A stretch of DNA of 63,439 nucleotides, counting the filler, from Vezdaea acicularis (lineage: Eukaryota), in the NCBI GenBank assembly GCA_026025075.1. It is 4 parts of 4 records of this genome, joined end to end, with 100 filler letters (N's around TTAATTAATTAA, not from the genome) between each part and the next. Parts side by side here need not be neighbours in the genome. Positions count along the whole stretch, not along the records: positions 1 to 18,173 come from JAPEUI010000206.1; 3 more parts are not named here. One strand, 5' to 3'. Below, piece by piece: positions 1-63,439 of the stretch; positions within the stretch are counted from its first letter, which is position 1, and every line of letters starts with the position of its first letter. Made by a program: the position numbers and the translations under genes. The notes under the pieces were generated by a model. That model was not told the origin of the DNA and searched no databases. It worked only from the letters and a program-made list of their open reading frames with translations.

Positions 1-125
1 CCCTAACCCTAACCCTAACCCTAACCCTAACCCTAACCCTAACCCTAACCCTAACCCTAACCCTAACCCTAACCCTAACCCTAACCCTAACCCTAACCCT
101 AACCCTAACCCTAACCCTAACCCTA
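1..125. repeat. Telomeric repeat (CCCTAA)20 plus a partial unit; chromosome left end
   Basis: Perfect CCCTAA hexamers from base 1, C-rich strand 5', as expected for a left chromosome end. Confidence 0.99.
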
Positions 126-376
126 GAGTCGGTTTCGGGAGTCCGGCACCGGCACACGCCACAACGCGGCTCCAGGCAAGCCCTGAGCATAGGGCTTGTT
201 GGAATAGAGCTAGAAGAGGCATATGCACAGAGCACAAAGTATATTACAAGATATTAAACTTATTGCATTTGGTCATATTGTGATGATATCTTTGAAACTT
301 AATCATTCATAGAAGATAAGCTAACTGACGCCAAACACTTCAATTCACATGAAATAATAACCGTCAACTCATATCA

Positions 377-859
377 TCACCACTCATTTGCTACCATCAT
401 AGCCAAAGCCGGAGATAAATATCTCAACAACTCATCTTGTTGTTCTTGAAAGAATTGACTATATGCTCCATATGCTTGCACCGCCCTTTGCAATTCTCTT
501 CTCCATCTTGCTTTTGTAGCTCGGTCCGGACAACTATTCTCCTCCATTTCATCCTCCAATTGTATGAGCAACACATCTTCAATGTTTTTTTGACGTAGCC
601 GCTTGACAAGCAAGTGTATTGTACGATGTAAATGATGTAAGATGATCTGTGGAGGCATCTTTCTCCAGAACTCTGCCGTGATTGGAGGAGGAACTGAATT
701 CATTAGTATGTAAACCGATAATTGAAAGATATGCATACATTCATAGCCGGCAATAATGTCAGATAACTCCATGTCAAATGAGCCAAGTTGCATTCTAAAG
801 AGATATTAGACTGATTTATGCAGAGCTAGGTCATTTTGCACATACGTCAATTGATCCAT
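377..859 (-). CDS. Small hypothetical protein (~143 aa), 2 exons (859-846, 794-377)
   Basis: ATG GAT CAA TTG AC|GTATGT...TCTAAT...TTTAG|A ATG CAA; the 51-nt intron 795-845 joins in frame to the 138-aa ORF. Confidence 0.65.
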
Positions 860-1167
860 ATGATAGACGGAAAAGATTTATTGAGCAATAGCTTTTATGT
901 CACAATCCTAAAGGTCAGACGTGATAAATCATACGGCAAAAGGATAAAAAGGTTTTTAAAAAGCAGAGAGAAAGATTTGATCTTATATATTCAACTCCTG
1001 ATCACGTGCTGTAGATATGATTTCACGTGATATATGAAAAACTTTCTATTTAATTCCATCACATTTTACGACCAAAACTCTCTTTTAGCTAAAACTTATG
1101 CCTAAGAATATGCGTTAATTCAAATCTATGTTTATATCTACATCTATGTCTTGGTCTATGTCTATGT

Positions 1168-4100
1168 TTATGAAGCATTCTTGCCCTTATACTCCCGGGT
1201 AATCTTACACAAAGCATGCTCAAAGTCAATATTGGAAAATGGACGGCCACAGAAGTTTATCCACTTTTCGTCTCCCAGAACCTTGAATTCCTCCCTCATC
1301 TTATCCAAACCGGTGACCCATTCAGATCTGGAAACATATGGAATAGACACGTTCTGTTCCTTGGTGATGATGTTGAAAGCAACAGTTGAACCAAGCCCTT
1401 CTGTCATCTCGTTACCCCGATCTGATGCTTGACGCTTGATCTTCTCAGCCAGATCAGCTGTTGTTGGGTTTTGACAAAGTCCGTACTCAACCAGATCACA
1501 GATAGTTAACCAAGTGACCATACCATTCAGAGGAAGATTGCGGATCTTGAAATCAGCAATCCAATTCTTGATAGTGCTGAAAGAAGGTTGTTTTTGCTTG
1601 GAGACCCGTAGACTTTTCATCAACTCAGGGATTGAATTCCAGATATGCGTGAATGCTTCCAACTGCTGCTCTTCATTCTTGTATCGGAACTGACCATATG
1701 CCATCACATTGCTCTTGCATTTCTTGTTCCTTAATCTCTTGTCATTTGTCATAGCCTTCCAATCTTCCAGATTCTTCATCTGTGCAATCTTTTTCATTCG
1801 GGACTCTTTGCCAAAGCCATAGAGACGCCAAAGAAAGATACGCCAGTAGAAGGTCTTTTGTTCTTCTTGGGAAAGACTCAAAATGTCTTGGTCAAATGGA
1901 TATACCGTCTGAATGAAGCTCATACTTGGTGCTCGACGTCGGAAGATGATGTACTTATCTCCCGGAGCCCATACACAAGCTGCCTTCTGCATATATAATG
2001 CCAGATGAGGATCATTATATTGGTCCATGATGTGATGTTGACTCTTGCAGTCGGCCCAACGCTTGTAGATATGATCGCGTTCATTCTGAATCTCAAGAAT
2101 CTTCTCCCCCACAATAATACTATGGTAAAGATATCCAATCACTGAACGTTCAAAGTCATTCAGATAATTACCATCAATCAGATCCATGTCTGGCATGAAA
2201 TCAAGAATGAGCCGTATCCGTTCTGTAGATGTTTTGCTGGTTCTGGTCTTGCGTTTAAGTAGACCAGAAATAGCAGGTTTGGCTCGGATAGAAGGTAACT
2301 GATTGACTGATGGTTGATATTCATGGCTGGGAAGATCTCGTTGTCCACGGCTGGAGAGTTTTTGATAAACAAAAGTATATCTCCCATAAGCTTTGACGTG
2401 TTCTTGAATAGACGAAGAAAGAGAACGGAACTCAGGACTGGATAAGGCGGCAATGAAATCCTCAATAGATTCTCTGTTTACTCTATCGGCTTGATTGGAG
2501 AGGAACGCAAATTGAAGCATTTCTGGGATCATATTGAAGCTCCAGGTTGAGAATGAATTGGTGGAATGACAGAAATGTTGTTGCAAAGCCATGAGAAGTG
2601 GAAGACGGGAGACGATGATAAGCTTAGAGCGATTTCTGGTTGCTAGTAGTCGATCCCGATAGATGTTAGTATTAGATCAATAACAACCTAAGTTTTCCAG
2701 AAATCTTTCAACAGGTTTGGAGAAACACATGCCATAGATGACGTTTTCAAGGATAATACCCTTGTTGTAAGATGTGTTTGAAGGAGTTAATCGTCCAGGT
2801 CTAGGTTCCAAGGAAACATCCAGATGTGCTCGAGGGTTATAGGCATTGCCTAGTACCTCTTTTGCAGACACCTCCAAGTTGCTATGAGGATACGTTTTGG
2901 ATTGAGTTTCTTCTTCCCATACCCTAAACTTATCATCAATGACGGTCTGTAATTGCATGGCAAATGAAGCATGCGGAAGAAGAGTTTCTGGATCTTCCCA
3001 AATATTGAGGAACGGATTCTTCATGGCCCCAATGAATTCAATCAGTAAGGTGAGGAAAGCTGATTGAAATCCCAATTTGACAATTTCAGCGGCGTCCGCT
3101 TTTTCTTGAAAGAGATAGAAAGCTTCTGTGTATGCTTGACAAGCCCTGATGCGTTCCACAGGAGTCATATCATCCATTTTCTCTAGAACAGGAACTGACT
3201 CCAGTGATCTAAATCCTTTCTGTAGATTAAGATCAAAAGCAGGACGAGTTTTGATCTCCGCTGTCTTGAGATCAAGTTGATCTTGTTTGAAGCATTCTTG
3301 AAAACAATGAAATAGGGAGTTCAAAGATCCGGTATTGCCTGTTTGATGAACATTAACTGTATCAATGCTGGCAGCGGCAGTAGAATGCACTGGAGAAGCA
3401 AGACGTTCCATGGTGTTGACATTAGAGGACCCAATGGAGATTATATTAGCCAAAGATGAAACTTGATCTTGAAGAAGTTGTGATGAGGATGCTCGTTGAT
3501 GAGTTTGATGTCGTTTACGAGACGGTTGTTCTGTTTCTGATTCTGTTTCATCTTCTGTAGTTTCTGCGGATTGATCTGCAGAGGAACCAGAAGATGAATC
3601 TGAACTCAGAGTTAAGATCTCCTGACGTACAACCTTAGATTGCTTGGAAGAATGCTTCATATCATAAAAAGGTCTCTGTAATGACGATTTAACAGTGTTC
3701 CGAATGTTGATCATACGATCTAGCAATCTTTGCCGGTTCTGCTTGATGGTTTGAAAGTTGTCTTCAGAAAGGAGAAGGGTATTTGGATCTTTGTCTTTCC
3801 ATGTGATAGCACTCAAAAGAGCATTCCGATCCAGTGATAAACCCAGATGTTTGAGACCATAAACCTCATCGCTATATTCATGAATAAGCGTGGCCAAAGT
3901 TCTTTGTCGCCAAGCATTATATGCTTGAATACCCCCAAAACATGAGGAAGCGTGCATCCAGAGACTTCGATTAGGGTTCTCATCAAGCTTCTTACCCATG
4001 AAGTTTATTTTCAGACTACCATCCATTATAACCGCTTTTGGATATGTGATAATGTTGATCCGGGTCTCTTGTTCATAGCCATAGGGAATCTCCGAGATGT

Positions 4101-4260
4101 CCTGATTATCGACACAAAACGGTGTTCCAGTATGCTCTTCTATGCCTTGAAAGACAATGCCATAACCCACAGTCATCCGGATAATGAGATCAAGATTAGG
4201 AAACCAGAACCAGCCAAGATTAGCTGATGGACGAACAGCCGAGCAATTGACATACAAATG
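1168..4260 (-). pseudogene. Disrupted fusion: C-terminal half of a TET/JBP-like 2OG-Fe(II) dioxygenase, a linker, and an aGPT-pyrophosphorylase / amino acid:DNA transferase-like (HhH glycosylase fold) domain
   Basis: ORFs 2677-4314 and 1168-2592 share a frame, with one TGA (2677-2679) between them. Dioxygenase-like motifs: GWFWFPNL, IVFQGIEEHTGTP, TRINIITYP. Transferase-like motifs: GMVTWLTICDLVEYGLCQNPT and DFEHALCKITR. The N-terminal HxD is absent. Confidence 0.6.
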
Positions 4261-4276
4261 TCTGCTTGAGCGCAAT

Positions 4277-4640
4277 TGTAAAACGCCGCAGTGGCTTTCT
4301 CGGTGGCCTGCCAACAGGGCTAGAGTGAGCTAAGCGAGATGAGCGCTGCTTAGGGCCTAGCCCAAGAGCAGCGTTGATCAAGCCTCTTTACTTATATATG
4401 CCAATGGCGCCCCTCCGATGGCTCATCATCGAATAGTTTCATACCCTAGCTAGATCGTACGAGACTTCCTTATATCTATATGACCTCATTATTCTTATAT
4501 CGCTCCATATAATGGGGCAAATATCATTATATCCAAAGTCTATCATTATATCTAGCTCCCGTAGCCCGCGTACACATCGCTAAGCGTATACCTCCTTGCC
4601 GCAGGCAGGACACAGACGTCATACGCCTGCCCTGCTCTCA
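4277..4640. other. Non-coding island of different sequence character that replaces the expected 5' half of the dioxygenase-like gene (possible LTR remnant)
   Basis: Starts TGTAA where recognisable dioxygenase-like sequence stops and ends where the minisatellite begins; no target-site duplication found. Confidence 0.25.
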
Positions 4641-4650
4641 AGAAAGAATC

Positions 4651-5667
4651 CCAGAGAATCATCAGATTGAGAATCGATAAATCCGTAATCGATGACGCAA
4701 AACTGATGCCACAAGACCAGGAGGATCGAAATTGGCAGATTCATCATGGATGACTTGGAATCTATTTCAAAAGGCCAAGAGGGTAAAAATTGACAAGTCA
4801 AAACCAATGCCGGAAGATCCAGAGGGTCAAAACTGGCTGATCAAGACTTGATGTCAAGAGTTGTTGTCTCAAGATTGTTTCCAGAGGATCATCAGATTGA
4901 GAATTAACAAATCCGTGATCGATGACAGGAAACTGATGCCACAAGATCAGGAGGGCCGAAATTGGCAGATTCATGATGGATGACTTGGAATCTATTTTAA
5001 AAGGCCAAGAGGGTAAAAATCGACAAGTCAAAATCAATGCCGGAAGATCAAAAGGGTCGAAACTGGCAGATCCAGAGTTGATGTCAAGAGTTGATGTCTC
5101 GAGATCGATTCCAGAGGATCATCAGATGCCACAAGATCAGGAGGGCCAAAATTGGCAGATTCATGATGGACAACTCGGAATCTATTTCAAAAAGCCAAGA
5201 GGGTAAAAATCGACAAGTCAAAACCAATGCCAGAAGATCAAGAGGGTCGAAACTGGCAGATCAAGAGTTGATGTCTCGAGATCAATTCCAGAGGATCATC
5301 AGATTGAGAATCGACAAATCCATGATGTCTCGAGATCGATTCCAGAGGATCATTAGATTGAGAATTGACAAATCCGTGATCGATGAAGCAAAACTGATGC
5401 CAGAAGACCAGGAGGGCCGGAATTAGCAGATTCATCATGGATAACTTGGAATCAATTTCAAAAGGCCAAGAGGGTAAAAATCGACAAGTCAAAACCAATG
5501 CCGGAAGATCAACAGGGTCGAAACTGACAGATCAAAAGTTGATGTCAAGAGTTGATGTCTCAAGATCGATTCTAGAAGATCATCAGATTGAAAATTGACA
5601 AATCCGTGATCGATGACGCAAAACTGATGCCAGAAGACTAAGAAGGCCAAAATTGGCAGATTCATGA
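4651..5667. repeat. Subtelomeric minisatellite, ~230-bp unit, ~4.5 imperfect copies with internal deletions and duplications
   Basis: The CCAGAGGATCATCAGAT-type start recurs at 4651, 4881, 5111, 5288, 5343 and ~5572; AAAATCGACAAGTCAAAACCAATGCC is repeated. Confidence 0.92.
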
Positions 5668-5759
5668 ACCAATGTTTGGAAACCGCTGCCAGAACATTAA
5701 ATCTATCAAAATTGACAAATTAAAATCCATTCCACAATGATGACCACCCAAAACATCGA

Positions 5760-8700
5760 TCAGTTTTCTCTGGTTCTTTCCAGTTGATTTTTGAATTCCA
5801 AAGCTAGATTTAGCTTGGTGTCTATGCCATATCGCATTGGATTTTTGATTAATCCAGAGTCTTTAGAATGAATGTCACCTTCAGTCAAAAGAAAAAGCTG
5901 ATCTGCTCTCGTCAGTTGTTCATGAATCTCTTGCCAATGTAGATTTGATCCAGTACTAAGATGGCTCTCCTGCTGGACTGATTGCTTCAAAGCTTCAAAT
6001 ATTCCAAAATACAGTGGATTCAGCTGCGGGATAATCCAGTTAGTCCGAGACAATGTTTCCATCTCTTGCAGCATTTCAAAAGTCTTGGACGCATTGTGCT
6101 TTGAAGCTCTTCGTATGACAGAGAGCTTGTCAATATTGTATTGCGGTATGATCCATATCTTTCGGCAAGCATGAAGATTGATCACTTTATCAAAGCTTCT
6201 TGATGTTTTTGGTCCTAGCACATCTTTGACAATATGCCGAAGCCGGCGTTTCCATTCTCGAAATGGGCTGTATTCCCATCCACGTTTTTTGACTGCGCCA
6301 GGCATGTTATCATCTAAACCAAACAGTCCAGCAATGCGGCCAATCCAGGTACCAGTATTGTATTGATCCAAAAGGCTCACATCACGACGGGCGGCTTTTT
6401 TAACTAGGATCAGATACGGCGGCATCTCTAGAAGCTTTGTTAAAAGATCATAGCTGAATCCTTCTAGGCCTTTAGACTGTATTGCATCAAAGCGTTCTTG
6501 GACTATATCTATCCTTGGATCCAGTTCCTTGGAACGTTGACGCAGAATATTAAGGATCTCCAGTTGATAGGATTGAATGATCAGTTCAGCTCCTAGTTGA
6601 AATACCCGTTTGCGCGCATGAGGATCTAAGCTCTCTTTAGGAAAAGCCAGTGACCGCTGCAACCATTCGCGAAAAAGCGCCAACTCTCGATGTTCTTGCT
6701 GAAGAAGATTTTGAATCCTCAAGGTTTGGTTTCTTTGTCTACCAAATCCATTGATTGCTAGTCCTAGTCGAGAAATGATGTCTGGCTTGAACATTGGAAG
6801 ACCTTCCCATAGGATTAAATCTGATGGCAACCAAGCTAAACCAGTCTGTTCTAAACTCTTGCGATAATCTAGCCCTAGACGTGTTGAAACTTCATTTGAT
6901 TCTTCATCGTCATCTAATTCATTTTCATTTTCTTCCAAAAGTGATTTGACTTTCCAATCATGCCACCATATAGATCTTTGCAGCGACTTTTCTAATTGCC
7001 CCAAGTTGGAATGCAATGTTCTGATGATAGCGCTGACCATCACACCATTGATCATCTGTTGCTCTGCAGATGCAGGAGAAAGTCCAACGGGCCCTGGATT
7101 AACTTGACAGATCAATGCTTCTAGACACATCAACCATCAATTGATGTCATATCCAATATATGTATTGACATCTTTGGTTCGGAAGACAAAATAGGGCCGG
7201 TGTTGATGTGGATCATTGCTTGCTGCATCATTTAAAGCAGCATCCAACTGTAGGCGGGAAAAACGTTCAAGAGTCATTCGATATTCTTGCCGTACACCAA
7301 AGCAGGTATCAATGATAGAACATATCGCTTGATTTACCCGTTGTTTAGCATGTTGATATATCTTTAGCAGATGCTGGCGTTTATCTAGATGGGAGGTTTG
7401 CCCTCCCCGATAGCTCAATTCATACCAGCGGTTGAGCAGATCTTGATCATATGCTAATCCTTCCAGCTGCTGATGATCAAATAGAACTAATCCTTTTAAT
7501 GGAGTAGCAAAAAGATCTTTATGAAGGCTATAAGCTTTGTTAAAAGCGATTCCGCCTTTGGCATGCCATTTGTTGGTTGGCAATATTTCAGCACAAGTTG
7601 ACATAATATCGCGAGTTAATGCCCAAGGAAACTCTTGAGTGCGAAGAAGTGATGATCTTTGATCCACAGCTTGAAATTGAATATTCCAGCTAGCACAACA
7701 TTTGGATTTTTGCAAAAGAGTTACTGCTTCATTCTGAAATAGTTCTGGAGTGTCTTCCAGTCCTAAATCTATCCAACATTTTTGTGCAGGCATATACCGT
7801 TCATTGGCATGAAAACATTGTCGGAGATGACGGAAATAATCCTGTCAAACCTGTTGAGGATCAAGCTTCTTGGTAAAGAGCTTTAGATTGTGCCCTTGCA
7901 CAATTAAAAACACCCCTCGAAAAATGGCGAATCTAGGGCTGTTGCATTTCTGCAAGACAAGATTCCAAAAACAATCCAAATACTCCTCAGGAATGCAATA
8001 TCGAAGATCTATTGGCGGTTGCACACCGGTAGGATGCCATTCTTGTTTGGCGGTTGATTTGATTTTAACTTCTGCAAAACTTCGAGGATGATGTTGCAAA
8101 ATATCATTTGGACAACTTTTGCGCAAGGACGGAATGATAATGTTGTCAATCCATTCCTCCTGTTGTATATCTGTCAAATGAGTTCCATCCCGATGAAGAA
8201 CAGGCATATGAGGAAAGAAAACATGGCACTGATAATTGAATCCGGCAGAGGCAAGTCCATGACCTAATCTTTGGTTTTTTAACTGATGCAGGCGTTTTCT
8301 TTGAAATCTAACATAAGGATTTTGCGTCACACGTCGCAAGTATGGAGGCCGATAGGCTAGATCAAATCCATTCCGATGTACGCCTAAACTGGTAACCTCT
8401 GCTATCAAGCTGTCCACATCCCAACGTCGAGATATTTGAAGAGAAGATTCTTGAATGGGGATACCAGACTCTATTTCCGAACAGGAAACATTTAGACTTG
8501 GAGGATTTCCATCTTCCCCCGCTAACAATGCTTTCCAAGCAATGTTCCGATAGTCTCCGTGTCTTCCATCTCTTGGTAACAGATTTTCATAATTTATCGG
8601 AAAGGTATTGGAGTGACTGGGACTGTCTCTTCTTGGCATATGCCTACTCCAATATTGACACATTTCCTTAAATCCCAAGCCTGATTTGTCTGATAAGTTT

Positions 8701-9398
8701 GTTCCTGCATTGCAAGAACAAGTGGTGCTCCAGGATTTTTGCAGTCATTCATCAATCTCATGATCCAATCCTAAAGCATCGTCTGAATTTGTTTCACTCA
8801 ATGTCAAAGATTGAGTGTCTGCAATATCATCGTCTCTTTCCAAGACATCAGTTGCTACACTGGAAGAGATATTTGAGCTGTCCAAAAGCTCTAAAGATTG
8901 TCTGAAGGCATCCAGCTCAAGTCCGGCCTCATCAGCAACATCTAATTGGCCTTGAACAGTTGATGGTTCCTGATTTGATGCAAATGATAGATTGAGAAGT
9001 TCATTGGATTCTGAATTAAGTCCATCTAAAGTAGTTGAATGATAATCTAGTAGAATATTTAAGTTAATATCGGATTCTTCATGTGCTTCTGCCGGCAAAA
9101 GAGGATGATCTGTTTCTGGATTAGACTTAACATCAAGTTGGGCATCAGCAAAAAGATTGACAAGTCCATCGAAAGGCTCATTCTGTTCGCTTGCAGCATG
9201 CAAAACTGGTGAGGAAATTGATGGAGCCAAAACAGCTGGAATAGATGATGACGTGGATTCTGGTAAGACGCTCAGTGATGTTGATGAATAGGACTGATTC
9301 AAGGATCTAAGTTGATAACGGTTTTGCCGTGCTTGTTGAGCCTGCAGCTTTTCTGCTGGAGTCTTTGCTTTTCGCCCCATGATTTTGATGGGAGGCAT
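5760..9398 (-). pseudogene. ~1,210-codon uncharacterised fungal protein interrupted by three in-frame TGA codons
   Basis: ORFs 8745-9401, 7845-8678, 7137-7793 and 5760-7133 share one frame. Hand translation of the gaps shows only TGA at 8745-8747, 7845-7847 and 7137-7139. Conserved-looking motifs: WDVDS, HVFFPHM, WIDLGLE, KAYSLHK, FGVRQEYR. Confidence 0.75.
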
Positions 9399-9492
9399 CA
9401 AACGCTATGGCGGATGCGTTGATATTTATTAAAATGGTAGGAAGGCCACCTATGGCTTGTAGTGGCGTGTCTATAATGACCAATCATAAGTA

Positions 9493-9797
9493 GAATAAAC
9501 CGTCAAGCGTGATATGAAAACTTCCTATTCCATTTTTATTAGGTCCGGTTTAATGGAACTAACCAATTGCTGATTGATTCAGCTTAAGCGAGATTAACAC
9601 AAGCAATTTTCATACATGCGCGATTTTTTTTTATCCAATGATTCAATGACACGGCAGGATATTAGAAGTTGTATGGTCGCTACCATAGATAGAGCACACT
9701 AAAAATTGAAGTGTAACCAATCAGATGAGGAATAAACCGTCAAGCGCCGTTTGTCCTTGACGCCAAGCGAAACGAAAGCGCGCTTGACGGTTTATTC
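9493..9797. repeat. GAATAAACCGTCAAGCG motif: direct copies at 9493 and 9730, inverted copy at 9780-9797 (18-bp perfect inverted repeat, 32-bp spacer)
   Basis: 9730-9747 GAATAAACCGTCAAGCGC is the exact reverse complement of 9780-9797 GCGCTTGACGGTTTATTC. Confidence 0.9.
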
Positions 9798-10522
9798 ATT
9801 GCTTAATAGGCTGCGTTGCATTAGAGGCGCATACTAATGCTCGCTTATGCCCAAATAACCAATTAGCATCTATGCCATCCCTCCACTACAACCACGCCAT
9901 CCCGGTACGCAACCATCTTCTAGGCCGTCTGGCTGCTGGAAGAAATTTCCATAATCCTAATCGTGTCACATCATCAATATTTAACGCCAACGTGGGCACT
10001 GACGCAGTCACCAATGCCTGAACTACGCGCAAATGAACTTTTTCAAGCGTTTAGGCTCAACTTTTGATCTTATTGCCAGTTCTATGCAGCAAGTCGCTCC
10101 TCGCCTTCTTTATTACGTAAATATTCGTCGAATTATGCGTCTTATAAGCAAATGTTTTCGTCTTGCCCTGACTCTTAACCCTACGCAGCGAACAGGTTTT
10201 CTCAAAGATGCGTTATTTTACACGCCCAGTCTCACGCTCACACTGGTGCTTATCTGCTGATGTGATTCATGTTCTCACAATGCACTTCAAGGGTAGACTT
10301 CGGTCTACTATTTGGGAGAAAAGAGGTGATCTCGAGGGTTAGGTTTAAGGTTTTCAATGAGTCAAAGTTCATCGTATAATGACGTTTCTCTAGTTGAATA
10401 ATCATCTAAAGGGTTTAAATTTTAACTTCCCCACTACAAAATCATGTTTTCATGTTTAGCACAAGGGCCATGATACGTATGATTATTATTCTTCCTCTGC
10501 ATACCGCATATGTTAGACCCTA

Positions 10523-13088
10523 TTAGACCATAAGGTTATATTTTCTCAGTGTATCTTGTGCTGTAGTGACCTTCAAACCAATTCTGTTCACTAGATTAGC
10601 GAAATAAACTTCATATGGCCTAGGAAATACATATACCGAGCGTCCAAATCATAACTTTCCCATCTTGCAGCTTTATCAAGCCATTCTGCACATTCCTTAC
10701 CCTTATCCGGCTGTTCTCGTTTGAGCCAACATACAACAGCCATTTCATAGTGTGCTGAAGGGCATGTCCAATCATCTCTCAAGTGGCCCTTGAAAAGATT
10801 GCGATCGTGAATCAAAACTTCGTGTTTTAATATGTCTTGCGATTTCTCGACTTCTCCAAGATGCCTAAATATGACGGCTCGCAGAACTGAGTGGATGGCA
10901 CGTTCATCTAATGCTTCACTTTTCCATGTGGGGTTCGCACTTTCGTTTAGTGACCATGATAGTTGGTCTAGTGTAGCGTTGAGGTGCGTAGAATTCATAC
11001 GTTTGAAGCCATTCCAGAAATATATCATCTCCGCAAGAGGCGATACTCCAATAGCATCGACAAATGGAATGCCCCAATCGGAAGACCGGTGCTGCCATTT
11101 CTGGATCTTACGGCTGACGAATACATCAAAGGGTAAAGGACGAGCCATGAAACGCTTCTTACCCGTCAAACTCGGAACCATTTGTAAGTTTTCATTTGCT
11201 TTTGCCGCGTGCTCTTTCTGTAAACAAAGTTAACCTTGCAGGTAAACAGGTATGGCGTTAGACATACCGCTCTAGTCGGCTCAATTATCTTATATTGCCG
11301 ATAGAGTTCAACGTGAGCCGCTCCCGCGATATAGTAATAGAGAGCGTGAGACCAGTTGTTCAGAGCAACGCACTATTGAGAGAAATCGTTAGTTATCGAG
11401 GAACAGGCATGAACTGAGACGGACGAGTGAACCTTGATGAAGCTTTCCGCGCACAACGAGTATTTATGGCAATACATCGAGTCGAGAGCCTTCTCGAACA
11501 TAGCCAAAGCTTCCACTTGCTTCAAGGGGCTTGACATGTCTTCATCAAGCATCTCTATGGCGTGTTCAAGTTTTTTATCTGCTGCTTCCATCCTGGCCTC
11601 CTCGAGCATCCATAGATGGCTCTTAGGGTATCTGCGCCGCATGTCTGAGAGCAGTTCTTGGCACATCTTAACTGGATAACCATCAAGATAACCACTGTCA
11701 CTGTCTGGCAGGATGTCGCAAGTCCCTATCAGGTTATTATAGAATCCAAGAAGTATAAGCCCTGCCAAAGCGCCGTTAATGTTGTGAAATTTGCTAGATT
11801 GCCATAGCATCTGGAGCCCTCTCTCTCGATCTCCCTTGAAACCAATAATGTACAGAAGTTTTCCAAAAGCCGGTGGAATCATCGATATCATCAACAGTAG
11901 TACTCCGAAGCAAAGGTTTGCCCCTGAATGGATAAACACATCAATTGGATTAGAGAAGAATTCGGAGTCAGGGTCGTGGTCAACAACTGGGCGGTTTCTA
12001 CTAGCGTGGCTCTCCGTTATCTCTAGTGTGAAGGCCGCAAAGTTCTCATGAACTTCTTCCTCATCAATTTGCCCTGTATAAGTCGTTAAGGTAGAGGTAG
12101 TATGGACGTCCTCTACAGCATCAACGAACACATCGCTGTCATCCTCTACGCCACCTTCGTGACGAACATATGCCTCGTCTGGGGACAGTGCATTCCTAAG
12201 TTTAGAATGTTGTAAATGCTGGGTCTCATTGTGGAAGCTTCCGGGCATTGTACTCCGATCGGCTTCAATCGAACTTCTGGCCGACATGGAGTCTGTCTTT
12301 CCTCTCATGTATTTAACCTCAGCTTCAAGGATACCGTCAAGTGACATGTACGCTTTCCTGAGCTTGTAGAAGCCTTTAATGCTCTCTGTGAGTGATTCGT
12401 TTAAGAGACCGACGATAGCGCCCATCAGTTGGGCTTCGGCATTGCATAGTGCATATTCCGATCCAGGGGGATATATTGAAGAATGAAACGAAGTTGCTTC
12501 ATGTTGAGCGCGCCGGAGATCAGCAGAAGCTGTAGCTTCTGCATCTCCGAGAAACTCCGAAGCTATTGGCTATCAGACAAGGAACAAATCAAATTGATAG
12601 GAAATAGTGATGGTATTGCCTTCTCGCATGGTTTCTTGCTCAAATCCTAAAGTTGCCCTCATGAACGTAACGACGCCCTTTCCGAGCTTGACTAGCTTAT
12701 CAGCATATTCGTTCGGGTTTTTCATCATCATCATTTTAGGAACGTTGAAGCTTCCCTGCCCTTGCCGTGTGAGGAAAGCATCACTCACTTTGTGAAATGC
12801 AGAGTTGCCGCGTTTAAGACCTGCTTCAGCGGCGTCGACGTCGTCATTCATAATCTGTGTCGCAGCTTTACGGAGACATCGTTAGATGTGTCTGTTGCCC
12901 CTTTCACAGTATCTCCTGGCTTAAACCTACCCCGCATCGCATCCTCTACTGCAAATGCTAGTCAGCCTCTTGGTTCATTTTACTCAGAGTGAGGTTATCT
13001 GACAATTCTGTGGTTCATCGAGAGAATTCAATGAAAGCGTCGAAGCATTCGAATGCTTCTTAGCCGTTAACCAGGATCCAACACGCAT
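10523..13088 (-). CDS. IML2: Iml2/TTC39-family TPR protein, multi-exon
   Basis: [63 protein letters not shown], last exon [12 protein letters not shown]; canonical introns. Confidence 0.88.
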
Positions 13089-13552
13089 TCTGGTGACGAG
13101 TGCACGTCTTTCGTGCAGAAGAATGGAGTGAAAATGCGCAAAAGGTGCCCAGAATGCTAATAATGCACTTTGTAATGTAATGTTTAGGGCCGTTGATTTT
13201 TCAGGAAACCGGCCAGGATGCAGATACCCACGACAGATTCAAAACCAGGTGTATGAGTCGGCATTGAAGGAGCTTCATAGCGCTCCGATTTCATACTTGT
13301 CATGACATAGTGGGGTGCATGGGGTCGGAAGTGAGCGGACGTCTGCAGCAATTACCGGCGGGCAAAGCTAATAAGCTTAACGATAAGCGCTAGAAGTAAA
13401 GTGGCATGTGGAAGCTGCCCAGGATCCTTCTCGTCATGAAATCTTAAAGCTTTTCAGACCCCACAACACACCATACTTACCTCTGCCATCGTTTCCTTCG
13501 ATTTTTGTGGGCCAAGCGCACCTGTAGAATACAGGCAGTCGTTGCAGATATC

Positions 13553-13970
13553 ATGGCCAGCAATACCATACAATCTACCAAGGAACCAACAAAGGGAGAA
13601 AAGGCCGATAAACCTATTGATCAACCAAAACCTGCGGCAGTCTTGGAAGAAGATGACGAGTTTGAGGACTTTCCAGTTGAAGGTAAGGGCTCGCTTGTCT
13701 CCTCTGCAGTTTAGTACATCTCTATCATATCTAGATCTTATGCTCGTAAACTAAATTTTGCCTTCTCTTATAGACTGGTCAAAGGAAGAGACCGAGGTTC
13801 AGGGCGACAATGGTCACTTATGGGAGGAGAGCTGGGACGATGACGATACGAGCGATGACTTTTCACAGCAGTTGAAGTTCGTCACTTCGGGCGTTCACCG
13901 AGGGCTTTTTGCTAACATAATAATCTTCAGGGAAGAATTGAAGAGAGTCAAAGCTGATAAACAGGGGTGA
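13553..13970 (+). CDS. SEM1: 26S proteasome subunit Sem1/Dss1, 3 exons
   Basis: LEEDDEFEDFPVE|DW...HLWEESWDDDDTSDDFSQQL|REEL. Confidence 0.96.
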
Positions 13971-14210
13971 AGATTACAAGGATGATCCCATTTTATATAT
14001 CAGGCCCTCTTGTGATAGTATCGGTTATGAAGCTCAAGTGATATCGGATGATGATGGGACAATCATATACACAGCTTCTACTCAGTCTACACCTCTGTTG
14101 TCACAGATCAGTGGCGAAAGGGCCAAGGCAAAGCCATCCTTTAGAGCCACCATCCTAGCATATTAGGTCGAGTTCTATAAGCTAACAGCTATGTACGCTG
14201 ATAATGGGAC

Positions 14211-15617
14211 TTATTTGTTCTATTGAAAACGTCAGTCACAGAATGTAGGCCTTTCAAGCCGTTTGTATCACATACCGAGAGTGCAGTGACACCAGGAAGC
14301 TCCTTGCCTTCTAAGAGTTCCAATGATCTAAGAGTACTTGTCAGCGCATGCCTTTCACCTGTCAGCAGAATACTCACGCTCCACCACCAGTCGAGACGTG
14401 GCTTATCTTGTCTTCCACGCCATATTTTGCGGCAACCGTAGCTGTGTCACCGCCCCCAATTATCACAATTTTGCCCTGTTGCGCTGCCTCTACGGCAGCA
14501 TCAAGAGTGGCTTTTGTTCCCTTCGCGAACGCCTCGAATTCAAATACTCCCGGTGGACCATTCCACAAGATTGTCTTTGCCTCATCAATCGTCTCCTTGT
14601 ATAGCTTGATGCTCTCCTCTCCGCAATCTAACCCCATCCAGCCATTCGGTATACCCTCCTTATCGGTAGCGTAACCGGTCTTTGCGTCCTTGTCGAATTT
14701 GTCCGCTGTAATATAGTCAACTGGTAATACGATCTTAACGTCATTCTTTCTTGCCTTCTCCATTAACCCGCCCACGGTCTTGCTACCTGTTTCGTCAAAT
14801 AAGCTATCACCGATGTTGATATTCTCAAGTGTCTTTTTGAAAGTAAACGCCATTCCGCCGCATATTATCAAGCTATTCACTTTGCCAAGTAAGTTGTCAA
14901 TCAACTGAATCTTATCAGAGACCTTAGCGCCACCGAGGATAGCTAAAAATGGGCGCTTTGGGTTTTCCAGGGCCTGTGCAAAGTAATCAAGTTCTTTCTT
15001 GACCAGAAAACCCGAGGCCTTTTGGGGGAGATCTATTCCCACCATAGAGCTATGCGCTCTGTGAGCGGTACCGAAGGCGTCGTCTAGAGCATTTATTAGC
15101 AGGAAAAGCTTTTACAAAGCATGCAACGCTCACTAATATATACATCGCCCAGTGCTGTCAACCCTTTCCTGAATTCCTTGATCTTCTCAGGATCAGCCTT
15201 TAGTTTCTTTCCATCTGGACCCTTAGAGCTTCCTTCCTCTTCGGCGTGAAAGCGCAGGTTCTCCAAAAGGATAACTTGCCCTGCAGCAGCATGTTTCACA
15301 GCAGCTTCAACCTCCGGTCCAACACAATCGTCCAGAAATAGTACCCCCTTCTTGAGCAACTTCTCCAGCTCCCCTACCACAGGCTTTAGACTGTATTTAG
15401 CTGCTATTTTCCCATCTGGGCGGCCCAGATGCGACATGAGAATGATCGTCTTAGCATCATGCTCGACAGCATAGTTTATTGTGGGTAGAGCCCCTACGAT
15501 GCGTTGGTTATTCGTGATCTTGTCGCCATCTAAGGGAACATTGAAATCAACCCGAATCAATACGCGCTTCCCCTTCAGGTCAACATCGGTGATTGCGAGC
15601 TTATTGGAAAGCGACAT
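14211..15617 (-). CDS. PGK1: Phosphoglycerate kinase, multi-exon
   Basis: [73 protein letters not shown]. Confidence 0.98.
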
Positions 15618-15730
15618 CGTATGAATACCAGCTATCGATTAGATCTACTAGATTGAGATCTAATTTGAGTTCGCTGAGAAATTGCCAGGGCTGCCAAAGA
15701 GTGGATAACTGTTGGGGCACTTCGCTTGTA

Positions 15731-15750
15731 GGCGGGGCAAGGTGGGGCAA
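15731..15750 (+). promoter_or_regulatory. Two adjacent SYGGRG boxes (CreA/Mig1-type) upstream of PGK1
   Basis: GGCGGGGCAAGGTGGGGCAA about 120 bp upstream of the PGK1 start; short motif match only. Confidence 0.3.
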
Positions 15751-16606
15751 AAGACTACAGATTTCCTTACTTCGCCTAGCTCTAATTCACGAAAAATTAC
15801 ACCACAAGGGTAGGTTCACACGGTGCCATGCTCCTCCTATTCGTGAGTACCAATTAAATTTAGTGCCTAGACTTAGGTTCGCTACCGGTGGTTGCAAGCA
15901 ATACACAAGCAATACACAAGCAATACACAAGTATTCAGAGGGTTGCTTCAAAGTAGAATTTGCATGCAAGATTGACGTCACCTCAAGGATGTACTATTAT
16001 GGCCAAGAAACGTGCTTTGTCCTATGGGTTATGGGACAAGTTTATAACCCCAGAATGAGCTCGACCATCCCTTTGATGATAGCCTCAATTTTTCAAGCAT
16101 CTGCTTTGCCCTGAGATGATGATTGAAGGTGCCCTATGGTGAGATCGCTCCTGTAAGAAAGCTATTTTTCAGAGCAAGACACCTTAGTCAGGGGTTGGTG
16201 ATTCAGAGTTTCTATAGCGGCCTAGTAAATCCCGTCGCCAACCAGATTGCCCATCAAGGTACTTTTACTATTCTGCAGGCGCCTCGTACGGGTTTTATAT
16301 ACTGGTTGCTCAAAAATGTATTTGCTAGTTACTCCATATCTCGAGTATCGTCTCAAGTAGAAGAAACCTAACCCAAAAACAGGTTAAAACACCGATTCCT
16401 CACAAGTCCAGACCTTGCCCAAGAAAGGAACGCCGCTGTACATGCAGAATCACGAAGGTTGTCAATGGCGACGCCAACACAGAAGGCTCGTTTCTGGAAC
16501 TCTCGATACTTACTTTGTGGGGCAGGCTCATGAGAGCGTAGAAAGTTTCGTGATTGAAGTTACCCATAAGTATGAATGTATGTATGAAGGAACATGAGTT
16601 GAAGTA

Positions 16607-17375
16607 TTATATCTCTTCCGCTTGATTTGAAATGGAAAGGTACGCGGACCATGCAATTCCAATGGTAGAGACAAATGGCTGGGCTTAATTAGCATTCATA
16701 AGAAACCTGTGGACCGAGGGAAGACCAACCAGCTGGAACTGAATGGGAATGACACGGAAATTGAGGATCTGCACAGCTGGCCAAAGGACAAAGTTCGCCT
16801 TCAAGGTTGGCAGATAGACATCTTGGAATTTTCGTGCTACAGCACGCTTTCCTCCACCTTCAGCGATTGTCATAAAGGTAAAGAAGAACCCAATGCCTGG
16901 ATACCTTGTCAGCATTGCAATAAGTCTCCCACACATGGGGAAACACACTAATTGGTGCAAAAATAAATTGATCGAATGCGACTCTCTTTAGGGCCGGCAC
17001 AGTACCGCTAGACTTCGTAATGGGAAACGTCTTGGACAAGAACTGGAACCACTTGAACTGAAATGGGGCCAAAATAAATCCATAAGCCATGAAACGGGTC
17101 AGCCGCTCAAAGTCGAAGGGAGGTGGCAGGCTTCTGTTGGGTACAAAATCCCCCTCTAAATCAGCACCCTTCCTGTCCAATTCTCGAATTTCGATTGATA
17201 GGAACTCGTCCTTGGCACCACTTTTCCCCAAGGGACGGCGACGAAAGGCGGTCAAGGATTGAGCAACAGTATCAGCAATACCGTTCAAGACTGAGTTCGT
17301 AAGCATCATGGTGAGAACCGGTTTGTCGGCATAATAGGAGTTGAATTTAGCTACAAGTCTCGAGGCTACCATCAT
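16607..17375 (-). CDS. Mpv17/PMP22 family membrane protein, 3 exons
   Basis: PVLTMMLTN, PPPFDFERLTRFMAYG, KRVAFDQFIFAP, ANFVLWPAVQILNFRVIP, PFVSTIGIAWSAYLS. Confidence 0.92.
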
Positions 17376-18173
17376 TTCGACCAGGAAGACAATGGCATGT
17401 AGTAAGGGCTATGACTCAATGTTGTTAGGAACATCACCATATGTCTGGGCGCCGGAGTATTGGCACAAATGGCCGTCTATTGAGATGAGACCCGCAAATA
17501 TGATAAGACACGTACCACTTTTCCATAAATATAGCGACTATTCAGTAATGCGAGCACTTTTCGCCTTCGTTCGTCGAACATGTTAAGGGAAATGTATAGC
17601 TAAAAAGCTCCTCCTACAATGAGCTACGCTTGTGACTGTTCAGATGTCGCTGTGATGAGATGTTGATCAAAATCTATAGATAGGTCGTGGACAATCGTTC
17701 GATAGCTTGAGTGACGTTGCGTCGTCTCACAATAGAGATCTGCGCGGGTCTTTTCCTCGGGCACTTTCAAATGGGGAGTCACCAAGTCCTACAGGATGCG
17801 TTGTCGAAATGGCTCCTCTGACGATATTCAAAAGTCAAAGTGAAGTGGATGAGGCAGAGAAATGTTAGTGGCGGTACGTCAGTATGAATAGACGAGCGAT
17901 TTTGGAAGTGAAGATCTCAGCCATCATTAGCGACAGTTTATCGACCGCTACCTGATTAGTCACGGGTGACCGACGAAATTTACTGTTTTCACGGTGGGCA
18001 AAAAATTGGCCATGGAATGCTTTGAGTTAATCCAATTCTCTTTTTCAGGATGTTTTTTAAAAGGTAGACACTGGTCATACGGCCTATGTACAAGCGCAAA
18101 AACAGAATTCGCCCCATCTGTGCTACGAAACTGTGCTCCACGACTCAATTATAGGCAGATCTCGAATATCTAC

Positions 18174-18273
18174 NNNNNNNNNNNNNNNNNNNNNNNNNNN
18201 NNNNNNNNNNNNNNNNNTTAATTAATTAANNNNNNNNNNNNNNNNNNNNNNNNNNNNNNNNNNNNNNNNNNNN
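18174..18273. other. Artificial contig linker (N44-TTAATTAATTAA-N44)
   Basis: Exactly 100 nt with a six-frame stop spacer; identical at all three gaps. Confidence 0.97.
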
Positions 18274-19152
18274 AAGTATCCGAGCTTTGCCTCGCGGTAA
18301 GGTACCGGCAAGCTATTCGACTTCCTGGGACGGGGAATAGTCGCTGTGCCTGAGGATCTGGTACCACTTACCAATCCGCTAGGGAATGGATATCGATCTG
18401 GTTGTAACCCTAGAGAAGCTTGTTCGCGGCGTCTTCAGTTACATCACCTCTCTCCCGTCATAGAAATGCGCGTGCCTGATATGCACCCTTGCCATTTCTC
18501 ATCAGTACTGGGCAGGTCGAGTCGAGGCCCGTCTTGATTCCACAAACCAGGACTTCTCACTTTCTACGACTAGCAAGCCAATCCGAGGTTACGCTTCCCT
18601 ATGGCTATGAGGGCTTTCCTATCCTGAAGCCGATCGCTAGCCTTGCCTCTTTCTAGCGTCTTTCTTACGTGACATTGTCCATGGCTCTCAATTGGTTCGA
18701 CGCCCCCATCCGATATCCGGCCTTCACTGAGAATGCCTCAGCATCAAACCTACTATCTACACCATCACCATTTCTTCTTACCTCCCCAAGGGTTCTCTTC
18801 ACCTTGAAACACGATCGTCTACGCCGCGAGAACGTGTCTCCCCTGCGTACAGTTCTCGAATTATCTTCAGCAGTGCCGCAGACTTCCTAGCCTTCCACGA
18901 TGATCCGTATGGATGATCTGTCCGCTAGGGAGATTGATTGAGACGATGCACATAGCTTTGGTGTCTTGATGCCACTCATAAGCTTGATACGTAGAGGTCG
19001 GGAAGACTATATAAGTCTTCAAACCCCCCGCCCTGGCCTGATCTTTTCCCTCTCTTTATCGCAATCACTATCACTATCTCCAGATATAATCCGCTGCGCG
19101 GCTTATCAAAGTTTCTTAACATCCTTCTACAAATCTAATCGCAAAATCAACA

Positions 19153-21491
19153 ATGAAGCACTCCCCTTCCTCCCTCACCCTCCTCTCCGCGCTGATCATT
19201 CAGTCTGCTTTCGCCATCCCCTGTCCTCCTGCCGGCAACTCGTCCTCCTTAGCCCCTTGGTATCCAACGGGGAATAATTTCTCATCTACCATCTCTCCCT
19301 CCGCATACGCTCCTTTGTCCTCTACCTACCTTCCCTACGAGAGTCCTGTCCTCTCAGCAATTACGGATATTCCGGCACCATGGGAGGCCCCATCTGCCAG
19401 TACTTTAGCTCCAGTCATCTATTCAAGCACTGATGCACCACTACCAACAAGTACGAGCTGCCCATTTTCCTCCCAAAGACCGTTCTGGAGCTAACTTCCA
19501 TCACCAGGTCTCGAAAGACGCGATGATTGGTGGGCCGGCGACACTCCCGTCGCCTCACCCTGGGTTCCTCATACTCCTGTCGGATCTCCATGGGCTCCCT
19601 ACAGTCCTGTCGCATCGTCATGGGCTCCCGAAACTCCTGTCGCATCTCCCTGGCGAACGTATGTCACGCCAAGTCCAGACACCCGGGACTCCTGGCAATC
19701 TCCTACGCCATGGGCGCTATCTCGTGAGTAGAGCCTTTGTTTGAGGTTTTCGCTACTTCTGAACTAACTGTATGTGAAGCCCGCGCTCCTGAGCCACAAT
19801 TTGATGCGATAGCGGCCGCCATTGCACAAGCAACTGATACCGCTCAACCAAGTGATATCTCTCAAGAAATGGCCCGAATAGAAAAAGCCAACCAAACGGC
19901 CCTTGCGCTAATACAACGCCGTTCCACCAGGTTTGCTCCAGGTTCTGTAGCGCAAGCATCAACTTCTATCTGGGAGGTTCCAGCTCCTCAATCGACTGAA
20001 ATGCAAGCATCAGCTTCTAGCTGGGAGACTCAAGCTCCTCAACCAGTTGATGAGACCTATTGGTATGATGCTATTACTGATCCAGCGCCCTCGCCGTACT
20101 CGGAGCCGGAACAAAATTGGGCGCAGCAATTTGGCAAGCGTGAGCCGCTCCGTCTTGCGTCTGAGAATGGAACGCAATACAATCAGGCGAATTATACGCA
20201 GGGCAGTGGAAGTGGCCAGGTCAACTCTACCGTCAACAGTATGCTCAGCCAGCGCTCCCCACAACTAAACGAGACTTGGGTGCCGGCGCCACAGTACACC
20301 TCAACCATAGAAGCACAGCAGGCAGGGTTCGATCCTCAAACTCTACCTGAGCCTATCGAGGTCGAAGATCCGGTTCTCAGCAGCGAAGACGATGGTACAC
20401 CCAGCTTCGACAGACGTAAGCGCTCTCCCATTGCGCAAGATCAATCGCTACCCTCCGCTATGATCTCCGCTATAACCTCCATTGGGGATCCGCAGCCAGT
20501 AACCCCCACGATTGACCAGCCAATAGCGGGACCACCCGCGCCTGAACCACCCGCGCCTGAACCACCCGCGCCTGAACCACCCGCGCCTGAACCACCCGCG
20601 CCTGTACAAATTACGCATGAACAGCCCGAGTCGCCGGTGATAAATTCCAACGGTATAGAACCGAATTACGACGCTGAGTTGAACACCGGACCCAACGAAT
20701 ACGGCTCTCTTAGTATGGCACCGTACGCCAGGCTGAGCCGGCGCTTCGCCGAGCCTCAGGATTCCGCAAGTTACAGTTCCCATGACTACTGGACGGAGTC
20801 GATGAACAGCGACCGGCCCGGCGAACTTGAGCAATACGATCGGCCCGGCGTCGAATGGTTCCAGAAGCGTTCCGCCGAGCCTCAGGATTCCGCCAGTTAC
20901 ACTACCCATGACTACTGGACGGAGGCGATGAACAGCGACCGGCCCGGCGAACTTGAGCAATACGATCGGCCCGGCGTCGAATGGTTCCAGAAGCGTTCCG
21001 CCGAGCCTCAGGATTCCGCCAGTTACACTACCCATGACTACTGGACGGAGGCGATGAACAGCGACCGGCCCAGCGAACTTGAGCAATACGACCAGCCTAG
21101 CGCCGAATGGTTCCAGAAGCGCTCCCCCTCGCCACAAGACGTGAGCACGTCCATCCAGAACATCTGGGACGCGTTGCAGAGCGAAAGCGGTGGCGACTCG
21201 GGTCTCCAAATCGCCGATACCATACCACCTTCGGACGCTGGCAACGCGGGAACCTTCCGCAAGCGCTCCGCTGAGCCGGAGCCCCAGACTTATTCGGGCT
21301 CCGATACGGCTGGGTATACGGGCTCGACATCCGGGTACGGCAATACGGACCCTGGCTCTGCCACAGGAACCACGGGAACCACGGATGGAACAGCTCCCGC
21401 GCCTTGGCATGGTGAGCCTAGCGGCTTGTCAGAGGGTGGGACTACGGTCGGTGTTGCTGGCCGTATCAAGTTTAGGAGGCGCGCTGCCTAG
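19153..21491 (+). CDS. Secreted Kex2-processed repeat protein (~741 aa), exons 19153-19450, 19508-19723, 19780-21491
   Basis: Signal peptide MKHSPSSLTLLSALIIQSAFA; both introns have GT, a CTAAC branch site and AG, and keep the frame; multiple KR/RR sites followed by xA/xP dipeptides; three 42-aa repeats. Confidence 0.8.
20531..20604 (+). repeat. 15-bp coding repeat ACCACCCGCGCCTGA x5 (PPAPE)
   Basis: Direct inspection. Confidence 0.95.
20748..21122 (+). repeat. 126-bp coding repeat x3 (42-aa unit ending in KR)
   Basis: GCCGAGCCTCAGGATTCCGC at 20748, 20874 and 21000. Confidence 0.95.
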
Positions 21492-21900
21492 GTTTTAGGG
21501 GGTGGATTTGGGATTAGAGGGGGTGAGTTTGGGATGGTAGGGGTTTGGGGAGGCGCTCGGCGCTTCCACGGCTGGAAGAGGTGGGGGTTCGCCGGTTCCG
21601 CCGACGGCAGGGGGGAGGGATGGAGAGGGTTTGGTTACGAGTACGAGGCTTGCGGGTTTGGAAAGGGAGAGGAAGATCAGGGCTTAGGGGATGGACGGTT
21701 GGAGAGCTGGACTCTTCACATGATCCTTTTAGGAGGTGGGATCTTTTTGGGTATTTGGGGTGGTAATTTTCTCTTAACGTTGTTAAGATAGGCTAGGATT
21801 AATGAAAGCATACCACCCAGCTCTGAGTCCAACGCTTGCAATTTCACGTATATGAAGCAAGCTCTTTGAACAGTCAAGATGGGAGATCCAACCAGGCGAC

Positions 21901-23491
21901 TCAGTACACCCCCGGGAAGATCCGCCACCTCACGCGCTCCTGGTACCGCTTCCAGTCATCGCCATATTTCCTCCGACACTTCTCCTCATCGCGCCTCTCG
22001 CGATGGAGGAGTAGCACCGCGAAATAGATGACGTAGAAGTACGTAATCACGACGCCCCAGCCGCGCGCCTCGCCCTGAACCACCTGCGTCCGCGTGGGAG
22101 AGCCCCCCACGATGGAGCCGTCCGCAGGGGACTTCCCGCTGCCGGGGACAGAGGAAGATTGTTGCACGAGGTAGCCGGCGAGGCCGGTCGGCAGACACCA
22201 TGCCCACGCCATGATCCAGTCGCCGAAATAGTTCGGGTGGCGACTCATGCCCCACCAGCTGGAGACCAGCAGCTTGCTACCGGACTTGGTCTCGATGTAC
22301 TCGAGATGGGCGAGGGCGGGGTCGTTAGGGTTGACGCGGAAGGCGTTTTTCTCGCTGTTGCTGCTGCGGAAGATGTAGTACCCGATTCCGTTCACGGCGA
22401 GGACGCCCAGCGTGCCGTATAAGCCGAGGTGGACGGGGTAGACGGCCAGGTACTTGCACTGTAGCGAGTAGATGAATGGCACCCATACGAGGTCCCCGAA
22501 TGCCAGCATGAAGCCGAACCCGTCCGTCGTAATGTCCATCATGGTGAGGACGGCAGGCTCCATCCAGATCGAGTCGATCACGTATATAATTTGGAAGAGC
22601 GTGACTAGTAGGATGCTGTCCGTTACGTAGCCGTAGGTTGAGTATTGGTGCGCAACGAAGGTTAGGTCGAGTATGGCCCAGCCTAGCATGCCGGGGCGCA
22701 GCTCGCAAAATTCTTTGATGTCGATTTCGCCTAGGAGTGGGAGTGTGATGCGCGGGTTGAGCTCGCGCCCGATGTACCAGTCGTATAGCACATTTCCCGT
22801 ATGGCCGCCGGCGGCGAGTTCACGCTTCTCGGGGTGGTTGGGGGTCACACTGAAAGAAGCTAGGTAGACGTAGGTGGCTAGGATGTAAGAGATTACGATG
22901 TTGGTACTCAAGATTTGGAGGTAGTTGTCGTAGATGAACGTCCATAATGGGAACTCTGCTCCCTGGGCAATTGTGCCGGCGCCGGCAGCGACAAGGATGA
23001 ACAGGGCAGAGTTGAATGCTAAGACGGTCAGGACTCATCTGGTTTTGTGAAATAGCAAGACAGGGACGTACAATTTAATTTGTATTTTAGTTTTCCACCG
23101 CTGGCCAGTTCCACTCCTTCGCTCTCAACTCCCGGAAGGAAGGCTTGAAGAACCAAGCTGAGACCGTAATATGCTAGAACCCAGGCCGTCACTTTAAAAC
23201 TCATAAGACCCAGGAAGCCATCCTCTGGCCAGCCGGCCTCTTCCTTCAATGTCTCGAGTGAGAGGCTCCATGGGTGTAGAGCTGAAGGTATGGGACATCC
23301 TGCGATATCGTTACATAGGAATGTTGCAGCATAGCAGGCAATGGGGAGGCCGAAGGAGACCCCGAAGGCTCCTATACTATGAAGAGTTAGCCTTCTGAAG
23401 TGCTTCAGGGTGGTTTCTTTGCTTACGGCCCGCCGAATTCGTAATGAGGTTGTGCTGCAACTGCGGCCGTCTTCGCCCTCGTTTGTACCAT
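21901..23491 (-). CDS. ERG24: C-14 sterol reductase (ERG4/ERG24 family), 3 exons
   Basis: YEFGGP first exon, GRELNPR, ELRPGMLGW, MDITTDGFGFMLAFGDLVWVPF, LLVSSWWGMSRHPNYFGDW, DEEKCRRKYGDDW. Confidence 0.93.
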
Positions 23492-23948
23492 TATTGCAAC
23501 CACTGTATCCTCTTCCTTGGACAATTGCTCAATGGACTCCGTGTAGAAAATGAGCTCTTCAATATTTCATAGAGAAAAATCCCAGGGAAGAGAAGCCCTT
23601 AGAAATATATTGCTGCGGATGTCACCCGTAATCATCGGAGACTGACACTCCCGACGTCTAGTATGGTTCGATGACGCCCTCAAGGAAACGTACTGAGCCT
23701 AGCGCGATCTAGCGATCGACAGGGAGTATTTTATGCCAGATGCGCTAGAGTGGCACAAAGTCGCGCGCTAAATTCGCGACCCGTCTGGGGATTACGCAGT
23801 GGGCTTTTTCCCTGCGGGTCTCCTGGTTTTCCACTCCAACAATCATCAAACTAAGCCTAAGGCCATTCTCAAGGCGAGCTTCCAGTATATAGGCTGCGCC
23901 TGCGGAAGTCCCTTCTCTTCTCATCTGTCTCGATCTGTGCACTTCGAG

Positions 23949-25142
23949 ATGCAGATATCCCATTTTACACTTACGGCGCTTGCCGTCGTCCTATTCAATA
24001 ATCCGACACTTGCAGCGGACCATAAGAAAGACAAGAAGCCCGCGGAACCTTGCACCATCACCTCACCTACAACGGGCGACTTCTACGACCTGCGCACGAT
24101 ATCCGTCAAGCCTCTGAAGGAAGGCAGCAAGCCCACCAGAAATGAACGGACAGAGAGCTGGCACTCGAAGGGCTACGACTATAAATCAAATTTCACAATA
24201 AACTTTTGCGAAGCTGTAGTTGAGAAGATCGAAAAGTTCGAGGGAATATCCAAAGACCTCACCAGAAACGTCAGCGCCTATTACGAACTCGACGGGGTTT
24301 ACTATTCGATAGGCCAACAGTCAGCAGAGCCCATCTTCCGCGGACGAAGGCTAGTCCTGCAATACGAGAACGGCTCGCCCTGTGACACTGCTTCAAGCCA
24401 TTGCTTGCACCAAAAGGAGGGCAGATCTAAGAACGGCAAGTCCCACGAGGACGATGAGGATGACGACCCTAATGATAGACCTCAGAAAGGGGGGAAGGGC
24501 AAAAATAAGGATGGGGACACGCGGCGGAAGTCCACGATTATCTCTTTCCTCTGCGACCGCGATGCCGTAACCCCAGCCTCCGTTTCATTTGTGGGCGTGA
24601 GCCCAGATGAGTGCGCATATTCTTTCGAGGTTCGGTCCGCTGCGGCCTGTGGTGGAGTCAGCCAGGTAGAGCAGACATTAGGACCTGGCGGCGTCTTTGG
24701 CGTAATGTACGTTTCACGATCTAGAAAAATTAAATCTTGGTTTGCTAATACACTTCCCTAGCGCCCTCATCGCGGTTCTGGTCTACCTTGTGGGAGGCTG
24801 CGTCTATCAACGTACCGTGATGCATGCACGTGGCTGGCGGCAACTTCCCAACTACAGCATGTGGGCTAGTATTGGTGGCTTCATCAGGGTCAGTTTCCTC
24901 TATCTGTGGGGGACACTATCAGTGTCTCCCTACCGTCCGTCCACGCCATTTGCTAAAGCTGAAGCCTGTAGGACATATTCATCATCCTCACATCGTCCTG
25001 CTCGCGCCTCATCCCGCGTAGTAGGGGATACCGGAGCCTGTCGGTATCCGCAAATGGTCAACCCCCAGCGAGGAGAGGGGGTAATCGCAGTGATGATGAG
25101 AATAGGTTGATCGACCAATTGGATGAGGAGTGGGAAGACTGA
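23949..25142 (+). CDS. Mannose-6-phosphate receptor-like (MRH domain) vacuolar sorting receptor, Mrl1-like, 3 exons
   Basis: Signal peptide, SWHSKGYDY..NFTINFC, LVLQYENGSPC, RRKSTIISFLCD, TM segment YLVGGCVYQR, C-terminal DENRLIDQLDEEWED. Confidence 0.88.
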
Positions 25143-25582
25143 TAGTGAATTGCAATTACCCCAAACTTCCGGCTGGCGTTTCGGCGTGTATAAGGAGATG
25201 GATCCCTAATCGAAGGAACTCGGCATGCATAGGCGTATAACATGTCAATTGGCCATGGTGCAGGCTCAATTCTGATGTTTGCGTGTGCTCTAGCAAAGTA
25301 GAACTCGCCTGTAGTCGTAAAATGTCAATAGTACTGGCGCTTGCGCGTGTGAAACCTCCCGCGGAATCTTCCGAAAGAAGCGTCATCAAGGTTGCGACAC
25401 TCGAAGTTTTGATTTTGAACGCTGCTAACTCAACCCTTTATTTCGCCAACAGTCATTTCATCCTTTCCTTTTGTTTGAGTTCTGACCTCTCGTCGCATGA
25501 TGGAGTCACCATCCTTATACGTTGCGAATTAATAAACTGTGGTCGTCGTCCGGGAACGCGCAGTTCTCCTTGCGCCTTTCAC

Positions 25583-26895
25583 ATGGTTTTCTCCGTGGCG
25601 ACATCGAATAACCCCCCAGTCTCGAGTTTACCATCTCAGAGGACTAACAAGCCGGTACAAAAGACTGTCCAAACCGCGACAGAAGATGAAGCTTCGAGTA
25701 GACCTCGAAAGTTTACTGCGCTAGCACAAAAGGAATCACCAGTTGCGAAGTCATGGGCGCACTTCGTTGCAGGCGGGTATGTCCAAAACCCCCTATAATT
25801 TCTACTCCTCCACATTTTCCGATCGGTGGAACGAAAGTACATTTTGTATCAAAAACTTAGTCTTTCCAATATAGGATTGGAGGAATGACTGCGGCTACCC
25901 TCACTTCTCCTCTCGACGTTCTCAAAACCCGACTACAATCCGACTTCTATCAATCTCAACTTGCCGAAACTCGACGCGCCAAAAACATTCCACATCCTTC
26001 GACCCTTCCTCCGCTTCGCAGCGCTGCGTTGCACGTTCGAGAGACATTCCAAATCCTATTTTCAATTCATCGAGTAGAAGGATGGCGAGCTCTTTTCAAG
26101 GGGCTAGGGCCGAATCTTACAGGAGTTGTACCCGCACGCTCCATTAATTTCTTCACCTACGGAAATGGGAAGAAGATACTAAGCTCTCAATTCAACAACG
26201 GCGAAGAGAATGTATGGGTCCAGCTTTGCGCTGCTGTGACTGCAGGCCTCATGACAGGAACAGCAACAAATCCAATCTGGCTTATTAAAACACGGCTCCA
26301 ACTTGACAAGTCTACCGCGGAGAAGTCAGGAGGACTTGCCACTCGCCGTTACAGGAATAGTTGGGACTGCGTAAAGCAAGTGGTTAAGCAAGAAGGTATC
26401 CAGGGCTTATACAGAGGCCTTTCGGCAAGCTATCTAGGGGTCTCGGAGAGTACTCTCCAGTGGGTATTGTATGAGCAGATCAAATCACGTCTTGCTCAAC
26501 GTCAGGAGAACCTAAACGCGTCTGGCCGCGAGAGGACTTATTGGGACCACACGGTAGAACTGGCTGGCGTGCCGACTGCAGCAGGTGGTGCGAAGTTATT
26601 CGCGGCTAGCGTGACATATCCGCATGAAGTTGTCCGCACAAGATTACGGCAAGCTCCAAGCACAACTGATGGTAGACTCAAATACACAGGGCTTAAGCAA
26701 TGCTTTAAGTTGGTGTGGATGGAAGAAGGTATGCTGGGGCTTTATGGTGGACTAACCCCGCATTTGATGAGGGTGGTGCCCAGTGCAGTGATCATGTTCG
26801 GGATGTGAGTAGTCATCTGTAGGACCTCTTCCAACGCAACACTAATCAATTCTAGGTATGAAACGATCCTGAAACTCCTGGGTGCGGAGTCTTAA
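25583..26895 (+). CDS. RIM2: Mitochondrial carrier, Rim2-like pyrimidine nucleotide transporter, 3 exons
   Basis: KSWAHFVAGG; three PxD/ExxKTR carrier motifs (PLDVLKTRLQ, PIWLIKTRLQ, PHEVVRTRLRQ); GVVPARSINF. Confidence 0.9.
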
Positions 26896-27539
26896 AGCTC
26901 AAAGGCTTCCGCTTCGATACATGACATATATAAAACTCATCTCAACCATAATTTTCCGCCTCCATTAGCGTAGAATGTACTGTAGCATAGGGCGGAGCAT
27001 TGCATGGACTCAACAAAGATGGCGGACTCTGTCAATGGGACTTTGCAAAGGGTTGCTTGCGTGTATTTCAGTAAAATAAAAGGTTCTGTAACTATAGGAA
27101 AAAAAAGTATATGAGACTCCTTAGCTAGCAAACCAATAAATCGGACTGGGTTCTGTGCTGACTGTTAGCCATATAATTTGGGACCTGAGATTTATTTTGA
27201 GCTATCTTTGAGAGGGCTACCAGTGTTCAAGTAAGGTGATTGACCAGATAGAAGACTCGAAGCTCGTGATGGCCGAAGTAACGCCATCGCTATAGAAAGA
27301 GAAATAGAAAAACAAAAGAGAAAGCGTCCAGGCAGAGCCAGTCCCCAGGATTTGGTCCAGTGTGCCGCAAACCAAAGGATAGAATCCCACATCAAGTTTT
27401 CCAGTACGGAATCTGGGCGGCTGCTAAAGGCAGAGCTCGTCCAACCTAATGTAGCCCACTATTCCCCCTTTGCCATTCCGAATGATGGAAAACCTGTCAA
27501 ATTCCTGAAACCTCCTACACCCCTCATTCCTGAGCCCAT

Positions 27540-28027
27540 CTACCATGAATTTCGATCCCAATTCGGATCCTGCACAAAACTAGCCAGCACTCTCGAGCCT
27601 GTCTGGAGCAGCGGATGTCCAACGACGATTTGCAAAAAGCGCTGCAACCCCTCCCTCCTATGCTCAATCACGTCATCGCTAAAGCGATTTGTGAAGACCT
27701 TCCCAGGCAAAGGCGGAATAGTGACGCGCGCCGACTCGCGCTCAAGAATATCGCGGAAGTATTCAAAATCGCTGTAGCGACGCCGAACGCTGCTGTGCTT
27801 GAGTTTGAAGGCGGGGATGTTGGTGCGGCAAACAATCTCGTAGTCGGTATACATTCCACGCCCGAAGCCATGGGTCGAAGGATTCTTGACCTTTTGATTA
27901 TCAGAGCTGACTACGGTAGAAGAGGGGATTATGGGGTATGAAGGCGTACTTCGACTTCAAGGAAGTTTTCCGGTGGGCCATAGATCTCTTCGAAACTTTG
28001 CTGCCGAGCGTCCGGTATGGCCTGCAT
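27540..28027 (-). CDS. SNX3: Sorting nexin 3 (PX domain), 2 exons
   Basis: [26 protein letters not shown]|..[48 protein letters not shown]. Confidence 0.96.
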
Positions 28028-28915
28028 CTTAGCTACAAGGATGTGGCGTGGGGCGTTTGCGCGGTGGAATGCTTATGTCTCAATTGAGGTTGCCGACTGC
28101 TTCCCCTATAAACACCGTGACGAGGTTGATGATGTGAGGCTTGAAGATCGAGAGGCTTTTTGAGAGCAACTTGCACTTGCGTCAGGTGTGTTGATTTAAA
28201 CTTTTGGGCATGAGATCAGGAATGTGGTGTAGGGCGAATGGCGGGGAAGATCAGTTTTCGCTGCAGGGTATAGATGCCTCTTAAAACTTCACTCTCGAAT
28301 ACAATCTTTGAAACTTGAAGTTTAGACTACCAAAACATCATGAACAAGACATTCCTTTTACATTTTAGGCTAGCAAATCTATAAAGCTACTCACAGCGCA
28401 AGTGCTGCTCTAAGGTAGAAAGGGCTGAGAGGTCTGCGGGTAGTTTTTGAAAGTTTGTGTATTAACATAATTAAGCGTAGTCTATGATTTTTGCACAACC
28501 CTCCAACCCCTTTAGACCCCCGATCATGATCATTGAGGCGGTTTTTGAATGAGGCTTTCTCCAGCTCCGATTTGAACAGGGTTAGGTCTTCAGAAGCTGC
28601 AATCAGAGGTACTCATCAAGCTCCTCTGGTCCGACAAAGTTATATCGGCACAAGCAACGATGATTGTTGTTGCTCGAATACAAAATTTGAGAATGAAAAA
28701 TGATGATTTTCCGTTACAACCCACTCTCTGTTTATGTGGAGCTATGACTTCCTGCTTGAGGTGGTGTATCTGGACTCGTTAAAGTCCGATAGAGCCGAGG
28801 CAGCTCGGCAAGTGGCGCCAGATCTTTATCGATAAAGCCACCAACCTACCGAGTTCCGACGATCCTTGAGCACTGTGGTATACAGTTAAATTCACTTTAG
28901 CCGAGCCTCTTAGCT

Positions 28916-31116
28916 ATGGCTTCAGATAACCCTCCAGGAGATGTGCTTGGCGAAGCTGTGGATCATGACGGCGAGGAGCATGAAGCATCAAGTTCACTGC
29001 TGGTAGATCAGTTGTTAGATGAGATAGATGATGACGACATGGACTTTGAACCTGCAAGCGAAGATGAGGATGAAGAAGCAGACTTTCTAGGTATAAGTTC
29101 ATGTCTATCAGATGCGTTATGCTGATGCTAATATTTATGAATCTGTAGATGCTGTAGAAGACCTCGAAGGGGGCATAGAACTCGAATTCGCGGAAAATGT
29201 TTCGGGGAATGGAAATGAAAATGGAGAAGAGCAAGCAGAAGGGGACCAAGCACAGCAAGAAGAGAACCGGCGCCAGGCGCAGACTGTAATTTGTTCGCAG
29301 ACTTTCGTCACCCGTAAAGTACCCAACTAATATGTAGTCCCAGTAACTCGAGACCACCTACAACGACTGTTAAGAAGCCAACCTATCCTACGGCGTATTC
29401 TTCGAAATCACAATCACGCTCTCGGTGTCGACGATGGAGATGATGACGAGGACGAGGACGACTTTCAAAATGGTTACGGTGGTTGGAGACGTCGGCGAAG
29501 ACGAGGTCCTAAAACTCCCGTTGAGGAGAGATACCCCAAGATCCCAAGTGAAGCGGGGGGGCAATTGATGAATTCAGGACTTTTTGGCGCTCGGGATCCT
29601 TGGGAAGGCGGAGAGATCATAAGAAAAAAGAAGGTTGCTCGTGACATACTTTTCAGAGAACTTGGTATCACCAGGGGGAGGGTTTCCCCCCCAATGGAGG
29701 GACTAATGTCCCAGAAGATGATTCCTTCAACCACCCCAGACACCATAATTCACTACGACCACAGGTGTTATTCTGGCCAGTTCTCGAATGACGGCAACTT
29801 TTTCTTCTCATGTACCCAGCATGACTTCAGAGTGCGGATGTACGACACTTCCAACCCATACCACTGGAAATATTACAAGACAGTACATTATCCAAACGGC
29901 CAGTGGACCATTACCGATGCTAGCTTGAGTCCAGATAATAGACTACTAGCATATTCCTCGATTAGAAGTATGGTATGCCTTGCGCAGACCGATCCCGAAG
30001 TCAACGCCCAGCCAATGCACTTGGACTTTTCTAATTTGAGAGGTAGTCAGCCTACCCGTGGGTTCGGTATCTGGTCGATTCGATTCTCTGGTGACGGAAA
30101 AGAGATTGTGGCTGGAACGTCAGATCATTCTGTGTATGTTTACGATCTAGAGACTGGCCAGTCTGTCCTGAAGATCGCGGCTCATCATGACGATGTCAAT
30201 GCTGTTTGTTACGGGGATGAGTCCTCGCCCCACATACTCTACTCCGGCTCTGATGATTACACCATCAAGGTTTGGGACAGGAGGAGCCTTCAAGACAGGA
30301 GGTGTGCAGGCGCCTTTCTTGGACATACGGAAGGCCTCACCTATGTGGATAGTAAGGGAGACGGTCGTTATGTGCTGAGCAATTCTAAAGACCAGACAAT
30401 GAAATTGTGGGATTTGCGAAGGATGATGACAAACGATCAGTACGAGAATTACGACATGAGCCGTGTTCAGGGCACTGGATTTGACTATAGAGGAGTCGAT
30501 TACGATGAAGACGACTTTGTTCCCCATGATAGTGACTGCTCTGTTGTCACCTTCCGCGGACACAAGGTACTTAAAACACTTATTAGATGCCATTTTGGTC
30601 CACCCAGTAGCACAAATTCGAGGTATGTCTATACGGGCAGCCGGGATGGATCAGTATATATTTACAATATGGACGCAACAATCGCGGGAACGATTGATGT
30701 AAAGGCAGCCACGCGAAACAGCCGACCAAGGGCTCGACAGCCCCGACTTTATGCTTGGGACGAAGACCCAGCCAGTGAATGGCAGACTTGTGTTAGAGAC
30801 GTCAGCTGGCACCCAAGCGCGCCTGTCATTGCTGGTAAGATACCTATATCGTCCTTGCATCGACGCTAGAAGTAACTAATTTTTTAAAATAATAGCAACA
30901 GCTTGGAATGGTTATGGAATGGGGAGCGGAAGTTGTTCAGTTCACTCGTGGGCTGATGGCGCCGTTGAGGATGACGCCGAGCCTAAGATGGGCGTCCGAG
31001 TCGATGAGAGACTTGAGCATGCTGAGGACCTCTATGAGACCACGGTGGCCCAGAGGGCACAAAGGGCAGCTCGAGCTGGATTAAGGCCTGGACCTCGAAG
31101 GGATCTAGATGAGTGA
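28916..31116 (+). CDS. WD40 protein, DCAF11/WDR23/LEC14B-like, multi-exon
   Basis: YSGQFSNDGNFFF, WTITDASLSPD, HHDDVNAVC, GHTEGLTYVDSKGDGRY, WDLR, FRGHKVLKTLIRCHF, VRDVSWHP. Confidence 0.88.
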
Positions 31117-32917
31117 AGATTCTATGCATACGAAAATCTTCCCGGTTCCTTCACGACACATCTTTGCCCGTAGATAATTCGCTCATGCATTGCTGGCGCT
31201 GGCGATTATGTCTTCTCCAGATGCGTCAACAGATAACTCATCATGTAACCTAGCAAGTAGAATTGGAGGATCGTGTTTTTATCAACGCCGTAAATACCGT
31301 GCTTATGTAAATTTGTTCCCTTCGATGTTCGTGTTCTTGGTCATGGGTAATACCAATGTCAACAGACGCAACTTGTCCGATATATTACATGCGCCTACTA
31401 GGGTTATTCTGAACGACTCTTAAGCCCACAAATGACGTCCACTCTATGCACCACCAACAAGGATATTGTTCACGGGTATATGTACTAGAAAAGCAGTGGA
31501 GATTAGCACTGCTCTGAACTGCTTGTGATGAGTGTTGGGAGACCAACTCAGCTTGACAAAGTAGCCAATTGTTCCCATAACCACGAAGCCAACACCCACA
31601 GCTTGCGAGATCTTAATGAACTCGCGCTTATCCGCTAGATCGTACAGCTTAAGTCAGCAACTTGCAGGAATTAGAGGCAGTCTCATCTTTAGAGCGCGTA
31701 CGCTTTGTGCATCTGTTCAAGAACTGAGTTCCCTCACGTAAGAAGTCCCGAGGGATGTCTGCAATCTCCTTGATCTGATCAGACATATTGAGGTTTTAGG
31801 GTATTAGCAGTCTATAAAGCTGTCGTTGGTATAGGCTGTGCTTCAAAATGGTGAAATCTGGTCGAGCTTAGAGGAGTATGTGCCCGGTGATCTGCAATCA
31901 ATCCCTTTCGAAACCGAAATGTTTCGAGCACCTGTCCTCATTGCCTCGCCTAAAGTTACTTGCAGCTGAATGGCCCCTGGAAAGCTTTGCGCTACTGCTG
32001 CGCGGAGTTTACCGGTTTAAGCGAGTCCCAAAGGAGTCGCGGTTTTTGCGCGAACCTCAAGCTCTTCTCTCTCACTTTTCACTTGCTAAGCCTCTCTCAC
32101 TTCCTCACGACGAGTTCTCTCATCGGCAGTCTTTGTAAACCACAGTCGGGGAGGCTTTCACACCCAGGTAGTTGTAAAGCTTCTCGAGGCTCTGCGAATA
32201 CCTTTGTCAGGAGCCTTAGTCCAGCTAAATTGTGGCGAAGCTTATTTTGTAAGGCTGACCAGGAACCATTGGCAGACAATTCATCGACCCCGCACGGTAA
32301 TCAGGCTGGCACAGCTCATCCAACCTTGTTGTCTTTTCTTTGATCTTCAGCAAGTCTTCTGGCACATCAGATTGACCGGTCAATAGTCTTCCTTTATTGG
32401 TATTTGATGAGAAAGGGCCAGGTGTTGAGGCACAAGCATTTCATTACCGACCTGAAGTCTACGAGGAGCGATCGAGCATAGAGCTCACCCTCGATCTCAG
32501 TTTTAAAGAAACACATTGTATCTTCCCTCTTCGTCTGCTAGAGGGAATTACGCGCTTTGGACTGTTTTGTGGCGGAAGTCATTGATGCTTCATAATTTGT
32601 TACTTTGAGTGAACTCTCAACGGGAGTGTACGTATCATACTTTTCGCTCCATGTAATTCGAGTTTTGTTACCTTGCCCTTGGTGTCTTGAATCAACGCAG
32701 TCGCTTGCGTTGAGTTGACGGCTCAGAGTCCGTTGATCGTCGCAAGGCATATCATGGCATGTATTCATTTTCCTTTCGCAGGCTGATTCAATAATAGTGC
32801 GACAACAACTGCATTTTTGCTGTATACAAGAGAAAATCAAATTCGTCTTTAAGGCTTTTGAAGACCTCTAAAGGTGCAAAGCACAAATATTAACCATTTA
32901 GCTTTGGAAGCCTCAAC

Positions 32918-34676
32918 ATGGCGGACGATGACAATTTCGACATCGACATCTACGGCAATGGTGACGGCGATGACTTCTCACATGAAAACACATCCGTCGT
33001 TGAAAAGGTAAAGAAAGATGATGATTCTGATCTAACTCTTCATGATGATCCCGCGCCTGTTAAGAATATCAAGGAAGACGCAAAGGTTGAACCTGAACCT
33101 GACCAAGACCACCGTACTGACAACCATACTACCACCGCTAGCCCCAAGGGTGTCAAGAATGAATCACATGAGACCCAAAAGATTGCTTCGTCTGATGAGA
33201 CTGCACGCGATCATATGACCATTCCAAAGCAGCCGCCACAAAAGCAAGGTATCAAACGCAAAGAAGGTGCAGATGATCGACCAGTCCCAGATGGGGCTAC
33301 TAGTGCCCTACATATCATGGACATGAATTGGTGGACTACAGACGATGATGTTCGAGGCTGGGTGAACCAAGCAGAATGTGAAGATGAGCTCAAAGACATC
33401 ACCTTCAATGAGCATAAGGTCAACGGGAAGAGCAAAGGGTACGTCTTCTTTAATACATGCATGCACCATATTATGCACTGACGAGTGATGCAGCCAAGTC
33501 TTTGTTGAATTCACCTCCGCTCAGGCAGCAGTCATGGTCAAGGAAAAGATCGAAAGCTTCGGAGAAGGACAGCAATACGTGAGAAAGCACCAAGTCAGTT
33601 TTACTAGCCCTCACGCGAATCCTTTCAAAACGCTTCCCAAAGACACGCCAGCCAGAGGAGATAATAGAGGCCGAGAGCGTGATAACCGGTCTGTCTCATC
33701 AAACTTCACCAATTCCAGCATTGGACAAAATAACAATTCAATGGGCTACCAAGGAATGAATAACATGGGGCGAGGAGGATTCAATCAAAACCGCGGTGGT
33801 TATAACAACCGTGGTAACCAGATGAATGGCATAGGAAATTTTGGTAATAGAAATTTCAGCGGGGCTATGCCTAATCAAGGGTTTCAGACTCCTATGGGTG
33901 GCTTCCAAGCTGCTCCGATGGGTAACATGGGCCAATTTGGTGGTGGCTTCCATCGTGGCGGAATGATGGGAGGCATGCGTGGCGGCCCCAATCGAGGTGG
34001 ACGCGGCGGAGTGGGTATGATGAGCGGAGGCATGCCTATGGGTGGAATGGGTATGGGTATGGGCATGCCTGGACAGATGGGCGGAATGGGAGGTATGAAC
34101 ATGGGACAAATGGGAGGAATGCAAGGTATGCCTGAAGTCAATTCTATATCACTGGGGGTAAGCCGAGGTATGAGTCCAGCTACTGCGGTACTCGTGCAAC
34201 AGCATCGAGCCGGAGCGCCTGTGATCCCTGGGCCTTACCGCGGACCGTTTCATTTTGATACGAAGCAAATTCCTTCGTATGTTGCGCAGCCTATCAAGGG
34301 CTTGTACAATTCTCCTGTGGAGCCCGAGTCGGGCTCGCAGTTTCCTTGCAATACCACACATGAAGACTCGTTGATGGATCGCCCGGAGCCTTCTCATCGT
34401 CCAGCTGTTACGCTAGACAATCCGGAGTCTCATCATCGTCGATTAAAATCCGTTCGCGCGGAGGCGTATAATCGACGCTTTGGAGATCGCCCGGTTTCTC
34501 CTTTTCATCATTCTTCACGAGGAAATAGACTAAATCGAGAACATAATGGTGTAGGTCAAGTCGGCTTTCAAGGTAATCAAGCCCACTTCAATCCGGCCTT
34601 TTTCGGTCAAGGCCAACAAAACGCTGGAAATGATTACCTCAATCCGCATGGTGCGAAACGGCCAAGACCAGAATGA
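32918..34676 (+). CDS. RRM protein, CPSF6/CFIm68-like, with a Gly/Met/RGG-rich C-terminus
   Basis: DDDNFDIDIYG, MNWWTTDDDVR, DITFNEHKVNGKSKG, NPFKTLPKD, HFNPAFF, NPHGAKRPRPE. Confidence 0.8.
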
Positions 34677-36126
34677 ATTTGAGACTTCGACTTCAAATTG
34701 TTGATCAGTGGACTTCGATCGATCTCAACCTATCATTATCACTCTCGATTGGCTGTTATCGATTCGTCGATTTCAATCCATCAAACACAATTCTGATCCG
34801 CCGACTCCGTTCCATCGAGAATGCTCTATCGACCAGATTCCTCGGCTATATCTCCATCGATTATATATCTTCGATTTCGACTCTAGCCTTACACTTTTTT
34901 GGGCTTGGCGCATCCTTCACGCTCTTTCGGTCCTCCTACCCGCTAACATTTCAACTTTCGATCTTCAGTTTCGACTGGCATCACTCATCAATTACAATAA
35001 GAACGCTTCCATTCTTCATCAAGATTGATGTGGATTCGACTTTCAGACAAGGACTTGGGCGAGGATACAACGGAGTAGGACGATAGATTGCGTTTCATTA
35101 AGAGCAGTGGCCAGGGAGCCATCGAAAATCAGGCGTATGGTAGGTGTATGGATTTGCGTATATTCGGATCATTGCATGCACAATAGAAACCTGCGTCTCA
35201 AAACTCTGTATCATTTGTGCTGCGCTTCTGTATATTTGTTGGCGTAGTGTGTACAGTAGGGTGCTAAACCTCTTAAGTCTATGTAATTTTCAAGGGGGGA
35301 AGTATTCTCTTGTTCCCACGTCTCTTTCTTCTACTTTATTTTGGTCTTCCATCATCGTTCTTTAAAGCGACCACCAACTTGGTAATAATGACTTGCGCAA
35401 TTCACGTATGTAATATTCATGTAACAGGTAGACGGCTGCCGCTCTGTTCTAGATACATCACGACCTGATGATATCCGATACGATATCACCATCCATGCCT
35501 CGGATCCCTTGTTGAGGCACGTTGAATACGTATTCCAACACTCCCTCACCACTAATCAAGACGGGATGTCTCTTAGGGCCCGCAGCCCATCCAATACGCG
35601 GTCTGTCGTCCTTCCTTCATACCTATAATCACATCCATCTTGAAGTCTTCCCGCGGCACTACCTCAACAACTTTCCGTAAAGACACCTTGGTCATAGCTG
35701 TTCCCTCATCGTATCAACGGGAGACGGCTTTCTTGAAGACCTTGGATCTAATCGGAATATTCAGACCATCAATTCGTCGGGTGGTGAAGCTCCTACAGTA
35801 TACCATCGGAATCATTTGCATGCTGGATTGATGATTCTCTGCTATCGTGTGTTCAGTACCTCCTTCTTTCCTAGTCAATATAGGAAGTCCTGCATCAGGG
35901 AGTGCTTCGTTTCGTATTCTCTTCGAAGGAAGGTAGAGCTGATCTACGTAAAACTAGATCAAGTCCCTCCTTCCACATGTCCCTGAATTAGGCATTTGCC
36001 TCCTTCCCATCCCAGGCTATGTTTGTGTTGTATTTTTCTTGCTCCATATCTTCCTGTATCGCATCGGGCGAACGTGGAGAGAGTGTTCAACCAGACATCC
36101 CGTGCGCGTGAGCTGTAAAAGAAGCC

Positions 36127-36331
36127 ATGGTTCTCAAATCATGGCGAATCTTCGCCCCCTTCTTATCTATCTACTACCTCATCTCAACGCATGGCGGAAT
36201 CCTCGCACATATAATCCCTACGCCGTTCGATTCCGCCCGTCGCGACCCCAATGCACCACTTGGGAGGCGAGACGATATGGTCGTCGTAAGCGTCGAACAT
36301 TACACTGGCAATAAGCTATATATCATGGGGA
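36127..36331 (+). CDS. Possible 5' end of a secreted protein cut by the gap
   Basis: ATG followed by a hydrophobic N-terminus, open up to the linker; no recognisable domain. Confidence 0.25.
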
Positions 36332-36431
36332 NNNNNNNNNNNNNNNNNNNNNNNNNNNNNNNNNNNNNNNNNNNNTTAATTAATTAANNNNNNNNNNNNN
36401 NNNNNNNNNNNNNNNNNNNNNNNNNNNNNNN
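36332..36431. other. Artificial contig linker (N44-TTAATTAATTAA-N44)
   Basis: Same 100-nt spacer. Confidence 0.97.
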
Positions 36432-39400
36432 GAAAGAAAGCGCTACAACCTGAACTCGTTAGCCTGCCAGCTGGAGACGATGAGGATCTTGTCGAAGCCA
36501 AAGAGGAAATAAAACTCGAATCCCCAGATATTACTGACGCCGTTTTGGATCGCGAAAAGCCCTTGCGAGATGTTGGAACTTCTCGCGATCTGGTCCCACA
36601 CGAACCTGGTGTAGGTCTTGTTGACAACGTCGAATCATATCGGGAAATACTCGCCGCCCCTGAAACCTTAGGAGAGGCTCCTGATATAGCCACCGATAAT
36701 GCCACCTTGTATCGTACGCCATCTGAGAAAGCTGCAGAGTTTGGAAATACTCTAGAAACTCCTAACCTTCAAATCCAAGCAGAGCCAGAACAGCCTCTTA
36801 CGACTCGTAAACAGACCAAGAAAGATAAGAAGAAAGGCAAGAAGAACAAGCTGTCTGTACAAGATGAGTCTGAGAATGTCTTGAACGATACACCGACAGA
36901 GAAGCCCAGAGAAGTCTCGACGCAAGAGACTTTGCGCACCGAGGCGGTAGATCAGAAAGCACAATTACAACCCACGGACATGATTAAAGACGAGAGTATA
37001 CAGGATACTTTCGCGAAGAATAAAAATATCTTCCAAGAGCCCGAAATTCGAGATAAAGCTGAGTTCCCGCCCACCCGCAAGCAAAGTAAAAAAGAAAAGA
37101 AGAAGGCAAAGAAGAGTAGAGTTTCAGTGGAAGATAATTCAGAGAGCGTGACTACTGGTACTCCAGTAGAAATGTCACGGGAGGTGTCGATAGAGGGGGT
37201 GTTGGGCGGTAACGGATTGGAGTCAGTAGAGGACGTACCAACGTCGTCTACGCTGGAGGAAGGAAAAGAGGAAAAGGTTGTGGTAGAAGAGAAGTCTAGG
37301 GAGGGAACCAATGCTGGGAAGATGCAATCGATTCCAGAGCAATTACCAGAGCATGCCAAGGATGTGCGTTCAAGCGCGACATTGCTGGACCATGGAGTGC
37401 CTGCTGCCATCATTGCGGTGCCTGAAACATCTTTTGAGCCTGATGAGGCAAAGGCCGCAGCGCTTATACAACGCCAATGGCGAGACCATAGAGTCCGCCA
37501 AGCAGCAAAAAGAGAACTTTCTGATAGCCGTGATATCTCCAAAAGCCTCACTCAGGATGATACCCAAGCTAGCCGCGATATTCTCGTCAATGAGAAGCTC
37601 GGTGATACGTCACTGGCAAACTTAAACCCTGACGCCAATACCAGTACGCAGGCGTTGGCTTCTGGTGATTGGTCCTTCTCGAACCTCGATGAGCAGCCAA
37701 GGGCCAAAGATAAGGATATCAAAGACGTGTCTGCAGTACAACCTTCGATTGAACTTGAAAGAGAAGAACCAGCAGATTCTGAGCCAGAAAATGTGTCTTT
37801 CGAGCAGCCACTTTCACGTAAGCAATCGAAAAAAGACAAAAAGAACAAGAAAGTCAAGCAGATCGCTGCCAAGTTCGAAGAACAGTCTACAGATTCTAAG
37901 ACAGAGAAATCTCGAGAAGTGCTACCCAAAAGAGGCCTGCCAATGGACAATAGAGATGGCCTACCTTCCAAGGAGCCCTTATCTCGCAAGCAATCAAAGA
38001 AGGACAAAAAGAAGAAAGCAAGTGCAGAGGAAAGCCTTAAGAGTACTGACATGGCTGGATTAGTCGAGATGTCACGCGAAGTACCAAGTCAGGGGCTTGA
38101 GCCCGAACGGGAGGTTTCCGCCAAGAAATCTAAAAAAGACAGGAAGAAGGCAGCGAAGACGGACGTTAACGTCGAAGAAACGCTGGTAGAAGTGCAGCCC
38201 AAGTCTATCGATGCCGGATCTGGAAAGGAGATCTTGGCCGAACAAACCAAAAGAGCGGAGCAACAGGAACCTACCGGGCTCCGGAGCCTCATTGGCGGGG
38301 AAAGGCAAGATGAAAGTGTTACCCTGCCACCGGCGGAGCCTAAGACCATCTCTAGCGGAAAACTAGAAGGGATTATATTGACTCCTCATCCAACTATTAA
38401 AGTTTCTCCTGAGCAACGTTCAGCCACCACATCGCCCTCGCTCATAGTGCCTGAGCTACATCAGCTTCCTCTAAGTAGACCGGATTCCCCGTACGAACCT
38501 GAACGACAGCCAAAGGGGACAGCGCCTTCAAGCTCTGCAGCATATTCTAATCCCGTAGGAGAGCTTCAGGAAGAGTCAAAAGACTTGTACTCCCACTTTG
38601 GTGAACCGGAGGACGAACAGCATTTTCTGGCGCGCTCGAAGTTTGTCAATAAAGATAGTGCCGTACATTCTCCTGGATCTCCTGAGGTCTATCAAGGCTC
38701 TAGCAATAGGAGCATTATTCATCACAGCGGAGTCCACCTTACTGATAGTCCAACGTTACCTTCACCTAGTGAGGTCTCTGAATCTCTCGAGCGCGGTGGG
38801 AAGCCTGAGCACAAAGAAAGTCACAGGTCCTTCGACTCTGCTGATCCTCTCAATGTTTCTGTCGAACTCGATCCTTCAGTTGATGTTTCTGTTGAGAGGC
38901 ATCATCCTCGCAGCAAAGATCAACCTGATAACCAATCCGGCAGATCTGTCGAGATTCATTGGAAACCTGACCAAGCGCCTTCCGTAAGGGAGTTGGCACC
39001 TTCAGACAATACAATTCATGAGTCTACTAGACGCTTGTCACCTGCACAGTCGATGGAGGATCTTCCGCCCGCTCCTATTGAAGCCGAAACTAAAGAGAGA
39101 GACTCGAACCTCTTCAAAAACTCACCAGGTTCGAGGAGCTCGCCAGCAGGTCGCCGTGGTTTCGAGATAGACGGAGGGGTGGGTCAGAGTCCTGCATCCT
39201 TGCAGGGCTCGCCGCTTTCGAGAGACTCGTCTAGGGGGCGCCACGGCCTCGAAGCAGACGAAAAAGCGGAGCAGTTTCTTGCGCATTCACGACCACGCAG
39301 CGAACCAAGGCAGAAGAACCTCCAAAGCTCGGGCGACCAAGATATGTTGACAGAGGAGAGAAAACTATCATCTCCTCCTCCAGACGAAGCAACAGTTTCC

Positions 39401-41973
39401 AGGGCACGTGCGAAGAGTTTCGCTGCATTGAGTGGTGCTGCAGCTCTAGGCGGAGTAGCAGCCCTTGCAGCCGCCGACCACGAAAAGCAAGCGCCTCGTT
39501 CTGCAGTATACAACATCCATGGCGAGATGTTCGAGTCGCCGCGTACACCATTAGGATCGGAGAAAAGACCTCTTGATACAATAGTTGAGCAGAGCTCGCC
39601 TGACGAATCGCCCCTCGATCGAAAGGGTCGACATATCTCTTTGGAATCGTCCGGCCGTCCGATGAAGACCTTGAGACGGGTAGCATCACCATTGTCACAA
39701 GAGCACCAGGATGAGAAATCAAGAGATATGGGCGCGCTTCATGTTCTTTCGGATCACTCCCGCAAAGCGGAGAGTGTTGTTTCAACCGAGGACATCCTCT
39801 CCAGACTATCTTGGCCTGATGTCGACGACGACGAGCATACGGTTGACCTAGAGCGCGTCAAGAGCCGCACGGCTGACCGTCGTACTCCTAGTCGTCACAG
39901 CAACGGTTCTCCAATTGGCAGTGGTCTTGGCACAAGAATTGAGGATCGTAGATCCGCAAGCGGGCAGAGCAATCGATCCAGTGGCAGGCGTATAACACCA
40001 GATCGAGACATATTACGCCCTGGGAGTGGCCTTGCACAGCGTTCATCATCTGGAACACCTCCATTGCGCAGGATTGATCGAAGTCTGAGTGGCGACCTTC
40101 GGGCCGTCAGCAAACGTACGGAAGCGAAACTCGCTAAAGAGCGAGCCGAGCTTGAACGCGACCCGCTTCCTTCTTCCTCGACCTACGACCCGTTAACTGA
40201 CAAGGGCAAAGGACGGGTGAAGGACATGGCGGACGTCTTCGTAAGTGAATCAATCCTAACATGTAGTGAAGATGAAGGAGACGTTAATGCTGATAGAATC
40301 CTAACGTTCAGGAAGGATGGGGCGACGTCCATGGCTCCCCGCTATCGCCGACCCGCGATCGGCCACCAAGCATGCGACGGCGGCAGAGCACACAAATTCT
40401 CGACCTTGAAAGGAAACTCGACGAACTCGCATCACGAAATGAATCGCTTGCAGAGCAGAAAGCTAAAGCTGATGAGCTCCTCGAACAAGCTCTAGAAAAC
40501 CGCAGTCGCAGTGCAGGTGGCTTGGACGACGCACTGCAAGAGCGCGATCGCCAAATCGCTGAGAAAGATGATGAGCTCGAACGGCTGAAGAGCACTCTCG
40601 ACTGGCTACAGAATGAGGTGAAAAGGCTTACCCAAGTCAACGAAGGTTTGACTGCAACAACAGCCACACTCGCCGCAACACACGAACAGCGCTTTTCTGC
40701 ACTACAAGCTGAACACGACAAGAAGCATCAACAGCTTGATTCCACGTCGCGTGAGCTCGACCTAATAAGAAGCCAGCATGGCGAGTTACAAGGCAGAATG
40801 GAAGGGGTTGTACGAGAACAGATCGTGGATGCTCTCCAAGAAAAGGACGCCGAGCTGGACCGTCTACACCGCGAGCTCGAAGACGCCAAGGCAGAGATCC
40901 GGAGACTTCAGGAGCAAATCCTAGCATCCAAGCCTAGTGACAACTTCCTGGTCGTTAGAGATGAGGATTACTTCGATGCTGCATGCCAACAGCTATGTGC
41001 TCATGTCCAAACCTGGGTCGTGACCTTTAGCAAAGTGAGCGACCTACAAGGCGCACGGCTGGCCGATGAAGTCCGAGACGAGAAGATCGTAGATCGCCTC
41101 GAGAATGCAGTTCTTGACGGTAGTGACGTCGATGAATATTTACGAGACAGGAAAAAGCGACGCGATGTATTTATGAGCGTAGTGATGACAATGATTTGGG
41201 AATTCATCTTCACGCGCTACCTCTTCGGAATGGACCGTGAACAGCGGTCGAAACTAAAAGGGCTCGAGAAAAATATTTCGGAAGTTGGTAAGTCTTGAGA
41301 ACTCCTCCACCTACAGAGCTTTGAGGCTTATTAGTCTTGTCCAGGTCCCGAAGCAGCCGTCCATAAATGGCGCGCAACAACCCTAACGCTCCTGTCTCAA
41401 CGACCCTCCTTCAGCGATCAGCGCGAAAATGACACCCTCGCCGTGTCGCATGAGATCCTCAACACGCTTTCTGCCATCCTCCCACCTCCCTCGGACCAGC
41501 AAAATAAATTGCTGGAGTCTTTGAATGCAGTCCTTCGCTCTGCGGTCACACTCTCAATCGAGATGCGCACCCAACGCGCAGCCTATATGATGCTGCCTCC
41601 ACTACAACCTGAATACGACGCGAATGGCGACGTAGCTAGGAAGGTACCGTTCCAAGCAGCCTTCATGAACGAACGAGGTGGTGCCTTTGGTCCAACAAAA
41701 GCAACAATCGATAACGAGGAATGGGAGAGGCGAGGAAGTGTAGTGCGTTTAGTCCTCTTCCCACTTGTCGTAAAGCGCGGAGATGAATCGGGGGTTGGAA
41801 ACGAGGAGATCGTTGTTTGCCCTGCTCAAGTCCTTGTAGCAAGAGATGAAAACGACTCAGAAAGGAGAGGGGGGAGTAAAGGAGTCCGGATTCTGAGCGA
41901 GGGAGCGGCTAGTAGGCCGAGCGTTGTCCACGAGGAGGCGGAGGAGGATGTTGGCATGGGTGGGATGATCTAG
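36432..41973 (+). CDS. lah: Leashin-like (involucrin-repeat-type) Woronin body/septal tether, C-terminal part; 5' end lost in the gap
   Basis: Long acidic low-complexity frame with repeated LSRKQSKKDKKK blocks, PSSSTYDPLTDKGKGR..MADVF|EGWG, coiled coil, DEDYFDAACQQLC, EMRTQRAAYMMLPPLQPEYD; introns near 40241-40311 and 41288-41344. Confidence 0.75.
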
Positions 41974-42923
41974 AAGCCTGCGATGCTTAAATTTTCTTGT
42001 AACACTGTCTTGAGCATGAGCGAGCGATTCCCTGTACGATGGCATTTCATGGTCTTTGTTTTATTGTGCAAGCGTACAAAAGATTGGATCCCATATTGGA
42101 TCAACGGATCTTATGTTATGAATAAATAGTTTCACGAATTTCATTCAATTGTCATTACGACTCTGTGCTTGAGTCATGCCTAGTAGGTTCACCCTTTGTC
42201 GCCTTTATGTTCACCTGCCGTAGCTGAGATAGGTATCCCTTTTATGGATTCTCACCTAAAAGCCAAGCCAACCTTCGAGAAGAAAATATCACCTCACAAC
42301 GTTGGAAATTTCAACGAAAGGAGTCCCAAGCTAGCAATATAAATGTTCGCTGAGCTGAAGCAAACAAAACGCCCAAAGACTTTTCCATGGAAGTTACAGA
42401 ACCGCCAAGACGAAGGCATCATAGAGAACCTGTGAAAGTCATCTGTTACTGGAAGCGGGTAGACGTTGCCACAAAACTCAATGATAGATTCGAAGCCAAG
42501 GCTACAGCCGCAGATGTAAGGAATGCTTGTTAAGTGAGAAGAGAGAGTTTCAGTGAGCTTTTGGAGGTCAGATGCGCCAATGGAACTCTTGTGAGTTTTG
42601 GGTATTAGTATTGGGGTATGCCGCTGCTTTACCTTTTCACTACGGAGATATGTCTCCTTCTCCTCTTGACTAACTGACTGACAACGGAATCCCATGCTTT
42701 TACGTGAGAGAACAATGTAAGGCCTTCAGGCAGTAGGACGCCTATGATTAGAATTAGACCACTCATTCGTAAGTGGAGGGACACATTCACTTGAACCAGG
42801 ACACAGAATTTATCCCTTGGTCGGACGCCTCAACACTAGCTCTTCCCATTTAAAATTCTCAAGATGGAATCACCTTCATCTTTTCTCATACTTTCTCTTT
42901 AATACTTCTTTCCTAAAGTAATC

Positions 42924-43841
42924 ATGGAAGGTCAACCGCTCCGACCAATCAACATCCGGCTCCTGAGTCCGTCAAATACGGTCCATCAAACGTCCTCCGA
43001 GCCTTCCCCTCGGAGCGATAGACCCAACTCACCTTCCTCGGTCGGCTCCGCCTCAACAACTCCAGCACCATCAATAATTGACCAGCAATTTCTCTCTGAT
43101 GCAAGACTCGGCATGTCCTCTTCACCTTCAGAGCCACCGTGGCCTCGCACCGCCCCCCTTAAGGAGATCCAATTTGACTTCATCCGCGACCAGATCCAAG
43201 GGCAGAAGAATCATAACATCTATGTAAGTTACTTCGTGGTTTCATATCTTATCCACTACTATCGTCTCTGCTTCAGAGATCAACCTTTCTCTCCTCTGCG
43301 GATTTCTGAGTTTCTCCACTCGACTCCTTGACCTCACCTCACTCTAAGAAAAGCCGGAAAGCTGACTGTAAATCACCCACTTTAGCATTACGGCAGCGAC
43401 AATGTCTGTCCAATAGACTGGGAAGTCATCAATTATTACTTCACGCAACGCTTCTGGCGCTTCATCAGCAAGGACACGCTCTGCCTCGCTTACGAACGGA
43501 GCTTTGAGGAATGGGACCGGGCATGCAGTGCCGAAGAACCGAAAAATCGAATGAAAGTACTGAAGCGGCGTTTAGACTTTGAAAACGAGGTTGAGCGGAG
43601 GACCAGGTTGGCGGAAGAGGTATATGGAGGAGCTGAGGCGATCGCTAGGAGGGCCAAAGCGGGGGGGAAGAGCGAAATAGGTATGGACCGCTCAGGAAAG
43701 GGGCTTGGCGGGGAGAGGGTCGTCCTCAGAGGAGGTGCAAGCCAAGTGGACAAGCCTAGGAGGAAGGTGATTACGAGGGAGACGGTAGAAGCTGATGCTG
43801 ATGCCAGGGAAGCTGCGGCTTTGGCCCTATCTTGGGGTTGA
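42924..43841 (+). CDS. Hypothetical protein, 2 exons (42924-43223, 43386-43841)
   Basis: The GTAAGT...CTGAC...TTTAG intron joins the 135-aa and 96-aa ORFs in frame (NIY|HYGSDNVCPIDWEVINYYF). Confidence 0.6.
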
Positions 43842-44619
43842 ACCAGTACAATCAAGGGGCTCTCTGGTAAGGACTAGGTCACAGAAGGAGGCAATTGCAA
43901 ATACTATAGCAAGCACGAGCATAATCCACAATACGGCGAGTGAGGTTAATGGAAACCAAAAGTTTATAGAAGAAAGAGTGAAGACTCTGAAGGAAAGTGA
44001 GGATCCTGCTGCCTTTGCTGTACACTGAAATCATGATACCAGAAGCTTCGGTGGTTGGTGAGCTGAAGATGCTGGCGGCATTGGACCCCACAAGATAAAC
44101 AAATGCCATGACCACAAAGGTGGTGCGCTTAGTAGAAGACTTATGCACTGTGTCTTCTAGTCAGTAGAGAAGCTTAATAAATTCCCAAAATTCTAATGCT
44201 GGGGTCTCCGGACCTGCGAGGAACGAGCTAGATCTGCCGATGAAAGAAGTCTCCCGCTTTATCTGCTTTACTGGCTCTGGTCTGACGGAAGACGTAGCAG
44301 ATAAGGTGCCGGAACTGATCGCCTAATGCTGAGATATATGAAAGCAGAGCCACAACTCCGTTTCAGGAAGAGATATTAGCTCAATGAACAGAAAATATGA
44401 CTACGATTGACATTGACGCATAGGAGGCAGATCGCCCTACGCTTGGGTACGACAGGGAGCTCAGCATGACTGCCAAATAGATGGTTTCAAGACAGGGCTT
44501 CTAAATGCTGCATCAACTAGTCGAAATTGGTGTGCGCAGCATGATGCGATGCCTTGATGTAGTATATTCACAGTCTGCTCTGACATAACTGCTAGCAGGA
44601 ACCCCATAATTATCCCCCC

Positions 44620-45340
44620 TCAAAGCTTCAAACTCCCAAGCTTCATCTCTATCGCCTCCCACACAAGTCCATCCCCGCTATCACAGCAAGCGGCCGAGAT
44701 ATAAGTGGCATTACACGCGCAAGCGAGGTTCTCTATGATCTCACTTCTTCCACCCAAGCGCCTTTTCCTCCCAAGCTCCGAAGCTAGCGCCAAGGTCCAG
44801 CAAATCGCCGTGGGCGCCACAGGATCTAGTCCTAACCCAAACTTGGCGATGAGTGATGAAGACGGTTCGATGCACTGGTAGTCCTCCCTCGCTCCCGGAA
44901 TGCCCCTGCAGTCTTCCGGTCCAGTACAGGAGGCCCCAGCCTTCGGGGTTTTCCTAGAAAGTGCCTGCAGTGGGGCAGCAACCAATTTCGGTCTTCGGAT
45001 ACGCATTCCTGGTTCCCCTGCAGGAATGACTGCGGGCTTGGCCATGGGGTCGTAGGAGACTGGTGCCATGGCGCAGCAGGTATTGTTCCCGCAACCAAAA
45101 GACGATCCAAAGGCGTCATCTCCACCTACCGAGCCTTCGCATGAGCCGGCCTCCGATGCAGTCGTAGCGTGCAAGCCTGGTTTCACAAGGACGTCCACAT
45201 CCCCATTGCTATCAGTGATAGTGCAGCCGCCGTTGCGGAGGTCGATGTGGCCGCCCGTAGCGAGAAAGATCAGGTCTGGCGGTGTCGTCGCTTTGCGCTG
45301 CCTTTCTTGGGTCGAACAATAGCATCGGGTGTGACTGGTT
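44620..45340 (-). CDS. Cys-rich hypothetical protein, C-terminal part
   Basis: Stop-free frame with TRCYC, CGNNTCC, CTGPEDC, CACNATYISAACC..GLVWE; start not resolved. Confidence 0.55.
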
Positions 45341-46279
45341 GAGATGTTATCATATGCGTAGGAAGCTTGAATGGGGGACTCACCACCAGATATGTGTGGC
45401 AGCGACAAGGAGATCTTGTAGGGACTGGAGATCATGTCTTATGAAGTCTGGGTGGCTTAACTCTTCCGGGAAATCGACTATCCGCGTATTTCCAGCGCGC
45501 AGACATCTTTTAAGGCTCATCAAGTTAACACTGAAAAAGGTGTTGACGGGAATTGGGCCTGACTCACATGCCACCTAAGTTTCCGCGTATATTGCCCCCA
45601 TAGAAGCGGTGGGCACATAGTTCTTGAGCGTTATCATAAACTAGTGGGAGCGGGTGGGTGGCCTATGAACAACAGATGAGATCTTTCCCGTCATGAGTTT
45701 TGTATACTGAGAAATGCTCACCCCTGCAAGCAACTGGTTAAGCCATATAGGTAGTCCGAATAAATTTGAACACCTGATCGAATTTTGACGCTAGTTGAGA
45801 GTCAGCGTGATGGCTGCTTGAATTCGAATACATAGAAACCAACCGCCCCAGTTGTGTATTGTAATTCAACCTCATAACCATTGCTGTTTTCCAGTGCGTC
45901 TGGCTGAGCTACCCTCTCGCGCTCCCAGATATCTACCTCATTATAATCGACAAATTTTAAAGGGAGCAAGACGGTCCCCTGTCCTCTGCTGTTAAACCAG
46001 CGAAGCTGGCCAGTGTCGAAGAAAAAGGTGTCGACACCTTTATAAGAGTGAGTATCTCATTTAGATTGGACCTTATATCAGGATGTACCAGAATGTGGGA
46101 TTAGGTGGGCATCTAAACCGTTATTTATAGGTTGATTGTCACCCTCATAGTCGCAGAAACATTTGGTACGGCCTTCGGCTCTGTTAGTAGGTGTCCATAA
46201 ACCTTATTCGATCTCAATTAGCACCCACAATATAGATTCAGCCTAGTCCACTGTCGAAAATCATGTTGCGGCTGAAATA

Positions 46280-46716
46280 CTACCTGGAATAAGTAGGGTA
46301 ATTCAGTAAATGGATGTTACGGATACGAATGGAAAAAATCGAAAAGAATACCTCTCCCTCAAACCACCCGCAATACGCATTTGCAAATGCTTGAACGCCG
46401 CCAAAGAGAGTCGAGGCGCATATTTGAAGGACGGAAGTGGGACCAACGACTGGAAAGTTGAGCCACCAGAATCCTGGGAAATCGCCATCGCAAATAAGTG
46501 AGCCTCGAATATCAAAATCGCCATTTGGATCGTGATCGAGTGTACTATCCCGCCTCATCCAACCCTTAAGACGGTAAGATTATATATTGCACTCTGTCCC
46601 ACGCTAGTGTGACGTACCACTGGATTTGGTGCAATAGAGAAGCAACACAAGAAAGAAAGAATGGTTAGAGTTAATGCCCTAGCTCCACCAGGCAAGTCGT
46701 TGCGATACTGCAACAT
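46280..46716 (-). CDS. Probable N-terminal exons of a secreted Cys-rich protein (may belong with 44620-45340)
   Basis: Signal-like MLQYRNDLPGGARALTLTILSFLCCFSIA; the GTACGT..TTAAG intron joins in frame to ICDGD..QICASTLFGG..NAYC. Confidence 0.4.
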
Positions 46717-47804
46717 CCTTCTTCGACGCGAGATATGCGGCAAAAGTAAGCGGGCAAAGTCATGGCGCACGACGTATGAAAGAAGTATTTGAGCAACTCC
46801 CAAAGCCTTGATTAGACTGCTTTTCTAGATAGGTCTCATGTAAAGCAATCGAGGGTGAACAGGGGTTAGAGAGTATTCTAGACCCTGGTCTAGTGCGCTG
46901 CATGGTTCACATGTGGCCATGAGGCCTAATCCTGCGAACGGACGAAATCTTAAAGATCTGTCATATACGTGCTATCAATGGTGAGAGCATGTCTCATGCG
47001 ATATGACGAGCAAGGAACGTTACCCTAGCAGGCTAGTGTAAGTCATAGCTCAAGACGCGTGGCTGTTACAAGGAAGCAACAGAGGTGTTTTCCACCGTGC
47101 GATAACCGTGGCTGCGAAAAAGAGCGGTTTAAAGGCTTGCCATGAAAGCAGCGTTCATCTAGCAAATAGACCAGACCATTGGGATCGTGTGGGACCCCTA
47201 GAAACAGATAGATGGTTTAGGAATACTACACGGACCATGCAAGACTTTCAGACCTGTAGAATCGTTGTTGTTTGGGGCGTGCTGGTTGAAAACTTGGCTG
47301 GGTTCACCCTTTCGTTGAGTTTCTACAACGGTATTGAAAGCTGGTTTGCCCGCAATCTTGAGAATTTACAGTAATCCAGAATGCCCCATTCTTTATTTGG
47401 AAATCCTTTAATGACAGCTCTAATTTAAAAGACGTTACACTATTTCCAAGATTTGATGGTCAAGGGATCGCAGCAAGTTGCGTCATCACGGTCTTCATTC
47501 TGGTCCCTGCGTCCACCGAAGTGTCAGCTACCAGGTAACGAAGTGACTTTACATATGCCCTACATGCTTCAAGGATCAACGCTGATCCATTGACAGCTTC
47601 GGAGTGGACGAAACATTAACATAAGATTTAGCGATAGGCCCATGATGCCCCAAAGTAGCGCGTTACACGATCAGGATCTGTTGACCATGAGTCAAGATAG
47701 ACATGTTGATCGCCCAAATGTCCTATCAATGCTATCTTATCAACATGGTTTGCCCGGTCATTCGATGAGGAAACTACTATATTTACAGTAGGATACGAAA
47801 GTAT

Positions 47805-50479
47805 TCACAACTCGAGCATTCGCCCTACCTCGTCGGACGATTTGAACCACCCACTTTCCCTGATACGAAACACGAAGTTGGCTATGACAGCTGCCAGCAG
47901 ACCAATACAAAGGGCCGTGGGGCCGTAGATATCATGATAGCGGACTGCTCTCCTCTTGCGAATCTTATCTACTCGCCAGAGATATAGCACTAAGCTATAG
48001 AGAAGGGCCAAGCAGGCGACGATCGTAAAACCCCAGGCAGATAGGAGCGAAACGTCGTCGCCGAAGTTGAGCAATGTAGCAGCAATGGTACCCAAGACAA
48101 TACCGAATTCAAGCTGTTTAGGTCTGGTGAGCACGGATTCAGGATCAGTGGAAACAATGTCTTACCCATGAGAGGAAAGTACGCTCTGTAGCAAAATAGA
48201 CTTTCGGCTCCACACGCACAGGCACGTGGATGCGCTTTCCTTTCGGTGCCCTGAATCTTTCTTGACGCACCTGGCCGCCAAGAGGATCCAATGCACCTGG
48301 TCCTGGCATTGGTGTCGGTTTCGGACCAAGTATCTTCTTAAACATGCCGAGAGCACGGCTTCCAGCGATTTGCGTATGCCTCTTGATCAACTTCCTGCGG
48401 TAATACCAACCACCAATTCTTTTTGCCTCTTCTAGGTCATCTTCTTCGTCATCGGAGTCGTAGAGAGGGAAAGCATCAGGGTATGCCGCGCGCTGAGCCG
48501 CTATACGTTCTTCGACATCGAGGGAGTTGACTGGATCGGAATAGTCGCTCGCACGATGGATCTCGTGCTCTTCCATCACTTCTCGAGCGTTACGTAAGCG
48601 GCGCATTTCTTCGTTCTCATTGCCATCTTCATCACCAAGGACGGTGTGACTCTCCGCGGAATCCTCATGTTCTCCTTCTTCCTCCTCATCCTCTTCCGAA
48701 TCGTCATCTAGAGTATCATCGCTCGTAGTGTAGCTTGCAGAGTGTCCAGGTCGTTCAATCCCAATATGCCGGGAAACCGGTTTCCGGATATCCGTTTCCA
48801 TCTGCGGCATCCAATAGGGTAGGAGGTCGATCTGGTCTGGGAATAGGGTAGCTGTGCCGTGAATAAATTTGCTAAATTTTGGAACGGCTTCTACGAGATG
48901 GCTTGCTATTAGGTCCCGAATCCATTCTGGCGGTTCTTGACCAGCTTGCGTTTGAAGTTTTACTTCTAGTACGGCGTACGGAAATAGCTCGATGTCTTCC
49001 TTAGGTAGCTGAGAGAATGGCCAGTCTACCCCAATATCCATCCGCCGCCAATTCTTTCCGCACCTTTGTCGCTCGCCCATGTTGTCCTCCCGTATCATGG
49101 ACAGCTCGGTATCGAGTGAGATTCGTACTCTGGCATCGCCCGGTAGCTGGAAAGCGGTGCGATGGTAGAAGGAGCGCGTGACCGGCACTAGCTTCTTAGT
49201 GATGATAGTGTACTGGATTTCCCGAGCGAGCTGCTCAAGATCATTGACCTCCTTTTCGCTCTTCTTGCCGTCTCTCCGCATCTTTTCGAATATACTCTCC
49301 ACTGTCATTTTTCCTGATAGGAAAGCATTAATATTCTTCTCCTTTGTGGAGAACCTCGCTTTTACAGACTTCTCCCCAGTCCAGTCTTCCCGATGAGTCT
49401 TTCGTTCAACAAAGATAGTCTCTGTATCCATCCCTCCGTACCATCGAAGCCGGATAGCTTCAGCACCCTCTGTCTTTTTTAATCGACCGGTGTAGAGCTC
49501 CCACGTTTCGGGGTTGTCGTAGTATATTGACGAGATGGCGGTATCCTGCATATCGAAGTCCTTACTCGGGTTGAATACAAGCACCGGTAAATGCTAGTTC
49601 GCGTTAGCTTGGGCAACTCGATGTAGGCCATGTGGATCACTTATGACCTTTAATATTATAAGCTTCAGCTCTGTGATATTGTCTGCGTGAACCCAATACT
49701 TGGTCGTCTGCCGCACAAAGTTCTGTTGTCCGCCTCCAGCAGCACTATTACCAGTAATCGGGTGTCCTCTTGTGCGCACTAGGTCGTAAAGCTTTGATAG
49801 TTTGACAATGAAAGCGTCATAATTGTCATTGAAGAAAGGTTTTGCTTTCAGCCGCGCCGCAAAGACCGGTCTCAAGTGCCATGAGGTTTGTTTCTGGCAT
49901 GCTGTAAGTTGGGAGCGAGCTTGAGACTAAAGAAATCGACGAGGACTCACATCATGCTTCTTGATGATCTTTTGGAATCCGGTATAGTTCAATTGGGTGA
50001 ATTTTGCCAGATCATGGACGTCTGCGATAATCTCGCTCAGATCTTCCTCTAGTAGCAAGAAATCATCCTCCGTGGGTACGCCTGTGGCCGTCTCTCCCTG
50101 GTCCTGACTGCGTTCTGGACCCCGCTGATCTAACTTGCTGACCACATCATTGACCTCTCTTTCCGAGACCTTGATCCTGCGTATTATTTCGCCACTTTTG
50201 ACTTTCTGGAAGGTAAAGACCTTATCTAGTTCTCCTTCTAGCTCTGCTACAAAGCGCTTCTCGTCTTCTTCGCTCCATGGTCTTCGTTTTGGCTTGGGAT
50301 TCTGTGGTGTTGGTGCTGTTTCGTAAGGTGTTTTCAAGCTGTTTTTGAGTTCATCATACGAGATGTAGTAATAGTAGTAATCTTTTATCAATGAGCTGCG
50401 AAGCTGCTGGCCAAACCTGGAAGAAACTGTCAGCCCAAGCAAGCTCTCAAGTGAACATCCTCAGGGCGGAATACCTCAT
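47805..50479 (-). CDS. VTC4: Vacuolar transporter chaperone 4 (polyphosphate polymerase; SPX + VTC + TM domains), multi-exon
   Basis: [92 protein letters not shown]. Confidence 0.97.
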
Positions 50480-51025
50480 TCTGAGGGTGTTGTTCTCGTA
50501 TGATTTCCTTGCTCATGAGAAGTAGCGGTACTAAGCTGTCAAGAAGGCAAACAGGCCGAACTGAATTCTCATGCAATGTTGTTCATACGAGCTCTTGATC
50601 CTGGTCCCAGATCATGCGGAGAAGCTCGGTTTGCCGAGCTGCATGCGTCGGCCCCCCCCACTGGTAGTGGAGTAGCTGGAAAGGTGCGAGCTCCAAATTG
50701 TCCAATTAGCGATGAGCATAGCGAACGTGCTCGGGTGACTGTCTCAAAGGAGCAACTGCATCAAACATTATGCTTAACCCAACCCAGAAGTGTGTTGATT
50801 CGCCTTCGACATTATCACCTTCTTCAAGATTCATCTTGATCGAGCAAGCGGTATCTTATGAGGCATGCTATTGAAGCTAATATAACAAGTGGGTAAAAAC
50901 TACAGCTCCCCAAAGGATTTCCGTTCTCGCCACAAATGCAATGACCCAATTGATGCTCTCACCGTCTATGATCCACCACCCTACATCAACCTCTGCTCCT
51001 CTTTCCACCAAATTAAAGTAATAAT

Positions 51026-52131
51026 TCAGACAAGTTCAGAGGTGACGTTCGAGAATTCACCCTTCTCTAGTTTCGTCTTCCAGAATATTGGGTTGGTATC
51101 CTGTAATTGTCAGTAAGTTGGCCACCACAGCGAAAATCCTATGGCTTACGTTGAATCCGTGCTTGACCCAACCACTTTCCTTGACATGATACAGGTTGAT
51201 GTAGCCACCAGAGTAAGCATCTCTGTGTGTTGCCGCGAGGATACTTCTCCGACCAAGTTCTAAGGCGTCCTCCTCGCTCAAATCATAATGGTACTCAGCA
51301 TCCAAGACACCGTACGCAAAGGTTTGTCCAGAACCAACGCAGAACAGATTGCCTGCTAGGCGTGTTCCATCGGAGTCGATATAGTAAAGAGCGGGCCCTT
51401 CTTGGGGAGTGACGCCAGCGCACATAGTACCCTTTGAACAGTTAAACTTGAGTAAGACTTGAAGGCGCGTGAGACAGCTAACCATACTAAGCCCCATTCC
51501 CTTATATGAGTAGACAAGATTGGCCAGGATCTTCGAGGCAGCTGCGACAGAGATACGGCGCTTGTGACGAAGTTCGTGGAGGCGACATTGCATGCCCAAG
51601 TATGCCAGCCAGTATTGACAGTCCTATAACTCTGTCAGTGTTCTTAACCCCTTGCATGAATCTATAAAATGATATCGAACGCACCGCAGCACCTCCAGCC
51701 ATTGTTCCAAGCAAGGAATGATTGATTTCGATGACTTTCTTTACCGTTTGACTGGCAATCCAGTTTCCTGCTGTAGCTCTCGAGTCCGTGGCGACGATTA
51801 TACCGCCCTGAAACCTGAAAGCTAGTGTCGTAGTACCATGAGCGAGCTTGATAGGGCAGTTTGGATTCGAATAGTCATCTGTTGTTGCGCGAAGGAAGGC
51901 TGAAGGCTAGAGCGCGTGGAATTTTAGCAACGACGCCCCGTAAAGAAAGCGTACATGTGAAGCAAGTCAATTCAACCCAAAGACGATGAGAAGACTCACT
52001 CTAGCTACTGGAGGAAGCGCAAACTTCAGCGAAAGGGCAGGCGCAGGCTGATAAAGATCCATCTGCTCATCATCCGAGATGCCTTCCTCTTCATAAAGAG
52101 GCCGAGCGTATCGTGCTACAAGGGTATCCAT
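51026..52131 (-). CDS. PRE2: 20S proteasome beta-5 subunit, multi-exon
   Basis: [29 protein letters not shown] propeptide cleavage site, [33 protein letters not shown]. Confidence 0.97.
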
Positions 52132-52618
52132 TATGAAACGAAGAGGTCTATGTGAGAAGAAGTAGGGTTGATTATGAGGGCTTGGGTGAAGTAGGAGGTG
52201 AAAGAGTGGCTTGGGTTGAAAGAGAGATGGACGAAAGTAAGAATGCTTCAGTTGGTCAATAGGGAAGCTCCAGCGAAGCTTCGTCAGAACGCGATTGCCT
52301 GCCGTAGCCGCTTCGCTGCACGTGACTAGTGGCGATATTCACCACGGCAGATATTTCGCGTAAACTCTTCCACGCAACACGTTCGTAAAAGTTTGCACGA
52401 GTCACTTTAGGCCTGAATCTTGATCGTAGAGATAATCGACTTGGACTATTGTACAGAGATATGGAAGGGACACGGGGCAACCAAGAACGACTTTAAAGAA
52501 AGAGCACAGCTAAGGACATAAGACATAGGGAACACGTCAACCGCAAGCCAAGGAGAATCTAGCACAGCTCAAATTTGAGGGTATTGTCGTAATTGACGAG
52601 CGCAAGATCTCATTGCAT

Positions 52619-53737
52619 CTACGCTGCAACCGAGGGCTCCTCAGTGGCAGCTGAACCTGATGTAGTCTCCGGAACTGATGTGTGGCTCGTACCTATAGGA
52701 CTCTCTGTCTTCTCCGCGGCCGGCATTAGGTTAGACTCGATCTGATCCCCAGCACTTTGCACTGGTTCAATATCAAGTTGCCACTCGCGAAGGTCCTCTT
52801 CGGCATCATTGATGATCTGGCGAGCTTCAGCACCCTGTGCGAATGTAGGGCACGCATCTCCAGGCACGACTGGGGTATCATCGAGGAGATTCAGAAGACG
52901 GCGGCCATGCTTGGCAAGGATGATCTGCTTCTCCGCACGCTCGATAGTAGCGGCAAAGTTCATGTCGTAGGCTTCCTTGAGCTTTTGGCGTGTCTGAACC
53001 TACGATTAGTATTCCTAACATGAAAGGTAACCTTCTTGACACTTACCACGTTGGTAAGCTGCGCTTCAGCAACCAAATTCTCAGCTTCCGCTCGGACAAG
53101 CTCCTGCTCTAATTGCGCGACCTTAGGACTATTTGGCTCCTTGTACTTCAACTTCTGGATCTCATCCCCAATCTTGGATTTGTGATCGCGGCTTGGCTGC
53201 ACTGAGCTCTCGGTATTCCGTATTTGCTTCAGAACGCTACGGAAATCCTCCAGATTTTGAGCATATATATCCTCTTGCTCCCCTAGCTCTGCGAGTAGAA
53301 CGCCGATCTTGTCTGATATATCAGAGATTGCTTCATCACCTGTCTCTTCACCCCAGTCGGAGAGTTGGGATGCAATTGACTGATGTTCACGACCAGCAGT
53401 ATCGTAAGCAGCAATTACGGCATTTTCAGTCTTAATGAGCTTGAAAAGCTTCTTGCTGAGCTCGGGCTGGACCTGCCCGCGAAGGCTAGCGACGGTAAAA
53501 CGATGCTTAGAGCCGCTATGGTCCTTTCCCTTTGATCTCAACGAGAGACCACGGTTCCTACGCATTTCGTGAGCACAAGTGCAAATATGACTACTTGCTT
53601 AAATAAGGCAACAAAGAAAGGGTAGTCTTCTTGCTGCGTGGCCTGGGGTAAGTCCAAAGACCTGCAATGACTTCGAGACAATATAGTGTAATGAATTAGG
53701 GTTTGAGACGAAGGGCATGCTCATTCACTCACATCAT
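52619..53737 (-). CDS. pilB: Eisosome BAR protein of the Pil1/Lsp1 family (PilB-like), 3 exons
   Basis: QPELSKKLFKLIKTEN, LSDWGEET.D..ISDISDK, IRNTESSVQPSRDHK, LEQELVRAEAENLVAEAQL, LLNLLDDTPVVPGD. Confidence 0.9.
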
Positions 53738-54339
53738 CTTGGCAGCTTCTCTAAGATTGGTGCCTGAAAGTCATTAGTCCGTGTTGATGCATATGAGGCT
53801 TTAAGGAACGAGGGTAAACGTGATGCATCGCACGGTGTCTCACATGCGGTGAACCGCAGAGATGTAGGAACGCAAATGGTACTTACTAGAGCTTGAGGGC
53901 TGGACTATGCGAATCTTTAAACGGCCACGAGACTATACTATTGATTTAATGCTAGGAGTTCTCCGAGATTTTATCTGTACTATTTGAGGGGTAAGTGTAT
54001 GGGATAAGTTGGTTGCATGGGAGAAAATGATGCAAGCCCGTGTATTGCATCGGCGGCGTGAATCGGTAATCGACGTCATCGCGCAGTCGACGGCTCTAGA
54101 CCACGCTTTCCCCTTTGTCATTTTCATCGAGTCTACAGAACGCTCACCCTAAACTGGGCGACACATAATCAACCCCAACATTGGTCACCTTATCAGCATG
54201 AAACTTCGAAACTGATCATGCTTTTGTGTGTTTTTCATATTCTTAGGCTACACATTGCTGTTTAAGTGCGGCCAAAATTAGTCGAGGAACCAGCGCTGTC
54301 ATCTATCTCGTATTCTCTGGGTTCATGATAGTTGTAATA

Positions 54340-54482
54340 TAAGGTGCAGCTCTTTTAAGGTGCAGCTCTTTTAAGGTGCAGCTCTTTTAAGGTGCAGCTC
54401 TTTTAAGGTGCAGCTCTTTTAAGGTGCAGCTCTTTTAAGGTGCAGCTCTTTTAAGGTGCAGCTCTTTTAAGGTGCAGCTCTT
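54340..54482. repeat. Perfect 16-bp tandem repeat TAAGGTGCAGCTCTTT x~9, running into the gap
   Basis: Direct inspection. Confidence 0.96.
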
Positions 54483-54582
54483 NNNNNNNNNNNNNNNNNN
54501 NNNNNNNNNNNNNNNNNNNNNNNNNNTTAATTAATTAANNNNNNNNNNNNNNNNNNNNNNNNNNNNNNNNNNNNNNNNNNNN
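54483..54582. other. Artificial contig linker (N44-TTAATTAATTAA-N44)
   Basis: Same 100-nt spacer. Confidence 0.97.
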
Positions 54583-54870
54583 CTGTCACTGTCCGGTCCG
54601 ATGGCGAAGTCGACGATGCGTTTTCAGCAGCGTCCGTCAAGCAGAAGGCATCTCGAGAGCGTTGTTCGGTGATATAGGATCGCAGCTGCTGCTCGACCTG
54701 GTGGACGGTTTCCAGCAGAGGCGATCCCGTCGGATTCTTGGTGGCAGCGGGGCTGCATGGTACCGCTGCCTGCACATCCATGATGGAATCTATGGCCAGT
54801 TTCAAATCAATGCTTCCACTGTCGCTGTTAACATCGCTGGCGGCAAGAGGGTGAACAGAAGGATCGGTTC
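54583..54870 (-). CDS. Possible 5' fragment of a gene truncated by the gap
   Basis: Open frame ..DLKLAIDSIMDVQAAVPCSP..LETVHQVEQQLRSYITEQ running into the linker; no family recognised. Confidence 0.3.
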
Positions 54871-57800
54871 TCTGGAGAGGGCGTGTAGGAAGGAGTCCAA
54901 GATAGGATGCACGAGGTTAAAAGGGCGCGATGGCACGCATGAGGCAGTTGCGAGTGGGTGAGCGAAGTTCTACCAACGTGTCGCGGCGGACCAGGCTCGA
55001 CTCTCATACGCTGATGATGGGAGCGACAGGGTCCGCATGCAGCGATACGATAATAGTCGGCGGTCAGACAGTTCGTCGGTCGTGGGAAGGATTAGTCGGA
55101 CGAGACACAGAGAAATGCGAAAGGAGGGAGGGAGGAAGGGAGGGTGGGTGGAGGGGAGACTGGAGGGGAACTGGAAGGAGACTACGGCTGTTCGTCGAGA
55201 GTCGCACTGGTAAGGCGACGGATGCGGTCGTGTTCGTGGGTTTGCGGAGCGGTAGATGACGGTGGCAGTGGGTGGCATTGGCGGGCGGCGGTGGTGGGGG
55301 GAGCCCATGGGAAGTCGGAGGTGAGCGGGGCGCAGCAAGTGGGAGATCGATGACGGAACGGCGGGAGTGCCGGGGGCTCGCTGCCCTCTTCAGCCTTCTC
55401 GGACCCGTTTCATTGGCCGGCTCCTGTGGCTTCCATCGTCCGCCTTCCCGAGCCCGACCAGGCCGCCAGCTCGGTCGAACCCGACCTTATCGGTTCGAAG
55501 GCACGACTTGTTCGTGGACTGAAGCCAGCTGCGTTGCTTCACGATGCGTGCCACGGACAGTCGATAGCGATCGAGGATTGCGAGGAGCGGGGTAGCGCGG
55601 CGGTCCAGTCGAGGGCTCTGGAACGGACTGGGGACAGCTGCGCTATTGCTGGTGGTGCAGCGCAGACGGAGCGGGCGTGCGTGGCCGTCTCCTCCGCCGG
55701 CGCGAGTATCGGCCGCACGTTGTTGCGGTGTGCAAGTGACTTCGCTCCTCCTCCGCCGTCCTGCGCATCGGGTCCATGCACCGCGACCGACGGAATCTGC
55801 GCCAGGACATGGACCGCCCGGCATGGGACGAGGGAAAGGACGCAAACCGGTCGAGTGTTGGGCTAATGCGCCTGCACCGCCGTTGATTGGGCGGTGCGCA
55901 TGACGCTGGTGCGTCTCGTTGCATCGCGGTTGCATTCCACCACTCGACTAGCTTGCGGCGGTGAACCCGGGGGCTGGCACGAATGAAGCCGTTCCACCAG
56001 AAGGAATAATGGAACAATAGCCCTACGATGTGCCAGCTAGAGAGTTTCCGGAAGAATTGCAGCGTCGACATGACCGCCGGAGCAACATCAGGCGGGGTTG
56101 CTCGTTACCATGACAGACGGCGACCTGGGACGGAGCGAGGAGCATCACGGCTGACCTTTCCGTGACTGTGGCATGGCTCGTTCGTGGCTGATGCGATGTA
56201 ACCTCTCTTCCGAAACGGTGCGTGCCAGTCGCGCTATCTTTTGCTTGCCGCCAGCCTTCTTGTAGTATTCGCAATTTGTTTCCACTTTGCGCCCTTCGTA
56301 GCTGAGAGGATCCTAAGAATATGATGTGGGCGATGGGAGAGGCTCCCATGGCTGCGAAGGACGAGCAGAGCTGATATTCACCGATTCGAGGATAAGGCCA
56401 GTTCCCTCTTGCGGTTCAGCTACGGTAGAATCACTTATTCTTCAACCACGATTGCGTCGAAAACAACCCGAAATGAACAGGCTAGTGTAGTGACCGTAAG
56501 GAGAAGCTCTCAAACAAGCAATGCTTCTAGCGGCCGTGTGTTCGCAGACGTGCAGTCGGCTGATACTGCACCAGCTCCCGTCGCCCTGTGAGTTTGCGGG
56601 TTTTTCGCCAAAAATAGCACGCGATTAGTCTCGTTTGACCGTCTGACACTCGAAACCCTCAGTGCTTTTTCTTTTCTTCAAGCTCGACACATCGACAAAG
56701 TGATTGGGGCTTGAACGAGGTACTGTCGGCCTGTAAGCGTTGATACTCCTGGGATGCATTGCCTTTTCTGGATCTCTTACCCCTGGCTAGCCGTTCGTTC
56801 TCCAAACCCCCGGCTTACGGATTGCATAAACCACGGTGGAATATCCATTTTGTGATGATGACTCTAAAGTTAGCGATATAATCTCTATGCCTGCCTGGTG
56901 CGACAAGCCCCTGTCCCCATCCGTGGCTCCGGAAAGGTGAAGAAGGCTACGTGAATCGGATAGCCCCATGGATGGGCTGCCGTTCCGTTTCCTCGGGTTT
57001 CTTCCGCAAGGCGCAAGCATTGTGCTTCGATTGTGTACGTTTCATGTTGCAGAGCATCGTTGTTCATTTGAATTCTGCTGTCCGTGGAAACATCAGATCA
57101 TTTCATTCGAGTTGATATTATTATAAAGCGGACTTCAATCAACTGGACGAGGTAAAGGATGATTGAGATTGAGGACCTTGTGAGCACGTGACCGGCCATT
57201 CAGAAGGACAGAATTTCCCCTCCAACGATTGCGTTTAACTGTTGAAGGCCAGTAATACTATCAGGTACACGCTGACTTCATCTTGCTGTCATACCTTGAA
57301 ATGCCGAGGATCACTCCCACGATTGCCGAAATGCTTGTGCTGGCGGATTCCTCTTGTTGGTATGATGAATCCGGAGATCTCAGGACGATGTAAGTATTCA
57401 ATGGGACCGAGTCCACACAGAGGCCCTCTCGGTAGTTCCTTCCTGAGAGATGACATCCGTTAACTCCAGGGGTAAAAACCTGTATGGAGCAAGGGGTACG
57501 GGGGGGTGCCTTTACCTGTTGTCACTCTTAGTATACTCTGGAAGTGGCTCTCAGTGGCGAGGCTTGATTGGGAAAGAGCGAACACTGTGTGCTATCTACG
57601 CGCGATGCCACGCTATCTCGAGACTGTCTTGAAGTCGCCTGACTCAAAAAATATCCACCACCTAGGCTACGCTTCGAAAGTCCTGAAGACGAGGCCGCCA
57701 TCATAGGTAGTGGAAACGGCTCCAAGGCCAAGGCCGGGGATAATCCTTCCAATGGGGAATATTATGAGGTTTGGATCAGACCAGACTCCATTTTGGTGAA

Positions 57801-58461
57801 ACATTAACCGAAAAAAAAGAGGGAAGTTCCTTTTGTAGCTCTCAGCTTAGATTCTTTAAATATGCAACATCTTGCATAATGGCCTCACATATTCCTTCTG
57901 CATTCATATGCGTAGTTCGTGGCCTCACCTAGCCCCTTGACCTTAAAGTCGAGGAATGGATTCACCAAAAACACATACAACAAAGCAGCTCTATAGATCT
58001 AAATCTGATTGACTTTAGGTTGCAACAGCATCTCACACGGGAGTCCCGGGGAGGCCCTCCTTGAAGCTTCAAATGGGGAATACGCAACCCACAGTCAAGC
58101 TTACGCCCCTGTTCTGTCCTGTACCATCTTCGGTAGAATACTCTGAAGCTGAACCCGATTGCTGCATCCTAATTCCAAAACGATTCCATGGACAGATGTG
58201 ATCAAGGCCATACTCAAGAATCCAGATATATTCGACCTTCTCCAATCTACACAAAGGGGGTTTCAAAACAACGTTGAACTATCTGAAGTGGCGTCTATGG
58301 AGCTAAGATACGGCCTACGGCGGACGAGAATGGAAACCCGCTTCTAGAGGGGCGAGACGGTAAGATCTAGACCTGTCAATATCACGAACTCAATGCTGCC
58401 ACCACAATCTCAAAAAACCAAACTCCACGTGGATCCCCCACCCAAATTCTGGGCGATACCC

Positions 58462-58887
58462 TCAACCCTCCAAGCCGTGGGACTCCACGACATCAGATGT
58501 CCCCTTCTTACCATTCTCATCCTCCTTCCCTGGCGGCGGTTTGAAGATCTTGATCGGTGGCTCATATGGCTCTTCAACAACGATCCAGTCCAATTCCTCA
58601 GGAGTCGCCTCCTCACTCTTCCCCTCTTTCCCCTTCTTCTTCTTATTATCAAAGGCCCTCCTTTTGCGTTTCTTGGGGACAGGTCGTTCCCACACTCTCC
58701 AGATTGGCGTCTGCTCTGGACCGTTGAACGCGGAGACGGCCTCTAGGATCGGCGAGACCCTTTCTGGGCTCGTGAGGCTGGGAGTTCCAGATGGCTTGGC
58801 CACGGGTGGGGACACTGCACCGACGCCAGTGCTGGCCTTTCTGGATGGGTGAGCGGCTAGGAATGGTCGGGGTTCTTGAAGGGGCAT
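58462..58887 (-). CDS. Hypothetical 141-aa protein with a basic NLS-like patch
   Basis: ATG-started ORF with PKKRKRR..KKKK and protein-like composition; no family recognised. Confidence 0.35.
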   Translation of the reverse strand: MPLQEPRPFLAAHPSRKASTGVGAVSPPVAKPSGTPSLTSPERVSPILEAVSAFNGPEQTPIWRVWERPVPKKRKRRAFDNKKKKGKEGKSEEATPEELDWIVVEEPYEPPIKIFKPPPGKEDENGKKGTSDVVESHGLEG

Positions 58888-59135
58888 TTACTGGGATGTC
58901 TAGGTTAAGAGACGTGGTCTTGATACTTGGTAGACGGGTTGTAGGGTTCGAACAGTGGCAACTTGATAATTATACACCGCTCTCCACGAGTGAATTCGAG
59001 GCTGCAACACCCTTTTCGCGTATGTTGATGGCAACTCCGATTATTCACTTCAAGGTGTATTCACTTCAAGCTATTTCATCACCTAGATGTCCCCACGACA
59101 CAAATTCACATACGATGCGGTGCCGAAGCCCATCC

Positions 59136-59370
59136 TAGACATAGAACCGGAAAAACCCTGCGCCGAGTGATCCAACTTACCCATAACACTAATGCCGCTT
59201 TTCTTGTCACTCATAGACATAGCACTAGGAAACCCTTACGTGGAGCGATCTAGCTGTCCACCACAATGATGCCGCTCTCTTGTAATTTCTAGAAATAGCA
59301 TCAGGAAGAATCCTGCGTCGAGTGATCTAGCTGCCATCACAGTGATGCCGCTTTTCCTCGTCATCTCCAG
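59136..59370. repeat. Degenerate ~77-bp tandem repeat x3
   Basis: Units start TAGACATAG (59136), TAGACATAG (59214) and TAGAAATAG (59290); each contains GAGYGATCY and ATGCCGCTYTY. Confidence 0.75.
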
Positions 59371-61903
59371 CTACATCCCGTGTTTTCATCACATCCGATC
59401 CGACAGCTTTCGGGAACCCGTCTTCGGCATATCTCTTTCCTTGAGAGGTTTTGTTGGGGACGAGCTTACGGGCCGGTTGGGGATAGCCCGTCCTCCCGTC
59501 ACTGAGAATATCATCATATTCGGGAGGATCGGCCAAGATATCTAGGCCCCCGGGAGGGGAGGGGGTCGTCGAGTCGGAGCAAAACTTCGCGACCCGGGAG
59601 GACGGAAGATTAAAGAACCTGACGATCCCAGCCACTTTGACGTATGTCGTGTGGAGGAACGTGGGAAATGACCCAATCTGTCGCACTCATCGATCCTGGC
59701 TAGTACGAGTGACACCAAGAAAAGAAGAACTCCACAATGATCGTCCGGCGCCGTTTCACCCATAGCGTGTGTGCCTGTCAGAGGAAAAAAAGATCATCGG
59801 CAATTGATTTTCCTTTCTTGGCATGGCCAATCATAGGTCGATCGCGCACGAAGCGAGAAATTAAATCACCCAATCACCACCCGTCAGAGCTGGATTGCCG
59901 TGCTGATCACCGCACGCGGCTTGTAAAGAGCCGAATCATCGGGACGCCGATGATCAGCCCTTCCGATTCCCTTTTCGGGTGTATAAAAAACACGGGTCAG
60001 GTATGGGATGTTTCGGAGGGCTGAATTCTCGCAATGGGGACGGCGCTTCATTCTCCCCGCGACCCCAGAAGCGCAATCGATATCGAAAGCAGGGCATCGC
60101 GATGGTGGACGGTGGCGCTATGGGGAAGGTGTCTCGACGACCAGTCTTTTCGCCAGCCCTAATCTCGTACATCGCGGAGATAGTCGCACGGAGAATTGTC
60201 GAAGCATCAGGGAGGGGGGCTCTGCCTCATGCGTGTAATCAACACGGCCGCATCGGGAAGGCCAGGCCAGAGGAGAGGAGGGGGAGCGGGCGGACAAAGT
60301 CACGGTGCGCGATTTCTAGGCGGATGGCCTCGCTGCTGCGCCTCGCCCGCCAGGCCAACACCATCTCGATGGTGAGGTTGAAAGCAGTCACGTTCTTCGG
60401 CTGTCGACGAATCTCTTCATACCGTACGAGCTTTTGCCTCCAGCGCCAGCGCCCTTTCGGCGTATGGAAAAGTTAAAAGATGGTGTGCGTTGTGAGGGGC
60501 CCCACGCTAGGGCCGCTGGCCGGTGCCCGAGGACGTTTGGACGCGTTTGGGTCGAGTTCGAGCTCGTCACGCCACGGTGAATTCTCTGATACGGCACGAT
60601 TAAGCCTGTTGACAGCGGCGGCGGTCGAGCGAAGAAAGGGCCGAGTGGAGGGCGCTCTGAGATATAACGGCGGGATCTGCTCTGCTTCATCTAGCGCGGG
60701 GCATCTCCGGACTGCGAGATACCTTCCTGACTTTCCCTTCCACGACGCATCTGGCTAGACCCGTGGGCTGTCTTGGCGAAAACGCAACCTCTCCACTCCG
60801 CGCTCGTGTTTGATTGATCTTCCTCCATCCGAGCTGCCAGAGCCTCCAGGAGGCCCGCGACGAGTTGCCCTCTTCCCCCTTTCCCCCGAGACCGAAGACA
60901 GCAATGGGACTGCGATTGCGTCCTGGTCGACTGGTGGATCAAGCGCTCGTGGGGGAGAAGATGACGAGGGCGGGGGAGCGGGGATGTCGAAGGTGCTGGC
61001 CAAGGGCGAGTGGAGTGATCGCAAGGCACACAGGAGCGAAAACGGCAAAGGCCGAGCTGATCGCGCTCCGGCCACGGCCAGTCGCTTCACGTCTCCGCCA
61101 ACCCTCTCCGACCGCAGTCCGGGGCGCGAGCGAATGGCGAGCGGACTAAGAAGCGTGAGCGTCGCCCGGTTAGGCGGGTGAGGTCATTCACGTCGCTCGC
61201 CTCACTTCTGCTCACTGGCCGCCGTGCGCCCGCGGTTCATCGCGACGTGCAGGGGGGGGCCGTCTGGTCGTGGTGTCGTGCAGCACTCGACGCCCGGGCA
61301 CCACGTACGAGCGCCGACGCTCTTGCGACCCTCGACCGCGGGAGCGCTCCACCCACTCGCGGGCCCGGCGGAACGGCCGAAGGAAAAAGGAAGGGGCCAC
61401 CCTCGGGCACCGTCCCTCTCCGACCCACCCCCCAGCCGTCCCCATCGCGCAGCGCTTTCCTGCTCCGGTTGGGAGACGCAAGACGCACGCCTCGTCACCC
61501 TTGCAAGTGGGTGCTTGATAGAGGCGGATGGGCTGGCCGCCTCTCGCCGCCTAACATACATATTGCGAACCATCTTCCCTCATTCAGCCCATATCGACGG
61601 TTGTGCCTTCTTAACCAAACCAGACGTCCATCCTTCCAGTCATCGACCTCGACCTCATCGCGGTCCATGATCCGACCCGCAACTCAACAACACTCCCCCT
61701 TAATACAGATCTTCACACGAAAGCAATCACTAATCACTAATCCAACCTGACCAACAGCCCATCGACCGTTGACTTTACGGAACTGGAACCACGGATCTGG
61801 CAAGGCTTTCACCGCTTTCGGAGTATCCAGAGAAAACAGACGACGGAGGCCTTCACCAGGACGAGGCCTTCACTTGGCGGGCGCTCCTATAAAAAAGGTC
61901 AAC

Positions 61904-63439
61904 ATGGCCAACTCGACGAGAGACGCGGCGCTGGAAGCGATCAAGCAGACCTTAAGGCAGGAGCGGCAACGGTTCTTCAGTGAACGCCCATTTCTTTCGG
62001 ACGCGGAGCGGAACTTGGCCTGGGAAAAGCGACAAACTCAACTCCTTGCCGAAGTCCGACCTCAAACGCAAACACAGAACTCGTTCGGGAATGGCACCCG
62101 CCAACCGCTTTCTTCGGTATGCAGTGAGAGCCCTATCGAGATTTGGTCCATTAACTAACAACCAAAGGCTTCTTTGACGACTGACCTTGACCGATTCCGG
62201 AATGAGTCTCAGCATTCGGCACCGGCGATGAATCGGATGGGGTCCGGCTTCTCCTCCATGTCGGGCAACTCGAGGCTGGGGATATCGAGCACGAGCGCCG
62301 ATAGCGCGGTGCCGCGAATATTCTCACATTCGCGAAACCTACGCGATGGCTGGGAAATGGGAGCAGAGGTAAACGCGCCATACTTTGGCTCCGCGTCATC
62401 ACATTCGATGCAACGGGAGTCCTCCTTTCCCCAGCGACCCGTACCCTCGGACAATGTCGTCACTTACGATCCGACGGAATACATCATCAAGAACTGCAAT
62501 GAATCTGTCCCGGTCTTTCTCACGCCATCACCGACTCTCACTGGCCAGCCGCAGCAGCTACTCGAGGAACGGAATATGTTAGGGTTACCACTATCTCCGA
62601 TTTACTCTCAACATGGCCAGATGACTCCATCGACACCGACCCTAACCTACAGCCCTGGATCCGGGCCCACCGACATGGCTAGAGGCGAGAGTATGACGAG
62701 CTTTATCGACGCCTTTGATATGGCACGCCTCAACTCCAACAACGACATGTCCAGTTTCGATATGAATGCCGACATTACGTATAAGAATAGCCAGTCATCG
62801 ATGACTTACGACTTGGACGGTCTAAAGTACATCGGAGGCGGCGCTTCAGACACCTTCAAGGAGAGCTATTCGCACACGCACACGGCTTTAGCATCGCATC
62901 ACACCTCCATGGAACGCAGCGAGTCGATTGAAAGTACCGCTTCTAATCGATCGGCGAGGCGACTGGCTGAAACCAACTTACGTGGATCCAAAACAATCCT
63001 CGTAGCTAAAGAAGACCCAAGCGCTAAAGCGCAAGCCAAAGCGAACGACAACGGACCACCTGCCCCTGAGGAGGGCGCCAAGGCGATATCCAAACAGCCC
63101 TACACCCGACCGGTCCATGAAAAACTGCATTGCCAGCATTGCAACGAGAGGGAAGAAGGGTTCAAGGGGCAGCATGAACTCTCTAGACACATGGCGCGCA
63201 GGCATGCTTCAGACCGGATCACTTATGTGTGCGTCGACGGCGGGGCCCAGGCCATTAAGGACGGTGAAAAGCTACCGGCCGTCCCTCTCGACCGTTGTAA
63301 GAATTGCCGAGAGGGGAAAGAGTACGGGGTATACTACAATGCTGCCAGCCACCTGAGACGTGTCCACTTTGATCCTAATCCCCGTAAGGCCAACAAGGTC
63401 TCGAAGATCTCGGAGCGCGCTGGAAAAGCGGGCGGCTCG
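61904..63439 (+). CDS. KLAP1-like (key lime pathogenicity protein family) zinc-finger protein; runs off the window end
   Basis: Exon 61904-62116, intron to 62167, then a frame reaching CQHCNEREEGFKGQHELSRHMARRH..YVCV..CKNCREGKEYGVYYNAASHLRRVHF; exon 2 is missing from the ORF track because it has no stop in the window. Confidence 0.8.

Follow-up and report, generated by a model that had tools for sequence, protein, structure and literature searches.

To our knowledge, the known eukaryotic rolling-circle elements, Helitrons and Replitrons, use HUH enzymes. They combine an encoded helicase and an HUH nuclease with a fixed 3' end carrying a hairpin and a target between A and T. At chromosome ends, telomere-linked helicase (TLH) units and yeast Y' elements occupy terminal positions, are transcribed toward the telomere and contain tandem arrays. 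A different class of initiators, Rep_trans (PF02486), includes the pT181-family RepC/RepD, RepSTK1 and the MOBT relaxases, and also serves integrative elements of bacteria in replication and transfer, according to the sections consulted (PMC4797284). In the consulted part of a 2026 paper, this class is bacterial and extended to archaea only, for example by Rep-Arvir (PMC13107129), and literature searches covering open papers turned up no eukaryotic Rep_trans element. As far as excerpts of the three sources go, the MoTeRs of Magnaporthe are telomeric retrotransposons in telomere repeats (PMC7367193), Starships have a DUF3435 tyrosine recombinase as their first gene (PMC13486527), and the 11 listed TET-bearing fungal DNA transposons are DDE-type or Helitron, none being Rep_trans-like (Kojima 2025, PMC12730594).

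Here we analysed a stretch of 63,439 nucleotides from Vezdaea acicularis (the window). The element found there has a fixed terminus and is joined again and again to DNA that adjoins telomeres, and its protein ORF1 ranks with Rep_trans by fold and has conserved motifs. Together these observations suggest, with a probability of about 0.6, that a DNA element, now decayed, occupies 4636-9978 and perhaps the whole of 144-9978; it would target the telomere junction, and a Rep_trans-type nuclease, ORF1, is predicted to mobilise it. The features are as follows.

1-125, plus strand: telomere repeats (CCCTAA)n, 20.8 copies
126-143, plus strand: possible native telomere spacer, with TTCGG at offset 8
171-203: DNA hairpin that may act as a termination signal, close to the putative distal end (about -10 kcal/mol, without shuffle control)
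377-805, minus strand: ORF3, an orphan of 116-142 aa whose sole match is P0273
1026-1050, plus strand, and 9508-9529: weak common motif upstream of ORF3 and of ORF1
1168-4275, minus strand: ORF2, pseudogene truncated at its 5' end, from a gene that joins a TET/JBP-type dioxygenase to a long C-terminal region
4277-4646, plus strand: LTR fragment starting TGTAA, its 3' end replaced by the array
4636-5668, plus strand: tandem array of 230-bp units belonging to the element; in C163, C12 and C4 a 155-bp array comes next
5760-9398, minus strand: ORF1, candidate mobility enzyme of about 1,210 codons, with three in-frame stops here
7176-8450, minus strand: Rep_trans-like core of ORF1 (residue numbers follow the C163 frame)
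9730-9797: 23-bp inverted repeat with AATAAACCGTCAAGCG arms that may serve as origin or binding site; the arm recurs once more at 9493-9509
9962-9978, plus strand: sharp element terminus ending in CGTGTCACATCATCAAT, identical in 7/7 copies and in run X5
9979-10197, plus strand: target, a telomere-adjacent sequence that at 7 other chromosome ends begins 17-19 bp from the repeats

A multi-copy element with one fixed end

An earlier note on this DNA had described a telomere-proximal block of three genes ending at 9850. The block itself is real, lying between the telomere repeats and the housekeeping gene IML2, which starts at ~10.6 kb, and all three frames run toward the telomere; its inner boundary was misplaced, as the true one is at 9978. 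The 5.3 kb from 4636 to 9978 are the end of an element with seven copies in the genome, all of which end at the identical base and face a contig end. Their flanks start with varied bases. Six of the seven abut DNA found beside the telomere at other chromosome ends, with the junction 16-28 bp from the repeats in five of these six, and on the chromosome side the sequences differ from the first bases on, representing at least three different targets. Seven identical termini with different flanks agree with the suggestion of a mobile, telomere-associated element, and ORF1, with four near-full copies and one partial, is not the single-copy, syntenic gene that would have spoken against it. Mapping the copies defined the inner boundary only: neither a second end nor terminal inverted repeats, target duplications or other direct repeats were found at the element, and distal parts are missing in six of the seven copies. 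Two further matches to the terminus, each with two mismatches, proved to be unrelated DNA.

The orientation of every copy and the six positions at telomere-adjacent DNA could also be explained by a passive, Y'-like subtelomeric repeat spread by break-induced replication or terminal capture, with ORF1 not acting on the element end. Tandem arrays typical of subtelomeres, and a divergence between C163 and C12 that is uneven along ORF1 and suggests recombination among copies, fit this explanation as well. However, the element side is exact to the base in all seven copies and run X5 while the chromosome side varies, which argues against homology-driven exchange, since this should copy the flank along. 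We consider passive spread unlikely. The element resembles TLH units and Y' elements in its terminal position, telomere-ward transcription and arrays, and one ORF1 relative precedes an OrsD-DEAD helicase (L023-L025); it differs in its base-exact end and different targets and in having no such helicase in the window or the genome, whose assembly is possibly incomplete. Like MoTeRs, it has inserted repeatedly at fungal chromosome ends, but it encodes no reverse transcriptase, and its junctions are found 16-28 bp internal to the repeats rather than in the TTAGGG tract.

If the spacer at 126-143 is real, the inserted block begins near 144. Of 18 other chromosome ends, 6 have TTCGG within their first 16 nt, compared with 32 of 3299 background windows (~1%), this motif being a post hoc choice picked after inspection of the window; a PWM test of the telomere-junction motif gave only p=0.06. 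An inverted repeat at 107-128/10331-10352 was discarded: it belongs to the host subtelomere, where it is a degenerate telomere tract that C88 has as well.

The minisatellite ascribed to the block is the 230-bp array, seen at 4636-5665; the 155-bp array that continues other copies is lacking in the window copy. The LTR fragment had escaped the earlier note. In L014 and L019, members of its family border gag-pol frames that by eye are Ty3/Gypsy-like.

ORF1 is a predicted Rep_trans-like nuclease

The long frames reported previously, of 1,210 codons for ORF1 and 1,050 for ORF2, exist only by read-through of three TGA stops (8745, 7845 and 7137) and one (2677), respectively. Together with the truncation of ORF2, these stops exclude an intact three-gene cassette. 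Classical RIP in the window is not supported (TpA/ApT 0.49); the three ORF1 stops are CGA/TGA differences.

No known mobility gene had been recognised in the block, and this held: Pfam at E<=1 was blank for 7/7 frame pieces, including for reverse transcriptase, and ORF1 pieces plus 54 homologues gave no Pfam match save one sub-threshold Crp row. ORF1 has no sequence-level annotation in PHROGs or PDB sequences, no annotation in the atlas (best score 0.77) and no Foldseek match in PDB or BFVD at E<=0.001; relatives are absent from IMG/VR, and no RNA data set is listed as containing the sequence. At 50% identity its family forms at least 381 clusters, all unannotated, and it is called fungal on the basis of neighbours in its loci. 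Contig depth is greater over ORF1 than over the other two ORFs, a depth figure that does not equal copy number.

As proposed, the strongest candidate for a mobility enzyme is the large unknown protein. Its predicted fold is the TBP-like curved beta-sheet catalytic fold of Rep_trans, the class that supplies its top fold matches. The predicted metal ligands D106 (51/51), D321 (51/52) and E482 (52/52) are conserved, each on a predicted strand, paralleling the D46, D142 and E214 triad on separate strands in Rep_trans; this correspondence was aligned on motifs and range starts and not on superposed 3D structures. The [RK]xY..K and RxE motifs are likewise shared in the same order, with a hairpin nearby. 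The candidate catalytic-tyrosine motif reads K/Q398-x-Y400 (53/53)-xxx-K404, with the lysine two residues further from the tyrosine than in RepD, and R140, which precedes DxAxD in Rep_trans, is replaced by W319 (42/53). In the window, the codons lie at 8414 (D106), 7769 (D321), 7757 (E325), 7532 (Y400), 7292 (R480) and 7286 (E482). Unlike described Rep_trans proteins, ORF1 is eukaryotic, chromosomal and ~1,200 aa long with large insertions. No sequence match to PF02486 was found, and hhalign against the Rep_trans profile gave none either (0.1% with a shallow template); we therefore treat ORF1 as Rep_trans-like in working, yet do not file it in PF02486.

This missing sequence and profile support, and a fold match of modest Z and high rmsd, would suit an unrelated metal-dependent enzyme that shares a common curved beta-sheet. 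Yet three Rep_trans entries, matched along roughly two thirds of their length, come out ahead of every other chain, and among the 12 charged or tyrosine columns with the highest conservation, 8 fall on Rep_trans-like motifs, in order. Such a coincidence is very improbable. ORF1 is predicted to be a tyrosine nuclease of enlarged size with the Rep_trans fold (TBP-like, non-HUH).

Relatives of ORF1 adjoin OrsD-DEAD helicase genes in L023-L025/L039, which represent one element, and a helicase fragment in L026. Such neighbours, the missing distal part of six copies and the role of bacterial Rep_trans proteins in replication and transfer of integrative elements (PMC4797284, in part) would be expected if a larger element were moved by another enzyme encoded in the unassembled distal part, such as a Starship-like captain or a telomere-linked helicase that includes a region similar to tyrosine recombinases, and ORF1 were an accessory replication protein, for example amplifying an excised circle. 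Against this, the window copy reaches the telomere without such a gene (a telomere-linked helicase query had no tblastn match in the window), the only match in assembly G000, at 34%, is confined to the helicase domain, and no gene lies closer to the sharp end than ORF1, which is ~580 bp away. We regard another mobiliser as quite unlikely. The apparent ORF1-helicase fusion in L026 is probably a chimera: ORF1 is truncated there, and a helicase domain was found in 0/54 long homologues scanned.

Proposed mechanism

A Rep_trans-type ORF1 mobilising the element would place it ~16-28 bp inward of the telomere repeats, oriented so that ORF1 reads toward the chromosome end. The enzyme may bind the inverted repeat, whose presence at the inner edge we could verify (hairpin, -26 kcal/mol); in L026 the ORF1 relative has a near-identical repeat upstream (3/1000 shuffles), and none of this kind was found in L023, L029 or L030. 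Y400 and the D106/D321/E482 metal site would nick the element end, giving a 5'-phosphotyrosine, and the strand would pass to a nick beside telomeric chromatin. Such a reaction would be rolling-circle and copy-paste, like that of IS91 or Helitrons with a different enzyme. At the distal end, the old spacer and telomere might be kept, or truncation might be followed by telomerase re-capping.

The element shares with Helitrons and Replitrons one sharp end, no visible target duplication, hairpins, possible cargo capture and, putatively, tyrosine chemistry. It differs in its fold, its telomere-junction target, the lack of a helicase in the window and the lack of a conserved HUH pair (no His occurs in ORF1 columns conserved at >=90%). 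As in Starships, the gene nearest the 5' end encodes the candidate mobiliser and there is possible cargo, but no DUF3435 tyrosine recombinase, listed auxiliary gene or direct repeats were found. If our reading is true, eukaryotes have a second class of rolling-circle nucleases and a new transposon type, the large ORF1 family gains a function, and DNA-element insertion just inside the telomere is a new route of chromosome-end turnover with safe-harbour targeting. A broader proposal, with the odds somewhat against it, is a new eukaryotic rolling-circle superfamily of hundreds of clusters with a Rep_trans-fold nuclease, of which 144-9978 would be one whole junction-targeting, TET/JBP-carrying copy.

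ORF2, ORF3 and the extent of the unit

ORF2 aligns to its full-length homologue P0152 only from residue 195, being cut at 4275 by the LTR fragment; the HxD motif, within the missing residues 1-194, is thereby lost, and the distal H and R are kept. Residues 60-330 of P0152 scored 0.95 in the atlas, with 198 shared features and 25/30 hits to Tet_JBP, and P0152 had no Pfam match. This homologue has a 2OG-Fe domain of the Tet_JBP type. The C-terminal region of ORF2 is reminiscent of HhH or aGPT-pyrophosphorylase domains, an identity that domain and profile searches did not confirm. As in TET-bearing transposons, a TET/JBP gene lies beside a mobile element, but here it is of a truncated 1,260-1,300-aa fusion type, in a single assembled copy and with putative linkage. 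An LTR insertion plus deletion may have fused the array to the 5'-truncated gene, and CpG decay may have broken ORF1.

The earlier note had considered the three genes one mobile unit. Mobility is supported for the ORF1 element; ORF2 and ORF3 are both single-copy in the assembly, and their joint movement with it is putative. Linkage of the three families did not recur: 0/18 metagenome loci of ORF1 relatives, most of them short, had a TET or ORF3 homologue by tblastn, and TET, ORF3 and the 155-bp array are absent from 14 stretches around further telomere-repeat sites. The sole ORF3 match, P0273, is probably a gene model of this very locus. A common motif does precede ORF1 and ORF3, as noted before, but 18/1000 shuffles score equally high; an apparent zero-by-chance result was dismissed as circular, the pattern having been built from its two matches. 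Carriage of ORF2 and ORF3 as cargo in one unit is an even bet, and TET, if part of it, would serve as anti-silencing cargo. Counted for a single unit are the TTCGG kept at the window's telomere junction and a related organism that holds ORF3 with the end of ORF2, plus the element terminus.

Structure of the subtelomeric block

The three frames that the earlier note placed beneath the telomere are present, all on the minus strand, between the telomere and IML2, and both its minisatellite and its inner-edge inverted repeat are real. ORF1 and ORF2 are not, however, the unbroken frames it took them for, with three in-frame TGA stops in ORF1 and one stop in ORF2, and the upstream motif that ORF1 and ORF3 have in common is marginal (18/1000 shuffles). 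A DNA search of the species' own assembly divided the block into three layers by copy number (single-, many- and multi-copy, below).

Features of the block
1-125: telomere, at the window start
126-4276: single-copy part
171-203: hairpin
4277-4646: many-copy repeat
4636-9978: multi-copy part (the element)
4636-5665: 230-bp tandem array
9398-5760, minus strand: ORF1, the candidate mobility gene
9730-9797: inverted repeat
from about 10.6 kb: IML2, inward of the three frames

The many-copy repeat is an LTR; it begins with TGTAA, and the 230-bp array stands in place of its 3' end. In L014 and L019 the same family, Gypsy-like by eye, borders gag-pol frames. This family is densely clustered, in both orientations, in L015-L016 (assembly contig C283:214-232 kb) and L018-L019 (C244). 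ORF2 is a dead, 5'-truncated TET/JBP fusion gene, since its match to homologue P0152 (39-42%) runs only from residue 195 onward and the P0152 HxD motif falls within the missing part; in the atlas, the P0152 N-terminal domain is assigned to Tet_JBP with a score of 0.95. The sole homologue of ORF3, P0273, carries the source label Vezdaea acicularis and is probably the gene model of ORF3's own locus.

Proposed insertion next to telomeres

Exactly seven copies of the 17-mer that ends at 9978 are present in the assembly, and different DNA follows each. Among the four of six listed sequencing runs compared, a 17-kb contig from another study (X5) departs from the window at exactly 9978 (likeness 85). 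When the seven element flanks were compared with telomere-adjacent DNA at 18 other chromosome ends, six matched, as did 7/200 control pieces; the C12 flank matched none of the 18. Eight of these ends had initially been picked up because they resemble the window's flank, but the C163 and C245 matches come from ends found only by telomere pattern.

Junction distance inside the position where sister ends have repeats
Window, C135 and C88: 16-19 bp
C163: 23-28 bp (versus C71 and C14)
C245: 18 bp (versus C162)
C4: 119 bp

The flank's first bases vary even inside one target family, which favours independent insertion events over the duplication of a single junction; we consider passive, Y'-like spread rather unlikely. 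The junction offset is fixed across unrelated target sequences, which suggests that position or a telomere protein, rather than sequence, guides the element to its site. On the insertion reading, the enzyme would bind the subterminal inverted repeat, nick at the terminus via Y400 and transfer the nicked strand to a nick adjoining telomeric chromatin. One sharp end without target duplication is the outcome that rolling-circle transposition gives.

ORF1 faces the contig end in every copy. Three copies (C163, C12 and C4) continue into a 155-bp array, within which C163 and C4 terminate, C12 stopping about 400 bp beyond; no second terminus was found. That a different mobiliser lies within the unassembled part of the element is unlikely. 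The 155-bp array has internal inverted repeats (L001:1-1240, L003:1-940, L002:8200-8830) and, in three copies, follows the 230-bp array on its distal side; it is missing from the window.

Whether the whole block, with ORF2 and ORF3, inserted as one unit stands at even odds. Counted in favour are the hairpin, the LTR-array joint that recurs in two runs of one study, X1 and X2, an X1 contig departing from ORF2 at 4252 without the LTR, and the presence in X5 of ORF3 together with the ORF2 end. The window's telomere junction has TTCGG, as do 6/18 native ends (1% background), which is expected if the block as a whole went in about 18 bp inward of the telomere. Counted against are a spacer PWM test (p=0.06), the single-copy state of ORF2 and ORF3 in the assembly, and the divergence of other element copies past the array. 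At the six native ends (L007, L008, L011, L138, L150, L152), which include unrelated subtelomeres, TTCGG lies within 5-8 nt of the repeats.

Relatives and novelty of ORF1

Relatives of ORF1 occur in 18 metagenome loci, many of them from a few related elements; neither TET nor ORF3 was found in any of the 18. In L023-L025 and L039 the relative is followed by an OrsD-DEAD helicase of telomere-linked type, and in L023 and L025 repeats containing TTAGGG adjoin the start of the unit, in the orientation they would have at a former chromosome end. The L023 helicase (6647-11395; 1,583 aa) is intact, directly downstream of an intact relative, and its central region resembles a tyrosine recombinase by eye. 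A nearly identical inverted repeat precedes the relative in L026 (3/1000 shuffles) and was not found upstream of those in L023, L029 and L030. An 11-kb repeat is present twice, as L036 and L038, and one of these copies is AT-shifted.

The ORF1 protein fails strict PF02486 membership but appears to work like its members; a chance fold likeness is very improbable. Giant-virus relatives of the fold are possible. In the viral fold database BFVD the best match is A0A7M3UNM4 (E 1.9e-3, low TM-score), a Pyramimonas orientalis virus protein that is uncharacterised, with weaker Pithovirus and inovirus matches. In the parts consulted, PMC13107129 treats Rep_trans as bacterial, with archaea the sole addition, and none of the 11 TET-carrying transposon lineages of Kojima 2025 (PMC12730594) is Rep_trans-like. 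No eukaryotic Rep_trans element was found in searches of open-access papers. We put the probability that the ORF1 protein is categorically new at about 0.6.

Other chromosome ends

At three chromosome ends (L006:1-134 and, on the telomere side, the ends of L009 and L010; C299, C26, C302) a different GC-rich repeat is joined to the same telomere-adjacent sequence via a degenerate CTAAACCTAACCCT tract; it may be a terminal repeat or a second element that inserts at telomeres. Housekeeping genes lie within 1-2 kb of many telomeres, and short interstitial telomere tracts occur within contigs (L154, C158:1965; L159, C310:12608). Window positions 20531-21125 and 54340-54482 hold GC-rich 126-bp x3 and 15-bp repeats, plus a perfect 16-bp x8.9 array.

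Follow-up and report, generated by a model that had tools for sequence, protein, structure and literature searches.

A subtelomeric remnant in Vezdaea acicularis points to a fungal gene family joining a TET/JBP-like dioxygenase to an aGPT-Pplase-like domain

Results

A broken fusion gene at a chromosome end

The locus described here appears, by comparison with its homologues, to be a dead relic close to a telomere and a broken member of a large, undescribed fungal gene family. Taken together, the observations quite probably describe a subtelomeric pseudogene that is truncated at its 5' end and interrupted by a stop codon, and whose intact relatives are three-part fusions with a predicted two-step base-modifying mechanism. 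The window, i.e. the whole analysed stretch of 63,439 nucleotides, contained the following features at this locus:

1..125: telomere repeat (CCCTAA)x20.8, read as TTAGGG from the opposite strand (100% matches in Tandem Repeats Finder)
1168..4251, minus strand: body of the broken fusion gene, matching residues ~204-1262 of the homologue P0003 (tblastn and alignment A4)
1171..2205, minus strand: C-terminal all-alpha domain resembling aGPT-Pplase, AADT and HMUDK_hel (AF2 model, structure and profile comparison)
2206..3615, minus strand: middle region (alignment A4; no match in Pfam)
2643..2687, minus strand: candidate 45-nt intron in frame, GTTGTT...ACTAAC...TAG (sequence)
2677..2679, minus strand: in-frame TGA, aligned with sense codons in four homologues
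3616..4251, minus strand: remnant of the TET/JBP-like dioxygenase (N-domain HMM, hhalign, alignments A1 and A3)
4252..4635, no strand assigned: flank standing where the 5' part of the gene would be expected; in related metagenome assemblies this sequence is part of a multi-copy repeat (contig depth and breaks)

The start of the window is a chromosome end, and the telomere repeat with which it opens places the fusion-gene locus ~1 kb from the telomere. Translation of the minus strand from 4314 to 1168 gave a single frame, 1,048 codons long, that is broken internally only by a TGA at 2679-2677, in the context ENLGCY*SNTNIYRDRLLATRNRS. Only one stop per 1,048 codons in DNA of 41% G+C is far beyond chance. 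ORF A (4314..2677, minus strand, 545 aa with the stop counted) and ORF B (2592..1168, minus strand, 474 aa) shared this frame, in agreement with an earlier note on this DNA that had described two ORFs in one frame with a single TGA. The motifs that it had placed at ~4120-4152 and ~4039-4065 were counted at exactly these coordinates, FQGIEEHTGTP at 4152-4120 and TRINIITYP at 4065-4039. GWFWF, GMVTWLTICDLVEYG and DFEHALCKITR were also found in the translated frame, the last with its Glu codon at 1221-1219 and its Cys codon at 1209-1207. In tblastn, residues 512-1262 of P0003 (1,264 aa) matched 3429-1177 with 40% identity (E 0) and residues 189-414 matched 4293-3616 with 42% identity (E 4e-58). 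The stretch of the latter match beyond 4251 to 4293 was weak and is probably spurious.

A fungal family of three-part fusion proteins

Both domains were present in 15 of 88 family proteins, representing 5 clusters at 50% identity, besides the window copy, in which they lie within one continuous genomic frame. Members with one domain comprised 28 N-only and 42 C-only proteins, many of them fragments. Among the fusion members, the length was 1,224 aa for a protein from Sclerophora amabilis, 1,264 aa for P0003 and 1,352 aa for P0072. Intact members of ~1,220-1,350 aa, putatively encoded without introns, consist of an N-terminal dioxygenase, a conserved helical middle and a C-terminal domain of the aGPT-Pplase superfamily. 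The proposal of the earlier note that the two domains form one polypeptide was thus borne out by their co-occurrence in 5 further clusters. The middle region started with a low-complexity linker rich in Ser and acidic residues, followed by helical blocks that were conserved across all fusion proteins (LNIW.DP.T.LPH, VIYG.CF..PV.RF, MIPE.L.FAF and RG.R.LP) and matched no known family in Pfam. Named homologues were affiliated with Pezizomycotina, namely Coniocybomycetes and Lichinomycetes.

A kinase as partner was not apparent. A Walker A motif was present in none of the five fusion proteins examined, in line with the earlier remark that no activating kinase was visible, and kinase families were absent from the Pfam matches of 25 window ORFs. 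All nine metagenome loci (9/9) carried stand-alone C-domain genes amid ordinary fungal genes, indicating a role of the C-domain that is independent of the dioxygenase.

The N-terminal domain is probably related to TET/JBP dioxygenases

In hhalign, the N-domain matched the family of Mycobacterium phage Cooper gp2 with a Prob of 70-73% and P-values of 3-4e-5, the HxD motif, the distal His and the Arg being in register with the phage TET/JBP profile. The reference alignment behind this comparison was shallow, with 18 near-identical phage sequences, and the profile P-values for both domains of the fusion come from pairwise comparisons and are of moderate strength (Prob 70-75%). The Cooper gp2 family itself matched Pfam Tet_JBP with an E-value of 4e-8. 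A language-model search of the ESM Atlas with the N-only homologue P0015 returned Tet_JBP clusters in 22 of 30 matches, with scores of 0.95-0.96. Catalytic residues were largely conserved in the family. In alignment A3, counting rows with a residue at the respective column, H189 was found in 16 of 18 rows, D191 in 13 of 18 and the distal His, H242, in 24 of 26, while the Arg was counted in 10 of 14 rows of alignment A1.

Direct searches with the Pfam model were negative. PF12851 (Tet_JBP) did not match the window ORFs at E<=1, nor did it match P0003, P0001, P0002 or 14 N-domain members at E<=10. This would suit a generic 2OG/Fe(II) oxygenase with a protein or small-molecule substrate instead of a TET/JBP enzyme, and even the TET reference, Cooper gp2, remained under the Pfam cut-off with 28.2 versus 34.9 bits. 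However, the TET/JBP profile match surpassed that of the AlkB control (P 0.33) by some four orders of magnitude, the ESM Atlas matches were dominated by Tet_JBP clusters, and in five clusters the N-domain was fused to a domain of the DNA-base-handling kind, so that a generic oxygenase appears improbable. At family level, profile-profile and language-model comparisons support the N-domain as a probable remote TET/JBP homologue, nearer to these enzymes than to AlkB-type 2OG oxygenases, as the earlier note had suggested for the N-terminal part.

The C-terminal domain resembles the aGPT-Pplase superfamily

The C-terminal 345 residues were modelled by AF2 with a pLDDT of 87.2 and a pTM of 0.88, comprising 15 helices. 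Comparison with 48,161 PDB chains in VIA-align ranked 8z2m_A (PaMx11 gp46/PUGT) first with Z 10.6, an rmsd of 4.0 and 227 aligned residues, although helical models may reach Z ~13 by chance. It was followed by QNG1/DUF2419 with Z 7.9 and then by at least ten HhH DNA glycosylases with Z 4.1-7.2. Among the best 22 rows of a BFVD search with the model, 15 had a probability of >=0.5, and all ten of these that carried names were AADT, 5-hmdU DNA kinase (helical domain) or Pplase1. The top matches, AADT/HMUDK_hel, reached probabilities of 0.85-0.99 with TM 0.35-0.44. Foldseek E-values were weak, with 0.07-0.6 in BFVD and none below 0.1 in the PDB, where 8z2m was outside the best 50.

Profile comparison pointed in the same direction. 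The C-domain family aligned with HMUDK_hel over 203 columns (Prob 75%, P 2.5e-5) and with AADT over 125 columns (Prob 22%, P 9.6e-4); on the same scale, AADT versus HMUDK_hel gave P 1e-3 and unrelated negative controls gave P 0.5-0.78. By sequence, the C-domain thus appears nearer to the kinase-associated clade 1 (HMUDK_hel) than to the transferase clade 2. Of 47 C-domains in the family, 39 carried the motif E[HT]x[LIVM]C, and DFEHALCK aligned with RDIEHTLCEF of HMUDK_hel and QEVETVLCKW of AADT. Glu and Cys of ExxLC are described as essential in AADTs (PMC8989533) and as lining the active site in 8Z2M/8Z2N (PMC11472151). All family-invariant residues were intact in the window copy, including W..CDL with its Asp, GLG...A and DFEHALCK. 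The window C-domain matched neither of the curated models PF18723 and PF18724. Among 29 family members, PF18723 gave weak matches in five (best E 0.0035, 17.2 bits versus a cut-off of 25), PF18724 (ADDT) matched none, and apart from PF18723 no Pfam family was matched by more than one. The confident model, the structure searches and the profile comparison agree in supporting the C-domain as a likely aGPT-Pplase superfamily member with a predicted HhH-glycosylase-like fold, in accordance with the AADT-like HhH-fold domain with ExxLC proposed earlier.

The C-domain might not transfer groups like an AADT; it might be a glycosylase/lyase that excises the oxidised base, forming a TET-plus-BER demethylation module, or a base-flipping targeting module, a role that may also hold in phage 5-hmdU DNA kinases. 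The closer sequence relation to the kinase-attached clade, the conserved GxGPxxA-like hairpin and the lack of a kinase to create a leaving group fit such a function, as do the structure matches after 8z2m, which included AGOG, Ogg, AlkA, NTHL1, Mag1, MagIII, ROS1, EndoIII and MutY. Against it, the large majority of members retained Glu-x-x-Leu-Cys, whose Glu and Cys serve catalysis in AADT, the transferase structure was nearest by ~2.7 Z over the next chain and 3.4 over the best DNA glycosylase, and a catalytic Asp/Lys pair like that of HhH glycosylases was not noticed in the C-domain. A non-transferase function is therefore somewhat unlikely, and an AADT-related activity is the preferred reading.

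At family level, the three findings named beforehand as speaking against the proposal did not occur, namely an N-terminal part lacking a dioxygenase match (judged here by profile and language model), a C-terminal part lacking an HhH/AADT match and homologues in which the two domains never come together.

The window copy is truncated and interrupted

The earlier note had regarded the locus as a candidate enzyme. This view was not upheld for the window copy, in which half of the dioxygenase domain, the N-terminal one with HxD, is missing, and which abuts a repeat and carries the TGA. The N-domain HMM matched a single window ORF at HMM positions 149-344, and ~200 N-terminal residues including HxD were missing from the whole window (tblastn and N-domain HMM). 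Residues 1-188 of P0003 gave no match in any part of the 63 kb (tblastn, E<=10), and the dioxygenase part had no ATG-initiated start. In the columns of the HxD motif, the aligned triplet was H-C-G. The distal His, H61 in FQGIEEH (codon 4134-4132), and the Arg, R85 in ETRINII (codon 4062-4060), were retained. With the loss of HxD, the dioxygenase of the window copy would be unable to bind iron.

The gene break was located at ~4251/4252, where related metagenome contigs end, with further loose contig ends at 4277 and 4329. Contig depth rose from 6.5 to 119-229 (run X1) over 4246-4608, a jump of ~18-fold.

The TGA at 2679-2677 aligned with sense codons in P0001, P0005, P0006 and P0072, the residues at this position in four homologues being Q, Q, Q and H. 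Since homologues fill this position residue for residue, a bypass of the stop by an intron ending at 2643, as considered in the earlier note, is unlikely. As a candidate, the 45-nt intron is disfavoured: its splicing would delete a segment that is conserved in homologues (YRDR / YVNR / FRDR). An intact gene, in which excision of 2687..2643 removes the TGA and upstream exons supply the HxD-bearing N-terminus, would account for the presence of GT...ACTAAC...AG and for an intron length divisible by three. However, four homologues aligned across all 15 codons including the conserved Y-R/V/M-D/N-R, relatives of 1,224-1,352 aa are known as protein records, N-terminal homology was found nowhere in the 63 kb and the multi-copy repeat begins at 4252. 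GTTGTT is, in addition, a poor donor among fungal splice sites. An intact, spliced gene is therefore hardly credible, and the truncated, stop-interrupted pseudogene remains the favoured reading of this copy.

At most, the C-terminal ORF of 454-474 aa could still yield a product from the window copy. Expression of ORF B (2592..1168) as a stand-alone C-domain protein from a half-dead locus was considered in this context. P0073, a 454-aa entry of NCBI nr, shows complete identity with ORF B starting at the 21st residue of the latter, every invariant C-domain residue is intact in ORF B, and C-domain genes often stand alone (290-459 aa), as found in 42 of 88 proteins and at each of the metagenome loci. 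Compared with related copies, 17 of the 29 listed differences were at third codon positions and 16 were synonymous (among the best-supported 40 of 327). Yet ORF B begins inside the middle part that the fusion proteins conserve, and not at a natural domain start, one related copy carries a nonsense change in ORF B at position 1828, and annotation as a protein is not evidence of a product. Expression of ORF B is therefore judged unlikely, and for the window copy annotation as a pseudogene is more fitting than annotation as an enzyme.

Discussion

Proposed chemistry of intact members

For intact members, the substrate, the two reactions and a possible biological role are predicted from sequence and go beyond the directly supported features (homology of each domain, the fold of the C-domain, their fusion, the conservation of catalytic residues, the absence of the kinase and the broken copy). 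In the first step, the dioxygenase would hydroxylate the 5-methyl group of a DNA pyrimidine (5mC or T). The C-domain would then flip the 5-hydroxymethylpyrimidine into its pocket, where the conserved Cys may add to C6 with the conserved Glu acting as an acid. This third step would correspond to AADT chemistry minus the phosphate leaving group installed by the kinase. Finally, the hydroxymethyl group would be derivatised or removed. In the absence of the kinase, the phage chemistry is not transferable as it stands. Thiol-enzyme activation of 5hmC by C5-methyltransferases proceeds without phosphorylation. Intact members such as P0072 and the Sclerophora amabilis fusion might act as self-contained, kinase-independent two-step eukaryotic DNA-base editors that form 5hmC or 5hmU and then attach a nucleophile or expel the hydroxymethyl group; this specific activity is a speculative and rather improbable one. 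If true, attachment of a nucleophile would give fungal DNA its first hypermodified pyrimidine, and expulsion of the hydroxymethyl group as formaldehyde would represent direct DNA demethylation without base excision.

Comparison with known systems

To our knowledge, cooperation of TET/JBP oxidases with AADT-type transferases is described for phages only, where each has its own gene and a kinase comes between the two, and no modified DNA base is known to us in these fungi. The phage hypermodification of thymidine is reported to start with a T-dioxygenase (5mYOX/TET-JBP) or a dUMP hydroxymethylase, followed by a 5-hmdU DNA kinase (P-loop and HMUDK_hel, PF18723) and an AADT/aGPT-Pplase2 (PF18724) (PMC8989533, PMC13229309), and a clade of phage T-dioxygenases is described as consistently associated with kinases as well as with AADTs (PMC13229309). 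The fungal family shares with this pathway a TET/JBP-like oxidase and an aGPT-Pplase-superfamily domain with the Glu/Cys pair of ExxLC. It differs in its fungal host, in the fusion of the parts in one polypeptide of 1,220-1,350 aa instead of neighbouring genes, and in having neither a P-loop kinase nor a PLP or radical-SAM partner. Its two domains fall short of the Pfam thresholds.

PaMx11 gp46/PUGT, the 5-PmdU glycinyltransferase of PDB 8Z2M and 8Z2N (PMC11472151), resembles the C-domain in its active-site motif ETxLC with Glu243/Cys247, versus EHxLC in the fungal domain, and in an Asp-containing helix with FKxADM versus the fungal WLxxCDL. In contrast to gp46, with which it shares 8% sequence identity, the fungal domain is larger (~330 versus 287 aa), finds its better-scoring match in the kinase-attached clade 1 and has no source of the substrate-activating phosphate. 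HhH DNA glycosylases (AGOG, Ogg, AlkA, EndoIII/NTHL1, MutY, ROS1) and QNG1/DUF2419 have the same all-alpha two-lobed fold (Z 4.1-7.9). The similarity is lower than that to the AADT structure, and the conserved motif is of the AADT/HMUDK type, D.EH.LCK.

Transposon-borne TET/JBP dioxygenases of fungi have been assigned to the types PU, AG (CcTET-like) and PE, the last being invisible to ordinary sequence searches, found in Pezizomycotina and marked by HxE (Kojima 2025, PMC12730594). The family described here is likewise fungal, lineage-expanded and TET/JBP-like, and shares with the PE type the invisibility in searches and the occurrence in Pezizomycotina (PMC12730594). Unlike the PE type, it has HxD instead of HxE, its named hosts are Coniocybomycetes and Lichinomycetes versus Pezizomycetes, and it carries a fused C-terminal aGPT-Pplase-like domain, which the main text of Kojima 2025 does not mention (PMC12730594).

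The interest of the locus lies in the family and not in this copy. An HxD-bearing, Pfam-invisible group of Pezizomycotina (Coniocybomycetes, Lichinomycetes) joins the catalogue of fungal TET/JBP-like enzymes, and the aGPT-Pplase fold is represented in fungi by a sizeable stand-alone family. Through the kinase-less fusion, it becomes testable whether some fungi hypermodify pyrimidines or demethylate DNA directly, and intact relatives could reveal how fungi alter or erase DNA marks.

Surroundings of the locus

Two further features were located beyond the repeat flank:

4636..5665, no strand assigned: tandem array with a period of ~230 bp, 4.5 copies and 68% matches (Tandem Repeats Finder)
5760..9404, minus strand: second large broken gene, ~1,214 codons in a single frame that 3 internal stops interrupt (ORF translation)

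The gene at 5760..9404 matched no Pfam family and showed no similarity to any protein or locus compared. Other fungal TET/JBP genes occur as transposon cargo (KDZ, Helitron, IS3EU and others). Transposase families of Pfam were absent from 1-10.6 kb, and no terminal or long inverted repeats were found at the fusion-gene locus, which nevertheless borders on a multi-copy repeat and has the second broken gene as its neighbour. The relative P0023 has a piece of a helicase, AAA_12, reminiscent of Helitron cargo.

Reading frame and domain fusion

Positions 1-125 of the window consist of 20.8 copies of CCCTAA, and the window start was therefore assigned to a chromosome end. Translation of 4314..1168 on the minus strand gave 1,048 codons interrupted by one stop, a TGA at 2679-2677. 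Two ORFs sharing one frame, the single TGA and the conserved motifs had been described in the earlier note, and all were confirmed by the translation and by independent counting on the window sequence:

Features of the fusion-gene copy
4314..2677, minus strand: ORF A, 545 aa
2592..1168, minus strand: ORF B, 474 aa, in the frame of ORF A
4152-4120, minus strand: motif FQGIEEHTGTP
4065-4039, minus strand: motif TRINIITYP
near 1227-1195, minus strand: motif DFEHALCKITR

A further ORF of 138 aa without a Pfam family was located at 377-793 (minus strand), in the stretch separating the telomere repeats from the relic.

The read-through protein was used as query in a HMMER scan of 1.84 billion representative sequences and matched 67 proteins at E ≤ 0.001. 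The top match was the homologue P0003 with 1,264 aa, 41% identity and E 3e-246; its cluster mate P0072 comprised 1,352 aa. The other matches fell into two groups, covering query residues ~4-230 and ~720-1045. Domain HMMs built in this analysis were run over 88 fetched proteins. Both the N-terminal TET/JBP-like dioxygenase domain (N-domain) and the C-terminal AADT-like domain (C-domain) were present in 15 proteins, which formed five clusters at 50% identity (P0003 group, P0005 group, P0006, P0022 and P0045). The N-domain alone was found in 28 of the 88 and the C-domain alone in 42, many of these being fragments. P0006 (KAI9839104.1) originated from a Sclerophora amabilis MAG, and the N-only proteins P0015 and P0023 came from MAGs of S. 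amabilis and Phylliscum demangeonii, both Pezizomycotina. A quick tree of 47 C-domains, with long branches flagged, placed all five fusion rows within one group of nine (SH-aLRT 94), together with four rows of unknown or partial architecture.

Both domains lie in one uninterrupted genomic frame of the window, which rules out a gene-model artefact as the source of the fusion. With five clusters carrying both domains, the proposed union of TET/JBP and AADT-like domains in one polypeptide is supported at family level. The Walker A motif was absent from all five fusion proteins examined, in line with the first reading that no kinase was visible. Iyer et al. 2013 and Iyer et al. 2014 may already mention fungal aGPT-Pplase/TET links, and related sequences may be listed in the supplements of PMC12730594. 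No printed description of such a TET/aGPT-Pplase fusion in fungi was found in the literature searched.

The homologue P0002 (502 aa) begins exactly after the TGA of the window (MAMTRYRDRAF... compared with SNTNIYRDRLL..., window 2676-1168). Either the contig end cuts it short or it may be a naturally shorter version of the C-terminal half. In P0023 (Phylliscum demangeonii MAG, 866 aa), a helicase AAA_12 fragment (E 9.4e-9) precedes the N-domain, an arrangement recalling the TET/JBP genes that Helitrons are reported to carry in Pezizomycetes.

The N-terminal domain

Pfam Tet_JBP gave no match in 14 N-domain members at E ≤ 10. Mycobacterium phage Cooper gp2 matches this family at E 4e-8, below the cut-off, and its 18 IMG/VR relatives served as the TET/JBP reference profile. 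In hhalign, the fungal N-domain aligned with this profile at a Prob of 70-73% (P 3-4e-5), with HxD, distal His and Arg in register. As a control, a profile built from 34 non-redundant AlkB sequences of bacteria yielded P 0.33. A feature search of the ESM Atlas with P0015 returned Tet_JBP clusters in 22 of 30 matches (score 0.95-0.96); no usable match was obtained with P0006. A profile search with the N-domain alignment produced 11 matches, none of them with a Pfam domain. Within the 27-row alignment, the His of HxD was present in 16 and the Asp in 13 of the 18 rows having a residue there, and the distal His in 24 of 26 rows. Three lines of sequence-based evidence, namely the Cooper gp2 reference, the hhalign alignment with its AlkB control and the ESM Atlas search, point to a TET/JBP-like N-domain in the family; the earlier note had proposed such a domain for the window copy. 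The fungal family has HxD, unlike the PE-type TET/JBP of Kojima, which has HxE according to PMC12730594.

The C-terminal domain

No Pfam threshold was reached by any window ORF, by P0001-P0003 or by another 45 matches scanned. PF18723 (5-hmdU DNA kinase, helical domain; formerly aGPT-Pplase1) was weakly matched by 5 of 29 C-domain family members. No other Pfam family was matched by more than one of the 29, and a PHROGs search found no family common to more than one of them. PDB sequence profiles returned only chance-level rows for both domains (E 0.28-2.5). For the reference alignments, IMG/VR relatives were collected for two proteins of phage M6: its AADT (PF18724 at E 2.3e-48) and its kinase, represented by the helical domain (HMUDK_hel; PF18723 at E 1.4e-57).

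Profile comparisons of the C-domain with hhalign
Fungal C-domain family and HMUDK_hel: Prob 75%, P 2.5e-5, 203 columns
Fungal C-domain family and AADT: Prob 22%, P 9.6e-4, 125 columns
AADT and HMUDK_hel, the two known clades: Prob 21%, P 1e-3, 120 columns
Unrelated controls: Prob about 0.1%, P 0.5-0.78

The motifs D[LFIM]EH.LCK of the fungal family, RDIEHTLCEF of HMUDK_hel and QEVETVLCKW of AADT matched up in these alignments. The AlphaFold2 model of the window's own 345 residues, calculated with 29 sequences, was all helical (pLDDT 87.2, pTM 0.88). When the model was compared exhaustively with 48,161 PDB chains, 8z2m_A (PaMx11 gp46/PUGT, an AADT) ranked first with Z 10.6, rmsd 4.0 and 227 aligned residues. 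QNG1/DUF2419 (Z 7.9) and then a series of HhH DNA glycosylases ranked below it. A BFVD search with the model placed 15 of the top 22 rows at a probability of at least 0.5, with weak E-values of 0.07-0.6; all ten named rows among these were AADT, 5-hmdU DNA kinase or Pplase1. Foldseek against the PDB gave no row at E ≤ 0.001, and 8z2m was outside the top 50. Terpene synthases led that list (E 0.1-0.4, TM about 0.2) and were regarded as generic helical matches.

PMC8989533 describes the Glu and Cys of the ExxLC motif as essential in M6 gp51 and ViI gp247, and according to PMC11472151 they correspond to Glu243 and Cys247, which line the base pocket of PUGT. The window copy retains both residues of the AADT motif, as do 39 of 47 C-domains of the family. 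The assignment of an AADT-like HhH-fold C-domain is supported by the model, the PDB and BFVD comparisons, hhalign and the retained Glu and Cys.

A scan of the JGI metagenomes gave nine loci, all with stand-alone C-domain genes (ORFs of 290-459 aa, one of them split into pieces). No N-domain was present in the fetched DNA around these genes, which reached as far as the contig permitted, at most 10 kb in either direction. The neighbours were ordinary fungal genes: HET, DCP1, inositol 5-phosphatase, ABC transporters and sterol methyltransferase. HET-domain genes adjoined the C-domain gene in three loci. An ORF with a SAD/SRA domain, a 5mC/5hmC reader family, was located at a distance of 4.4 kb in one locus (L184:15315-15929), and an OTT_1508-like deaminase ORF at 5.6 kb in another (L183:3038-4003). 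This SAD/SRA, OTT_1508 and HET neighbourhood may be a coincidence.

Proposed activity of intact fusion proteins

Intact fusion proteins would oxidise 5mC or T to a hydroxymethyl base. The C-domain would flip this base and apply Cys/Glu chemistry to it. The phage reaction does not carry over unchanged, because the phosphate leaving group is absent. Candidate outcomes would be an acid-assisted substitution, loss of the hydroxymethyl group or excision of the base. Alternatively, the C-domain might serve for targeting alone, a role of the kind that the kinase-attached clade 1 suggests. The nearest known system is that of phages, for which PMC13229309 reports a consistent link of a T-dioxygenase clade with P-loop kinases and AADTs; the fungal fusion proteins differ from it in being without the kinase.

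State of the window copy

Only residues 189-1262 of P0003 aligned with the window, and residues 1-188 had no match in the whole window even at E ≤ 10 (tblastn). Only one window ORF was matched by the N-domain HMM, and the match begins at HMM position 149. The His of the relatives' HxD aligned with H-C-G in the window, within a poorly similar stretch. Over window 1100-4700, contigs of four public runs contained related copies with 85-99% identity. These contigs break off at 4251/4252, where their sequence becomes unlike that of the window, and the depth in run X1 rises from 6.5 to 119-229 at 4246-4608. In moss-metagenome assemblies, 4246-4700 was ~10-35x deeper than the adjoining gene and was hence assigned to a multi-copy element. 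The break at 4251/4252 was read as a junction with a multi-copy repeat, which took the place of the 5' third of the dioxygenase domain together with HxD.

The TGA position is occupied by Gln or His in the homologues P0001, P0005, P0006 and P0072, and the alignment continues residue for residue across it. The earlier note had considered an in-frame intron that bypasses this stop. Such a 45-nt intron (2687..2643) is unlikely because it would delete the conserved Y-x-D/N-R segment and its donor is GTTGTT. Of the candidate DNA-base hypermodification enzyme, the domain calls and the fusion are supported at family level; this locus, with HxD missing, is a subtelomeric pseudogene.

Continued use of the C-terminal ORF appears improbable, with about one chance in four. 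It would agree with the protein P0073 (454 aa) in NCBI nr, which is identical to this ORF, and with the third codon position holding 17 of 29 listed differences from related copies, among the best-supported 40 of 327. This bias suggests past constraint. A nonsense change at 1828 occurred in one relative. Most differences of the related copies were transitions: run X1 showed C>T 51, G>A 49, A>G 41 and T>C 36, compared with 26 transversions. P0007, a homologue of 69 aa, was 75% identical to window residues 47-115 and showed E>K and G>D/S within the FQGIEEH motif. Alongside the pseudogene in the window, decay appears to be under way in several copies of this gene.

Subtelomeric surroundings

Upstream of the fusion gene, the following features were found:

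4252-4635: repeat flank
4636-5665: tandem array with a 230-bp period, 4.5 copies, 68% matches
5760-9404, minus strand: second pseudogene, ~1,214 codons in one frame with three in-frame stops

The second pseudogene begins near MPPIKIMGRKAKTPAEK. It matched no Pfam family and resembled none of the fetched proteins or metagenome loci. Its GC3 of 0.33 resembles that of the TET-like relic. Around the 10-kb block, no transposase and no convincing terminal inverted repeats were found. RIP was rejected as the source of the stops and the low G+C: in window 1-10 kb, TpA/ApT was very low (0.39-0.72) and (CpA+TpG)/(ApC+GpT) high (1.46-2.03), opposite to the RIP signature by the thresholds applied. The subtelomeric block (1-10600) is compositionally distinct from the housekeeping genes, with a G+C of 0.41 compared with 0.50 elsewhere and a GC3 of 0.33-0.45 in the two pseudogenes compared with 0.48-0.80 in seven housekeeping exons. 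Ordinary fungal genes follow from about 10.6 kb, comprising Iml2, PGK, ERG4/24, a mitochondrial carrier, VTC and Pil1.
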